From: a virus
Taxonomy: Duplodnaviria > Heunggongvirae > Uroviricota > Caudoviricetes
Virus record (IMG/VR): IMGVR_UViG_2698536414_000003
Direction: 5' to 3' (one strand)
DNA: 12,007 nucleotides
Shown here: one piece after another, positions 1-12,007 of the stretch
How the letters are laid out: every line of letters starts with the position of its first letter
Position numbering within the stretch: position 1 is the stretch's first letter
Notes under the pieces: model-generated
Told to the model about the DNA's origin: nothing
Databases searched by the model: none
The model's input: the letters and a program-made list of their open reading frames with translations, nothing else
Program-made: the position numbers and the translations under genes

Positions 1-45
1 CCAGCTCTGAGCCTCAAGACGATCCTGAATGTAATAAGCGTTCAT
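1..45 (-). CDS. N-terminal 15 codons of an early-left gene that continues leftward out of the window; possibly lambda Ea10-like
   Basis: Minus-strand ATG at 43-45 reads [15 protein letters not shown] and runs off the window edge. The Ea10 resemblance is from memory only. Confidence 0.35.
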
Positions 46-120
46 GGCTGAACTCCTGAAAATGGCTGTGAAAATATCGCCCGCGAAATGCCAGGCTGAT
101 TAGGAAAACAGGAAAGGGGA

Positions 121-411
121 TTAGTGATTCAGGCCGTTACCGCGTCCGTCGAGAAAAACTTCCACGAGCAAATCACGGGTATAAGTGCGCTCGATGCCGC
201 GATGCAGATAAAGCCGTCCGCGTAAATTAGCTGATGCAGTCCAGGTACCATCTTTGTGTTTGACCAGCATTCCTGGCATGACCGCACCTCGATTAACGGT
301 CTGCGTTCCATAATGTTGATGAACCATAAAAACTCCTGCCCGTAAGCTGGGCTGCTGAACATATAGAGACTTCTGCGCGTATTCAGGCGGTGGATGGCCG
401 CCGGTTGTCAT
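121..411 (-). CDS. Hypothetical 96-aa protein, first gene downstream of the predicted PL (the position N occupies in lambda)
   Basis: Longest minus-strand ORF between PL and the next gene, about 190 nt downstream of the predicted PL start. It is basic and Gly/His/Arg-rich but has no recognisable N-type arginine-rich motif. An overlapping alternative frame exists at 129-362. Confidence 0.4.
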
Positions 412-599
412 AACTAAGCCGCCTCGTTGAAGCGACTAAGGTATGAAATGTTGAGTTAATTTCAGCTGGTCACACCGACGTTCACGCGTCCGTTTCACCC
501 CTCGCACTCCCCGAAGCCTGCTGAAATTCAAACTGCGGATCTAAGCGGTCATCGCAACGGTGAATCAGGTAGTTGCCGTATCGTTGTGTTGTTGCGATG

Positions 600-640
600 A
601 ACTTATTTAAAACTATAGTTGTTTTATCGTCAACAACAAA
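600..640 (-). promoter_or_regulatory. PL-like leftward promoter with overlapping operator (OL)
   Basis: On the minus strand: TTGACG (plus 628-633), a 17-nt spacer, then TTAAAT (plus 605-610). The spacer ATAAAACAACTATAGTT closely matches the PR spacer AAAAACAACCATAGTTT. Further GTTGTTTT/CAACAAC motifs lie at 616-660. Confidence 0.55.
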
Positions 641-773
641 AGTTGTTTTATTGGTTGTTTTAGATATAACTGGTTGTATTTAGGATGGATTTATTTTGTG
701 ACTTGCATCGCACAGCGATAACTGAAGCGAGGTCGTGGTGGTTTTTTGAACGGTTTGTGTGATGAGGGGAGGC

Positions 774-801
774 AAAAGAAAACCCGGCACGACGGCCGGG
801 G
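774..801 (-). terminator. Intrinsic terminator closing the repressor-cargo operon
   Basis: Minus-strand hairpin CCCGGCCGTCGTGCCGGG (plus 783-800) followed by TTTTCTTTT, immediately after the stop of the 805-1668 gene. Confidence 0.6.
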
Positions 802-804
802 AAA

Positions 805-1668
805 TCATTTCGCATCTACAATAAATAACCTGTTTATCTGGCCTTTTTTAACAGTAGCCTTTGCGGTTATAGTGAATACTGCAGATGGATCACCTTTGGT
901 TGATATATATGCACTAAGAGCTCTAATATACGGGTTATTCTTCTTTCCTGCAGCTGGATCGCTAATTTCAGCAGTGATTCTCTTTTTTGAGTCATCACCA
1001 TCTAAAATTATTTTAGCTGTCATATTTTGTGCATCAAATTCTGTAAGAAAAGCACGATACTCACGAAGACCGAGAACTTCATCATCATCAAGCCTATCAA
1101 TTTCAGCTTTATCTCTCTCGTTAACTTTTAGAAGGCAGCCGTCAACATTTGTTGCAACACTTATCTGATCGCAAGTATTACCAATAGGTGATACTGCCTG
1201 CCTTACAGAGGGGCGAAGCTCTACAGCCATTCGGTCAATCAAAGAGATCAACTTATCAATGGTTCCAGCATCCTTGTTTCCTAGTGCCTCTATGGCCTTT
1301 TCAAGTGACTGCTGCAAAGCTTTCATTTCATCTTTCTTGTTAGAATTTCTCGCAAAAATATATTGTAGTATTGCGCCAAGTATAGTTGCGGCGATCCCCG
1401 AGAACAACTGGTTCTGAGTGGCGAAGTTAAGAACTGCTTCAAGAGTAAAGCAGTTAGCTTTTGCTTCGCGTGCGTAAACCTTAACTTCCTGATAATTAAT
1501 GTATTTACTATATTTTTGTGTAACAGAGAAAGAAGCTGCTGTTGAGAGAACTTTAGAAAAACCCTTTAGGGATTCTCCTAGGCAGTTCAAATCTATTTCA
1601 TGATTTAAAGCATCTTTTCCGTCATACCTAAGAGAGATTTTTATATCCTGTAAAGCGTCACAATCCAT
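805..1668 (-). CDS. 287-aa hypothetical protein with one central transmembrane helix; immunity-region cargo at the rexAB-equivalent position; candidate exclusion/abortive-infection gene
   Basis: Clean ORF with a GAGAG Shine-Dalgarno 66 nt downstream of the repressor stop. The DNA is visibly more AT-rich than its flanks. Hydrophobic segment [18 protein letters not shown] at about residues 88-105 (plus 1354-1407). I recognise no family. Confidence 0.7.
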
Positions 1669-1734
1669 AAATCGCTCTCGTCTAATTCTAATTAAATTTA
1701 CTATCCCCTAAACGACTCATCAGCACAGTACTGA

Positions 1735-2424
1735 TTATCCATGTTTCCTGTACGTCTGGGGCATGCTCCCAATAACCTTACCGAAGATGAACACCCGGTT
1801 CATCTCGTCTTTCTCGATCGGGTCCCACGGTGAGTAGCTCTTGTTATCAGAGATAACCAGCAGCTTATCCTTCATCATTTGCAGGCGCTTTACATGGGCT
1901 GTGTCGTCGTACAGAAACGCATAGATACCATCACCGTCGAAAGATTTAACCGTGATATCAACGAACAGCAGATCACCTGGTTCGATCGTTCCTGACATGC
2001 TGTCACCACGCACGTTAATGATGCGGATATTTTCCGCCTTCCTACCATCGAACATGTGACGAGCATCGTCAAACGAGTACTCAACCGAGCGTAGAACTTC
2101 TACAAACTCACGGTTGATGACTCCCGGCCCAGCACTGACTTCTATATCAAGAACGTCAATCTTGAAGTATTTGGAATGGCTGACAGTTGATTGTATTGGT
2201 TGCACTGTACTGTCTGACATATTTCCAACGCCAGAAGATAACCATTCTGCGCGCACACCCAAAGCGTTCGCGATCTCCACGATTTTAGTTGTTTGATTAG
2301 CTTTCCCTGTTTCGATTTTCTGAATAGCAGCCTGGCTAACCCCGACCAAATCCCCAAGCGCCTTTTGTGTAAGGCCTCGCGCTAATCTGGCTTCTTTAAG
2401 TCTTTCTGAGAGTGTTGTTTTCAT
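1735..2424 (-). CDS. cI: CI-type repressor (N-terminal XRE helix-turn-helix, C-terminal S24 LexA-like autopeptidase)
   Basis: HTH segment LTQKALGDLVGVSQAAIQKIETGK; Ala-Gly cleavage site in VSAGPG; GDSM serine motif and HVKRL lysine. Start taken at the ATG at 2424 (MKTTLSERLKEA), which looks leaderless as in lambda PRM; the longer ORF to 2490 would run through the operator. Confidence 0.85.
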   Translation of the reverse strand: MKTTLSERLKEARLARGLTQKALGDLVGVSQAAIQKIETGKANQTTKIVEIANALGVRAEWLSSGVGNMSDSTVQPIQSTVSHSKYFKIDVLDIEVSAGPGVINREFVEVLRSVEYSFDDARHMFDGRKAENIRIINVRGDSMSGTIEPGDLLFVDITVKSFDGDGIYAFLYDDTAHVKRLQMMKDKLLVISDNKSYSPWDPIEKDEMNRVFIFGKVIGSMPQTYRKHG

Positions 2425-2510
2425 AGTCCAAATGTACAACCAAGGTTTTATTCCATCAAACGAAAATGGTTGTTGACTAAAAACAACCATAGTTTTAATC
2501 TTGATTCAAA
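2425..2510. promoter_or_regulatory. OR region with divergent PRM (leftward) and PR (rightward) and three operator-like sites
   Basis: PR: TTGACT 2473-2478, 17-nt spacer, TAATCT 2496-2501. PRM on the minus strand: TTGATG (plus 2455-2460) and TACATT (plus 2431-2436) six nt before the cI ATG. Inverted repeat ATGGTTGTT (2466-2474) / AACAACCAT (2482-2490), plus ACAACCAAGGTTTT at 2435-2448. Confidence 0.6.
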
Positions 2511-2528
2511 TTAACCACGGAGGTTGTT

Positions 2529-2759
2529 ATGAACCCAGCTATCAAAACAGCGATCAATATCGTTGGTTCACAAAAGAAACTGGGCGCTGCTTGCGAAGTT
2601 TCACAGCAGGCCGTCTATAAGTGGCTTCACAACAAAGCAAAGGTATCCCCTGAACATGTCGGCAGCATTGTTACGGCTACTGGTGGAGTAGTGAAGGCAT
2701 ACCAGATTCGCCCGGATCTTCCGAAGTTGTTTCCACACACCGAAAAGAACGCAGCTTAA
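2529..2759 (+). CDS. cro: Cro/YdaS-family HTH regulator (Cro analog)
   Basis: 76 aa, GGAGG Shine-Dalgarno at 2519-2523, divergent from the repressor. HTH-like segment KKLGAACEVSQQAVYKW and an RPDL motif as I recall for YdaS-type Cro proteins. Confidence 0.8.
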   Translation: MNPAIKTAINIVGSQKKLGAACEVSQQAVYKWLHNKAKVSPEHVGSIVTATGGVVKAYQIRPDLPKLFPHTEKNAA

Positions 2760-2771
2760 ATTTCCATTTCA

Positions 2772-2784
2772 CGCTCTTTAACAA
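2772..2784 (+). promoter_or_regulatory. boxA-like element (nutR candidate)
   Basis: CGCTCTTTAACAA between cro and the next gene matches the boxA consensus. No clear GC-rich boxB hairpin follows. Confidence 0.45.
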
Positions 2785-2828
2785 TAAGCAATCAACTTAA
2801 CAGTCAATTCAAACTAAAGGAGTCAATT

Positions 2829-3368
2829 ATGCAACCACTTACATACCAACAGACTAGCGGATTTAGCCCGACTGCGGTGATAAATCGTTCTCAAACAAAA
2901 CAGGTGCCAGGCCACGAAAAAATCCGTGATGCCGTCCGCGCCTGGTCGGCTGTAGATAATCAGGATGTCGTTGCCACACTCATTGTGAATGAGTATCGGG
3001 AGCAGGGCGGCGGCACCATCGATTTCCCTGATGATGTCAGCCGTGCACGCCAGAAGCTGTTCCGCTTCCTCGATAACAAATTCGATTCTGAAAAATACCG
3101 AAATAACGTGCGTGAACTGACCCCGGCAATTCTGGCGGTACTACCGCTGGAATATCGCGGTTACCTGGTTGAGCAGGATAGCTTCATGGCTAGGTTGGCT
3201 GAAATGGAAAAGGAACTCAGTGAGGCAAAACAGGCTGTCATTCTCAACGCACCACGCCACCAGAAACTGAAGGAAATTAGTGAAGGTATTGTGTCGATGT
3301 TTCGTGTGGACCCAGATCTGGCTGGTCCATTGATGGCGATGGTTACTACCATGCTGGGGGCGATATGA
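2829..3368 (+). CDS. YdaT-like protein at the cII position
   Basis: 179 aa with AAGGAG Shine-Dalgarno. Motifs EYREQGGG and LTPAILAVLP resemble what I recall of Rac YdaT, which follows YdaS. Family call is from memory. Confidence 0.5.
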   Translation: MQPLTYQQTSGFSPTAVINRSQTKQVPGHEKIRDAVRAWSAVDNQDVVATLIVNEYREQGGGTIDFPDDVSRARQKLFRFLDNKFDSEKYRNNVRELTPAILAVLPLEYRGYLVEQDSFMARLAEMEKELSEAKQAVILNAPRHQKLKEISEGIVSMFRVDPDLAGPLMAMVTTMLGAI

Positions 3369-3454
3369 CAGGTTCAGAAATGGCGAAAGCCGGTCTGCTG
3401 GAACAGAACCGACTTTCAGGTGCAAATCGTAACACACTCATTGCGGGAGGAATT

Positions 3455-4384
3455 ATGGCAAACACTGCTGAGATATTCAATTTTCCAGTGCCGGATGCGG
3501 CACAAAAGGAGCCGCGCGTGGCAGATCTCGATGATGGTTATACGCGCATTGCAAATGAGTTGCTGGAAGCTGTGATGCTGGCCGGATTAACACAGCACCA
3601 GCTTCTGGTCTTCCTAGCTGTCATGCGCAAAACATATGGCTTTAATAAAAAACTGGATTGGGTGAGCAACGAGCAACTGTCCGAATTGACCGGGATATTG
3701 CCGCACAAGTGTTCTGCTGCAAAAAGTGTTCTGGTAAAGCGTGGGATTCTTATTCAGAGCGGGCGGAATACCGGCATTAATAATGTGGTCAGTGAATGGT
3801 CAACATTACCCGAATCAGGTAAGAAAAATAAAGTTTACCTGAAAGAGGTAAATTTACCTGAATCAGGTAAAAAAAGTTTACCCAAATCAGGTAAAGACGT
3901 TTACCCGAATCAGGTAAACACAAAAGACAAACTAACAAAAGACAATATAAAACCTTTTTCGTCCGAGAATTCTGGCGAATCCTCTGACCAGCCAGAAAAC
4001 GACCTTCCTGTGGAGAAACCAGATGCTGCAATTCAGAGCGGCAGCAGGTGGGGGACAGCAGAAGACCTGACCGCCGCAGAGTGGATGTTTGACATGGTGA
4101 AGACCATCGCGCCATCAGCCAGAAAACCGAATTTTGCAGGGTGGGCTAACGATATCCGCCTGATGCGTGAACGTGACGGACGTAACCACCGCGACATGTG
4201 CGTGCTGTTCCGCTGGGCATGCCAGGACAACTTCTGGTCCGGTAACGTGCTAAGTCCGGCCAAACTCCGCGACAAGTGGACCCAACTCGAAATCAACCGT
4301 AACAAGCAACAGGCAGGCGTGACAGCTAGCAAACCAAAACTCGACCTGACAAACACAGACTGGATTTACGGGGTGGATCTATGA
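3455..4384 (+). CDS. O: Replication initiator O (lambda O-like, iteron-binding)
   Basis: GGGAGG Shine-Dalgarno then ATG at 3455; starts MANTAEIFNF...VADLDDGYTRIANELLEA, like lambda O (MTNTAKILNF...VADLDDGYARL). Ori iterons lie inside the gene; stop overlaps the P start (ATGA). Confidence 0.85.
   Translation: MANTAEIFNFPVPDAAQKEPRVADLDDGYTRIANELLEAVMLAGLTQHQLLVFLAVMRKTYGFNKKLDWVSNEQLSELTGILPHKCSAAKSVLVKRGILIQSGRNTGINNVVSEWSTLPESGKKNKVYLKEVNLPESGKKSLPKSGKDVYPNQVNTKDKLTKDNIKPFSSENSGESSDQPENDLPVEKPDAAIQSGSRWGTAEDLTAAEWMFDMVKTIAPSARKPNFAGWANDIRLMRERDGRNHRDMCVLFRWACQDNFWSGNVLSPAKLRDKWTQLEINRNKQQAGVTASKPKLDLTNTDWIYGVDL
3806..3958. repeat. Replication origin: five iterons plus an AT-rich tract inside O
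   Basis: TTACC(C/T)(G/A)AA(T/A)(C/G)AGGTAA copies at 3806-3822, 3835-3851, 3854-3870, 3878-3894 and 3901-3917, each with inverted ends, followed by an AT-rich stretch at 3918-3958. Confidence 0.8.
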
Positions 4385-5082
4385 AAAACATCGCCGCACA
4401 GATGATTAACTTTGACCGTGAGCAGATGCGTCGGATCGCCAACAACATGCCGGAACAGTATGACGAAAAGCCGCAGGTACAGCAGGTAGCGCAGATCATC
4501 AATGGTGTGTTCAGCCAGTTACTGGCAACTTTCCCGGCGAGCCTGGCTAACCGGGACCAGAACGAACTGAACGAAATCCGCCGCCAGTGGGTTCTGGCTT
4601 TCCGGGAAAACGGGATCACCACAATGGAACAGGTTAACGCAGGAATGCGCGTAGCCCGTCGGCAGAATCGACCATTCCTGCCATCACCCGGGCAGTTTGT
4701 TGCCTGGTGCCGGGAAGAAGCATCCGTTACCGCCGGGCTGCCAAACGCCAGCGAGCTGGTTGATATGGTTTACGAGTATTGCCGGAAACGTGGCCTGTAT
4801 CCGGATGCAGAGTCTTATCCGTGGAAATCAAACGCGCACTACTGGCTGGTTACCAACCTGTATCAGAACATGCGGGCCAATGCGCTGACTGATGCGGAAT
4901 TACGGCGCAAGGCTGCCGATGAACTGGCCTGTATGACAGCGCGAATTAACCGTGGTGAGGCGATACCTGAACCAGTAAAACAACTTCCTGTCATGGGCGG
5001 TAGACCTCTAAATCGTGCACAGGCTCTGGCGAAGATCGCAGAAATCAAAGCTAAGTTTGGGCTGAAAGGAGCAAGTGTATGA
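4381..5082 (+). CDS. P: Replication protein P (helicase loader), near-identical to lambda P
   Basis: 233 aa beginning MKNIAAQMINFDREQMRRIANNMPEQYDEKPQVQQVAQIINGVFSQLLATFPASLANRDQNE, matching lambda P as I recall it. Confidence 0.9.
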   Translation: MKNIAAQMINFDREQMRRIANNMPEQYDEKPQVQQVAQIINGVFSQLLATFPASLANRDQNELNEIRRQWVLAFRENGITTMEQVNAGMRVARRQNRPFLPSPGQFVAWCREEASVTAGLPNASELVDMVYEYCRKRGLYPDAESYPWKSNAHYWLVTNLYQNMRANALTDAELRRKAADELACMTARINRGEAIPEPVKQLPVMGGRPLNRAQALAKIAEIKAKFGLKGASV

Positions 5083-5372
5083 CGGGCAAAGAGGCAATTA
5101 TTTATTACCTGGGGACGCATAAGAGCTTCTGTGCGCAGGACGTTGCCGCGGTAACAGGCGCAACAGTAACCAGCATAAATCAGGCTGCGGCTAAAATGGC
5201 GCGGGCAGGAATCTTGGTCATTGATGGTAAGGTCTGGCGAACGGTGTATTACAGATTCGCTACCAGGGAAGAACGGGAAGGAAAGGTGAGCACTAACCTG
5301 ATTTTTAAGGAGTGTCGCCAGAGTGCCGCGATGAAGCGGGTGTTGATGGTTTGGGGGAGGGTAGGGGTATGA
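5079..5372 (+). CDS. ren: Ren protein
   Basis: 97 aa MTGKEAIIYYLGTHKSFCAQDVAAVTGATVTSINQAAAKMARAGILVIDGKVWRTVYYRFATREEREGK, matching lambda Ren; ATGA overlap with P. Confidence 0.85.
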   Translation: MTGKEAIIYYLGTHKSFCAQDVAAVTGATVTSINQAAAKMARAGILVIDGKVWRTVYYRFATREEREGKVSTNLIFKECRQSAAMKRVLMVWGRVGV

Positions 5373-5569
5373 GCATGATGGATTTCGCAGAAACTAAAAA
5401 GGCTATCGACGCCATCACAACCGACTGGTCTATCCGAGGACCGTATCACGAAGACGACGGGAAATATTACGCCTTGCTTCGTGGAGAGTGGGTTGGTGGC
5501 GGGTATATCGGAAAACGGAAAGCCCTTGATGCCATTCTCGAAAAGTTAATCCAGGAGGCCGCCCAATGA
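5369..5569 (+). CDS. Hypothetical 66-aa nin-region protein
   Basis: ATG overlaps the ren stop (ATGA at 5369-5372). The longer ORF from 5312 would lie inside ren. Confidence 0.5.
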   Translation: MSMMDFAETKKAIDAITTDWSIRGPYHEDDGKYYALLRGEWVGGGYIGKRKALDAILEKLIQEAAQ

Positions 5570-5778
5570 GCAACATCGACAAACCAATGACAAACCGTGA
5601 ACTGGTGGATGCCGCCATTGAATTGGCCGGAGAGTTTTATGCGATGCAGGGCTATTCGCATCGTCCTGGCTTCAAGTATTGGCAATCTCCGCACCCGCAT
5701 GAGCGCCTGTGCTTTGAAATGGTCTTGTGTGGCATTCGAAACCATTCGCGGCTCAGATGTAATGGACGCCGTATCTGA
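5566..5778 (+). CDS. Hypothetical 70-aa Cys/His-containing protein, possibly frameshifted near its 3' end
   Basis: ATGA overlap with the upstream gene. Its first 19 nt are identical to the start of the 5794 gene (MSNIDK). The +1 frame ORF 5597-5797 ends in an ATGA overlap with the 5794 start, suggesting the true C-terminus may be in that frame. Confidence 0.4.
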   Translation: MSNIDKPMTNRELVDAAIELAGEFYAMQGYSHRPGFKYWQSPHPHERLCFEMVLCGIRNHSRLRCNGRRI

Positions 5779-5793
5779 GTTGGAGGATGAAGA

Positions 5794-6207
5794 ATGAGCA
5801 ACATCGACAAACGCGCATTACGTGAAATCGCTGAGGCAGCAGTTGGTGCACATGAGCGCCTTAGTGTTATGCCGCCTGATGACATTTTCGATATCTCACT
5901 GGCAGAAGGAACTCAGCTTGATGCAGATATCACTGCCTTGAACGCGCTGAACTCCGTAGCCAACCCAGCCACAGTGCTGGCGCTGCTGGATGAGCTGGAA
6001 GCCAAAGACCAGAGGATTGCTGTGCTGACCGAATCGCTCAAGCAGACGGTTTCAGGATACAAATCCTGCCTGCGTACCGGACATGAGCGCATTCTTGACC
6101 TTGGCGGTGACTGTGACGCGCCAGAAGTGATGATTGCAGGCAATCCTGACATTCAGCAGGCGCAGAAGCTGATCGCCGCCGCATCCGGTAAAGGAGAGGC
6201 ATCATGA
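5794..6207 (+). CDS. Ead/Ea22-like family protein (tentative)
   Basis: 137 aa, GGAGGA Shine-Dalgarno. The LALLDELEAKDQRIAVL coiled-coil segment resembles what I recall of Ead/Ea22-like prophage proteins. Confidence 0.55.
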   Translation: MSNIDKRALREIAEAAVGAHERLSVMPPDDIFDISLAEGTQLDADITALNALNSVANPATVLALLDELEAKDQRIAVLTESLKQTVSGYKSCLRTGHERILDLGGDCDAPEVMIAGNPDIQQAQKLIAAASGKGEAS

Positions 6208-7010
6208 GCACTATTACCAAACAATGGCTGCAGCAGAAAATTGCCGACATGGAAGCAGCCAGAGATGAAATCCCGTTCGGTCTGGACGAAGGCGACAGCA
6301 ACACGCTGGCGGCACTGCGTATCGCGCTGGCATCGCTCGAAGCGGAGCCTGCCATTCACCGGTGGCGTCGTGTGACCTCTGAGCCATACGGCCCCTATCC
6401 TTGGCATTATGGTGATTTTATCGGCTTCTCAAAGCCCGTTGATGGGATTGAGGATGAGTATTTTTACTCCGCCCCGCCAGAGCCAGCCAATGCCGAAACC
6501 GTAGCCTGGATGTGGTCACACAGGAAACACCCGAGCGAAGTCACGCTTGTTCGCCCTGAAGATGATGAGAGAGCGGAGGGTGCTCACTGGTCTGGCTGGA
6601 GTTGTCAGGCGCTTTATGCAGCACCGCCAGTTCCGGTATCTGTGCCCACATTCGAGAAATGGTGTGAGTTGACTGAGCAGAAACCTGTCGGATGGGTGCG
6701 TGATGCTATGAAAGAAGCGTATGACGGATGCCGCGACGCCATGCTTCAGGGGGCCGAAAAAGCCGAGTCGCCCACCACCATGCAGACCGCGCCAGCCCTA
6801 GATTCTTCGCCAAAAATTTCCGAGTCGCCCGTCAGCAACTCTCCGGTGATTCCGGATGGTTGGGTGCTGGTTCCTAAGGAGCCAACTCCAGAAATGCGTG
6901 AGGCGTACCATCAGGCGCAGGAAGAGTGTGAAGATGGCGGTAGATTATGGAGCCCAGACCACCAATGGAAGGCCATGATCGCAGCAGCACCGCAGCAGGA
7001 GGCGAAGTGA
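6204..7010 (+). CDS. Hypothetical 268-aa acidic protein with a Pro/Ser-rich linker
   Basis: ATGA overlap with the upstream gene and AGGAGAGG Shine-Dalgarno. No family recognised. Confidence 0.6.
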   Translation: MSTITKQWLQQKIADMEAARDEIPFGLDEGDSNTLAALRIALASLEAEPAIHRWRRVTSEPYGPYPWHYGDFIGFSKPVDGIEDEYFYSAPPEPANAETVAWMWSHRKHPSEVTLVRPEDDERAEGAHWSGWSCQALYAAPPVPVSVPTFEKWCELTEQKPVGWVRDAMKEAYDGCRDAMLQGAEKAESPTTMQTAPALDSSPKISESPVSNSPVIPDGWVLVPKEPTPEMREAYHQAQEECEDGGRLWSPDHQWKAMIAAAPQQEAK

Positions 7011-7061
7011 TTATGTCGTGACAGCATAATTGCGATGTCAACGATAAGCAGAGGTTTGAAA

Positions 7062-7256
7062 ATGAAATCACAATCACCAGTGCAGCATGAAGTTAACATC
7101 GACGGCAAAGAGTATGTTGTCACAGTAGTCCAAACCGGCAAGTCAACGTGGAGGGCATGGGGAGATTCCTGGGGGCGCCATATAGTCGAAACAGGTTCTA
7201 GCGAACATAGCGCGCTTTCTCATTGGAAAGCAAAAGCTTTAGTTATGAATGGGTAG
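7062..7256 (+). CDS. Hypothetical 64-aa protein
   Basis: AGAGG Shine-Dalgarno 7 nt before the ATG at 7062. The earlier ATG at 7035 has no Shine-Dalgarno. Confidence 0.45.
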   Translation: MKSQSPVQHEVNIDGKEYVVTVVQTGKSTWRAWGDSWGRHIVETGSSEHSALSHWKAKALVMNG

Positions 7257-7285
7257 CGCGGAAACTTTGAAGGTATAATCCCCTC
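7250..7285 (+). promoter_or_regulatory. Candidate promoter for the 7306 gene
   Basis: Perfect -10 TATAAT at 7274-7279 about 27 nt before the ATG; the -35 is weak. Confidence 0.35.
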
Positions 7286-7305
7286 AAATAATCGAGAGGG
7301 TTTTT

Positions 7306-7815
7306 ATGTCTGGTTGGGATAACGGTATAGATGCAGTTTCTGCGATTGCAGCTATCGCATCTGCGGTAGCAACTTATTTAGCATGGCGATCCTCAGAAGC
7401 TAGCAGGGCCACATCCGAAAAAGCTTTGCAGTTGCAAGGAAAGCAGTATTTGTACGAGACATTAAAAGCTTGCGCTGAGAGAGCGAATTCATACTCAAAA
7501 GGAAAGAAAGGGGCTGACTGGAGCTTTCATGACGCAGCCAATATTGTTCGATGTTTGAACATGGCAATGGGGAGCATAATAAATTACTCAGATACCAACA
7601 ATCAGGATGCAATGAAAGGTCTGAAGCAATTCTTTATTAGCCAATTAAACATGGAGCTTTTTGAAGAGCTCAACTATGAGGTTGGGCCTGATGCCTTCTT
7701 TCACGGAGAGGAGCTAACCAGCATGACGAGCGATATTTACTCGCAGTGGTTAAACATTATTTCATTCTTTAACCTCATGATTGTCACAGATGATGACCTC
7801 GCCGATGAAACATAG
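7306..7815 (+). CDS. 169-aa hypothetical membrane protein (N-terminal transmembrane helix), low-GC cargo
   Basis: GAGGG Shine-Dalgarno. N-terminal hydrophobic helix IDAVSAIAAIASAVATYLAW. More AT-rich than neighbours and followed by a 187-bp non-coding gap. Confidence 0.65.
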   Translation: MSGWDNGIDAVSAIAAIASAVATYLAWRSSEASRATSEKALQLQGKQYLYETLKACAERANSYSKGKKGADWSFHDAANIVRCLNMAMGSIINYSDTNNQDAMKGLKQFFISQLNMELFEELNYEVGPDAFFHGEELTSMTSDIYSQWLNIISFFNLMIVTDDDLADET

Positions 7816-8002
7816 CTTGATTGATTTTCCATAATCAACCCGCCATAATCATGTCATCGGAGCCTGAACAACTCCGGTGACTTCTGCGCTAAACGGGGAC
7901 GTTTATGCGCACATACAATCCAACCTCTCTTCTCCATTCACAGATGCAGAAATGCACCTGCGATATTTTGCATCCAGCGTTTGATCTCTGCGGAGGTGAA
8001 GC

Positions 8003-8458
8003 GTGAACCTCCCACAAGATGGTATCAAATTGCATCGCGGTAACTTCACCGCTATCGGTCGGCAGATCCAGCCTTATCTGGAGGACGGCAAATGCTTTCG
8101 CATGGTGCTTAAACCGTGGCGCGAGAGACGCAGTCTTTCCCAGAATGCACTCAGCCACATGTGGTACAGCGAAATCAGTGAATACCTCATCAGCAAGGGT
8201 AAAACGTTCGCTACTCCAGCTTGGGTAAAAGATGCTCTCAAACACACATATCTCGGTTATGAAACCAAAGACCTGGTTGATGTCGTAACCGGTGATATCA
8301 CCACTATCCAGTCGTTACGCCATACCTCCGATCTTGATACCGGAGAGATGTATGTCTTCCTGTGTAAGGTTGACGCCTGGGCGATGAATATTGGTTGCCA
8401 CCTGACTATTCCACAGAGCTGCGAGTTTCAGCTGCTGCGCGACAAGCAGGAGGCGTAA
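8003..8458 (+). CDS. ybcN: YbcN-like protein
   Basis: 151 aa, at the head of the ybcN-ninE-ybcO-rusA-ylcG order I recall from the DLP12 prophage. Confidence 0.7.
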
Positions 8459-8628
8459 TGGCTACACCGCTTATTCGTGTCATGAACGGACACATCTACA
8501 GAGTACCAAATCGTCGTAAGCGTAAACCTGAGCTGAAGCCATCCGAAATACCAACACTGCTCGGATATACCGCCAGCTTGGTTGATAAAAAATGGTTGCG
8601 ACTGGCAGCAAGGAGGAGTCATGGCTGA
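8458..8628 (+). CDS. ninE: NinE
   Basis: 56 aa [56 protein letters not shown]; TAATG overlap with ybcN. Confidence 0.75.
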   Translation: MATPLIRVMNGHIYRVPNRRKRKPELKPSEIPTLLGYTASLVDKKWLRLAARRSHG

Positions 8629-8911
8629 TTTGAGAAAAGAAGCGCGTGGTCGGGAATGCCAGGTAAGAATCTCTGGCGTATGTAATGGCAACCCTGAAAC
8701 GTCTGTACTGGCACATATCCGGCTGACTGGATTGTGCGGCACCGGTACGAAACCGCCAGACCTGATTGCCACCATTGCATGTTCTGCCTGCCACGACGAA
8801 ATCGACCGTCGCACGCATTTTGTTGACGCTGGATATGCAAAAGAATGCGCGCTGGAAGGTATGGCGAGAACGCAGGTTATCTGGCTGAAAGAGGGGGTAA
8901 TTAAGGCGTGA
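8621..8911 (+). CDS. ybcO: YbcO-like protein (putative nuclease)
   Basis: 96 aa from the ATG at 8621 with AGGAGG Shine-Dalgarno; Cys/His-rich. Confidence 0.7.
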
Positions 8912-9270
8912 ATACTTACCACATCACACTACCCTGGCCGCCGAGCAATAACCGCTACTACCGCCATAATCGAGGGCGCACGCACATCAGCGCAGAAGGG
9001 CAGGCATACCGCGATAACGTCGCCCGAATCATTAAAGGCTCAATGCTGGATATCGGTCTGGCTATGCCTGTGAAAATCCGCATTGAGTGCCACATGCCGG
9101 ATCGCCGTCGCCGTGACCTGGATAATCTGCAAAAAGCCGCTTTTGACGCACTCACTAAAGCAGGTTTCTGGCTGGATGATGCTCAGGTCGTTGATTACCG
9201 CGTTGTGAAGATGCCTGTTACCAAAGGTGGGAGGCTGGAACTGACCATCACTGAACTGGGAGATGAATGA
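8908..9270 (+). CDS. rusA: RusA Holliday junction resolvase
   Basis: 120 aa [26 protein letters not shown]...[32 protein letters not shown], close to E. coli RusA. GTG start overlapping the ybcO stop. Confidence 0.9.
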
Positions 9271-9407
9271 TGTTTGAGTCTTATATGGCAGAACGTCTTC
9301 GCCGCCGCTGGGTGCGCCTGCGCTTATATCGTTTCCCCGGTTCTGTTTTGACCGATTACCGAATACTGAAGAGTTACGCCAAAACCCTGACAGGAGCAGG
9401 AGTATGA
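9267..9407 (+). CDS. ylcG: YlcG-like small protein (46 aa)
   Basis: Not in the ORF track. Hand-translated: [49 protein letters not shown] overlapping the rusA stop. Confidence 0.65.
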
Positions 9408-9492
9408 AGTCAGAGATAACAATCAACTAATACTGTTTTGTTGATTTTTGCTTGTAATTGGCGTTTTGGTCTGATTTTTGTGGAGTAAGTTG

Positions 9493-9927
9493 ATGCGTGA
9501 TATTCAGATGGTTCTTGAGCGTTGGGGGGCGTGGGCGGCTAATAATCATGAAGATGTGACCTGGTCGTCCATTGCCGCCGGATTTAAGGGACTGATCCCC
9601 GAAAAAGTAAAATCACGTCCACAGTGCTGTGACGATGATGCGATGGTGATATGCGGGTGCATAGCCCGCCTTTACCGGAACAATCGCGATCTGCATGACT
9701 TGCTGGTTGATTATTACGTGTTGGGGGAGACGTTCATGGCGTTGGCACGGAAACATGGGTGCTCTGACACCTGTATAGGTAAACGCCTTCACAAAGCGGA
9801 GGGGATTGTTGAAGGCATGCTGATGATGCTGGGAGTGAGGCTTGAGATGGATCGGTATGTTGAGCGTGAATTGCCGGGAGGGAGAACCTCTGTATTTTAT
9901 CAGCGAAAAAATAGTTTACGATCGTAA
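9493..9927 (+). CDS. Q: Late-gene antiterminator Q (phage 82 / 933W-type)
   Basis: GGAG Shine-Dalgarno then ATG at 9493 ([19 protein letters not shown]), Cys-rich zinc-binding-like segment, followed by terminators and the tRNA cluster. Confidence 0.8.
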
Positions 9928-9972
9928 AAATCTGCATATCATGATAAGAGTGGTTACATTGCCACGCAGTCG

Positions 9973-9997
9973 AACCCGCCGATGCGCGGGTTTTTTT
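9973..9997 (+). terminator. Intrinsic terminator downstream of Q
   Basis: Stem CCCGC / GCGGG with a 6-nt loop, followed by seven T. Confidence 0.55.
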
Positions 9998-10177
9998 GTA
10001 CCCCGAATCCTGTGAGCTATACGGAAAGTACACAGAAAGGAAGGTGCGACCGTAATTAATAACAAAATCTTAAAAATCGCATATAGCACTATTAGTTTTC
10101 TAAATATTGTATATTTTAAGTATTGCAGGATAACCCTGTAACGAAGTTTGCGTAACAGCATTTTGCTCTACGAGTTT

Positions 10178-10206
10178 GCCAGCCTCCCCCAGTGGCTGGC
10201 TTTTTT
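10178..10206 (+). terminator. Strong intrinsic terminator (tR'-like)
   Basis: 7-bp stem GCCAGCC / GGCTGGC with a 9-nt loop, followed by six T; preceded by an AT-rich promoter-like region at 10040-10140. Confidence 0.6.
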
Positions 10207-10223
10207 ATGTCCGTAGCGTCAAA

Positions 10224-10328
10224 GCAGCAATGGCGCTGGGGCGTCGTGCAATTGGCGTTGAGCTGGAGAGCGGGCGTTTTGAGCAGACGGTCAGGGAAGT
10301 TCAGAATGTAGTCAGTCAGAACGGATGA
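10224..10328 (+). pseudogene. Possible 3' remnant of a DNA methyltransferase gene
   Basis: The frame ending at the TGA at 10326-10328 encodes SVKAAMALGRRAIGVELESGRFEQTVREVQNVVSQNG, resembling the C-terminal motif of amino-methyltransferases. No start codon or upstream catalytic motif; the frame runs through the terminator hairpin. Confidence 0.3.
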
Positions 10329-10368
10329 TATTGCAGAATTAGTTACGTACCGTTATTATCCTGCGCCC

Positions 10369-10444
10369 GGCCCTTTAGCTCAGTGGTGAGAGCGAGCGAC
10401 TCATAATCGCCAGGTCGCTGGTTCAAATCCAGCAAGGGCCACCA
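10369..10444 (+). tRNA. ileZ: tRNA-Ile (anticodon CAT, ileX-like)
   Basis: Cloverleaf folded by hand: 7-bp acceptor GGCCCTT / AAGGGCC, D-stem GCTC/GAGC, anticodon loop CTCATAA (CAT at 10402-10404), T-loop TTCAAAT, CCA encoded. Near-identical to E. coli ileX as I recall it; the CAT anticodon alone cannot exclude Met. Confidence 0.85.
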
Positions 10445-10451
10445 TCACATA

Positions 10452-10528
10452 CCGCCATTAGCTCATCGGGATAGAGCGTCAGCCTTCGAAGCTGGCTGTG
10501 CGGGGTTCAAGTCCCCGATGGCGGTCCA
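10452..10528 (+). tRNA. argN: tRNA-Arg (anticodon TCG)
   Basis: Acceptor CCGCCAT / ATGGCGG, anticodon loop CTTCGAA (TCG at 10486-10488), T-arm CGGGG TTCAAGT CCCCG, CCA encoded. Confidence 0.8.
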
Positions 10529-10541
10529 TTATCAGCATCAT

Positions 10542-10618
10542 GCGTTGTTAGCTCAGTCGGACAGAGCAATTGCCTTCTAAGCAATCGGTCACTGGTTCGA
10601 ATCCAGTACAACGCGCCA
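10542..10618 (+). tRNA. argO: tRNA-Arg (anticodon TCT)
   Basis: Acceptor GCGTTGT / ACAACGC, anticodon loop CTTCTAA (TCT at 10576-10578), T-loop TTCGAAT, CCA encoded. Confidence 0.85.
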
Positions 10619-10631
10619 TATTTATTTACTT

Positions 10632-10655
10632 GGCTCGCTTCGGCGGGCCTTTTTT
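10632..10655 (+). terminator. Intrinsic terminator after the tRNA cluster
   Basis: Stem GGCTCGC / GCGGGCC (one G-U pair) with a TTCG tetraloop, followed by six T. Confidence 0.6.
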
Positions 10656-10702
10656 GTATCTGCGCCACGCCCGGCGCATATCAACCACAGAGCCTTTCGG
10701 GG

Positions 10703-11218
10703 GTGAGCTTACGGAGTGGTCAGTGTGACTTTCTCTGTGGGCAGATCGCTCCCGGGCGTTGGCTCACCCACCCAAAGGAACGTCACGATGTTTGTATTTT
10801 TGGTAAAAAAGCCCGCCGAGCGGCAGTGGAAATTAAAAAGTTTGAGAAACGTGATCTGGCACAGGCGGTTATTAATGCTGCCTATCTGGTGGCCTATGCA
10901 GATGGTGAATGTGAGGCTTCAGAGAAAGTGAAGATCGAGCAGGTCTTGCGTAACCAGCCTGCGTTGTCCGCGTTTACGTCAGAAATTAATGCGATTAGCG
11001 CAACCATTATCGGTCAGCTGGATACGAACTTTAAAACTGGTCGTCGAGCGGCATTGCGTGAAATTGAAGATGTGAAACACGATACGCGTGAAGCGGAAGA
11101 TGTGCTGGATGTGGCGGTGGCCATTGCGGAGGCAGACGGCGAAATTGAGCCGGAAGAGCGCAAGGTGCTGGAAGAGATTGCCGGTGTTCTGGGTCTTCGT
11201 CTGGAGAATCACCTGTGA
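10703..11218 (+). CDS. TerB-like domain protein; start uncertain (possible -1 frameshift from the ATG at 10788, or a GTG start near 10826)
   Basis: Two ADG-containing motifs typical of TerB-like domains (LVAYADGECEASEKVKIEQVL and VAIAEADGEIEPEERKVLEEIAGVLGL). The frame has no internal ATG; the only ATG with a good Shine-Dalgarno (AAGGAA, ATG 10788) is in another frame. Confidence 0.55.
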   Translation: MSLRSGQCDFLCGQIAPGRWLTHPKERHDVCIFGKKARRAAVEIKKFEKRDLAQAVINAAYLVAYADGECEASEKVKIEQVLRNQPALSAFTSEINAISATIIGQLDTNFKTGRRAALREIEDVKHDTREAEDVLDVAVAIAEADGEIEPEERKVLEEIAGVLGLRLENHL

Positions 11219-11382
11219 CGGTAAAACTGCGCCTGGCTGTGGCTGCACTCCTGCTGTTTCTGGTGGTGATGGTGGATTTCACCAGCAGAATCATGTCGGT
11301 GCTGGCGGATGGGGTGCTGGTCTGCGGCATTGTGGTATTGCTGTGGCCGGTGATAAAAAGAAACAGCCTGCATAATGCTTGA
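11215..11382 (+). CDS. 55-aa small membrane protein with two predicted transmembrane helices
   Basis: Not in the ORF track. Hand-translated: VTVKLRLAVAALLLFLVVMVDFTSRIMSVLADGVLVCGIVVLLWPVIKRNSLHNA. GTG start overlaps the TerB-like stop (GTGA), with GGAGA Shine-Dalgarno 7 nt upstream. Confidence 0.45.
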   Translation: MTVKLRLAVAALLLFLVVMVDFTSRIMSVLADGVLVCGIVVLLWPVIKRNSLHNA

Positions 11383-11583
11383 TTTTTTTATTTGCTGTTT
11401 ATTAAAAACACTTCTGCATGGTGAATCCCCCTGTGCGGAGGGGCGATCAGCAACCAGGTATATGGGATAATCGCGGATTCAGGTGCTGATACTGAATTCA
11501 CCGGGAGGCACCCGGCACCATGCTTTGCCACAAAAGTGTTGTTTCTGTTTTTCTCAAACTATCATCGTTATCCCTTTATTTCC

Positions 11584-11610
11584 GGCTGCGCATGGCGTGG
11601 CCTTTTTTTT
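11584..11610 (+). terminator. Candidate intrinsic terminator before the nanS-p-like gene
   Basis: Imperfect hairpin GCTGCGC ATG GCGTGGC followed by eight T. Confidence 0.4.
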
Positions 11611-11696
11611 ACGACCAGCCACTGGCAGATGGCCATCCTGTAATTTGATTCCGGTTCCGGCTTTTTAACTCTGTTCCTGTACACGGGAGAAATTCG

Positions 11697-12007
11697 ATGT
11701 CGATTAAACATTATGATGTTGTCAGGGCGGCGTCGCCGTCAGACCTTGCGGAAAAGCTGACACACAAACTGAAAGAGGGCTGGCAGCCGTTTGGTAGTCC
11801 GGTGGCCATAACCCCTTATACCCTGATGCAGGCGATTGCAGCAGAAGGTGATGTGGTGGTCAGTGGTGCAACTGAGCCGGATTGGTACTACGTCATCGTA
11901 CTGGCCGGGCAGTCCAATGCTATGGCTTACGGTGAAGGGCTTCCGCTGCCGGATTCATACGATGCTCCGGATCCGCGCATTAAACAGCTGGCGCGCCGCA
12001 GTACAGT
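11697..12007 (+). CDS. 3'-truncated start of a NanS-p-like esterase (SGNH-type hydrolase)
   Basis: GGGAGA Shine-Dalgarno then ATG at 11697; MSIKHYDVVRAASPSDLAEKL... and a GQSNA motif. Resembles, from memory, the esterase gene downstream of stx in Stx phages. Runs off the window. Confidence 0.6.
   Translation, partial: MSIKHYDVVRAASPSDLAEKLTHKLKEGWQPFGSPVAITPYTLMQAIAAEGDVVVSGATEPDWYYVIVLAGQSNAMAYGEGLPLPDSYDAPDPRIKQLARRST

Follow-up and report, generated by a model that had tools for sequence, protein, structure and literature searches.

The first gene of the leftward early operon in the window (the whole stretch of 12,007 nt analysed here, IMG/VR record IMGVR_UViG_2698536414_000003) codes, by homology, for a member of the KilR family of cell-division inhibitors, and it is preceded by a 150-nt leader which matches no N, nut or put element. 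Inhibition of FtsZ is likewise assigned by homology. In the form first proposed the finding is ordinary: kilR, a toxin-like early gene already known, follows a leader hairpin in a lambdoid prophage without N. A novel antitermination protein has no support. The interest lies in the leader, which is unannotated, very common and located where the classical antitermination devices are otherwise found. We tentatively favor the view that an inverted repeat at the predicted PL start forms the 5'-terminal stem-loop of a non-coding leader which may tune expression of the toxic kil-gam-bet-exo operon.

Gene order of the window

The window is the early region of an N-less lambdoid prophage. At its left edge the start of gam is encountered (1..45, minus strand, ATG at 45); in relatives bet and exo come next. 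The kilR-family ORF as called (121-411, minus strand) was confirmed with its 96 aa and its sequence. Directly downstream of kilR come gam, bet and exo; kilR thus belongs to the leftward early operon and adjoins the recombination genes. Upstream of OL and PL an intrinsic terminator (783..800, minus strand) closes the transcript of cI and DUF7946/DUF7947. The DUF7946/DUF7947 gene itself occupies the rex position (805-1668, minus strand) and is followed by an S24 CI repressor (1735-2424, minus strand), a YdaS-type Cro (2529-2759) and, far to the right, Q (9478-9927). No ORF from gam to beyond Q matched an N family in Pfam or PHROGs, and an Rfam scan of the window with E values up to 1 was empty across positions 1-800. 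Other genes in the window are a YdaT/CII-like gene and then O, P and Ren to the right of cro, NinB, HNH and RusA from the nin region, and three tRNAs, a TerB-domain gene and STnc100 to the right of Q.

The kilR gene and the cassette fused to it

A first-pass annotation had noted a protein unlike N at the N position, had suggested that this could reflect a different antitermination or RNA-processing arrangement, and had named homology to a known non-regulatory early protein as the outcome that would speak against this view. Such homology is clear. The search leads to KilR, an FtsZ inhibitor and thus a known non-regulatory early protein. PHROG_294, 'Kil protein for bacterial septation inhibition', matches residues 20-96 with E=1e-38. 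Database relatives carry PF27398 (KilR, precomputed) and are named 'cell division inhibitor protein'. In BLASTP, the experimentally characterized KilR from the K-12 Rac prophage is 36% identical (E=3e-12) and its alignment begins exactly at M29; phi80 Kil is 40% identical across residues 32-96. The NCBIfam model NF008465, 'FtsZ inhibitor protein', matches residues 29-96 with E=4e-17 at 61.9 bits, which is below its curated cut-off of 92 bits. Homologues from 13 other genera align exclusively with residues 22/33-96. Two apparently divergent relatives of 95 aa (P0035 and P0041) are really frameshifted assemblies.

These matches bear on the start of the gene. Because they begin at about M29, and because M29 has a ribosome site of its own (AGGAG at 337-333, 5 nt ahead of ATG 327-325), the gene proper is the 68-aa kilR from M29 to H96 (121..327, minus strand), and the true start is probably M29 rather than the ATG at 411. 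Homology to Rac KilR and phi80 Kil spans the entire core of 68-73 aa, and both are encoded in a leftward early operon upstream of recombination genes. A difference is that here the core comes after 28 in-frame codons, which is why gene callers give 96 aa. In Rac, other genes and the sRNA kilS are located between the repressor gene racR and kilR. Rac KilR is an FtsZ inhibitor; its gene is toxic and is restrained at the level of the transcript by the termination factor NusG (PMC5793797). With KilR being toxic and restrained in this way, a regulatory leader ahead of kil is to be expected.

The 28 codons (328..411, minus strand) are, judged by sequence comparison, part of a conserved leader cassette of hairpin and mini-ORF, the mini-ORF being fused in frame to kil here. 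The conserved cassette extends over 376..448 (minus strand) and is 95% identical to HK225, 84% to phi80 and 85% to HK639. The kil gene itself is merely 72% identical between the window and HK225, against 95% for the cassette. Its parts are a hairpin at 437-417, the start of the mini-ORF (MTTGGHPPP) and a second hairpin at 402-386. The first hairpin (dG -11.2, z -2.67) would mask the Shine-Dalgarno sequence of the ATG at 411, and in phi80, HK639 and L235 a hairpin of other sequence is found at its position. In phi80, HK225 and HK639 the cassette opens a separate mini-ORF of 20-21 codons. What stands ahead of it varies: in phi80 N and the annotated terminator tL1A, in HK225 a terminator hairpin, and in HK639 a putL-like RNA, two ORFs and a terminator, the HK639 cassette being in part annotated as a terminator. 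Toward kil, the last of the 28 codons (about 328-360) are similar to the 5' UTR which in other genera immediately precedes kil, with the pattern GTTCCGC...GGCGAYAAGG. As its length varies by 1 nt between relatives, this region keeps no reading frame.

The predicted PL start and the inverted repeat

A PL promoter is predicted from a -35 hexamer read by eye from the sequence (TTGACG, 628..633, minus strand) and a -10 hexamer (TTAAAT, 605..610, minus strand) at a distance of 17 nt. The layout mirrors that of PR (TTGACT-17-TAATCT) with an operator copy in both spacers. The OL operator copies are located at about 609-680; the one in the PL spacer, AAAACTATAGTTGTTTT (609-625), differs little from the OR copy AAAACAACCATAGTTTT within PR. 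The motif (C)ATC is positioned 3-7 nt past the -10 hexamer in 56 distinct lambdoid PL leaders, and likewise it follows the -10 in phi80, HK639, HK225 and lambda. By this rule we infer that PL transcription starts at the A of CATC, A598 on the minus strand.

The first-pass annotation had placed a perfect 10-bp inverted repeat where the PL transcript is predicted to begin. The repeat is real and has the claimed extension: the 5' arm TCATCGCAAC (591..600, minus strand) and the 3' arm GTTGCGATGA (549..558, minus strand) are separated by a 32-nt spacer. The placement holds as well, as the predicted +1 falls within the 5' arm, of which 598-591 would then be transcribed. With a start at A598, eight of the ten pairs (AUCGCAAC / GUUGCGAU) are contained in the RNA. 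Positions +1 to +8 would pair with +43 to +50, leaving no unpaired 5' tail, and the 8-bp stem would close a C-rich loop of 34 nt.

Is such a repeat exceptional? We searched dinucleotide shuffles of the window for perfect 10-bp inverted repeats with spacers of 3-60 nt. At least one was present in 44% of the shuffles (mean 0.76), hence the repeat alone is not above chance. The isolated hairpin is weak because its loop comprises 32 nt (dG -8.6, z -1.16 against shuffles). The stem pairs from +1 with a pair probability of 0.94 versus 0.35 in shuffles (3/1000).

Further evidence comes from 55 leader variants which were collected from IMG/VR and represent three immunity types, i.e., that of the window, that of Perceval, in which homology to the window begins at about 597, inside the 5' arm, and that of L025/O157, in which it begins at about 564, 33 nt further in than in the Perceval type. 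The 3' arm is kept in all three. In the window and Perceval types the arms are intact except for a single mismatch in one singleton (54 of the 55 variants). Otherwise, arm variation amounts to one change which yields a G-U pair and to six variants which gain an eleventh pair. The Perceval type retains 7 pairs and 2 wobble pairs despite its other flank. Relatives of the L025/O157 type keep the 3' arm and the rest of the leader and lack the 5' arm; thus the stem is dispensable in at least one lineage. The mosaic junction with the immunity region of the Perceval type falls within the 5' arm, close to 597. The repeat would also lie across a point of recombination between the modules for immunity and for recombination.

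This location invites the explanation that the repeat has no function of its own and arose either as a palindrome by chance or as a side effect of the joint at which immunity and kil regions recombine. The frequency of comparable repeats in shuffled windows, the weak z score of the hairpin, and the start of homology within the 5' arm in Perceval and 33 nt further in, with loss of that arm, in L025 are all consistent with this. It must be set against the position of the repeat exactly at the predicted +1, against the intact arms in 54 of 55 variants and the 7 plus 2 pairs in Perceval, and against the fact that related leaders recurrently open with 5' hairpins of unrelated sequence. We regard a repeat without function as somewhat unlikely, yet as an explanation to be taken seriously. 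Taken together, folding and comparison make it plausible that the repeat functions as the 5' stem-loop of the predicted RNA.

A site for a protein at the DNA level, be it an additional operator or a target of O, IHF or a CII-like protein, is highly improbable. A perfect palindrome adjoining OL is what one would expect of such a site, and the hairpin loop has 11 nt in common with the ori iterons in the O gene. The arms, however, are unlike the OL/OR operator sequence, and the iteron 11-mer matches with E=0.39, which we take as chance. In homologous leaders the spacing of the arms varies from 5 to 32 nt, unfit for a dimer site. A loop of such variable length speaks for a hairpin in the RNA and against a DNA site of fixed spacing.

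Comparison with known antitermination devices

The absence of an N gene and of nutL, noted in the first pass, stands: N families remain unmatched from gam to beyond Q, and the leader has neither boxA nor boxB. The best boxA match in the PL leader covers 8 of 12 positions, and a boxB-like element was not detected there. The PL leader and the PR side have no hairpin in common and form no nut-type pair. A boxA following cro had been read as a sign of N-type antitermination. The element itself is genuine, as the exact consensus GCTCTTTAACAA (2773..2784, plus strand) is conserved in 20 loci, but it stands alone, without boxB, and does not carry the conclusion. Perceval has the same leader next to another immunity region with a cro-cII gap of only 24 nt and lacks the post-cro boxA; the element is absent from the other immunity types examined, of which Perceval is the example. 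Because the leader is thus present with so short a gap, the post-cro boxA is not matched to the leader.

With the nutL-N-tL1 arrangement of phi80 and lambda the window shares the slot between PL and the cassette TTTCATACC...ATGACAACCGGCGGCCATCCACCGCC as well as a consensus boxA on the PR side. It differs in that N, boxA and boxB of the PL leader, the tL1A hairpin and the post-cro boxB are missing here. The put RNAs of HK022 and HK639 are similar in other respects: they are located directly downstream of PL, they are structured from +1, and they belong to N-less lambdoid phages; HK639 putL, moreover, occupies an equal slot relative to the downstream cassette. The put RNA is a two-stem structure of about 70 nt with paired copies downstream of PL and PR; it brings about terminator read-through in cis, which mutations in the zinc-binding domain of the RNA polymerase beta' subunit block. 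Yet here neither sequence nor structure matches put. A covariance model (R1) was built from 12 put sequences; the controls HK022 putL and putR and HK639 putL scored 70-92 bits. With filters off and E values up to 10 this model found no match in the leader, after cro, in relatives or in other kil-first leaders. BLAST against HK022 and HK639 likewise gave no indication of put. There is also no second copy of the leader on the PR side; what it has in common with other parts of the window is limited to chance 8-11-mers.

The suggestion of a different antitermination or RNA-processing arrangement consequently finds no backing in put matches or in a second copy at PR. As to processing, RNase III is commonly said to require a duplex of about two turns, for which a 10-bp stem is short.

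An arginine-rich frame upstream of kil

It had been stated that the first PL gene has no arginine-rich motif. This is correct for the ORF as drawn; it does not extend to the same frame further upstream, which contains the arginine-rich run KRTRERR. In frame with kil, a stretch starting at TTG 531 or GTG 498 (436..531, minus strand) reads RLRGVRGVKRTRERR, or MKRTRERRCDQLK... when started at GTG 498, and is closed in the window by TAG 438-436. In 53 of 55 relatives this codon is CAG and the frame is open into kil.

Could this be a translated small N-like antiterminator, starting at GTG 498 and mostly fused to KilR in relatives? KRTRERR resembles TRRRERR, the motif of lambda N. The sequence GGGGAG is positioned 8 nt ahead of GTG 498, one database gene call (P0010) uses this very start, indels are confined to the region upstream of 498, and there is the open passage into kil in most variants. 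Against a peptide stands the lack of any boxB-like hairpin common to the PL and PR transcripts. The extended frame has no family match in Pfam or PHROGs at E values up to 10. A hand count for 498-412 gave 5 synonymous versus 10 non-synonymous sites, hence no clear sign of purifying selection on the frame. For 565-412 the ratio of synonymous to non-synonymous sites is 11:15 in frame, not an excess of synonymous change, compared with 6:21 and 10:18 out of frame. In the window as well as in the plaque-forming phage PhiR34_1 the TAG codon leaves a peptide of 20 aa, too short for the contacts which N makes with NusA and RNA polymerase. Finally, chance alone would leave 29 codons open in about 25% of cases. 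We judge the arginine-rich stretch to be non-coding, or at least not N-like, and consider a translated antiterminator very improbable.

Distribution and folding of the 150-nt leader

The lineage-specific PL leader is an unannotated stretch of 150 nt (449..598, minus strand). Sequence comparison revealed no counterpart in phi80, HK225, HK639, HK022 or lambda. The slot between PL and the cassette is taken by nutL-N-tL1A in phi80 and by putL together with ORFs in HK639. Copies of the leader occur in 18 phage records, each with an identity of 90% or more. It is further carried by 2210 of the 5426 complete E. coli genomes, ST131 and O157:H7 strains among them, and no feature is annotated at its position there. 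Over all the phage and genome matches, identity is never lower than 80% and mostly reaches 95% or more.

Folding against shuffles predicts a closed three-branch RNA domain of 72 nt at 455..535 (minus strand; dG -26.4, z -2.48). Its closing stem, UUUCAGC (530-524) with GCUGAAA (466-460), is invariant in the 55 variants. The commonest variant, U514C, breaks the predicted second (inner) helix of the domain. The stability of the leader as a whole is not significant (z -0.54). Since the copies are 94% identical or more, double compensatory changes are missing and covariation is unusable in this family.

The slot raises the question whether the leader, with its 5' stem-loop and 72-nt domain, is an RNA of a new kind which acts in cis and independently of protein, modifies RNA polymerase like HK022 put and carries it past the terminators after exo and orf61. 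It fills exactly the place of nutL-N in phi80 and of putL in HK639 and, like putL, begins at +1. The phage has no N, the PL operon possesses candidate intrinsic terminators, and the 72-nt domain exceeds shuffles in stability and has an invariant closing stem. The objections are numerous: the put model R1 found no match in the leader with filters off, although its controls scored well; unlike nut and put, the leader has no second copy downstream of cro and PR; the cro-cII gap in Perceval, which has the same leader, leaves just 24 nt; the leader as a whole is not unusually stable; U514C disrupts the predicted second helix in the commonest variant; and the family shows no covariation. We consider a put-like role distinctly improbable. 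It keeps this low probability because of the terminator candidates. In a near-identical phage good intrinsic terminator candidates are located after exo and after orf61, so the PL operon may need a read-through device, and none was found; this weighs against a leader which confers no read-through. If a put-like role were true, the leader would constitute a third kind of processivity RNA which replaces N/nut and put in a prophage family of about 40% of E. coli genomes. At issue are delayed-early expression in lambdoid phages that have neither N nor put, and the restraint of kil.

A putative role in kil expression

Our preferred, tentative reading assigns to the leader a part in message stability. 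Transcription of PL from A598 would produce the 8-bp stem which from +1 closes the C-rich loop, followed by the 72-nt folded domain. By analogy, the 5' stem-loop might hinder attack by RppH and RNase E, which depends on the 5' end, and might thereby govern how long the kil-gam-bet-exo message lasts and how abundant it is. The entire leader would then tune expression of the toxic kil and would confer no read-through of terminators. 5'-Terminal stem-loops protect E. coli mRNAs, e.g., in the 5' UTR of ompA. The likeness to the ompA type consists in a hairpin at +1 of the predicted transcript without an unpaired tail; given the predicted start at A598 the hairpin would begin within about 0-4 nt of the mRNA 5' end. 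The difference is that here the loop of 32-34 nt is unusually long and the hairpin marginally stable.

Alternatively, the leader might act as a Rho-dependent attenuator, in which C-rich, G-poor stretches load Rho and limit kil and the stem-loop modulates access. Silencing of Rac kilR by NusG is reportedly Rho-dependent, a finding attributed to Cardinale and colleagues in 2008. In the window the composition is suggestive, with 10 C and 4 G in 598-569 and 7 C and 2 G in 463-434, and in phi80 the annotated rho-dependent terminator tL1B follows just downstream of the homologous cassette. The silencing of Rac kilR via a termination factor (PMC5793797) also fits. But the C-rich stretches are short, 30 nt against about 70 nt or more of poorly structured RNA in a rut site, and they are split by the G-rich folded domain. 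Furthermore, strong attenuation without relief would be costly, as lytic growth requires Kil, Gam, Bet and Exo at an early stage. Taken together, attenuation by Rho appears unlikely to us.

Related leaders ahead of kil

Anchoring on the ribosome-site region of kil, we gathered PL-to-kil leaders from other enterobacterial prophages. More than 120 such leaders were obtained; thus a layout with kil as first PL gene and without N is common, and it is the usual one in many N-less enterobacterial prophages. These leaders hold the same position as that of the window, between the PL start and kil. The window leader exceeds the short ones by about 110 nt and includes the phi80-type cassette.

The short leaders (28-46 nt) consist essentially of AUC and a hairpin, and at least nine hairpin sequences were distinguished. 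In all nine types z is negative, from about -0.5 to -2.4 per type. Pairing begins between +1 and +13; with the exception of a single representative it begins no later than +8. In the commonest type, A1, CATCGACAAC and GTTGTC enclose a loop of 5-9 nt, versus 32 nt in the window. Between A1 and the window (CATCGCAAC..GTTGCG) both arms are changed and the pairing is kept; common to both is CATCG.CAAC...CCGTTG. The MAFFT alignment of the two hairpins is ambiguous, hence a formal count of pairs is not given. In folding segments of 90 nt, 5' pairing is significant for the window type and L101 only, and local folding of the first 28-55 nt yields a consistent but modest signal of 5' pairing.

A further group, the structured PL leaders of class B from other N-less kil-first prophages, does not follow the layout of nut or put, since a second copy on the PR side was found in none of 51 loci. 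A covariance model of this class (R2) detects one copy per locus in these 51 loci; with filters off it did not match the minus strand of the window at 412-600. The alignment of class B leader RNAs (A5) yields a four-helix consensus which is supported by covariation and is absent from Rfam. The short 5'-hairpin leaders and the class B leader RNA constitute comparative material for experiments.

Leader RNAs upstream of kil

The class B RNA is a structured element of about 62-86 nt which is positioned in the PL leader 5' of kil in N-less enterobacterial prophages. Copies are located at 1368-1453 of locus L091, at 1269-1354 of L097 and in 49 more loci (L225-L332). According to the alignment of these leader RNAs (A5), the fold consists of four helices, one of which is a pseudoknot. 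In this alignment 97.4% of the cells are paired versus about 35% when the partners are slid, and seven pairs have changed on both sides. The RNA has no Rfam entry. Every locus carries exactly one copy, and a second copy on the PR side is absent from the same loci.

In the Rac prophage of K-12 (L224) an sRNA, kilS, is annotated at 4406-4503, about 175 nt 5' of kilR and on the same strand. This annotation shows that kil leaders are able to yield stable RNAs. Between kilS and the leader of the window no obvious resemblance was seen when the sequence was read by eye.

The arginine-rich frame RLRGVRGVKRTRERR (436-531, minus strand) is in frame with kil and is probably non-coding. Its stop codon TAG at 438-436 is replaced by CAG in 53 of 55 relatives, and for this reason the 'Kil' of Perceval, a relative with the same leader, is annotated with 140 codons. 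A conserved cassette at 376-448 (minus strand) comprises a hairpin sequestering the Shine-Dalgarno sequence, a mini-ORF and a second hairpin. It recurs in HK225, phi80 and HK639 at 84-95% identity, and in these phages it invariably comes directly behind the first terminator of PL. Of the two hairpins, the first stays at the same place with a sequence that varies from phage to phage.

Directly 5' of OL, the 14-nt string ACAAAATAAATCCA (window 686-699, minus strand; L086 2191-2204; L087 1720-1733) is identical in the window phage, HK225 and phi80 despite different operators; it may be a module-boundary linker. An 11-mer, ACCTGATTCAC (565-575, minus strand), is common to the loop of the PL hairpin and the four ori iterons TTTACCTGAATCAGGTAAA inside the O gene (3834-3918, plus strand). 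With E=0.39 this match is probably due to chance.

Terminators and boxA

PhiR34_1 (L003) is near-identical to the phage of the window. Its PL operon contains candidate intrinsic terminators on the plus strand after exo (8582-8604) and after orf61 (9179-9197). No known read-through device was found in the family of these two phages.

On the PR transcript, after cro, GCTCTTTAACAA (2773-2784, plus strand) matches exactly the 12-nt boxA consensus as in rrn leaders, and this boxA recurs in 20 of the loci collected. The sequence 3' of it is rich in C and poor in G (C15/G6) and lacks a boxB. This boxA may constitute a Nus-factor-only anti-Rho device.

Accessory genes

At the rexAB position a gene at 805-1668 (minus strand), oriented as cI and followed by a terminator, encodes a DUF7946/DUF7947 protein of 287 aa. 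The protein weakly matches the PADLOC candidate PDC-S42 (E=1.5e-4); therefore the gene may serve prophage defence.

In Shiga-toxin phages stx is carried 3' of Q. The corresponding region of the window, 3' of Q and its terminator (10369-11559, plus strand), holds three tRNA genes (10369-10615), a gene for a TerB-domain protein (10703-11218) and the STnc100 sRNA (11390-11559), a full-length match with 104 bits.

Follow-up and report, generated by a model that had tools for sequence, protein, structure and literature searches.

In phage lambda, the slot between the repressor gene cI and OL/PL is occupied by rexA-rexB. In Rex, a sensor acts through a membrane effector, a logic like that proposed below for the protein described here. 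The same order of cI, cargo and OL/PL is found in the window, the whole stretch of 12,007 nucleotides that was analysed from the IMG/VR virus record IMGVR_UViG_2698536414_000003, where the cargo is a gene encoding a 287-aa protein. The sequence-only reading had placed this gene in the equivalent of the rexAB slot, and comparison with the lambda layout bears this out. As in lambda, the cargo is dispensable for the phage and is presumably part of the cI transcript in the lysogen, but lambda Rex is made up of two genes whereas a single ORF lies here between cI and the terminator, and RexB is polytopic whereas the 287-aa protein has one hydrophobic helix. Alignment of the family profile using hhalign gave probabilities of 0.2% for RexA and 0.1% for RexB, and no Rex family was matched in Pfam at E ≤ 1, in agreement with the earlier view that the protein is unlike either. 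The same can be said of its supposed unlikeness to SieB, as the Pfam scan at E ≤ 1 gave no SieB-type match, and PADLOC gives just PDC-S42.

A homologue is carried by phage phi80. Gene 40 of this phage (40A/40B; PHI80_46, AFV29182.1) encodes a protein of 288 aa with the same two Pfam domains, and 40A is 62% identical to the 287-aa protein over residues 1-285 (E 2e-114, with 99% of the length aligned). Its position is also alike, as it follows cI in the same orientation and precedes OL/PL (in the phi80 record L001, cI is located at 3154-3864, 40A at 4001-4867 and OL at 5163-5248). The phages differ in their repressors, that of phi80 being 25% identical to the cI of the window, and in phi80 PL is followed by an N gene, unlike in the phage studied here. 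The gene had initially been called undescribed, but this cannot be upheld, as gene 40 was already entered in X13065, in which it is split in two. The acetate kinase superfamily label given in the phi80 record was rejected, Pfam being without any such match, and Tai was rejected as an identity for gene 40, as Tai in phi80 is orf63/64. On phi80 lysogens T4 does not plate and the yield of P1 is reduced 10-fold, and lambda lysogens show neither effect (PMC2885432). The determinant of these T4 and P1 phenotypes is unmapped, and other defence genes exist in phi80, for example Tai orf63.

Single-gene systems of comparable design or position have also been described. AbiP of Lactococcus and PdpSau of a S. 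aureus prophage are Abi proteins with a single transmembrane (TM) helix and an OB-fold, and PdpSau, which is prophage-encoded, protects the lysogen (PMC10127798, PMC13064643). Like the 287-aa protein, both are one polypeptide with one hydrophobic helix and an OB-fold-like domain, a likeness of architecture, although the TM helix is N-terminal in AbiP and PdpSau and the hydrophobic helix is central here, where it follows an 87-residue alpha/beta domain and precedes a helical bundle. BstA of Salmonella phage BTP1 is encoded by a single repressor-adjacent gene and protects the lysogen (PMC8585504). BstA and the 287-aa protein are alike in being encoded by one gene beside a prophage repressor. BstA contains a DNA-binding domain of the KilA-N type and is not known to have a TM helix, and neither a KilA-N match (Pfam) nor a BstA-type match (PADLOC) was found in the 287-aa protein.

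Immunity-region layout and boundaries of the cargo

The ORF encoding the 287-aa protein is real and extends over 805..1668 on the minus strand (ORF list). As first read from the letters alone, it has the repressor on one side and OL/PL on the other. The repressor gene (1735..2424, minus strand) is of the cI type, with HTH_3 and Peptidase_S24 domains in Pfam, and its product is WP_000858975.1 in the RefSeq annotation; the mechanical ORF of this gene runs up to 2490. The OL operator repeats at 607..651 match 2455-2498 in inverted orientation, over 19 nt at 95% and over 29 nt at 72%, and also form direct repeats of 17 nt with a spacing of 24 nt; PL is located within this region, leading leftward into kil. 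The OR operator repeats at 2455..2498, with a palindrome at 2466-2490, lie in the PRM/PR region between cI and a divergent cro-like gene with a YdaS-type HTH (2529..2759, plus strand; Pfam YdaS_toxin, E 4e-17). The leftward operon begins with kil, which encodes a cell-division inhibitor (121..411, minus strand; PHROG 294 Kil, E 1e-38) and of which RefSeq gives a shorter 207-nt version. The genes kil-gam-bet-exo are found further left of OL, and no N-like ORF is present between OL and kil in the window. A published paper on the regulatory region of Stx phages concerns the other side of cI.

The ORF and cI are co-directional and are separated by a spacer of 66 nt (1669..1734, minus strand), in which the terminator scan detected no terminator-like site. 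The spacer contains a GAGAG Shine-Dalgarno-like motif 7-11 nt 5' of the ATG and, by eye only, a weak promoter-like TTTAGG-16-TAGAAT. No RNA family was detected in 400-2900 using Rfam. On the far side of the ORF, the terminator scan identified an intrinsic terminator at 783..800 on the minus strand, which read from 800 to 783 is a G+C-rich hairpin plus T-run (hairpin CCCGGCCGTCGTGCCGGG then TTTTCTTTTG).

Phage PhiR34_1 has the same repressor, OL and terminator without the cargo, as can be seen when the two sequences are aligned. Homology ends just past the terminator stem (~802) and is back at the cI stop codon (~1739), and about 125 nt of unrelated sequence are present at the cargo site of PhiR34_1 instead. 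The cargo is a discrete insertion from the cI stop codon to the operon terminator, and the cassette, ~803..1738 on the minus strand, comprises the ORF and its spacer. As the terminator at 783-800 is also carried by the cargo-less PhiR34_1, it is the resident terminator of the operon and does not belong to the cargo; together with the homology break at ~802, this contradicts the suggestion that the gene has its own terminator. With regard to signals of its own, the terminator is thus common to the empty site, and no promoter was called on the minus strand of the spacer by the promoter scan. The gene appears to make use of the signals of the cI operon. Since the cargo is situated between the cI stop and the operon terminator, its co-transcription with cI is likely. 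This had been proposed from the outset, and it stands as far as the shared strand, the short spacer and the lack of a terminator between the genes are concerned; the transcript itself we infer from this layout.

Family membership and predicted fold

The protein had been thought to resemble no family. It does however match Pfam DUF7946 with 187.2 bits (E 4e-55) and DUF7947 with 67.1 bits (E 1e-18), both above the gathering threshold of 27 bits that applies to each, and PHROG 5147 covers its full length (positions 1-287 of 287, E 1.5e-178). The Pfam scan at E ≤ 1 returned just these two domains and one spurious match of 17 residues. The family is already known in the sense that it is catalogued, although no function entry for DUF7946, DUF7947, PHROG 5147 or phi80 gene 40 was found in the databases searched, nor any experimental work on a DUF7946/DUF7947 member in the literature. 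It comprises 497 clusters (50% identity, E ≤ 1e-3), nearly all of 270-300 aa and with both domains; among 104 diverse relatives, DUF7946 was detected in every one and DUF7947 in 102. Judged by these sequences, the family is real and uniform. Apart from E. coli, it is found in Klebsiella, Enterobacter, Serratia, Morganella, Mannheimia, Neisseria and others. Of the complete E. coli genomes, ~1.4% carry the gene. Among 77 E. coli genomes that have it at ≥99% identity, the ORF is unsplit by IS elements in 75 and interrupted by IS1 in two. An antisense ORF at 746-1168 (plus strand) was taken as spurious because a conserved protein-coding gene encloses it.

Neither the 287-aa protein nor any of the 104 diverse relatives matched a validated defence model of PADLOC. 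PDC-S42 (302 positions) is an unvalidated single-gene candidate of similar length, and residues 9-127 of the 287-aa protein match its positions 4-113 (E 1.5e-4), which is the N-terminal third only; this weak similarity takes in ~115 residues with the alpha/beta domain and the hydrophobic helix, and the C-terminal part differs. The same model matches 24 of the 104 diverse relatives through their N-terminal part, with a best E of 3e-8, and the N-terminal module may at most be distantly related to that of PDC-S42. The NCBIfam model LAPAL_fam ('putative phage structural protein') gave an N-terminal match below the cut-off, which was too weak for use. A sequence search of solved structures returned nothing below E 0.01, and a search of the predicted viral structures in BFVD was uninformative, the three proteins matched being uncharacterised phage proteins. 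No catalytic motif could be recognised in the protein.

The AF2 model of the 287-aa protein (pLDDT 92.6, pTM 0.80) comprises an N-terminal alpha/beta domain, a hydrophobic TM-grade helix within a helical bundle, and a C-terminal OB-fold. The N-terminal domain (residues 9-81; 1426..1644, minus strand) contains a conserved RYDGxDAxxH motif, and the OB-fold-like barrel (residues 197-287; 808..1080, minus strand) corresponds to DUF7947. The helix of residues 88-106 (1351..1407, minus strand) is the sole hydrophobic segment of the protein, with a 19-residue Kyte-Doolittle mean of 1.85, an Eisenberg <H> of 0.72 and a muH of 0.19, and is directly followed by a conserved K/R cluster, here R107, K111 and K112. 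Its position is kept across 105 diverse relatives, for which the median Kyte-Doolittle value is 1.56 and the value is ≥1.2 in 90%. Of the single central TM helix that was claimed from the sequence, one conserved hydrophobic helix can therefore be retained, which may or may not span the membrane. Judging by the pTM of 0.80, the two terminal domains are packed as one compact unit, which is hard to square with a permanent membrane-spanning helix separating them. By the positive-inside rule, moreover, the charged 87-residue N-terminal domain would end up in the periplasm although it has no signal peptide, which weighs against the reading proposed below.

The ORF has a GC content of 38.4% and a GC3 of 29.5%, compared to 47% and 51% for cI, and the window as a whole has 49.1% GC. 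The gene is therefore more AT-rich than its flanks, as had been noticed, but the recent acquisition that was deduced from this does not follow: the family gene is AT-richer than its own locus in 9 of the 11 hosts examined, so GC alone is no sign of recent acquisition.

The slot as a cargo hotspot

Both flanks of the slot are joined in 1023 E. coli genomes, and the states of the slot were read from sampled rows of these. Most of the sampled rows show the empty state, with a span of 1013 bp, and at least six types of cargo were seen, several of them behind the identical repressor WP_000858975.1. In addition to the DUF7946/DUF7947 gene, these are a pair encoding 147 and 87 aa and a BamE-like lipoprotein (an envelope-type protein), both without a PADLOC match; DUF6932 with a protein of 310 aa (PADLOC candidate PDC-M63); HipA_2 with DUF3037 (PADLOC candidate PDC-M66); and a 357-aa protein with an ASCH-domain protein (PADLOC candidate PDC-M11). 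The matches to PDC-M63, PDC-M66 and PDC-M11 range in E from 1e-15 to 1e-133. The slot from the cI stop to the terminator is a cargo hotspot. The sequence-only reading had pointed to what other prophages carry between cI and PL, and the survey shows this to be either nothing or varied cargos, of which three match PADLOC candidates. In its presence/absence polymorphism with conserved flanks and its deviating composition, the gene has the marks of a moron.

Identical DUF7946 proteins were found behind dissimilar repressors, which share 19-44% identity in Klebsiella, 28% in Morganella and 23% in Mannheimia, and the arrangement of repressor and DUF7946 gene recurs in phi80, Vitreoscilla, Neisseria and Erwinia. 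By these comparisons, the gene is tied to the slot independently of the immunity type. In Serratia, a DUF7946 gene is located in an AlpA island that also contains AbiD (E 5e-55), and in Vitreoscilla a SIR2 protein (PDC-S25 match, E 2e-142) is encoded directly 3' of the DUF7946 gene. The context scan of genome contigs covered 8 loci, and its statistics are therefore anecdotal and not quantitative. The association argument leans largely on other 'PDC' candidates that are themselves unvalidated. At least one strain has a degraded form of the host prophage, with an integrase truncated by IS100.

Proposed role and alternatives

As the slot in the repressor operon is either empty or, elsewhere, holds candidate anti-phage genes, the 287-aa protein is probably a phage-exclusion protein, and on balance its context favours an anti-phage function expressed in the lysogen, whether by exclusion or by abortive infection. 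The gene would be a mobile single-gene cargo ('moron') of the repressor operon, transcribed with cI from the maintenance promoter, and the protein would be made continuously in the lysogen, which it would shield from other phages as rexAB does at the same site in lambda. One way in which this could occur is that the C-terminal OB-fold binds nucleic acid or protein produced by the infecting phage, that this binding shifts the state of the helical bundle holding helix 88-106, and that the helix then becomes anchored in, or inserted into, the inner membrane, whereby the infection would be aborted. This specific combination of sensor and membrane effector is itself doubtful.

P22 SieA, HK97 gp15 and P1 Sim block the entry of incoming phage DNA without killing the cell, and the 287-aa protein could similarly act in superinfection exclusion at the envelope, as an inner-membrane anchor that prevents DNA entry. 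The single TM-grade helix conserved across the family, a placement suited to expression in the lysogen, the presence of a BamE-like lipoprotein as an alternative cargo of the slot and the complete failure of T4 to plate on phi80 lysogens are all consistent with this. However, two thirds of the protein (the helical bundle and OB-fold) would be cytoplasmic by the positive-inside rule, the compact model with its pTM of 0.80 is at odds with domains on opposite sides of a membrane, and the genes that the family adjoins, AbiD and those of SIR2 type, are intracellular defences, and we consider such a role unlikely. It could also be that there is no membrane role, and that the helix forms the buried core of the bundle or an oligomer interface in a soluble factor that binds nucleic acid or protein. 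With an <H> of 0.72 and a muH of 0.19, the helix is not one that two helices could shield in a monomer, and a conserved K/R cluster after such a helix is typical of a membrane anchor, which leaves a soluble factor improbable.

The protein may on the other hand serve no defence at all, and be an accessory to lysogenic conversion or prophage housekeeping, acting alongside the repressor on induction, membrane physiology or host fitness. This would fit with the lack of a function in any database and with the two slot cargos, the 147 + 87 aa pair and the BamE-like protein, that PADLOC does not match, and the tight linkage of the gene to many repressor types could mean a role in lysogeny. Yet the related phages PhiR34_1 and Turner, which have the same repressor, are viable without the gene, so it is not needed for the control of lysogeny; it is also found away from repressors, in islands with AbiD, and the breakage of 2 of the 77 E. 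coli copies by IS1 indicates that it is dispensable. The likelihood of a non-defence role is accordingly judged to be small. The same IS1 insertions, and the degraded host prophage with its IS100-truncated integrase, might even be taken to indicate that the ORF arose by chance or is a decaying, functionless remnant, but this is refuted by conservation, there being 497 clusters of full-length two-domain relatives with conserved motifs. The 75 of 77 E. coli copies (≥99% identity) that are unsplit by IS and the confident fold prediction also speak against it, making it extremely improbable.

If the anti-phage function is extended to its full scope, DUF7946/DUF7947 would be a new single-protein Abi or exclusion family with a fold that has no solved counterpart, carried in the repressor operons of many proteobacterial prophages; it would be responsible for the T4 exclusion and P1 interference of phi80 lysogens, and would use the OB-fold as a sensor to release a latent helix into the membrane. 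Taken as a whole, this is a tentative proposal. Were the gene shown to be a defence gene, it would account for an unmapped observation from 2010, the exclusion of T4 and depression of P1 by phi80/Lula lysogens. It would also add a compact single-gene system of 287 aa to the defence catalogue and provide a function for two Pfam DUFs and one PHROG. Whatever the role of the gene, a precise cargo slot is defined, extending from the cI stop codon to the operon terminator. As this slot holds many cargos behind one repressor, it is handy for mining defence genes that are expressed in lysogens, and its variants behind one repressor constitute a natural isogenic series.

Organisation of the immunity region and limits of the cargo

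The window belongs to a lambdoid prophage of E. coli whose immunity region is Rac-like. The cI-type repressor gene (1735-2424, minus strand; HTH_3 and Peptidase_S24 by Pfam; RefSeq WP_000858975.1) is divergent from a YdaS-type cro (2529-2759), which is followed by a YdaT-type gene in the cII position and by O and P, giving the YdaS/YdaT layout of Rac. OL (607-651) and OR (2455-2498, in the gap separating cI from cro) consist of repeats that match one another in inverted orientation (19 nt at 95% and 29 nt at 72%). The kil gene (121-411; PHROG 294) lies to the left of OL, as does gam-bet-exo in genomes matching the window. Lambda and phi80 have an N-like ORF between OL/PL and kil, whereas no N-like antiterminator ORF is present there in the window (411-600). 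Several E. coli strains carry positions 600-2500 on the chromosome with 100% identity; in TW10828, one of these, the prophage adjoins tRNA-Arg and a truncated integrase.

Directly downstream of cI and on the same strand is the 287-codon ORF (805-1668, minus strand), with 38.4% GC and 29.5% GC3, compared to 47% and 51% for cI and 49.1% GC for the whole window. The sequence-only reading had described the position, AT-richness, hydrophobic segment and hairpin of this ORF correctly. It had also taken the hairpin and T-run, located by the terminator scan at 800..783 (minus strand), to be the cargo's own terminator, but the same one is found in PhiR34_1, which lacks the ORF. PhiR34_1 and the window have OL, cI and the terminator in common (the hairpin with two or three substitutions); homology ends just past the terminator stem (~802) and restarts at the cI stop codon (~1739), and the gap is filled by ~125 nt unrelated to the window. 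Based on these breaks, the cargo is the stretch ~803-1738, which was inserted after the cI stop codon and ahead of the resident cI-operon terminator.

The 66 nt spacer between cI and the ORF includes a GAGAG Shine-Dalgarno-like motif. As both genes are on one strand, the scan found no terminator-like site between them, and the insertion is upstream of the operon terminator, cI transcripts should read through the ORF; this geometry is strong evidence, and expression with cI is likely. Inspection by eye alone showed a weak promoter-like sequence, TTTAGG-16-TAGAAT, within the spacer; it is under the scan threshold.

Further features were observed elsewhere in the window. An ORF of 169 aa in the nin region (7306-7815, plus strand) is more AT-rich than the neighbouring genes (43% GC), has a hydrophobic segment at its N terminus and may be a second accessory cargo; the matching region of TW10828 has an AAA ATPase and a hypothetical gene instead. 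A cluster of three tRNA genes, Met(cat), Arg(tcg) and Arg(tct), is located at 10369-10618 downstream of a Q-like antiterminator gene (9478-9927), an arrangement found in many lambdoid and Stx-type phages. Just past it is a 171-aa ORF (10703-11218, plus strand), at a place equivalent to that of the toxin genes in Stx phages. The late region has an Rfam match to the sRNA STnc100 (11390-11559, plus strand; 104 bits against a gathering score of 47).

A catalogued protein family and its predicted fold

The encoded protein had been thought to resemble no recognised family; it does, however, score far over the gathering cut-offs of two Pfam families, DUF7946 (residues 11-191, E 4e-55) and DUF7947 (residues 201-287, E 1e-18), and matches PHROG 5147 end to end. 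In RefSeq the E. coli protein now carries the name 'DUF7946 domain-containing protein'. Gene 40A of phi80 (4001-4867 of the compared locus, JX871397) is 62% identical to it across 99% of its length by tblastn, and is located after cI on cI's strand and before the annotated OL/PL operators; by alignment and gene order, phi80 gene 40 is thus a homologue in the equivalent position. The gene is already listed in the 1988-era phi80 record X13065, where it appears as two pieces, 40A of 209 aa and 40B of 95 aa; a sequencing frameshift is the presumed cause. The 'acetate kinase superfamily domain' label given to gp40A in the phi80 record was not retained, as the family has no match of this kind in Pfam.

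An exhaustive profile search recovered 497 clusters (50% identity, E<=1e-3), nearly all of 270-300 aa. Among diverse members DUF7946 was present in 104/104 and DUF7947 in 102/104, with no additional domains. The single-gene PADLOC candidate PDC-S42 matched 24 of these 104 weakly (best E 3e-8), via the N-terminal ~115 residues.

AlphaFold2 on a deep family alignment gave a confident model (pLDDT 92.6, pTM 0.80), with an alpha/beta domain carrying a conserved RYDGxDAxxH motif (residues 9-81), a hydrophobic helix (87-108), two amphipathic helices (112-128 and 134-150; muH about 0.5), a beta-hairpin (168-182) and a barrel of order b-b-b-a-b-b (202-286). There is a single strongly hydrophobic segment (residues 88-106; Kyte-Doolittle 19-residue mean 1.85, Eisenberg <H> 0.72, muH 0.19), and the position of the helix is kept across 105 members (median of the maximum Kyte-Doolittle value 1.56, and >=1.2 in 90%), with a K/R cluster following it. 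Hydrophobicity and flanking charges would favour a membrane-spanning helix, but in the predicted compact model the two flanking domains are in contact, and a helix spanning the membrane permanently would not allow this. One speculative way to reconcile both is a helix that is peripheral, oligomeric, or latent until a trigger releases it.

Polymorphism of the slot and mobility of the gene

A chimeric query of both flanks of the slot was searched against 5426 complete E. coli genomes. It matched in 2210, and the flanks were joined in one place in 1023; in further genomes they were too distant to join. The joined flanks spanned 1013 bp, the empty state, in most sampled rows, and 1505-1508, 1769 or 1825 bp in others, the last being the slot holding the DUF7946 ORF. 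Behind the identical repressor WP_000858975.1 the slot is either empty or holds one of four cargos: the DUF7946 ORF, a pair of 147 and 87 aa, a BamE-like lipoprotein, or DUF6932 with a 310-aa protein. The slot (803-1738; compared loci L026-L029 and L032-L034) is therefore polymorphic, in several cases behind this identical repressor, and is most commonly empty, with ~124 nt in place of a cargo. Sister phages carry two-gene cargos there with PADLOC matches (E values 1e-15 to 1e-133): HipA_2 kinase and DUF3037 in PhiR5_1 (PDC-M66), a 357-aa protein and an ASCH-domain protein in IdasGreatGrand (PDC-M11), and DUF6932 with the 310-aa protein in PhiR30_1 (PDC-M63). As these models are unvalidated candidates, the matches would link the slot to defence by association and are not proof.

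In Klebsiella the same 288-aa DUF7946 protein is found behind repressors only 19-44% identical to one another, with differing cro, replication and recombination modules; DUF7946 proteins are 100% identical in Morganella and 99% in Mannheimia with repressors at 28% and 23%, respectively. Conversely, a repressor 80% identical to that of the window has a DUF7946 partner at 61%. The DUF7946 gene is thus a mobile module preferring the repressor-downstream slot. AT-richness had been read as a sign of recent acquisition, but the family is AT-richer than its locus in 9/11 hosts examined, and this composition is a mark of cargo that moves horizontally and does not date any recent event.

The repressor-then-DUF7946 order also occurs in phi80, Vitreoscilla, Neisseria, Erwinia and an Enterobacter MAG. 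In Erwinia sp. CGal63 a Tlde1-domain ORF (E 1e-29) and a 71-aa hydrophobic ORF, which look like a toxin/immunity pair, lie between the two genes (L004 5188-5933), and in Vitreoscilla the next gene downstream encodes a SIR2 protein (PDC-S25, E 2e-142). Elsewhere the gene is in small islands: together with AlpA and AbiD (E 5e-55) in Serratia, adjoining an IS and integrase on a metagenome contig, and near DinI-like genes and IS3 in Rahnella. From N-terminal sequence, by eye, HigB/HigA-like pairs were seen just downstream in Neisseria (L007 4019-4705) and Mannheimia (L010 7002-7593), and a HigA-like ORF downstream in a Burkholderiaceae MAG (L011 8039-8344). A prophage assigned to the epsilonproteobacterium Helicobacter pametensis (BK070131, L002 4995-5822) has a 50%-identical homologue that is not beside the repressor-like gene of that locus.

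The window allele, at >=99% identity, is carried by 77/5426 complete E. coli genomes, always single-copy and chromosomal. IS1 splits the ORF in two of the 77 (NZ_CP128594.1 and NZ_CP080146.1), so it is dispensable and may be costly.

Candidate role in phage exclusion

On balance, the ORF is probably a lysogen-expressed cargo gene in a defence-type hotspot that excludes or aborts other phages. It occupies the same genomic place as lambda rexAB, but the protein does not belong with RexA or RexB (hhalign 0.2% and 0.1%, respectively) and is not SieB-like, as the sequence-only reading had held for RexA, RexB and SieB; it matches none of the validated PADLOC systems. Phi80 lysogens, unlike lambda lysogens, do not plate T4 and cut P1 yield 10-fold, and the responsible gene is unmapped (PMC2885432); phi80 also carries Tai, orf63/64 (PMC11364771).

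This functional statement is better supported than any mechanistic one. The architecture resembles that of AbiP and PdpSau, Abi proteins that combine an OB-fold with a membrane anchor (PMC13064643, PMC10127798), though in general design only, and we therefore propose tentatively that the OB-fold could sense phage nucleic acid or protein, with the hydrophobic-helix module as a membrane effector. Among the rival readings, superinfection exclusion at the envelope and a non-defence accessory role are regarded as unlikely, each to the same degree, and a soluble binder, in which the helix is buried, is slightly less probable still. A non-functional ORF is refuted by conservation, leaving it a negligible chance.

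Accessory exclusion genes in the prophage repressor operon are a known kind, and this family is catalogued and has been in the phi80 record for decades; an exclusion role of any member is a candidate one. As a candidate the ORF is well defined and easy to test; its hotspot has clean boundaries, and it is linked to a phenotype that has been published but not explained.

Follow-up and report, generated by a model that had tools for sequence, protein, structure and literature searches.

The cro-cII segment of a phi80-type lambdoid prophage and its YdaS/YdaT-family gene pair

In the viral DNA considered here (the window, 12,007 nucleotides in all), two genes encoding proteins of 76 and 179 amino acids occupy the slots between repressor and O genes where lambda has cro and cII. 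Do they form a Cro/CII pair, a toxin-antitoxin pair, or a Rac-type cassette that has come to lie beside a lambda-type repressor? The sequence-only reading of this locus had favored a Rac-type YdaS/YdaT pair combined with an S24 repressor, and had left the second product undecided between CII analog and toxin. We consider it very probable that the pair is the cro-cII of a phi80-type region, and that the 179-aa protein would act as a CII on a leftward promoter towards cI, a reading built on homology and on the comparison of related loci.

The immunity and early-right region

The window is the early region of a lambdoid prophage. Its main features, in window coordinates, are these.

Near 610-690: operator cluster of GGTTGT-type repeats (OL)
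805-1668, minus strand: homologue of phi80 gene 40A, 287 aa, between OL and cI, which is the rexAB position
1735-2424, minus strand: cI repressor, 229 aa from MKTT, with an HTH and a predicted self-cleaving S24 domain (Pfam)
2425-2528: OR region, 104 bp, between cI and cro
2459-2454 and 2436-2431, minus strand: putative PRM, TTGATG-17-TACATT, hexamers read from the sequence
2473-2478 and 2496-2501: putative PR, TTGACT-17-TAATCT, read likewise
2501-2518: imperfect YdaT-box-like palindrome TTGATTCAAATTAACCAC, two mismatches, just past the PR -10
2529-2759, plus strand: predicted cro, 76 aa, YdaS/P22-Cro-like HTH, with GGAGG upstream of the ATG
2772-2784, plus strand: boxA-like CGCTCTTTAACAA in the cro-cII spacer, read by eye
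2829-3368, plus strand: predicted cII, 179 aa, YdaT family, phi80 subtype, with AAGGAG 7 nt upstream
About 3378-3446, minus strand: oop/M3-like antisense RNA between cII and O
3480-3475 and 3457-3452, minus strand: promoter of that RNA, TTGAAT-17-CATAAT, from a promoter scan, overlapping the conserved O start
3455-4384, plus strand: O-like replication initiator, with its likely start at 3455 and not at the annotated 3365
9478-9927: Q antiterminator

The repressor gene is transcribed divergently from the 76-aa/179-aa pair and has every part of a LexA/CI-type S24 repressor. Pfam places an HTH_3 domain at the N terminus (49 bits) and Peptidase_S24 at the C terminus (67 bits, cut-off 23.3), and the translation shows GDSM, VKRL and SAGPG, that is, the Ser/Lys dyad and the Ala-Gly site, from which self-cleavage is predicted. 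RefSeq annotates an identical 690-nt gene as an S24 family peptidase and starts it, as we do, at the conserved MKTT at 2424; the 251-aa form listed among the open reading frames (to 2490) is probably overlong. In OR, the operator half-sites ACAACC/GGTTGT are repeated at 2436, 2468, 2483 and 2522, and the position of PRM predicts a leaderless cI mRNA.

The 287-aa protein encoded between OL and cI is 62% identical to phi80 gp40A over 285 aligned residues. It carries the Pfam domains DUF7946 and DUF7947, and its gene has a weak PADLOC match to PDC-S42 (E=1.5e-4). No N homologue was recognized in the window to the left of OL. Downstream of the 179-aa gene come O-like, P-like and Ren-like genes and then cargo, and the right part of the window holds ninB/ybcN-like, ybcO and rusA-like genes together with three tRNA genes. 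In the cro-cII spacer, CGCTCTTTAACAA resembles the rrn/nut boxA consensus, and no boxB-like hairpin follows it. A direct repeat, AGTCAATT, occurs twice in the same spacer (at 2802 and 2821) and was dropped because it is not kept in other loci.

To the right of the pair, 3370-3450 had been suggested as a place to search for PRE-like promoters; the stretch holds the oop/M3-like antisense RNA instead. The predicted RNA consists of two hairpins followed by a U-rich tail, with a terminator hairpin at about 3385-3417 and a fold z-score of -3.2. Compensatory changes affect 12 of its 17 predicted pairs (32 loci), and the M3 RNA of phi80, annotated as "homolog of lambda oop RNA", has the same place and shape. 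Searches of Rfam at gathering and E-value thresholds returned zero families for this RNA or for the nin leader described below. The presence of the RNA in this stretch also argues for an O start at 3455 rather than at 3365. Consistent with this, the PHROG and Pfam matches of the O-like protein begin at residue 31 of the long form or later, the 90 nt upstream of 3455 form a conserved hairpin region of non-coding character, and gene 15 of phi80 starts at the equivalent ATG.

Identity and kinship of the two products

Both open reading frames have good ribosome-binding sites, and profile searches confirm that the genes at 2529-2759 and 2829-3368 are YdaS- and YdaT-like, as had been proposed. The 76-aa protein matches Pfam YdaS_toxin (PF15943; E=4e-17, 62.2 bits, cut-off 30), with weaker matches to P22_Cro and HTH_3. 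PHROGs assigns it to phrog_35, "transcriptional repressor", its best solved relatives are the prophage Cro proteins 3BD1 and 5W8Y, and the gene is annotated as Cro in PhiR34_1. It therefore combines a profile match above cut-off with the position of a Cro analogue, first in the PR operon and divergent from the repressor gene. Membership in PF15943 is shared by 34 of 47 cro genes that adjoin a phi80-type cII. By homology, the 76-aa product is the Cro of its phage, with a YdaS/P22-Cro-like HTH.

The 179-aa protein stands where lambda has the 97-aa CII, next to a CI with HTH and S24 domains, and this part of the sequence-only reading is borne out. The protein matches Pfam YdaT_toxin (PF06254; E=8.5e-30, 103.5 bits, cut-off 21) over profile positions 1-90 of 92, and Pfam returns nothing else at E<=0.01, the lambda Phage_CII family included. 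It thus falls outside the lambda CII family. That reading had staked itself on a YdaT domain and on there being no clear CII homology; the profile search bears it out on both points. In PHROGs, the match is to phrog_163, "CII-like transcriptional activator" (226 bits). A profile built from 23 relatives reaches the solved YdaT of CP-933P (8BT1) with E=3.8e-8 over the DNA-binding domain, and 3C4R with E=3.9e-7. In the recognition helix of YdaT, an Arg has been singled out as the sole fully conserved residue (PMC9986795); R79 of the 179-aa protein aligns with this residue, Arg60 of CP-933P YdaT, and the helix sequence RQKLFRFLDN is invariant in the 23 relatives. The protein is accordingly predicted, from these alignments, to carry a POU-like HTH homologous to that of the solved YdaT, with the conserved Arg retained. 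Its fold assignment rests on the sequence profiles because the AlphaFold2 model, computed from the 23-sequence alignment, is poor over the DNA-binding half: the model is all-helical with an overall pLDDT of 58, reaching 80-90 at residues 120-170 and staying below 60 in the N-terminal half.

Which known protein is closest? A translated search of 50,697 phage records gives the cII of phi80, with 66% identity over the full length of 179-180 aa; the cII proteins of mEp237, HK225 and HK639 are 52-67% identical. The 179-aa protein has the length (about 180 aa), the full-length similarity and the flanks (cro, M3-like RNA and O-like gene) of the phi80-type cII subfamily, and by homology we take it to be the CII of its phage, of the YdaT family and the phi80 subtype. 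In phage records, separate searches found lambda CII in 348 and the phi80-type cII in 50. The name "cII" in phi80 is itself a GenBank annotation, and the CP-933P study describes the YdaT of that prophage as homologous to phi80 CII (PMC8630535).

The whole neighborhood of the pair is that of phi80, where the order is likewise 40A, an S24-type cI, the cro-like gene 30, cII, M3/oop RNA and genes 15 (O-like) and 14 (P-like) (X13065, JX871397). The O-like and P-like proteins are 42% and 48% identical to their phi80 counterparts. In both, cII and the O-like gene are separated by a small antisense RNA that folds into two hairpins and measures about 60-70 nt, and both have a palindromic TTGATW-N6-WATCAA box with CATAAT before a ninB-like gene. 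They differ in immunity: phi80 CI is 24% identical to the CI of the window, and its Cro gives no significant match. The cro-cII spacers differ too, that of the window having the boxA-like sequence and lacking the GCCGCC...GGCGGC hairpin of phi80. A swap of the cI-OR-cro cassette is the classic immunity difference among lambdoid phages. The locus is thus best explained as cro and cII of a lambdoid immunity and early-right region of the phi80 type. This arrangement is already annotated in X13065, and naming the pair cro/cII is right without being new.

These comparisons also bear on the description of the locus as a Rac-type pair joined to an S24 repressor. The families and the S24 domain were rightly named, and one could imagine that a Rac-type ydaS-ydaT cassette recently replaced cro-cII beside a lambda-type S24 cI, given that the Pfam families are those of Rac YdaS/YdaT and that the Rac-type systems studied so far pair with another kind of repressor: RacR and PaaR2, the latter the repressor of CP-933P and head of its TA operon, are both described as CI analogues without sequence similarity to CI (PMC8630535, PMC9986795). 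However, the nearest characterized relative is phi80 cII and not the YdaT of Rac or CP-933P, the latter being reached by phmmer with E=0.002 and over the DNA-binding domain only. Moreover, phi80 already couples such a cII with an S24 CI in the same layout. Peptidase_S24 is present in 25 of the 44 repressors adjoining a phi80-type cII (one genome per species), phi80 CI among them, the remainder being short HTH proteins, and near-identical prophages carry this cII beside one or another of at least two immunity cassettes, which is normal lambdoid mosaicism. The layout is therefore no unusual hybrid, and we regard a recent cassette replacement as very improbable.

The relatives in Rac and CP-933P are more informative about function. 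The YdaS/YdaT of CP-933P belong to the same Pfam families and occupy the same slot between repressor gene and O as the pair in the window, and they behave as Cro and CII analogues (PMC8630535). The two YdaT proteins share about 30% identity, confined to residues 22-107; the window protein is longer by about 40 residues overall (179 versus 141), about 24 of them at its N terminus. The crystal structure of CP-933P YdaT shows a POU-like HTH on a four-helix-bundle tetramer, which binds TTGATT-N6-AATCAA (PMC9986795); the protein is not toxic, and it turns on PRE933P, a reverse promoter that lies between ydaS and ydaT and is silent without it (PMC8630535). Rac YdaT is also a tetramer. Its site, ATGATT-CATGAA-AATCAA, spans the ydaT start codon, and the protein stimulates the reverse promoter PracR4 by as much as 29-fold, so that more racR is expressed (PMC11879457). 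YdaT proteins have been shown to be tetrameric HTH regulators that activate a reverse, PRE-like promoter and not as toxins of a TA system (Jobling 2018, PMC5917428; Jurenas 2021, PMC8630535; Prolic-Kalinsek 2023, PMC9986795; Rac study 2025, PMC11879457). We regard the role of the family as reasonably settled, with its extension to the phi80 subtype made by homology, so that an unsettled choice between CII analog and toxin is out of date.

It is easy to see how a toxin-antitoxin reading arises, in which the 76-aa protein would neutralize a toxic 179-aa partner and the two would stabilize the prophage. The Pfam family names suggest it, RefSeq calls the 179-aa protein a "toxin YdaT domain-containing protein", and over-expression of Rac YdaT leads to filamentation and death (PMC11879457). 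However, the TA label came from a prediction algorithm, without experimental confirmation (PMC5917428, PMC9986795), the CP-933P YdaT is harmless as noted above, and the toxicity in Rac is put down to mis-regulation of rcsA by a DNA-binding protein (PMC11879457), making toxicity by over-production through rcsA a feature of Rac YdaT. In the window, the two genes belong to a longer PR operon and fill exactly the cro and cII slots of an immunity region that is complete (OR, O and P genes, oop-like RNA), and PADLOC has no match for the 179-aa protein. For the relatives of this protein the TA reading is largely refuted, and for the pair itself we consider it extremely improbable. In this context the names given by Pfam and RefSeq, "toxin YdaT/YdaS", are misleading, the proteins being lysis-lysogeny regulators by homology; to make this plain is the chief practical use of the identification.

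The pair is also very common. The exact 900-bp cro-cII stretch is found in 2223 of 5426 complete E. coli genomes (about 40%), and phage genomes with E. coli K-12 or C in the host field (PhiR34_1 and others) carry this DNA under the annotation cI/Cro/cII. The cII of PhiR34_1 (PV340559, host field E. coli K-12 MG1655) is 100% identical. The identification of an already annotated cro/cII pair therefore matters little in itself. Two by-products might serve phage biologists: a concrete placement of the candidate cII site and PRE within the first 22 codons of phi80-type cII genes, and a strongly conserved perfect YdaT box at the left margin of the nin region.

A candidate cII site and leftward promoter in the first codons of cII

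If the 179-aa protein binds TTGATT-N6-AATCAA and activates a reverse promoter, as its relatives do, where might its sites be? Two places in the window are candidates, one within cII and one upstream of ninB. For the first, we compared 52 distinct loci with a phi80-type cII (the window, phi80 and 50 species-level genome loci).

2877-2894: candidate cII binding site GTGATAAATCGTTCTCAA, YdaT-box-like, in codons 17-22 of cII (+49 to +66), from the 52-locus comparison
2856-2851, minus strand: candidate PRE -10 hexamer TAGTCT, 20 bp to the left of the box

The element at 2877-2894 has two mismatches to the characterized YdaT site. At +49 to +66 of cII, all 52 loci read nTGATW-N6-nnTCAa, with TGAT and TC invariant, and 50 of them have at most three mismatches to TTGATW-N6-WATCAA, a level that only 0.15% of positions in these loci attain. 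Over codons 1-24 of cII, synonymous codons are more often identical than elsewhere (0.67-0.77, versus 0.53 overall), which points to constraint at the DNA level; this conservation could come in part from translation-start constraints or recent shared ancestry. When the 24-residue N-terminal extension is allowed for, the element and the footprinted Rac box differ in position by no more than about 20 nt.

To the left of the box, TAnnnT is present on the minus strand at +28 to +23 of cII in all 52 loci, and one T that never varies falls on a synonymous third position. A leftward promoter using this hexamer would start near 2844, with the box centered at about -41.5 and with no -35 hexamer, which gives it the look of an activator-dependent promoter. 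This class-II geometry departs from that documented for the relatives, in which the box is not at -41.5 but downstream of PRE933P in CP-933P and about 190 bp upstream of PracR4 in Rac. The Rac box, like the element in cII, lies at the 5' end of its gene, but it spans the start codon, and the promoter that it controls is some 190 bp away inside ydaS; the CP-933P box is at the end of ydaS, whereas the candidate in the window is inside cII. A strict scan between cro and cII found zero leftward promoters. Under relaxed settings the only one was TTCACT-17-AACAAT inside cro (2695-2667), which is weak and lies about 190 bp from the box, the Rac distance. Two weak terminator-like hairpins occur on the minus strand between the candidate PRE sites and cI.

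From CP-933P and Rac YdaT, and from the cII of phi80 by name, the following course of events may be proposed. After infection, PR would transcribe cro, cII, O and P. The product of cII, probably tetrameric and equipped with a POU-like HTH, would bind the palindrome in the first codons of its own gene (2877-2894) and switch on the leftward promoter lacking a -35, for which the -10 at 2856-2851 is favored. The resulting transcript would run antisense through cro into cI and set up repression, which the leaderless PRM transcript would then maintain, while the oop/M3-like RNA at about 3378-3446 would probably temper the expression of cII and O.

The proposed circuit has the genome place and logic of lambda Cro, CII and OOP (PR-cro-cII-oop-O-P), and in lambda, too, the CII site and PRE overlap the start of cII (PMC9986795). 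The proteins themselves are unlike: the 97-aa lambda CII has no sequence similarity to the window protein, and it binds a direct repeat, TTGC-N6-TTGC, whereas YdaT proteins bind an inverted repeat (PMC9986795).

A perfect YdaT box upstream of ninB

The second candidate site lies about 5 kb to the right. A scan of the window for TTGATT-N6-AATCAA gave a single exact match, with about 0.003 expected by chance.

7821-7838, plus strand: perfect YdaT box, TTGATT-TTCCAT-AATCAA
7821-7849, plus strand: promoter-like site TTGATT-17-CATAAT, with its -10 CATAAT at 7844-7849, the box forming its -35 and spacer

The promoter-like site is 154 nt upstream of ninB/ybcN, and the same hexamers are marked as a putative promoter in the 1996 record of phage 82 (X92588). 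The leader that follows is predicted to fold into two hairpins, which show compensatory changes, and the loop of the first, CCUGAACAA, is invariant. Whole genomes of phi80 and of PhiR34_1 each have exactly one perfect box, at this same ninB site, that of phi80 reading TTGATA-N6-TATCAA. More widely, a perfect box lies within 400 bp upstream of ninB in 48 of 54 viral contigs that have both a phi80-type cII and a ninB homologue. In these contigs the boxes have 13 different spacers and lie 3.3-8.6 kb from cII; fixed half-sites with free spacers mark a protein-binding palindrome under selection.

What protein would bind there? The window and phi80 share cII and the nin box but differ in CI and Cro, which makes cII the obvious candidate, and cII may bind 7821-7838 as a second target. 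The phi80-type cII is carried by 20 of 20 complete phage genomes that match the nin box region. Where contigs have a near-identical ybcN, 43 of the 51 with a phi80-type cII contain the box, against 2 of the 6 with a lambda-type CII; this association (Fisher p=0.015) is suggestive only, the contigs not being independent, and the box does occur beside a lambda-type CII in a few contigs. PRE-like class-II geometry was rejected for this site: there is no -10-like hexamer at the right distance on either side of the box, and only the overlapping TTGATT-17-CATAAT fits.

A box in this position raises the question of whether repression or roadblocking is the main function of the 179-aa protein, which would then favor lysogeny through palindromes over rightward promoters and 5' ends (2501-2518 and 7821-7849) and perhaps re-tune host genes. 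Of the sites in the window, the best is indeed the perfect box, which covers the -35 and spacer of a promoter-like site pointing rightward, and in a sister immunity type a perfect YdaT box, TTGATAATGACAAATCAA, spans the cro ATG. Rac YdaT also binds the racR-ydaS intergenic operators and one host promoter (PMC11879457), and the 2023 structure paper calls YdaT proteins repressors (PMC9986795). At 2501-2518, the imperfect match remains weak because a general YdaT box, sought between PR and cII in the 52 loci, is not enriched there (11 of 52 have a match, with about 0.1 matches expected per locus) and is no general feature. However, in both relatives studied the protein turns on a promoter that points back to the repressor gene (PMC8630535, PMC11879457), and the conserved box and TAnnnT in the 5' region of cII fit activation. 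We therefore consider a mainly repressive protein unlikely, with the reservation that repressor and activator roles are not mutually exclusive.

With cII as an activator towards cI, the nin box would add a further and more speculative step, in which cII bound at 7821-7838, over the rightward promoter before ninB...Q, holds back the late genes. The regulon of a phi80-type cII would then be unlike that of lambda CII: a PRE box in its own codons, and one perfect palindrome per genome over a rightward promoter and two-hairpin leader before ninB...Q. In prophages in which no N gene was recognized, such a cII-controlled gate on the late genes would serve the purpose of lambda paQ in another way, a possibility that we advance tentatively and hold to be somewhat doubtful. 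A cII tetramer might even bridge the cII-proximal and nin sites. If cII does bind the nin box, the decision circuit of these prophages, a group that about 40% of complete E. coli genomes contain, would gain a new control point.

The YdaT box and hairpin leader before ninB

The YdaT box, the inverted repeat TTGATT-N6-AATCAA bound by YdaT of CP-933P, occurs in perfect form ahead of ninB/ybcN, which begins 154 nt downstream.

7821-7849: perfect YdaT-box palindrome (TTGATT-TTCCAT-AATCAA) with a promoter-like site
7853-7915: two-hairpin leader, between the promoter-like site and ninB

The box overlaps the promoter-like sequence TTGATT-17-CATAAT. Of 54 related viral contigs, 48 retain the box, and its spacer among them is of 13 kinds. 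Both phi80 and PhiR34_1, a phage with an identical cII, have a single perfect box per genome. Among contigs with near-identical ybcN, which are not independent of one another, the box goes with phi80-type cII, being present in 43 of 51 such contigs versus 2 of 6 with lambda-type CII. In the leader, both hairpins show compensatory changes among divergent phages, and the 9-nt loop of the first hairpin (CCUGAACAA) is invariant; one contig, L178, carries three tandem copies. An Rfam search of the leader matched no family, and the phage 82 record labels the region a "possible regulator-binding site." The leader may act as an RNA of the nut/put type or as one that binds a protein.

From cro to the O-like gene

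A sister immunity type, represented by viral contig L244, has the same cII, with cro 50% and cI 80% identical to those of the window. In this type, a perfect box has the cro start codon inside its spacer.

L244 9737-9754: perfect box TTGATA-ATGACA-AATCAA, also in ~30 near-identical viral contigs
Window 2772-2784: near-consensus boxA, CGCTCTTTAACAA, in the cro-cII spacer

The window counterpart of the L244 box (2501-2518) is imperfect, with two mismatches. No boxB-like hairpin follows the boxA-like sequence. Farther along, the O-like gene as annotated in RefSeq and GenBank encodes 339 aa and starts at 3365, so that it overlaps with the stop codon of cII. Profile matches to this form begin only at residue 31 or later, and its first 90 nt (3365-3454) are the region of an oop/M3-like antisense RNA. 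The true start is probably 3455.

The region left of cI

600-700: cluster of (A/G)GTTGTTTTA repeats resembling OR half-sites
805-1668 (minus strand): 287-aa DUF7946/DUF7947 protein, between OL and cI

The repeat cluster is probably OL/PL, and it is placed as in phi80, where the order is N side, OL, 40A, cI. No N gene was recognizable left of OL within the window; a 96-aa open reading frame there (121-411) has no match in Pfam or PADLOC. The 287-aa gene takes the position of lambda rexAB, and its product is 62% identical to phi80 gp40A. PADLOC gave a weak PDC-S42 match (E=1.5e-4), and the gene was found in just 9 of 73 contigs with the same cII. It is possibly a prophage-encoded defense or exclusion gene.

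Genes beyond Q

10369-10618 and 11390-11559: tRNA-Met(CAT), tRNA-Arg(TCG) and tRNA-Arg(TCT), then an STnc100 match

Downstream of Q, the three tRNA genes are followed by a strong match (104 bits) to this sRNA family.

Follow-up and report, generated by a model that had tools for sequence, protein, structure and literature searches.

Introduction

Proteins of the Ead/Ea22-like type are conserved in their N-terminal coiled-coil part, diverge in their C-terminal domains and share a K/RGE end (PMC7093339). For lambdoid phages, short conserved boundary sequences between genes have been proposed as sites at which modules are exchanged by homologous recombination, an idea that PMC3029335 credits to Clark et al. 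2001 (HK620) and to Susskind & Botstein 1978 (modular or linker hypothesis). De Paepe et al. 2014 found traces of homology, in 50-bp windows, for ~30% of mosaics; the minimum for Red-beta is given as ~30 bp, with Red at an advantage when substrates are short and diverged (PMC3945230).

Here we analysed a stretch of 12,007 nucleotides from a virus of the class Caudoviricetes (IMG/VR record IMGVR_UViG_2698536414_000003), referred to below as the window. A preliminary description had noticed two adjacent genes with the same start and had offered two alternatives, a frameshift in the first gene or a recombination joint between modules at the repeated start. The analysis supports both. We consider it likely that the locus holds a frameshifted gene, here called gene 1, together with a repeated start that is a lambdoid junction element and acts as a recombination patch.

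Gene order in the window

The window corresponds to the early-right (replication/nin-type) region of a lambdoid prophage of E. coli, with O, P, ren, a 66-aa ORF, gene 1, an ead/Ea22-like gene and more small cassettes following each other in this order. The annotated features are as follows.

1735-2490, minus strand: cI-like S24 repressor (Pfam)
2529-2759: cro/YdaS-like gene (Pfam)
2829-3368: YdaT (Pfam)
3365-4384: replication protein O (Pfam)
4381-5082: replication protein P (Pfam)
5079-5372: ren (PGAP annotation in near-identical prophages; no Pfam match)
5369-5569, plus strand: small hypothetical ORF of 66 aa, annotated as WP_000062289.1 in near-identical prophages
5566-5797, plus strand: gene 1, pseudogene whose intact form encodes a small conserved phage protein of 76 aa (phrog_4132), frame 0 to 5722 and frame +1 from 5724
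5794-6207, plus strand: ead/Ea22-like gene, 137 aa, MSNIDKRALREIAE... (Pfam PF13935, Ead_Ea22; WP_029488729.1)
6204-7010, plus strand: next cassette, 268 aa, MSTITKQWLQ..., ATGA overlap after ...GKGEAS* of the ead/Ea22-like gene
8003-8458: weak NinB-like match (Pfam, 20 bits, under the cut-off of 23.8; annotated by PGAP as YbcN in relatives)
Also right of P: RusA (Pfam)

ATGA-type stop/start overlaps link ren, the 66-aa ORF, gene 1, the ead/Ea22-like gene and the 268-aa ORF. The 66-aa ORF ends in ...KLIQEAAQ* with its TGA (5567-5569) overlapping the ATG at 5566, and searches of Pfam, PHROG and PADLOC with its product gave no match. The product of 5794-6207 reached 83.1 bits against PF13935 (gathering cut-off 27, E=3.7e-23), which places it among the Ead/Ea22-like proteins. 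The start of the 268-aa cassette, ATGAGCACTATTACC, is itself a recurring repeated start at two other loci (L047, L132). The window itself is absent from the set of complete genomes, in which the best match covers 81% of it at 99.4% identity. Over window positions 1-9767 the closest complete genomes, NCTC9112, WS0115A and QEC11-421, are 99.0-99.4% identical, and in NCTC9112, the nearest relative, exo, bet and gam are found directly left of the region equivalent to the window.

The repeated start and its occurrence in other phages

There are exactly two copies of the 19-mer ATGAGCAACATCGACAAAC in the window, on the plus strand at 5566-5584 and 5794-5812, and both ORFs start with MSNIDK, as the preliminary description had reported. 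An A precedes both ATGs, which extends the exact identity to 20 nt, and the repeat reaches 31 nt at 84% identity when 5554-5584 is compared with 5782-5812. Separated by 228 nt, the two ATGs share one reading frame, and each has a GGAGG 7 nt on its 5' side. No third copy was found in the window with up to three mismatches tolerated, and none of 200 dinucleotide-preserving shuffles contained two matches; the repeat is therefore not a chance match. Its two copies are:

5551-5584, plus strand: junction element, full copy 1, CCAGGAGGCCGCCCA then ATGAGCAACATCGACAAAC, with the ribosome-binding site GGAGG at 5554-5558, the ATGA overlap and the MSNIDK codons
5793-5812, plus strand: junction element, partial copy 2, 20 nt, AATGAGCAACATCGACAAAC, with the ribosome-binding site GGAGG at 5782-5786 supplied by gene 1 codons

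Only copy 1 holds the full 34-nt element with its canonical upstream half. Copy 2 is limited to 20 nt, and its upstream side, GGAGG included, consists of the codons for the conserved C-terminal L-E-D-E-E of gene 1.

In its general form the element reads (A/G)GGAGGCCGCCCA-ATGAGCAACATCGACAAAC and comprises a ribosome-binding site, the stop/start overlap and the MSNIDK codons. The survey of starts comprised the IMG/VR viral contigs with the 19-mer, at least 120 of them, and three E. coli genome loci (L001-L003). Recurrence of the 19-mer at module boundaries elsewhere, as the preliminary description had envisaged for a module joint, is what the contigs display: more than 100 different genes begin with it, and the sequences to its left and right are unrelated. 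Among the matches listed, MSNIDK is followed by about 70 different continuations, many of them unrelated to each other, and in single-linkage clustering of the downstream proteins shared coiled-coil modules chain most into one cluster. The commonest continuation is the Ead/Ea22 pattern (Q/R)ALRE(A/I/V)AE. The junction element is typical of ead/Ea22-like genes, which are its normal owners.

Conservation around the ATG is confined to positions of about -13 to +45 (108 distinct 370-nt contexts among the matches listed, from loci that are not phylogenetically independent). Beyond this island the majority-base frequency in the flanks is at background, ~30-45% (about 35%), and the genes on the two sides are unrelated. 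The upstream half, (A/G)GGAGGCCGCCCA, is 56-94% conserved, although it lay outside the search pattern. Among the matches listed, 34 clusters were obtained for the upstream ORF tails, most of which end in (E/G)AAQ*, so that the tail of the 66-aa ORF in the window is the usual upstream half of the element. Upstream genes shared between loci are linked, at this point, with differing genes on the downstream side, gene 1 included, and in about 100 complete E. coli genomes with other upstream genes the ead homology begins at the element, ~7-15 nt before the ATG. What is seen is a short conserved island at a gene boundary with different, unrelated genes on either side, the properties by which a boundary sequence is recognized. 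The start MTDITELAQ forms a second widespread junction family, present in at least 120 viral contigs and in 105 distinct contexts among the matches listed.

The conservation of the element at the nucleotide level was assessed with 45 distinct starts encoding MSNIDK[QR]ALRE, a sample picked at the protein level and thereby codon-unbiased. Non-majority codons made up 2 of 225 in codons 2-6, compared to 31 of 135 in codons 8-10 (A, L, R), whose residues are just as conserved. The near-invariance of codons 2-6 means that the nucleotides of the element are conserved to a degree that the protein does not demand.

In this phage group the gene 1 core is fused behind a six-codon MSNIDK leader, which makes gene 1 a cassette placed between two copies of the element. 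Under the explanation we favour, the element would serve as a short patch of homology in which crossovers between co-linear phage genomes re-assort the genes on its two sides; given this co-linearity of lambdoid genomes, one crossover within the patch would suffice to exchange everything on one side. Such crossovers may be catalysed by Red/Rad52-type recombinases, which need only ~30 bp; the 20-nt repeat is shorter than this length quoted for Red-beta. Unequal crossovers between copies could add or remove cassettes. From the sequence comparison, recombination at the element, rather than selection on translation signals alone, most likely made the observed combinations of neighbours. The way in which the leader first joined gene 1 would be a separate matter, a fusion event for which homologous exchange does not account.

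The same invariance may be read as the result of selection on expression. The repeat would then be kept as a portable optimal initiation region (ribosome-binding site, coupled ATGA and A-rich unstructured codons) or as a functional MSNIDK tag, on which unrelated genes converged or which they retained. The limits of the element indeed coincide with the ribosome-binding site, the start codon and codons 1-6, its near-invariant synonymous sites are those expected under a constraint at the RNA level, and in the AlphaFold model of a close gene 1 homologue the leader is predicted to be disordered (pLDDT 68, residues 1-10) and not needed for the fold. That dozens of unrelated ORFs should have converged on 19 identical nucleotides is however implausible without physical transfer, and recombination is therefore needed in any case. 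Moreover, gene 1 homologues have many other leaders or none, so that the MSNIDK peptide is not required, and the unrelated leader family MTDITELAQ behaves alike. We consider expression selection unlikely as the explanation of the repeat. It is compatible with the recombination patch: since the element includes the ribosome-binding site, the start and the first codons, its invariance could also be maintained by selection on the efficiency of coupled translation, and the two explanations of the invariance are not mutually exclusive.

Gene 1 as a cassette between different neighbours

Gene 1 matches phrog_4132, a PHROG without known function, with E=4.8e-37 and aligns to positions 106-178 of the 179 in that profile. 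In a large protein collection we found 70 relatives. The majority are stand-alone proteins, 66-87 aa in length, of Escherichia, Citrobacter, Klebsiella, Leclercia and other genera. Their core reads MTNRELVDAAIELAG...HRPGFKYW.SPHP...MAC.AFE.IRGSDVMDA..LEDEE. The first 4-7 residues of the homologues are highly variable (MSNIDKP, MSKQP, MNQEP, MTEQT, MAAKR, or none) and are followed by a nearly invariant M-T/S-N-R-E-L-V. In the window this core begins at ATGACAAACC and has an ATG of its own at 5588 (ccaATGACAAAC), with ATGACAAAC read as MTNRELV.... With the Ead/Ea22 family gene 1 has only MSNIDK in common; the repaired 76-aa protein gave nothing against Pfam at E<=0.1 and is not a member of PF13935.

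The model of the homologue has a mean pLDDT of 90.6 and three helices, at residues 10-27, 44-61 and 65-75. Searches for a known counterpart were negative for PADLOC (no match), for PDB sequences in a profile search (nothing at E<=1) and for PDB structures in a Foldseek search with the three-helix bundle (nothing below E=0.5). The idea that gene 1 is the C-terminal domain of a longer Ead protein, prompted by the position of its match within the phrog_4132 profile, was dropped, as the 446 loci compared contained neither an Ead-gene 1 fusion nor tandem gene 1 copies, the intermediates looked for. The cultured phages HK629 (gp34) and phiV10 (p47) carry gene 1 homologues directly 5' of ead/Ea22-like genes.

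The gene 1 version with the MSNIDKP start has at least 10 distinct neighbours on its upstream side and at least 8 distinct genes on its downstream side, the latter including those starting with MSNIDKRALREIAE, MSNIDKQALREEFR, MSNIYTLALRKAAE, MSNATKPTSKGK, MSKKAGWARP and MSNIDKRPFRADGG. At two further loci (L081 and L121) unrelated, non-Ead ORFs of 78-79 aa have the same leader and also lie directly 5' of an Ead gene. A synthetic query joining the 66-aa ORF to ead, representing the empty site, had no exact match in 5,426 complete E. coli genomes. The only genomes to match across the synthetic junction were the 25 that carry gene 1, each in two pieces, and in the 5,426 genomes the 66-aa ORF never adjoins this ead gene without gene 1.

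A relation between the gene 1 leader and the start of the following gene is seen in other backgrounds as well. The leader repeats the next gene's start as aATGACTAAATCACTC (MTKSL, 16 nt) at L156, as ACTGATATCACCGAA (MT(T)DITE, 15 nt) at L201 and as TGAGCATGACAACA (MSMTT, 14 nt) at L159, and a weaker leader repeat, AGTGAGCG (8 nt), is present in the HK629/phiV10 type. None of 2,665 non-self controls, in which the leader of one locus was compared to the downstream start of another, reached 14 nt. The downstream genes at L156, L201 and L159 did not match PF13935. The gene 1 family thus appears, from these alignments, to duplicate repeatedly, within codons 1 to 5-7 and at the nucleotide level, the start of the next gene, and at least four versions of this, unrelated in sequence, were seen. 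Gene 1 could simply have entered several arrays of genes with a common start. A regular process is a tentative and rather improbable alternative: a small ORF would be set precisely behind the initiation region of a resident gene, which is regenerated downstream (homology-driven, integron-like cassette plugging), or adjacent initiation regions would have to match for co-regulation.

These repeats bear on another reading, in which the 20-nt repeat is a scar of gene 1's arrival, left by an insertion, precise to the ORF, within the initial codons of ead or by a tandem duplication that reached from gene 1 into codon 6 of its neighbour and was resolved by a later crossover; in both cases the start of the recipient would be duplicated. 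That only copy 1 keeps the upstream half GGAGGCCGCCCA is expected for an insertion of gene 1 after codon 6 of a resident ead, and the unrelated repeats of 16, 15 and 14 nt, with their negative controls, point in the same direction. Against this stand the length of the repeat, which varies between 14 and 20 nt among backgrounds, and the 446 loci with neither a tandem intermediate nor a fusion. Terminal inverted repeats are also missing and the neighbouring ORFs contain no transposase domain, and on these grounds, together with the variable length, a transposon-type target-site duplication was rejected. A short direct repeat at the joint was considered in addition:

5577-5584 and 5588-5595, plus strand: direct repeat GACAAACC, at the joint of the MSNIDK leader and the conserved core

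In two E. coli genomes, SCU-104 and LR-62-2, an 11-nt deletion between the GACAAACC repeats has removed one unit and the spacer, which destroys the MSNIDK-initiated frame. Microhomology at GACAAACC as the origin of the leader-core joint was rejected, since it would yield this out-of-frame SCU-104 form and not the observed junction. We regard the scar as a doubtful explanation. It concerns the origin of the repeat and is compatible with the element serving later as a crossover site.

The frameshift in gene 1

As written, the ORF from 5566 encodes 70 aa and stops at 5778, while the +1 frame is open from 5597 to a TGA at 5795-5797 that overlaps the ATG at 5794; the stop and the overlapping TGA had been noted in the preliminary description and hold. 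The features of the lesion are:

5723, plus strand: inserted T, GG[T]CTTG, in codon 53, the sole difference from strain S51 over window positions 5540-5830
5776-5778, plus strand: premature TGA in frame 0, 15 nt ahead of the next ATG

The allele of S51 is intact, a 231-nt CDS encoding 76 aa (WP_000065088.1) that ends in ...EMACVAFETIRGSDVMDAVSELEDEE with its TGA overlapping the next ATG (coupled ATGA). In the window the family-conserved C-terminus, ...ACVAFETIRGSDVMDAVSELEDEE, lies in the +1 frame, and more than 60 homologues of 66-87 aa keep it. Alignment with homologues, the check that had been suggested, locates the shift at the T in 5723. The presumed frameshift is hence real, one extra T relative to S51, and its presumed position near the 3' end is not, as codon 53 of 76 is ~70% along the gene. 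By the shift the last 24 conserved residues are replaced with 18 unrelated ones and the stop is moved 19 nt further upstream; in the model this is predicted to cut helix 2 (44-61) and to remove helix 3. Because the new stop lies just 5' of the ribosome-binding site of the ead/Ea22-like gene, translation of the latter probably still works.

Gene 1 is present in 25 complete E. coli genomes, in which the distribution of the alleles was surveyed. The intact 76-aa allele is present in 15 of them and the +T allele in eight (QEC11-421, G1/2, G6/7, G8, 23AR0885, NCTC9112, WS0115A and N25), among them the three closest relatives of the window; the remaining two are the SCU-104 and LR-62-2 deletions. 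In viral-contig collections the +T form was also found, as 70-aa ORFs, at the loci L097 and L106 and as a protein cluster of 16 members (P0053), a small cluster among the gene 1 relatives. The 70-aa product is accordingly a minority allele and not the conserved full-length protein, the finding that would have spoken against a frameshift. In G1/2 and NCTC9112, PGAP annotates the identical DNA as "hypothetical protein, frameshifted" over exactly the segment equivalent to 5566-5797. On the evidence of these alleles gene 1 is a single-base frameshift pseudogene, which we read as an ordinary recent inactivation of a dispensable prophage gene.

Single-base indels are the commonest long-read error and the T at 5723 is missing from most relatives, as would be the case if the T were an assembly or sequencing error and the gene really intact. 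The site (GG[T]CTT) is however outside any homopolymer run, and the eight complete genomes with the same allele come from several projects and laboratories, to which the viral-contig collections add. The T is therefore a real inherited mutation, and an error is very improbable. Least credible of all is a programmed +1 ribosomal frameshift yielding the full-length protein, for which only the open +1 frame from 5597 to the coupled stop speaks, because one frame encodes the whole protein in near-identical relatives and in all more distant homologues, AUG GUC UUG UGU (5719-5730) contains neither a slippery nor a stall motif, and the +T allele equals the intact allele plus one recent insertion.

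Comparison with known systems

A frameshift pseudogene next to a copy of a boundary sequence combines ordinary, known features of lambda-like phages. The frameshift was already flagged in RefSeq, where the segment is treated as one disrupted gene; the annotation of 5566-5797 should follow this and not list a 70-aa protein. The value of the locus is that of a clean, quantifiable example of the old boundary-sequence idea, in which a patch of 20-34 nt brackets a cassette with many neighbours. The patch could become a test bed for distinguishing preservation by recombination from preservation by translational coupling, and the co-variation of the gene 1 leader with the downstream start raises the small question of how new ORFs get wired into phage operons.

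With its single-base insertion in an accessory gene, gene 1 is like the ordinary prophage pseudogenes flagged by PGAP; in other strains it carries a second, independent lesion. The ead/Ea22-like gene of the window belongs with lambda Ea22 and P22 Ead (PF13935), and its end, ...GKGEAS, fits the described modular pattern. It differs from the Ead/Ea22 genes of the exo-xis region in its position, which is after ren in the rightward operon and not between exo and xis. Gene 1 shares with this family the first six codons and does not match PF13935.

For the enzymology, the relaxed Rad52-like (Red-beta) type of recombination is the known counterpart, by which temperate phages and prophages become mosaic through short homologies that have diverged, and the prophage of the nearest relative encodes exo, bet and gam. 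Compared to the mosaics of De Paepe et al., the patch described here is short, 20-34 nt, and nearly perfect, and it is known from sequence comparison. The element also resembles the lambdoid boundary sequences as they are presented in PMC3029335: like these, the element is short, lies at a gene boundary with unrelated genes on both sides and is a proposed site of exchange. The locus differs from them in that two copies, 228 nt apart, bracket a non-Ead cassette, and in that the element is invariant at synonymous sites.

Lesions and a probable breakpoint within gene 1

In SCU-104 and LR-62-2, gene 1 has lost 11 nt between direct repeats GACAAACC (5577-5595 in the window; 1189-1220 in the SCU-104 locus, L124). 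The product of this deletion, ATGAGCAACATCGACAAACCGTGA, reads MSNIDKP*, and in the PGAP call an internal start is used for a shorter ORF. The deletion is a second lesion of gene 1, independent of the +T allele, which carries an extra T at 5723. When the two alleles are counted together, 10 of 25 complete genomes hold a damaged copy, which suggests that gene 1 is dispensable in the prophage state. In Salmonella enterica serovar Bijlmer, protein P0069 is a 90-aa chimeric ORF in which an N-terminal part matching PF06163 is followed by gene 1's C-terminal third, ...RLCFEMACVAFETIRGSDVMDAVSE. The chimera indicates that a recombination breakpoint fell within gene 1 in another prophage.

Mosaic features of the window

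The closest prophages in complete genomes are those of NCTC9112, WS0115A and QEC11-421. The window resembles them up to 9767, and its right end (9768-12007) is therefore a different mosaic segment. The prophage of strain G1/2, otherwise similar, has no counterpart of the following ORF:

805-1668, minus strand, 287-aa ORF with DUF7946 and DUF7947 domains

It has the kil/gam side on one flank and the cI-like repressor on the other, a position often occupied in lambdoid prophages by lysogen-expressed accessory genes.

Repeated starts at gene junctions

Three loci in other phage backgrounds carry a gene 1 homologue whose leader, the first codons ahead of the conserved core, repeats, at the nucleotide level, 14-16 nt from the start of the gene that follows:

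L156, 1501-1736
L201, 1483-1740
L159, 1486-1730

The repeated starts encode MTKSL, MT(T)DITE and MSMTT, and their sequences are unrelated to MSNIDK. Among control pairings, in which the leader of one locus was set against the downstream start of another, a 14-nt match was found in none.

Within the window, a further recurrent boundary seems to lie where the ead/Ea22-like gene meets its downstream neighbour (6190-6220; …GGTAAAGGAGAGGCATCATGAGCACTATTACC, …GKGEAS* / MSTITK…). L047 and L132 also have MSTITK as a repeated start. According to published work, Ea22 proteins share a terminal K/RGE motif (PMC7093339).

The exact 19-mer of the MSNIDK element also occurs in several Aquirufa/Bacteroidota genomes (L209, L211, L212, L219, L229 and L232); about 4 matches are expected by chance in the 596 Gb scanned. 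Because these matches recur within one genus, they suggest that the sequence belongs there to an unrelated, conserved gene and not to the phage element.

MTDITELAQ, with GGAGGCCAGCC ahead of it, marks a second junction family that is also widespread (IMG/VR loci L322-L441, holding ATGACTGATATCACCGAACTGGC). This family comprises at least 120 contigs, with 105 distinct contexts among the matches listed, and it has a large variety of upstream tails and downstream continuations. In its many contexts and the varied sequence on either side, this family parallels the MSNIDK element.

What the first reader, a model, noticed from the sequence alone, without database searches (positions are those of the whole stretch)
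7035..7860. Low-GC two-gene cargo module with a membrane protein in the nin region
A 64-aa protein (7062-7256) and a 169-aa protein with an N-terminal transmembrane helix (7306-7815) interrupt the otherwise conserved nin/Q-proximal gene order. They are more AT-rich than their neighbours, have a perfect TATAAT -10 at 7274-7279, and are followed by a 187-bp gap. The small-plus-membrane pairing suggests a toxin/immunity or exclusion module.
Basis: partly seen in the sequence, partly recalled or inferred. Interest (0 to 1): 0.6.

Follow-up and report, generated by a model that had tools for sequence, protein, structure and literature searches.

The report
Two separate prophage cargo genes
The two low-GC genes are real, but they are two independently swapped single-gene cargo cassettes in a variable slot of a lambda-like E. 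coli prophage, not a toxin/immunity pair, and what either one does is still unknown.

Summary
The window is a lambdoid E. coli prophage: cI, cro, O, P, ren, cargo, ylcH, ybcN(ninB-like), ninE, ybcO, rusA, Q. Both ORFs exist as described. The 64-aa ORF (7062-7256) is a real gene (dN/dS 0.11) that PGAP leaves unannotated. The 169-aa ORF (7306-7815) is a full-length member of PHROG 1779 (function unknown), an all-alpha protein with a conserved N-terminal hydrophobic helix. Both are more AT-rich than their neighbours.

The pairing is not conserved. The small gene sits only beside copies of the 169-aa gene that are at least 95% identical. About 70 other loci with 45-96% identical homologues lack it. 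Elsewhere the small gene is followed by a DNA polymerase III theta homologue.

The TATAAT is real but has no -35. It is the 5' edge of a conserved linker, TATAAT-CCCCTC-loop-GAGGGG-U-run-ATG, found in at least 120 viral contigs in front of unrelated genes. This linker is the exact left recombination junction of the 169-aa cassette.

The "187-bp gap" is not empty. It is the conserved ylcH/orf33 segment with a promoter-like site, shared by about 2650 E. coli genomes, and it forms the right junction.

No homology or fold match assigns a function. Verdict: ordinary mosaic cargo. The toxin/immunity reading is not supported. The linker is the most interesting by-product.

The parts
7016..7061 (+). 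Conserved leader of the small-gene cassette (…TGTCGTGACAGCATAATT… plus the AGAGG Shine-Dalgarno).
   Evidence: It is conserved in Klebsiella and metagenomic prophages whatever gene lies downstream. The ATG at 7035 is not conserved.
7062..7256 (+). 64-aa protein-coding gene. Soluble, pI 8.2, four beta-strands followed by a C-terminal helix. Function unknown.
7274..7305 (+). Conserved linker: TATAAT (7274-7279), 5' arm CCCCTC (7280-7285), loop (7286-7293), 3' arm / Shine-Dalgarno GAGAGGG (7294-7300), T-run (7301-7305), then the ATG. It is the left recombination junction of the 169-aa cassette.
   Evidence: It occurs in >=120 IMG/VR contigs in front of unrelated genes. In a scan that did not constrain the preceding hexamer, 59 of 70 instances have TATAAT there. 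Homology between 169-aa cassettes with different upstream genes starts exactly at TATAAT. The hairpin is -15 to -21 kcal/mol in relatives but only -10.8 (z -2.0) here, because of a G->A change relative to strain WS0115A. It is called terminator-like in L001 but not in the window.
7306..7815 (+). 169-aa gene. Member of PHROG 1779 (unknown function). N-terminal hydrophobic helix followed by an all-alpha domain and an acidic C-terminal D-x-D-L-x-D tail.
7816..8002 (+). Backbone segment, not part of the cargo. It holds a promoter-like TTGATT-17-CATAAT (7821-7849), a palindrome (7853-7881) and the start of the ylcH/orf33 homologue (7905-8006). It is the right junction of the slot.
   Evidence: It is conserved in about 2650 E. 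coli genomes starting at about 7810-7821. It follows six different cargo types. Phage 82 record X92588 annotates the putative -35, -10 and regulator-binding site here. The 33-aa translation matches phage 82 orf33.
8003..8458 (+). ybcN (NinB/Orf-like) gene, the first gene of the conserved nin block.
   Evidence: phrog_72 E 1.7e-51. PGAP names it 'DNA base-flipping protein YbcN'.

Best explanation
**What it is.** Positions 7035-7860 hold two separate single-gene accessory cassettes that happen to lie side by side. They sit in the hypervariable ren-to-ylcH/ybcN cargo slot of a lambdoid E. coli prophage. They are not a functional two-gene system.

**Shown:**
- Each gene assorts independently of the other.
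- The 169-aa cassette is bounded on the left by a ~32-nt conserved linker (TATAAT-CCCCTC-loop-GAGGGG-U-run-ATG).
- It is bounded on the right by the conserved TTGATT-17-CATAAT / ylcH segment.
- Both boundaries are shared by many unrelated cargo genes.

**Inferred:**
- These two short conserved flanks serve as homology anchors. Cargo genes are exchanged between prophages by homologous recombination, for example by the Red (exo/bet) functions that the near-identical prophage in strain WS0115A carries upstream of the window's region.
- The linker folds in RNA so that the Shine-Dalgarno of the cargo gene is paired with CCCCTC and followed by a U-run. It therefore most likely insulates the cargo gene from upstream PR-driven transcription and translation, as a weak tR2-like terminator or SD-occluding hairpin.
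- Because TATAAT abuts the 6-nt 5' arm, a transcript started from it would begin in the loop and carry a free SD. The same element may therefore double as a weak -10-only promoter.
- The 169-aa protein is anchored in the inner membrane by its N-terminal helix, with its helical domain and acidic tail in the cytoplasm, and it acts on its own. My best guess at its role is a single-protein exclusion/abortive-infection-type or host-modulating cargo function, with about 0.35 probability for phage defence.
- The 64-aa protein is an unrelated small soluble accessory protein.
For: **Independent assortment**
- The small gene is present only beside >=95% identical copies of the 169-aa gene. It is absent from L029, L063, L064, L065 (88-96% identical) and from all ~65 loci with 45-71% identical homologues.
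- The small gene is followed by a theta homologue in L013-L017.
- A chimeric remnant of it lies before a DUF4145-like gene in L291.
- In Serratia, 169-aa homologues lie in an integrase/AlpA/ParE-like element; in phages PhiR26_1 and PhiR5_1 they lie after Rha.

**Fixed slot**
- Most 169-aa family members lie 186-201 nt upstream of ybcN.

**Junctions**
- The left junction is at TATAAT.
- The right junction is at about 7810-7821.

**Linker**
- It occurs in >=120 viral contigs, and 104 of 125 instances have an ATG within 25 nt. It precedes theta homologues, a 60-aa basic protein, the 169-aa family, a ~164-aa protein I did not scan, and others.
- TATAAT precedes 59 of 70 instances found without constraining that hexamer.
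- Hairpin energies are -15 to -21 kcal/mol in relatives.
- It is called terminator-like in L001.
- Lambda has tR2 in the equivalent ren-ninB gap.

**Other cargo in the slot**
- SIR2, a DUF4145/HEPN-like protein, ybcK/L/M, various hypothetical proteins, and PD-lambda-1 nearby.

**Membrane anchor**
- Hydropathy is conserved in 44 of 51 family members.
- P0061 carries extra N-terminal hydrophobic segments ahead of the family domain.

**Recombination functions**
- Exonuclease, bet and gam are present in the same prophage in L001.
Against: - No direct evidence exists for any function of either protein.
- The window's own hairpin is weak (-10.8 kcal/mol, z -2.0) and is not called a terminator.
- No compensatory base changes were seen in the stem, only G-U wobble variants. 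The structure is therefore supported by loop variability, not by covariation.
- The scan patterns fixed parts of the motif, which biases its apparent conservation.
- Membrane insertion rests on hydropathy only. The AF2 confidence for residues 1-36 is below 50.
- Co-linkage of the two genes in E. coli and Klebsiella prophages, with 86-100% identity for the small protein, shows the pair has travelled together for some time. A facultative interaction therefore cannot be excluded.
Confidence: 0.65

Rival explanations
1. The 64-aa and 169-aa genes form one two-gene toxin/immunity (or exclusion) operon with its own promoter at 7274-7279.
For: - The genes are adjacent, on the same strand and low in GC.
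- The downstream partner is membrane-anchored.
- The pair is co-linked in E. coli and Klebsiella prophages.
Against: - Co-occurrence is limited to one recent mosaic block. About 70 loci with homologues lack the partner, and the small gene has other downstream partners.
- The proposed promoter lies between the two genes, so it could not drive both.
- The 49-nt spacer holds a hairpin that is itself the recombination junction.
- There are no TA or defence family hits.
Confidence: 0.07
2. The 169-aa gene alone is a classic moron. It is transcribed in the lysogen from the TATAAT inside the linker and protects the host by superinfection exclusion or abortive infection at the inner membrane.
For: - TATAAT is kept in 59 of 70 linkers, although only its last 3 nt are needed for pairing.
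- A start 7 nt downstream of the hexamer would fall on the first loop base and leave the SD unpaired (sequence).
- GC is low.
- There is presence/absence polymorphism.
- The slot elsewhere carries SIR2, a DUF4145/HEPN-like protein, and PD-lambda-1 nearby.
- A membrane anchor is present.
- Homologues occur in a non-lambdoid Serratia element.
Against: - There is no -35 and no extended -10 in the window, and the scan does not call a promoter.
- No terminator follows the gene before ylcH.
- There is no PADLOC hit.
- Alternative occupants behind the same linker, such as the theta homologue and a 60-aa basic protein, are not defence-like.
Confidence: 0.25
3. The linker is simply a tR2-type intrinsic terminator / translational-coupling hairpin of the PR operon. 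Both genes are delayed-early lytic accessory genes, expressed only under N antitermination, with no role in the lysogen.
For: - The genes are co-oriented and tightly packed with the PR operon.
- Lambda tR2 lies in the equivalent position with a similar layout: hairpin, T-run, then the next gene's ATG about 25 nt later.
- The linker is called terminator-like in L001.
- The SD is sequestered in the 3' arm.
- In many contexts the upstream stop codon lies 2-5 nt before TATAAT, which fits ribosome-mediated unfolding.
Against: - The stem is short (6 GC-rich pairs plus A-U extensions), the loops are 7-10 nt long and the U-run is only about 5.
- This model does not explain why the full TATAAT is conserved.
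- The window's copy is weakened by a G->A change.
Confidence: 0.3

Closest known systems
PHROG 1779 (phage protein family of unknown function)
   Same: The 169-aa protein matches the profile end to end (residues 3-167 on profile positions 2-169, E 2.5e-77). Homologues lie in temperate Escherichia phages PhiR26_1 and PhiR5_1 at the same position before ninB.
   Different: Nothing distinguishes it from the family. The family itself has no assigned function, Pfam domain or solved structure.
Morons / accessory cargo genes of lambdoid phages (as defined for HK97 and HK022; reviewed in PMC3594210, found, abstract only read)
   Same: The composition differs from the neighbours, there is presence/absence polymorphism between otherwise near-identical prophages, and each unit is a single gene with sharp junctions at its boundaries.
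   Different: The classic definition requires an own promoter and a downstream terminator. Here only a -10 hexamer without a -35 is present, and no terminator-like site follows the gene.
Lambda tR2 terminator in the ren-ninB gap
   Same: Both are a hairpin plus T-run in the intergenic space just upstream of a nin-region gene, in the same part of the PR operon.
   Different: There is no sequence similarity. The linker hairpin is shorter, its 3' arm is the SD of the next gene, the ATG follows directly after the T-run, and a perfect TATAAT abuts the 5' arm. The linker recurs in front of many different genes.
Type II toxin-antitoxin / toxin-immunity pairs (for example HicAB, Rhs TreX-TriX)
   Same: A small upstream protein with a beta-sheet-plus-helix fold that weakly resembles the HicB N-domain and TriX, followed by a larger downstream gene.
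   Different: There is no conserved pairing, no sequence family match, a hairpin/junction lies between the genes, and the downstream protein resembles no known toxin.
Putative promoter/operator upstream of orf33-orf151 in phage 82 (GenBank X92588 annotation)
   Same: Positions 7821-7881 of the window align with the annotated -35, -10 and 'possible regulator-binding site' of phage 82.
   Different: This element belongs to the conserved backbone downstream of the finding, not to the cargo. Its activity is only 'putative' in the record.

Membership tests
Two-gene toxin-antitoxin / toxin-immunity module | The two genes co-occur across divergent homologues. | tested here: not met
   The small gene is present only beside >=95% identical copies and is absent from about 70 other loci. 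It also has other downstream partners.
Two-gene toxin-antitoxin / toxin-immunity module | Either partner belongs to a known toxin, antitoxin or immunity family. | tested here: not met
Two-gene toxin-antitoxin / toxin-immunity module | Operon organisation with one promoter upstream of both genes and coupled expression. | tested here: not met
   The 49-nt spacer contains a hairpin and recombination junction. The only -10-like hexamer lies between the genes.
Two-gene toxin-antitoxin / toxin-immunity module | Toxicity of one partner, neutralised by the other. | not testable with these tools
   This requires expression experiments.
PHROG 1779 | A significant full-length match to the family profile. 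| tested here: met
   E 2.5e-77, 259.5 bits, residues 3-167 on profile positions 2-169 of 169.
Moron (autonomous cargo transcription unit) | Atypical composition and presence/absence among related phages. | tested here: met
   GC is 0.43-0.47 against 0.50-0.57. The block is present in 25 of 5426 genomes, while the flanking backbone is in about 2650.
Moron (autonomous cargo transcription unit) | Own sigma-70 promoter upstream. | tested here: inconclusive
   A perfect -10 (TATAAT) is conserved in 59 of 70 linkers. There is no -35 or TG extension, and the scan does not call it. Activity cannot be tested here.
Moron (autonomous cargo transcription unit) | Own terminator downstream. | tested here: not met
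   There is no terminator-like site between 7816 and 7944. The next one (7945-7962) lies inside ylcH.
Known anti-phage defence or superinfection-exclusion proteins | Homology to a catalogued defence protein. | tested here: not met
   There is no PADLOC hit for either protein at E<=1, and no informative fold match.
Known anti-phage defence or superinfection-exclusion proteins | Expression in the lysogen and protection against superinfecting phage. | not testable with these tools
   This requires transcriptomics and plaque assays.
Intrinsic (rho-independent) terminator, for the linker 7274-7305 | A GC-rich stem directly followed by a U-run. | tested here: inconclusive
   Met in near-identical strain WS0115A (9 pairs, 5 GC) and in other loci (-15 to -21 kcal/mol). 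Not called in the window, where a G->A change leaves -10.8 kcal/mol.

The most novel reading that the evidence does not exclude
The TATAAT-CCCCTC-loop-GAGGGG-U-run linker is a dedicated, portable cassette junction of enterobacterial lambdoid prophages. In this reading it combines an insulator (terminator / SD-occluding hairpin) with a minimal promoter. It marks the 5' end of single-gene cargo cassettes and, together with the conserved ylcH-upstream segment, drives an integron-like turnover of accessory and defence genes. The 169-aa family (PHROG 1779) would then be a new single-protein, membrane-acting exclusion or abortive-infection factor delivered by this system.
Probability: 0.15. Interest if true: 0.65.

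Novelty: new member of a known kind. Interest (0 to 1): 0.3.

Why it matters
As first proposed, a new toxin/immunity module in the nin region would have been of moderate interest, but the evidence does not support it. Three things remain useful.

1. The work shows how adjacent low-GC genes in a prophage can look like an operon when they are in fact independent cassettes.

2. It precisely delimits a cargo slot (ren to ylcH/ybcN) in a very common family of E. coli prophages. In other strains this slot carries defence-type genes such as SIR2 and a weak DUF4145/HEPN-like protein (sub-threshold Pfam hits).

3. It identifies a short linker element that recurs in front of unrelated cargo genes in more than 100 (pro)phage contigs and coincides with recombination junctions. 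An exact-sequence search of open-access papers found no description of it. If the linker proves to be a regulatory insulator/promoter or a recombination anchor, it would help explain how lambdoid phages shuffle single genes, and it would give a simple sequence handle for finding cargo genes.

The 169-aa family is a small membrane-anchored family restricted to Enterobacterales with no known function. It is a reasonable but unremarkable candidate for phage-resistance screens.

Tried and rejected
**Family and sequence searches**
- Pfam, NCBIfam and PADLOC scans of both proteins gave nothing. Scans of 16 more distant family members also gave nothing above noise.
- Profile searches of PDB sequences gave nothing meaningful: no match for the 169-aa family and five chance-level matches (E 0.25-8) for the 64-aa profile.

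**Fold searches**
- Foldseek against BFVD gave no hit with E<=0.001.
- The afdb50 library was not available.

**HeLo/SesA-like lead**

**Other comparisons**
- hhalign of the 169-aa family against the DUF4145-like cargo protein of L291 showed no relationship.
- Rfam found no family in 7000-8000.
- Covariation in the linker stem could not be shown. Only CCCCTC, CCTCTC and CTCCTC variants opposite GAGGGG (wobble pairs) were found, with no double changes.
- A dimeric-protein operator reading of the palindrome was rejected, because the arm spacing varies from 4 to 13 nt.

**Literature**
- Searches for the exact linker sequence, for the PhiR phages and for nin-region morons found nothing that describes these genes or the linker.

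**Not possible**
- A complex prediction for the two proteins could not be run.
Full report
**Setting.** The window is the early-right region of a lambdoid E. coli prophage.
- Its genes, in order, are: S24 repressor (1735-2490, minus strand), cro-like regulator, YdaT-domain protein, O, P, ren, several small accessory ORFs, an Ead/Ea22-like protein (5794-6207), a 268-aa hypothetical protein (6204-7010), the two ORFs of the finding, ylcH, ybcN (NinB/Orf-like), ninE, ybcO, rusA, ylcG and a QuuD-type antiterminator.
- Stretch 6900-8100 is 99.9% identical to the chromosomes of strains WS0115A and NCTC9112.
- The whole stretch is present in only 25 of 5426 complete E. coli genomes.

**Checking the observation.** The sequence-level claims hold.
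- ORF 7062-7256 (64 aa) has an AGAGG Shine-Dalgarno. The longer 73-aa reading from 7035 is not conserved in relatives.
- ORF 7306-7815 encodes 169 aa.
- GC is 0.47 and 0.43, against 0.54-0.57 upstream and 0.50-0.53 downstream.
- TATAAT sits at 7274-7279 and is the only perfect copy in the window. One copy in 12 kb is no more than expected from base composition (my arithmetic gives about 3 per strand). No -35 or TG extension accompanies it, and the promoter scan does not report it.
- The N-terminal hydrophobic stretch of the 169-aa protein has a Kyte-Doolittle 19-residue mean of 1.74. The equivalent stretch reaches >=1.6 in 44 of 51 family members, and no other part of any member does.
- A 288-aa relative (P0061) carries additional hydrophobic segments in front of the family domain.

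**The 169-aa protein.**
- It matches PHROG 1779 (unknown function) end to end (E 2.5e-77).
- It matches nothing in Pfam, NCBIfam, PADLOC or PDB sequences.
- An exhaustive profile search of 1.84 billion representatives finds only 36 relatives. The named ones are all 'hypothetical protein' from Enterobacterales: Hafnia, Cronobacter, Pantoea, Serratia, Enterobacter, Citrobacter, Kluyvera and others.
- Family-wide conserved positions are an RAN motif, W72, P128 (usually followed by D), W148, an FF pair (usually) and, in most members, a C-terminal D-x-D-L-x-D tail. None suggests a catalytic site.
- A UniRef label on a Hafnia homologue ('Fungal N-terminal domain') hinted at a HeLo/SesA-like membrane-disrupting domain. 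The current Pfam models do not reproduce it.

**Are the two genes a unit? No.**
- I collected 84 loci with a 169-aa-family gene from IMG/VR and GTDB genomes, plus ten loci found earlier.
- In every locus that has it, the small gene ends 53 nt upstream of the 169-aa gene's start, and only where the 169-aa copy is >=95% identical.
- Four loci with 88-96% identical copies (L029, L063, L064, L065) have unrelated genes upstream. All ~65 loci with 45-71% identical homologues lack the small gene within +/-4 kb.
- Conversely, an 81% identical small gene is followed by a DNA_pol3_theta homologue in five contigs.
- In strain SCU-113 a chimeric remnant (47% identity over the 58 aligned residues, nearly all of it in the N-terminal half) precedes a 210-aa protein with sub-threshold Pfam hits to DUF4145 and HEPN.
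- In Serratia the 169-aa homologue sits in a different integrative element, between a ParE-like gene and an exonuclease/AlpA/integrase block.
- In the temperate phages PhiR26_1 and PhiR5_1 it follows Rha.
- At the DNA level the 169-aa family is detectable in 201 complete E. coli genomes and the small gene in 41.
- The pairing is therefore a recent linkage within one mosaic block, not a conserved system.

**The slot and its junctions.** Most family members, across the whole 45-100% identity range, lie 186-201 nt upstream of ybcN.
- *Right junction.* The sequence shared with about 2650 E. coli genomes starts at window position ~7810-7821, right at the stop codon of the 169-aa gene. An alignment of six different cargo contexts shows homology starting at TTGATT (7821) in five of them. 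These are the 169-aa gene, a 71% identical homologue, the PhiR26 type, the DUF4145-like gene and K-12 ybcM; in the theta-cassette locus the TTGATT segment is diverged and clear homology begins at CATAAT.
- *Content of the shared segment.* It carries a promoter-like TTGATT-17-CATAAT (7821-7849) and a palindrome (7853-7881). These correspond to the putative -35, -10 and regulator-binding site annotated in phage 82. It also carries the 33-aa ylcH/orf33 ORF (7905-8006).
- *Left junction.* It is equally sharp. In L029, L063, L064 and L065, similarity to the window begins exactly at TATAAT.

**The linker.**
- TATAAT is the 5' edge of a conserved element, TATAAT-CCCCTC-(loop of 4-13 nt)-GAGGGG-AUUUUU-AUG.
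In 104 of 125 instances an ATG follows within 25 nt.
- The downstream genes are unrelated: about 45 theta homologues, about 25 copies of a 60-aa basic protein, about 16 members of the 169-aa family, a few copies of a ~164-aa protein that I did not scan against any family library, and singletons.
- A second scan that fixed only the hairpin and the U-run found TATAAT in front of 59 of 70 instances, with CATAAT and TACAAT once each. These sit in at least a dozen different upstream contexts that diverge right up to the hexamer.
- As RNA the element folds into a 9-13-bp hairpin of -15 to -21 kcal/mol in other loci. The window's copy reaches only -10.8 kcal/mol (z -2.0) because of a G->A change relative to WS0115A.
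- The terminator scan calls the WS0115A copy but not the window's.
- The 3' arm is the Shine-Dalgarno of the cargo gene.
- I saw only wobble variants of the stem and no compensatory double changes. The variable arm spacing argues against a dimeric protein operator.
- Lambda has its tR2 terminator in the equivalent ren-ninB gap, with a comparable layout.
- Rfam has nothing here, phage records do not annotate it, and an exact-sequence search of the paper library finds no description.

**Interpretation.**
- *Shown:* there are two independently assorting single-gene cassettes, the slot is fixed, and both junctions are conserved.
- *Inferred, exchange:* the linker and the ylcH-upstream segment act as homology anchors for cassette exchange. 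The same prophage in WS0115A encodes exonuclease, Bet and Gam.
- *Inferred, linker function:* the linker most likely insulates the cargo gene from upstream transcription and translation, through terminator-like behaviour and SD occlusion. Because TATAAT abuts a 6-nt arm, a start 7 nt downstream would fall on the first loop base and produce a leader with a free SD. This would explain why the whole hexamer is conserved although only AAU is needed for pairing. That dual insulator/promoter idea is attractive but untested.
- *Inferred, the 169-aa protein:* it is probably a single-pass inner-membrane protein with a cytoplasmic helical domain. The basic residues following the helix favour C-in, but only weakly.
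- *Role:* its function is open. Other occupants of the slot include defence-type genes: SIR2, a weak DUF4145/HEPN-like protein, and PD-lambda-1 nearby. They also include non-defence genes such as theta and ybcK/L/M. I put about 0.35 on an exclusion or defence role, about 0.3 on a delayed-early lytic accessory role, and the rest on other or no detectable function.

**Verdict.** The interpretation as a toxin/immunity pair with its own promoter is not supported. The locus is ordinary lambdoid mosaic cargo: a new member of a known kind. Its most interesting by-product is an apparently undescribed linker that recurs at cassette boundaries.

Noticed in passing
window 7274-7305; also L129-L290 (IMG/VR): A conserved linker, TATAAT-CCCCTC-loop-GAGGGG-U-run-ATG, recurs in more than 120 viral contigs in front of unrelated genes and coincides with mosaic junctions. 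An exact-sequence search of the paper library found no description of it.
   Followed up: partly
window 7821-7881: A promoter-like TTGATT-17-CATAAT followed by the palindrome TCAyCGGAG…CTCCGGTGA is conserved in front of ylcH-ybcN in about 2650 E. coli genomes. Phage 82 record X92588 annotates it only as 'putative'. It suggests that the nin block may have its own regulated promoter.
   Followed up: partly
window 805-1668 (minus strand): A 287-aa ORF with the lowest GC in the window (0.38) lies just beyond the cI-type repressor, in the position of lambda rexAB. It has weak hits to PADLOC candidate PDC-S42 (E 1.5e-4) and NCBIfam LAPAL_fam (E 4.7e-6, below cut-off). It may be lysogen-expressed defence cargo.
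   Followed up: no
window 10369-10618 and 11390-11559: Downstream of Q there is a cluster of three tRNA genes (Met-CAT, Arg-TCG, Arg-TCT) and a strong match to the sRNA family STnc100 (104 bits; gathering score 47). The near-identical prophage in WS0115A instead carries an ompC-like porin gene after Q.
   Followed up: no
window 10703-11218: A 171-aa ORF after the tRNA cluster has a weak match to the co-chaperone DjlA model (NCBIfam E 3.9e-6, far below cut-off). Its function is unclear.
   Followed up: no
window 7297 versus L001 9398: The window's linker differs from that of strain WS0115A by one G->A change (GAGGGGG to GAGAGGG). The change puts a bulge in the stem and removes the terminator-like call. 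The same variant occurs in IMG/VR contig 2695420458_000002.
   Followed up: yes
L291 2518-3323 (E. coli SCU-113): A 58-aa ORF appears to be a chimera of the N-terminal half of the small protein and the C-terminal end of a theta homologue. It is followed by a 210-aa protein with weak DUF4145 and HEPN_Swt1 hits. This shows repeated rearrangement in the slot.
   Followed up: partly
L294 21-1952 (E. coli BEC1-S17-ESBL-07): A 643-aa SIR2-family protein occupies the same region upstream of ylcH-ybcN. In some prophages the ren-to-ylcH segment therefore carries defence-type cargo.
   Followed up: no
window 5566-5797: The ORF between the 66-aa gene and the Ead/Ea22-like gene is annotated as frameshifted in the near-identical WS0115A prophage. 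In the window, two overlapping reading frames cover the stretch.
   Followed up: no
P0037 (Hafnia alvei homologue of the 169-aa protein): UniRef names it 'Fungal N-terminal domain-containing protein', a label used for HeLo/SesA-like domains of fungal NLRs. The current Pfam library gives no such hit.
   Followed up: yes

Follow-up and report, generated by a model that had tools for sequence, protein, structure and literature searches.

The interval between positions 10703 and 11382 of the window (the whole 12,007-nucleotide stretch of phage DNA analysed here) is the phage accessory pair tciA-tciB, which has already been named and is not new, and by alignment it occupies the place of stx2AB, between the Q/pR'/tRNA block and nanS-p. 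Neither of the two genes is a chance ORF. The explanation that we favour as a whole, with moderate confidence, is a late operon in the stx slot that would be gated by a structured leader RNA and would encode a membrane-docked TerB pair acting in lytic growth, the copy in the window being defective. The gain is mostly one of tidying, in that the 933W stx slot here holds a known and widespread accessory pair of which the window copy is probably broken. All features described below lie on the plus strand.

The earlier note had placed the pair where Stx phages carry their toxin genes, and comparison with phage 933W bears this out. Window positions 9491-10666 align by blastn at 97.3% nucleotide identity with the 933W block that comprises Q, pR', qut, the terminators, ileZ/argN/argO and a further terminator; the homology stops just before stxA2 and resumes past stxB2 at 11398 (the STnc100-like region) and at 11684 (nanS-p). 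The slot is arranged in the same way in the Stx1 phage 75/02. In 933W the stx2AB interval likewise runs from the post-tRNA terminator to STnc100/nanS-p, although its genes and products are unrelated to tciAB. The same slot, in the order Q, tRNAs, tciA-tciB, STnc100 and nanS-p, is present in stx-negative lambdoid prophages, where the pair is annotated as tciA/tciB (Escherichia phage JLK-2012) or as a TerB-family/DUF3927 pair (the O26:H11 11368 and O145 RM9872 prophages). These copies are 95-99% identical to the window at the nucleotide level and their TciB protein is identical, but their tciA has an intact ATG and encodes 143 aa, whereas the window carries a deletion allele. In some of the stx-negative prophages the leader is separated from the tRNAs by two additional small ORFs. 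RefSeq also has the pair annotated in this slot, and the stretch with the pair is present in about 12% of complete E. coli genomes.

Upstream of the slot, the antiterminator gene Q is of the 933W type (9493..9927, start as in the RefSeq homologue; Pfam Phage_antitermQ, 1.5e-51). At its end the promoter scan placed a pR'-like late promoter, TTTACG-16-TATCAT (9915..9942), which coincides with the annotated 933W pR' through the 97% alignment. Three terminators stand between this promoter and tciA, two of them found by scan and the third read from the sequence and the 933W annotation: a tR'-like intrinsic terminator after pR' (9972..9998) with an annotated equivalent in 933W, a second terminator-like hairpin followed by a T run (10178..10206), which maps to the 933W terminator at 20929-20957 and was overlooked by the scan because its loop is 9 nt, and a terminator past the tRNA cluster (10632..10657), the same one that lies upstream of stx in 933W. 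The cluster itself (10369..10618) consists of three tRNA genes, a CAT gene of the ileZ type, Arg-TCG and Arg-TCT (ARAGORN and Rfam tRNA), homologous to ileZ/argN/argO of 933W. The promoter scan found no sigma-70-like site between the pR'-like promoter and tciA. Late, Q-dependent transcription of tciA-tciB is a reasonable inference from this arrangement: by homology with 933W the pair would be read within the late pR' transcript, only once Q carries RNA polymerase past the three terminators, and there may be low read-through into the pair from the tRNA promoter.

Between tciB and nanS-p lies an sRNA gene of the STnc100 family (PasD-like; 11390..11559), with a match to Rfam RF02076 of 104 bits against a gathering score of 47 (E 2.5e-22, model positions 1-206); the segment is common to Stx phages, where it stands downstream of stxB. 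It is followed by a terminator-like hairpin with a T8 run found by the terminator scan (11584..11610) and by the 5' part of nanS-p (11697..12007), which encodes the DUF1737 N-terminus of the SASA esterase (Pfam DUF1737, 2.2e-16; annotated homologues) and is cut by the window end. TerB genes have been linked to PasA and PasC in the Pas sRNA preprint, and those sRNAs adjoin the holin operon. Of the Pas sRNAs the window has only the STnc100/PasD-like element; the tciA leader was considered as a Pas sRNA and rejected.

A TerB-like domain had been proposed from the letters alone, and the domain search recovered it: the frame 10703-11218 matches Pfam TerB (PF05099) with an E-value of 2.1e-14 (54.2 bits, gathering score 24.4, profile positions 2-109 of 118). 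Once given the N-terminus of the family, TciA matches PHROG 632 over 143/143 positions (1.9e-68), and a profile built from alignment A2 matches the solved Klebsiella TerB structure 2jxu (E 3.6e-15, query 12-138 against 18-145). The AF2 model (pLDDT 90.9, pTM 0.85) has eight helices and is all helical; its top Foldseek matches in the PDB are the TerB-like structures 2h5n (probability 1.00, TM 0.55) and 2ou3 (probability 0.90), with weak E-values of 0.011-0.57. Both ADGxxxxxE acidic motifs, a proposed metal or ligand site, are present in TciA as YADGECEASE and EADGEIEPEE, with the D, G and E unchanged or almost unchanged across a 22-sequence alignment. With a dN/dS of 0.03-0.06 at dS up to 0.65 the gene has been under purifying selection. 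These features show TciA to be a soluble, acidic, all-helical TerB-fold protein with a basic N-terminus. In the window its reading frame, present in RefSeq, lies at 10796..11218 without a normal start. The homology with Klebsiella TerB of the terZABCDEF operon covers the whole domain, including the duplicated acidic ADG....E motifs and the helical fold; unlike the ter-operon protein, TciA is phage-borne and has a small membrane partner but no TerC, TerD, TerE or TerZ.

That partner is tciB (11215..11382), which has a GTG start and its own GGAG at 11203-11206. The 55-aa two-helix membrane protein that had been read from the sequence is consistent with the hydropathy profile, in which residues of about 5-20 and 26-47 form two hydrophobic segments and both ends carry positive charges. 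Above the Pfam cut-off TciB matches DUF3927 alone (4.3e-17), PHROG 1470 ('TciB-like') matches over 54/54 positions (4e-30), and RefSeq WP_000216636.1 is an identical protein. A literature search on DUF3927 returned nothing relevant. These features show a predicted N-in/C-in two-helix inner-membrane protein, or membrane hairpin, with conserved D21, D32 and W44-P45, the acidic conserved residues being predicted to lie in or beside the membrane segments. Conservation of the small ORF among relatives is borne out by a dN/dS of 0.18-0.26 at dS up to 0.65, indicative of purifying selection.

The translational coupling suggested for the two genes has its basis in an overlap of the tciA stop and the tciB start, GTGA at 11215-11218. 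Across species-level loci the two-gene module is conserved, because at 65 of 68 a small membrane ORF directly adjoins the stop of the TerB gene (hydrophobic, with its start at -12 to +4 nt of the stop); 38 of these 68 loci have a TciB-like partner and 24 a partner of a second single-TM family. The order TciA then TciB recurs in lambdoid phages, P1, Klebsiella phages, Pantoea phage LIET2, Erwinia jumbo phages and virulent N4-like phages, and abutting or overlapping tciA/tciB on the same strand is also seen in P1, Pollock, LIET2, ChrisDB and Kp4866-6. The partnership is not obligatory, because tciB occurs without tciA in phages 434 and 2B8 and a TerB gene without a small membrane partner occurs in Vibrio phage K481. 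The coupling of a TerB gene to a small membrane protein in 65/68 loci defines a minimal, portable TerB system, which may be of wider use for understanding how the TerB domain works in tellurite resistance and in several defence systems. TerB+DUF3927 fusions (P0127, P0180) were considered as evidence of interaction and set aside, these being rare junction mutants of E. coli alleles and not natural fusions.

The closest named counterpart is tciA-tciB(-tciC) of P1 and P1-like phage-plasmids. The same two families are present there, P1 TciA being 41-52% identical and P1 TciB also belonging to DUF3927 with the conserved motif VDFTS..LSVL.DG, and the gene order, the tight stop/start junction and the position of these non-essential accessory genes beside phage tRNA genes are the same. 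P1 differs in that the genes lie in the C1-repressed ban (early) operon, with a third small gene, tciC, and without the conserved leader, whereas the window pair would belong to a Q-dependent late region and its tciA is frameshifted. A common tRNA-tciAB cassette of P1 and the lambdoid phages was rejected, as there is no blastn similarity between JLK-2012 and P1 over positions 5701-6800 of the JLK-2012 locus (tRNAs and tciAB). P1 tciABC was found to be non-essential by CRISPRi (PMC10695390), and it has been lost from about half of P1 subgroup 1 of the P1-like elements (PMC9603915).

Upstream of tciA our analysis shows a conserved structured leader (10662..10787), defined from alignments A3-A5 and pair counts. 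Its parts are hairpin H0 (10662-10677), helix P1 (10685-10692 with 10733-10740), an anti-SD segment X (10693-10709), hairpin P2 (10718-10730), segment Y (10746-10755) and segment Z (10761-10778), the last holding the Shine-Dalgarno sequence (SD) AAGGA at 10775-10779. A long-range helix, X:Z, pairs the tciA SD with the upstream anti-SD, and in E. coli-type leaders an alternative X:Y hairpin is nearly isoenergetic; P1 and X:Z cross and would form a predicted pseudoknot. In the pair counts 93% of cells are paired and both sides have changed in 18/34 pairs against 7.3+-1.8 in shuffles, figures which are to be read with the structure having been derived from the same sequences that were counted, X:Z and X:Y having been first spotted by inspection and counted afterwards, and the compensatory changes coming from few independent lineages. 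The diversity came from a species-level genome scan, a first scan of IMG/VR having given only near-identical E. coli loci that were useless for covariation. RNAalifold alone recovered only H0 and P1. The leader is non-coding, because homologues differ by single-base indels. An Rfam search of the leader gave nothing at gathering score and, at E up to 10, only chance-level matches (the best over the leader being MIR156, E 3.9), and a literature search for a terB-associated RNA motif gave nothing relevant. The same leader is also found upstream of ant in Stx phages, and the region upstream of stxA2 has only hairpin H0 in common with it. We conclude that the leader is a conserved, covariation-supported RNA that hides the SD and is apparently undescribed.

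The leader RNA would gate tciA translation, with the X:Z helix indicated by covariation occluding the SD and, in E. coli-type leaders, the alternative X:Y hairpin freeing it. Leaders that sequester the SD are familiar from the rpoS mRNA, which is opened by DsrA, and from RNase III-processed phage leaders such as that of lambda N. The tciA leader resembles these in having a long-range helix over the ribosome-binding site and a competing helix, but it has no sequence or Rfam relationship to them and is common to two unrelated cargo genes, tciA and ant. A more ambitious reading, which we put forward only tentatively, is that the ~100-nt leader (10685-10778) is an undescribed phage cis-regulatory RNA that silences tciA (ant in Stx phages) by sequestering the SD until a specific signal arrives (a ligand, a trans-acting sRNA or RNase III cleavage), and that the gated TciA-TciB would be a minimal TerB module for membrane surveillance or exclusion. 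If this were true, leader and pair would offer a two-gene model of what TerB domains do in ter operons and in the defence systems Shango, Bunzi and Dionysus. As a candidate element of translational control, the leader may act on cargo genes within a long late transcript and could matter to the expression of moron genes adjoining stx.

With regard to function, TciB, or the small membrane protein that substitutes for it, would hold TciA to the membrane on its cytoplasmic side, a proposal that we make because of the stop/start overlap and the near-universal adjacency of the genes. The complex would act in lytic growth and not in the lysogen, in favour of which we count the homologues in strictly virulent phages and in the C1-repressed ban operon of P1. 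Its likeliest role, the least certain step of the scheme, might be membrane-level protection or exclusion against superinfecting phages or colicin-like insults. A published proposal has phage TerB acting against superinfecting phages (PMC7824862). Bunzi, Shango and Dionysus are defence systems with TerB domains, for which a role in membrane surveillance has been suggested. As in these systems, a TerB-domain protein is here associated with a membrane protein; tciAB differs from them in having no helicase, ATPase, MAEBL or pore-forming partner and in being phage-encoded, including by virulent phages. No helicase or ATPase neighbour was found among the window ORFs, and PADLOC matched no defence model, TciB giving no match at all and TciA only a sub-threshold one to PDC-S48 (E 0.011). 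Membership of the known TerB-containing defence systems was rejected on the negative PADLOC result and the absence of the partner genes from the window.

The strongest of the other readings, although we consider it improbable, sees in TciA-TciB a two-component system of exclusion or abortive type, used by the phage against competitors and analogous to the TerB-containing defence systems, with TciA as a TerB-type membrane sensor and TciB as a small membrane-disrupting effector. It draws on the requirement for TerB in Dionysus, which combines TerB with a pore-forming protein, on the TerB domains in Bunzi and Shango, on the almost constant coupling to a small membrane protein and on the conserved acidic residues of TciB in or beside the membrane. 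A nonsense codon in tciB in 3/5 loci that carry the tciA deletion allele would also fit a toxic partner left unguarded after tciA broke; however, it looks like one event that was passed down a sublineage, PADLOC gives no match and tciB stands alone in 434 and 2B8.

We give considerably less weight to a reading in which TciB times lysis in the manner of a holin or antiholin, under the control of TciA, and the pair stands in the late operon as a member of the lysis programme. With its small size, two TM segments, N-in/C-in topology and charged C-terminus, TciB is superficially like class II holins, and phage Evi has the pair immediately between Q and S. Against this, above the Pfam cut-off TciB matches no holin family, the lambdoid prophages compared have their own class II holin downstream, and P1, N4-like and jumbo phages carry the pair in early or tRNA regions, well away from their lysis genes.

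RefSeq and PHROG label TciA 'tellurite resistance', and the corresponding reading, a lysogenic-conversion determinant expressed in the lysogen to protect the host, has very little probability in our view. For tellurite resistance terB needs terC, terD and terE. TciA is a true TerB homologue by Pfam and the 2jxu profile, but the absence of further ter genes (terC, terD, terE, terZ) from the window ORFs and from the annotated neighbours in homologous prophages makes a tellurite phenotype unlikely. Expression in the lysogen is further disfavoured by the strong terminator directly upstream and by the lack of a promoter-like site in the scan. Strictly virulent phages have homologues too, and the P1 name itself was given 'by homology' only. 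The database label is an over-annotation and should not be taken as function.

The window copy of tciA departs from the family at its 5' end. The start had been set at GTG 10703, giving 171 aa, but this was only the first start codon after a stop; in relatives the family start is the ATG at window position 10788 and the product has 143 aa. Alignment with JLK-2012 shows that one G of 'ATGTTTGGT' is missing from the window at 10794, a deletion in codon 3, and because of it the SD-linked ATG 10788 is out of frame and opens an ORF of 47 codons (10788..10931), translated as MFVFLVKKPAERQ... up to the stop at 10931. Translation and alignment did not reveal an intact tciA frame from the family ATG in the window. 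Identical alleles in RefSeq are annotated from ATT 10796, giving 140 aa. The deletion is inherited and is not a sequence error of the window, the exact 65-mer that spans it being present in 7/766 matching E. coli records and 3/80 IMG/VR loci; 82 other fetched loci have the wild-type sequence across the family ATG. The window copy is probably null or hypomorphic, and in an early stage of decay, because the deletion puts the SD-linked ATG out of frame. TciA would be made from this allele only via the poorly placed ATT or by rare -1 slippage, and for ribosomes that initiate at the native ATG the coupling to tciB is lost.

That the 171-aa ORF is itself the functional product and the window gene intact is the least credible reading of all: the frame is indeed open from 10703, but that GTG lies inside the conserved base-paired segment X without a properly spaced SD, the indels among homologues mark the leader as non-coding, the other loci have wild-type sequence across the family ATG and RefSeq uses another start. 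A heptamer, A_AAA_AAG (10805..10811), was read in the frame of the native ATG, and a -1 slip there would, speculatively, restore the TciA frame. Programmed -1 frameshifting as a rescue was nevertheless rejected: although the heptamer has the required frame, the RNA 3' of it folds no better than shuffles, without sign of a stimulatory structure (z-score 0.10), and the deletion allele makes up ~1% of copies in the matching E. coli records, so that ~99% need no frameshift. Slippage at the heptamer is retained as a possible source of basal leakage.

The window comes from a lambdoid prophage and covers the junction of its early-right and late regions, running from a cI-like repressor through cro, cII, O, P, the nin genes, rusA, Q, a methylase remnant and three tRNA genes to the two ORFs discussed here and the start of nanS-p. 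The earlier note had read these ORFs (10703-11382) as a TerB-like gene followed by a coupled two-helix 55-aa membrane protein, and database matches support both genes. The frame at 10703-11218 matched Pfam TerB at 54.2 bits (cut-off 24.4) and its product TciA aligned over its full length (143/143, 1.9e-68) with the PHROGs family phrog_632 ('tellurite resistance'), while the ORF at 11215-11382 matched DUF3927 in Pfam at 62.3 bits and its product TciB matched phrog_1470 ('TciB-like') over its full length at 4e-30. In the phage collection Escherichia phage JLK-2012 carries the same DNA at 95% identity annotated as tciA/tciB, names which originate in phage P1 and were assigned there 'by homology' only. 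At least 80% of the length of the 1,081-bp stretch 10620-11700 is present in 646 of 5,426 complete E. coli genomes, with the PGAP label 'tellurite resistance TerB family protein | DUF3927 family protein'. Taken together these matches, names and genome counts establish that the pair is real, widespread and already catalogued; tciA-tciB is a module that has a name and is annotated widely.

The pair had also been placed in the slot where Stx phages hold stx, between the Q/tRNA cluster and nanS-p, and this placement held when window 9400-12007 was compared with fetched loci using blastn. Positions 9491-10666 are 97.3% identical to the 933W block containing Q, the annotated pR', qut, two terminators, ileZ/argN/argO and the terminator 'upstream of the stx genes'. 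Homology stops around 40 bp short of stxA2, restarts at 11398 past stxB2 and again at 11684 in nanS-p, and the Stx1 phage 75/02 is organised likewise. Local scans called terminators at 9972-9993 and 10632-10649 and, ahead of both, a pR'-like site at 9915-9942, a terminator-like hairpin read from the sequence at 10178-10206 matches a terminator annotated in 933W, and no sigma-70-like site was detected by local scan between the last terminator and tciA. In 933W Q-modified polymerase from pR' passes these terminators into stx2. As the pR'/terminator layout is that of 933W, where such read-through is known, it can soundly be inferred that tciAB would be transcribed late in a Q-dependent manner. 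Several EHEC prophages carry an insert of ~570 bp with two small hypothetical ORFs that separates the tRNA terminator from the tciA leader (for example 5434-6001 in O26:H11 11368, compare window 10635-10664), flanked by a repeated copy of a ~30-bp terminator sequence; the window is without this insert.

The leader, an RNA stretch of ~125 nt (10662-10787) from the post-tRNA terminator to the tciA ATG, is conserved far above the expectation from the coding sequence. It is ~83% identical to the leaders of Klebsiella phages such as Kp4873-4 compared with only ~42% for their TciA, and 73-77% identical to those of Erwinia and Salmonella jumbo phages. Of 80 E. coli-type IMG/VR loci 77 have it, as do all nine (9/9) species-level loci whose TciA is at least 69% identical, and it is absent upstream of the P1, Pollock, Pectobacterium and Pseudomonas tciA homologues. 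Searches with nhmmer also located the leader in Stx phages directly 5' of the antirepressor gene ant and 3' of the lysis gene R (933W, 7210-7351, E 1e-6; Shigella phage 75/02, 7901-8047, E 4.6e-12), so it serves at least two unrelated cargo genes. A coding function is excluded by single-base indels among the homologues, and no Rfam family matches the leader.

The proposed fold comprises hairpin H0 (10662-10677), helix P1 (10685-10692 with 10733-10740), hairpin P2 (10718-10730) and a long-range helix X:Z in which an anti-Shine-Dalgarno segment (10693-10709) pairs with 10761-10778 and buries the Shine-Dalgarno sequence at 10775-10779. Because helix P1 and X:Z cross each other they would form either a pseudoknot or alternatives. 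Across an alignment of 21 leaders, the same sequences from which the structure was derived, the fold pairs 93.0% of cells. Changes on both sides occur at 18 of 34 pairs, against 7.3+-1.8 in shuffles with 0/500 shuffles reaching the observed value, and these compensatory changes derive from few lineages; by helix the covarying pairs number 5/5 in H0, 4/8 in P1 and 8/16 in X:Z. Slid controls gave 32-50% pairing and 4-6 pairs changed on both sides. An alternative long hairpin pairing X with segment Y (10746-10755) would leave the Shine-Dalgarno largely free and is the minimum free energy fold of the window's own leader (-57.3 kcal/mol, z -2.5), but has less support than X:Z, with 85.8% paired and compensatory change at 3 of 10 pairs. 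In constrained folding the X:Z structure is the minimum free energy fold of 11 of the 21 leaders, and for leaders of the E. coli type the energy gap between the two folds is just 1-3 kcal/mol.

Both genes observed in the earlier note are real, though its upstream ORF was mis-bounded. TciA of relatives is 143 aa with the N-terminus MFGIFGKK, and the family start is ATG 10788, with an AAGGA Shine-Dalgarno 8 nt upstream. GTG 10703, where the ORF had been started, is merely the first start codon following a stop in the TerB frame and lies within a conserved base-paired segment of the leader. In the window ATG 10788 reads MFVFLVKKPAERQ... and meets a stop at 10931: pairwise alignment with JLK-2012 shows that one G of ATGTTTGGT is absent, a 1-nt deletion at 10794 in tciA codon 3. 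Identical alleles in RefSeq are given an ATT start (window 10796) and 140 aa, this ATT lying 16 nt from the Shine-Dalgarno. The deletion allele is inherited, since the exact 65-mer spanning it is present in 7 of the 766 E. coli records that matched and the allele in five fetched loci, of which L019 is an exact match to window 10700-11400. Three of these five (L005, L006 and L020) carry TGG->TAG at TciB W44 (equivalent to window 11344-11346), and tciB is intact in the window, L019 and L021, all carriers of the deletion; the nonsense codons agree with the pair decaying once tciA was hit. The ATG frame GTA AAA AAG creates a classic A_AAA_AAG slippery heptamer at 10805-10811, where slipping by -1 would bring translation back into the TciA frame, but no stimulatory structure was found 3' of it (folding z 0.10) and slippage would provide basal leakage at most. 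The window's tciA-tciB copy is probably defective.

Both genes of the pair are under purifying selection (dN/dS 0.03-0.06 for tciA and 0.18-0.26 for tciB). Using tblastn, TciA homologues were identified in 131 phage records including lambdoid phages, P1/D6/SJ46, Klebsiella siphophages, Erwinia and Salmonella jumbo phages and virulent N4-like phages of Escherichia, Salmonella, Shigella, Vibrio and Pseudomonas, and wherever TciB is detectable in these phages its gene is directly 3' of that for TciA. A scan of one genome per species found a relative encoded at 72 loci; at 65 of the 68 checked the TerB stop is followed closely by a small hydrophobic ORF, with its start -12 to +4 nt from that stop. 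The TciB HMM matched 38 of the 65, and 24 belong to a second family of 65-72 aa with one TM helix and the conserved C-terminal motif C.[WY]YG[YF]QT[DE]R...VGCMV...W.PR.E.R, all from Pseudomonas or Geopseudomonas genomes (loci L114, L116-L118, L121-L123, L126, L135-L136, L140, L142-L145, L147, L149-L150, L153, L156-L159 and L161). These counts indicate that the conserved unit is 'TerB plus a translationally coupled small membrane protein', with an interchangeable membrane partner. The second type substitutes for TciB in Pseudomonas/Geopseudomonas prophages and in two Pseudomonas phages (L014, L016), overlapping the TerB gene by 4 nt. Exceptions are phages 434 and 2B8, with tciB and without tciA, and Vibrio phage K481, which lacks a small partner. 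Two TerB+DUF3927 fusion proteins in databases were rejected as natural fusions, being junction mutants of E. coli alleles. Three unrelated kinds of phage, namely P1, Erwinia jumbo phages and lambdoid phages, have tciAB beside their tRNA genes (P1, 1616-3276; ChrisDB, 586-2814; JLK-2012, 5755-5988; window, 10369-10618), and the JLK-2012 tRNA-tciAB stretch has no blastn similarity to P1.

TciA is acidic (pI 5.0) with no hydrophobic segment, a basic stretch of 22 residues at its N-terminus (net charge +6) and two ADGxxxxxE motifs with invariant or near-invariant D, G and E. Its AlphaFold2 model from a 22-sequence alignment is confident and all-helical (pLDDT 90.9, pTM 0.85); in fold comparison with the PDB the TerB-like structures 2h5n and 2ou3 ranked highest, at weak E-values, and the family sequence profile matches the whole domain of the solved Klebsiella TerB 2jxu at 3.6e-15. 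TciB has the two hydrophobic helices predicted in the earlier note, conserved residues D21, D32-G33 and W44-P45, and K/R at both termini, which suggests an N-in/C-in topology.

We propose that the pair would be expressed late under Q, with sequestration of the Shine-Dalgarno holding tciA translation down until something opens the leader, and that TciB would tether the TerB-fold TciA to the inner side of the membrane. Such a complex may be active in lytic growth, a reading consistent with the occurrence of homologues in strictly virulent phages and in the C1-repressed ban operon of P1. The role we favour, and the weakest step, would be membrane-level protection or exclusion against superinfecting phages or colicin-like damage, following the proposal that phage TerB genes act against superinfecting phages (PMC7824862) and the interpretation of TerB as 'membrane surveillance' in the Bunzi, Shango and Dionysus systems. 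Counting against a strong functional claim, P1 tciABC is dispensable and often lost, and no PADLOC model matches TciA-TciB. The 'tellurite resistance' label is unsupported, with other ter genes absent and expression in the lysogen unlikely. The earlier interpretation was right about position in the stx slot, but the pair was already known and this copy is probably defective. What merits follow-up is the putative Shine-Dalgarno-sequestering leader common to tciA and ant, and the generality of TerB plus a small membrane protein.

Between tciB and nanS-p, an sRNA gene of the STnc100 family (Rfam, 104 bits) occupies 11390-11559 (+), a segment common to Stx phages where it lies 3' of stxB; a 2026 preprint links the family to PasD sRNAs. 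Q (9493-9927) contains a mosaic breakpoint at 9767: up to there (window 1-9767) the sequence shares 99.4% identity with prophages in strains such as NCTC9112, and from 9491 on the sequence tracks the 933W-type Q/pR'/tRNA block. The DNA methyltransferase remnant at 10176-10328 is also present in 933W-type phages, its RefSeq homologues being annotated as an N-terminally truncated pseudogene in the interval between the second terminator and the tRNAs. ARAGORN called the tRNA at 10369-10444 Met(CAT); its homologue in 933W and RefSeq is tRNA-Ile (ileZ), an annotation that reflects a lysidine-type CAT anticodon. Beyond the repressor gene lie minus-strand ORFs at 805-1668 (-) (287 aa) and 121-411 (-) (96 aa), around which RefSeq names include 'toxin YdaT domain-containing protein'.
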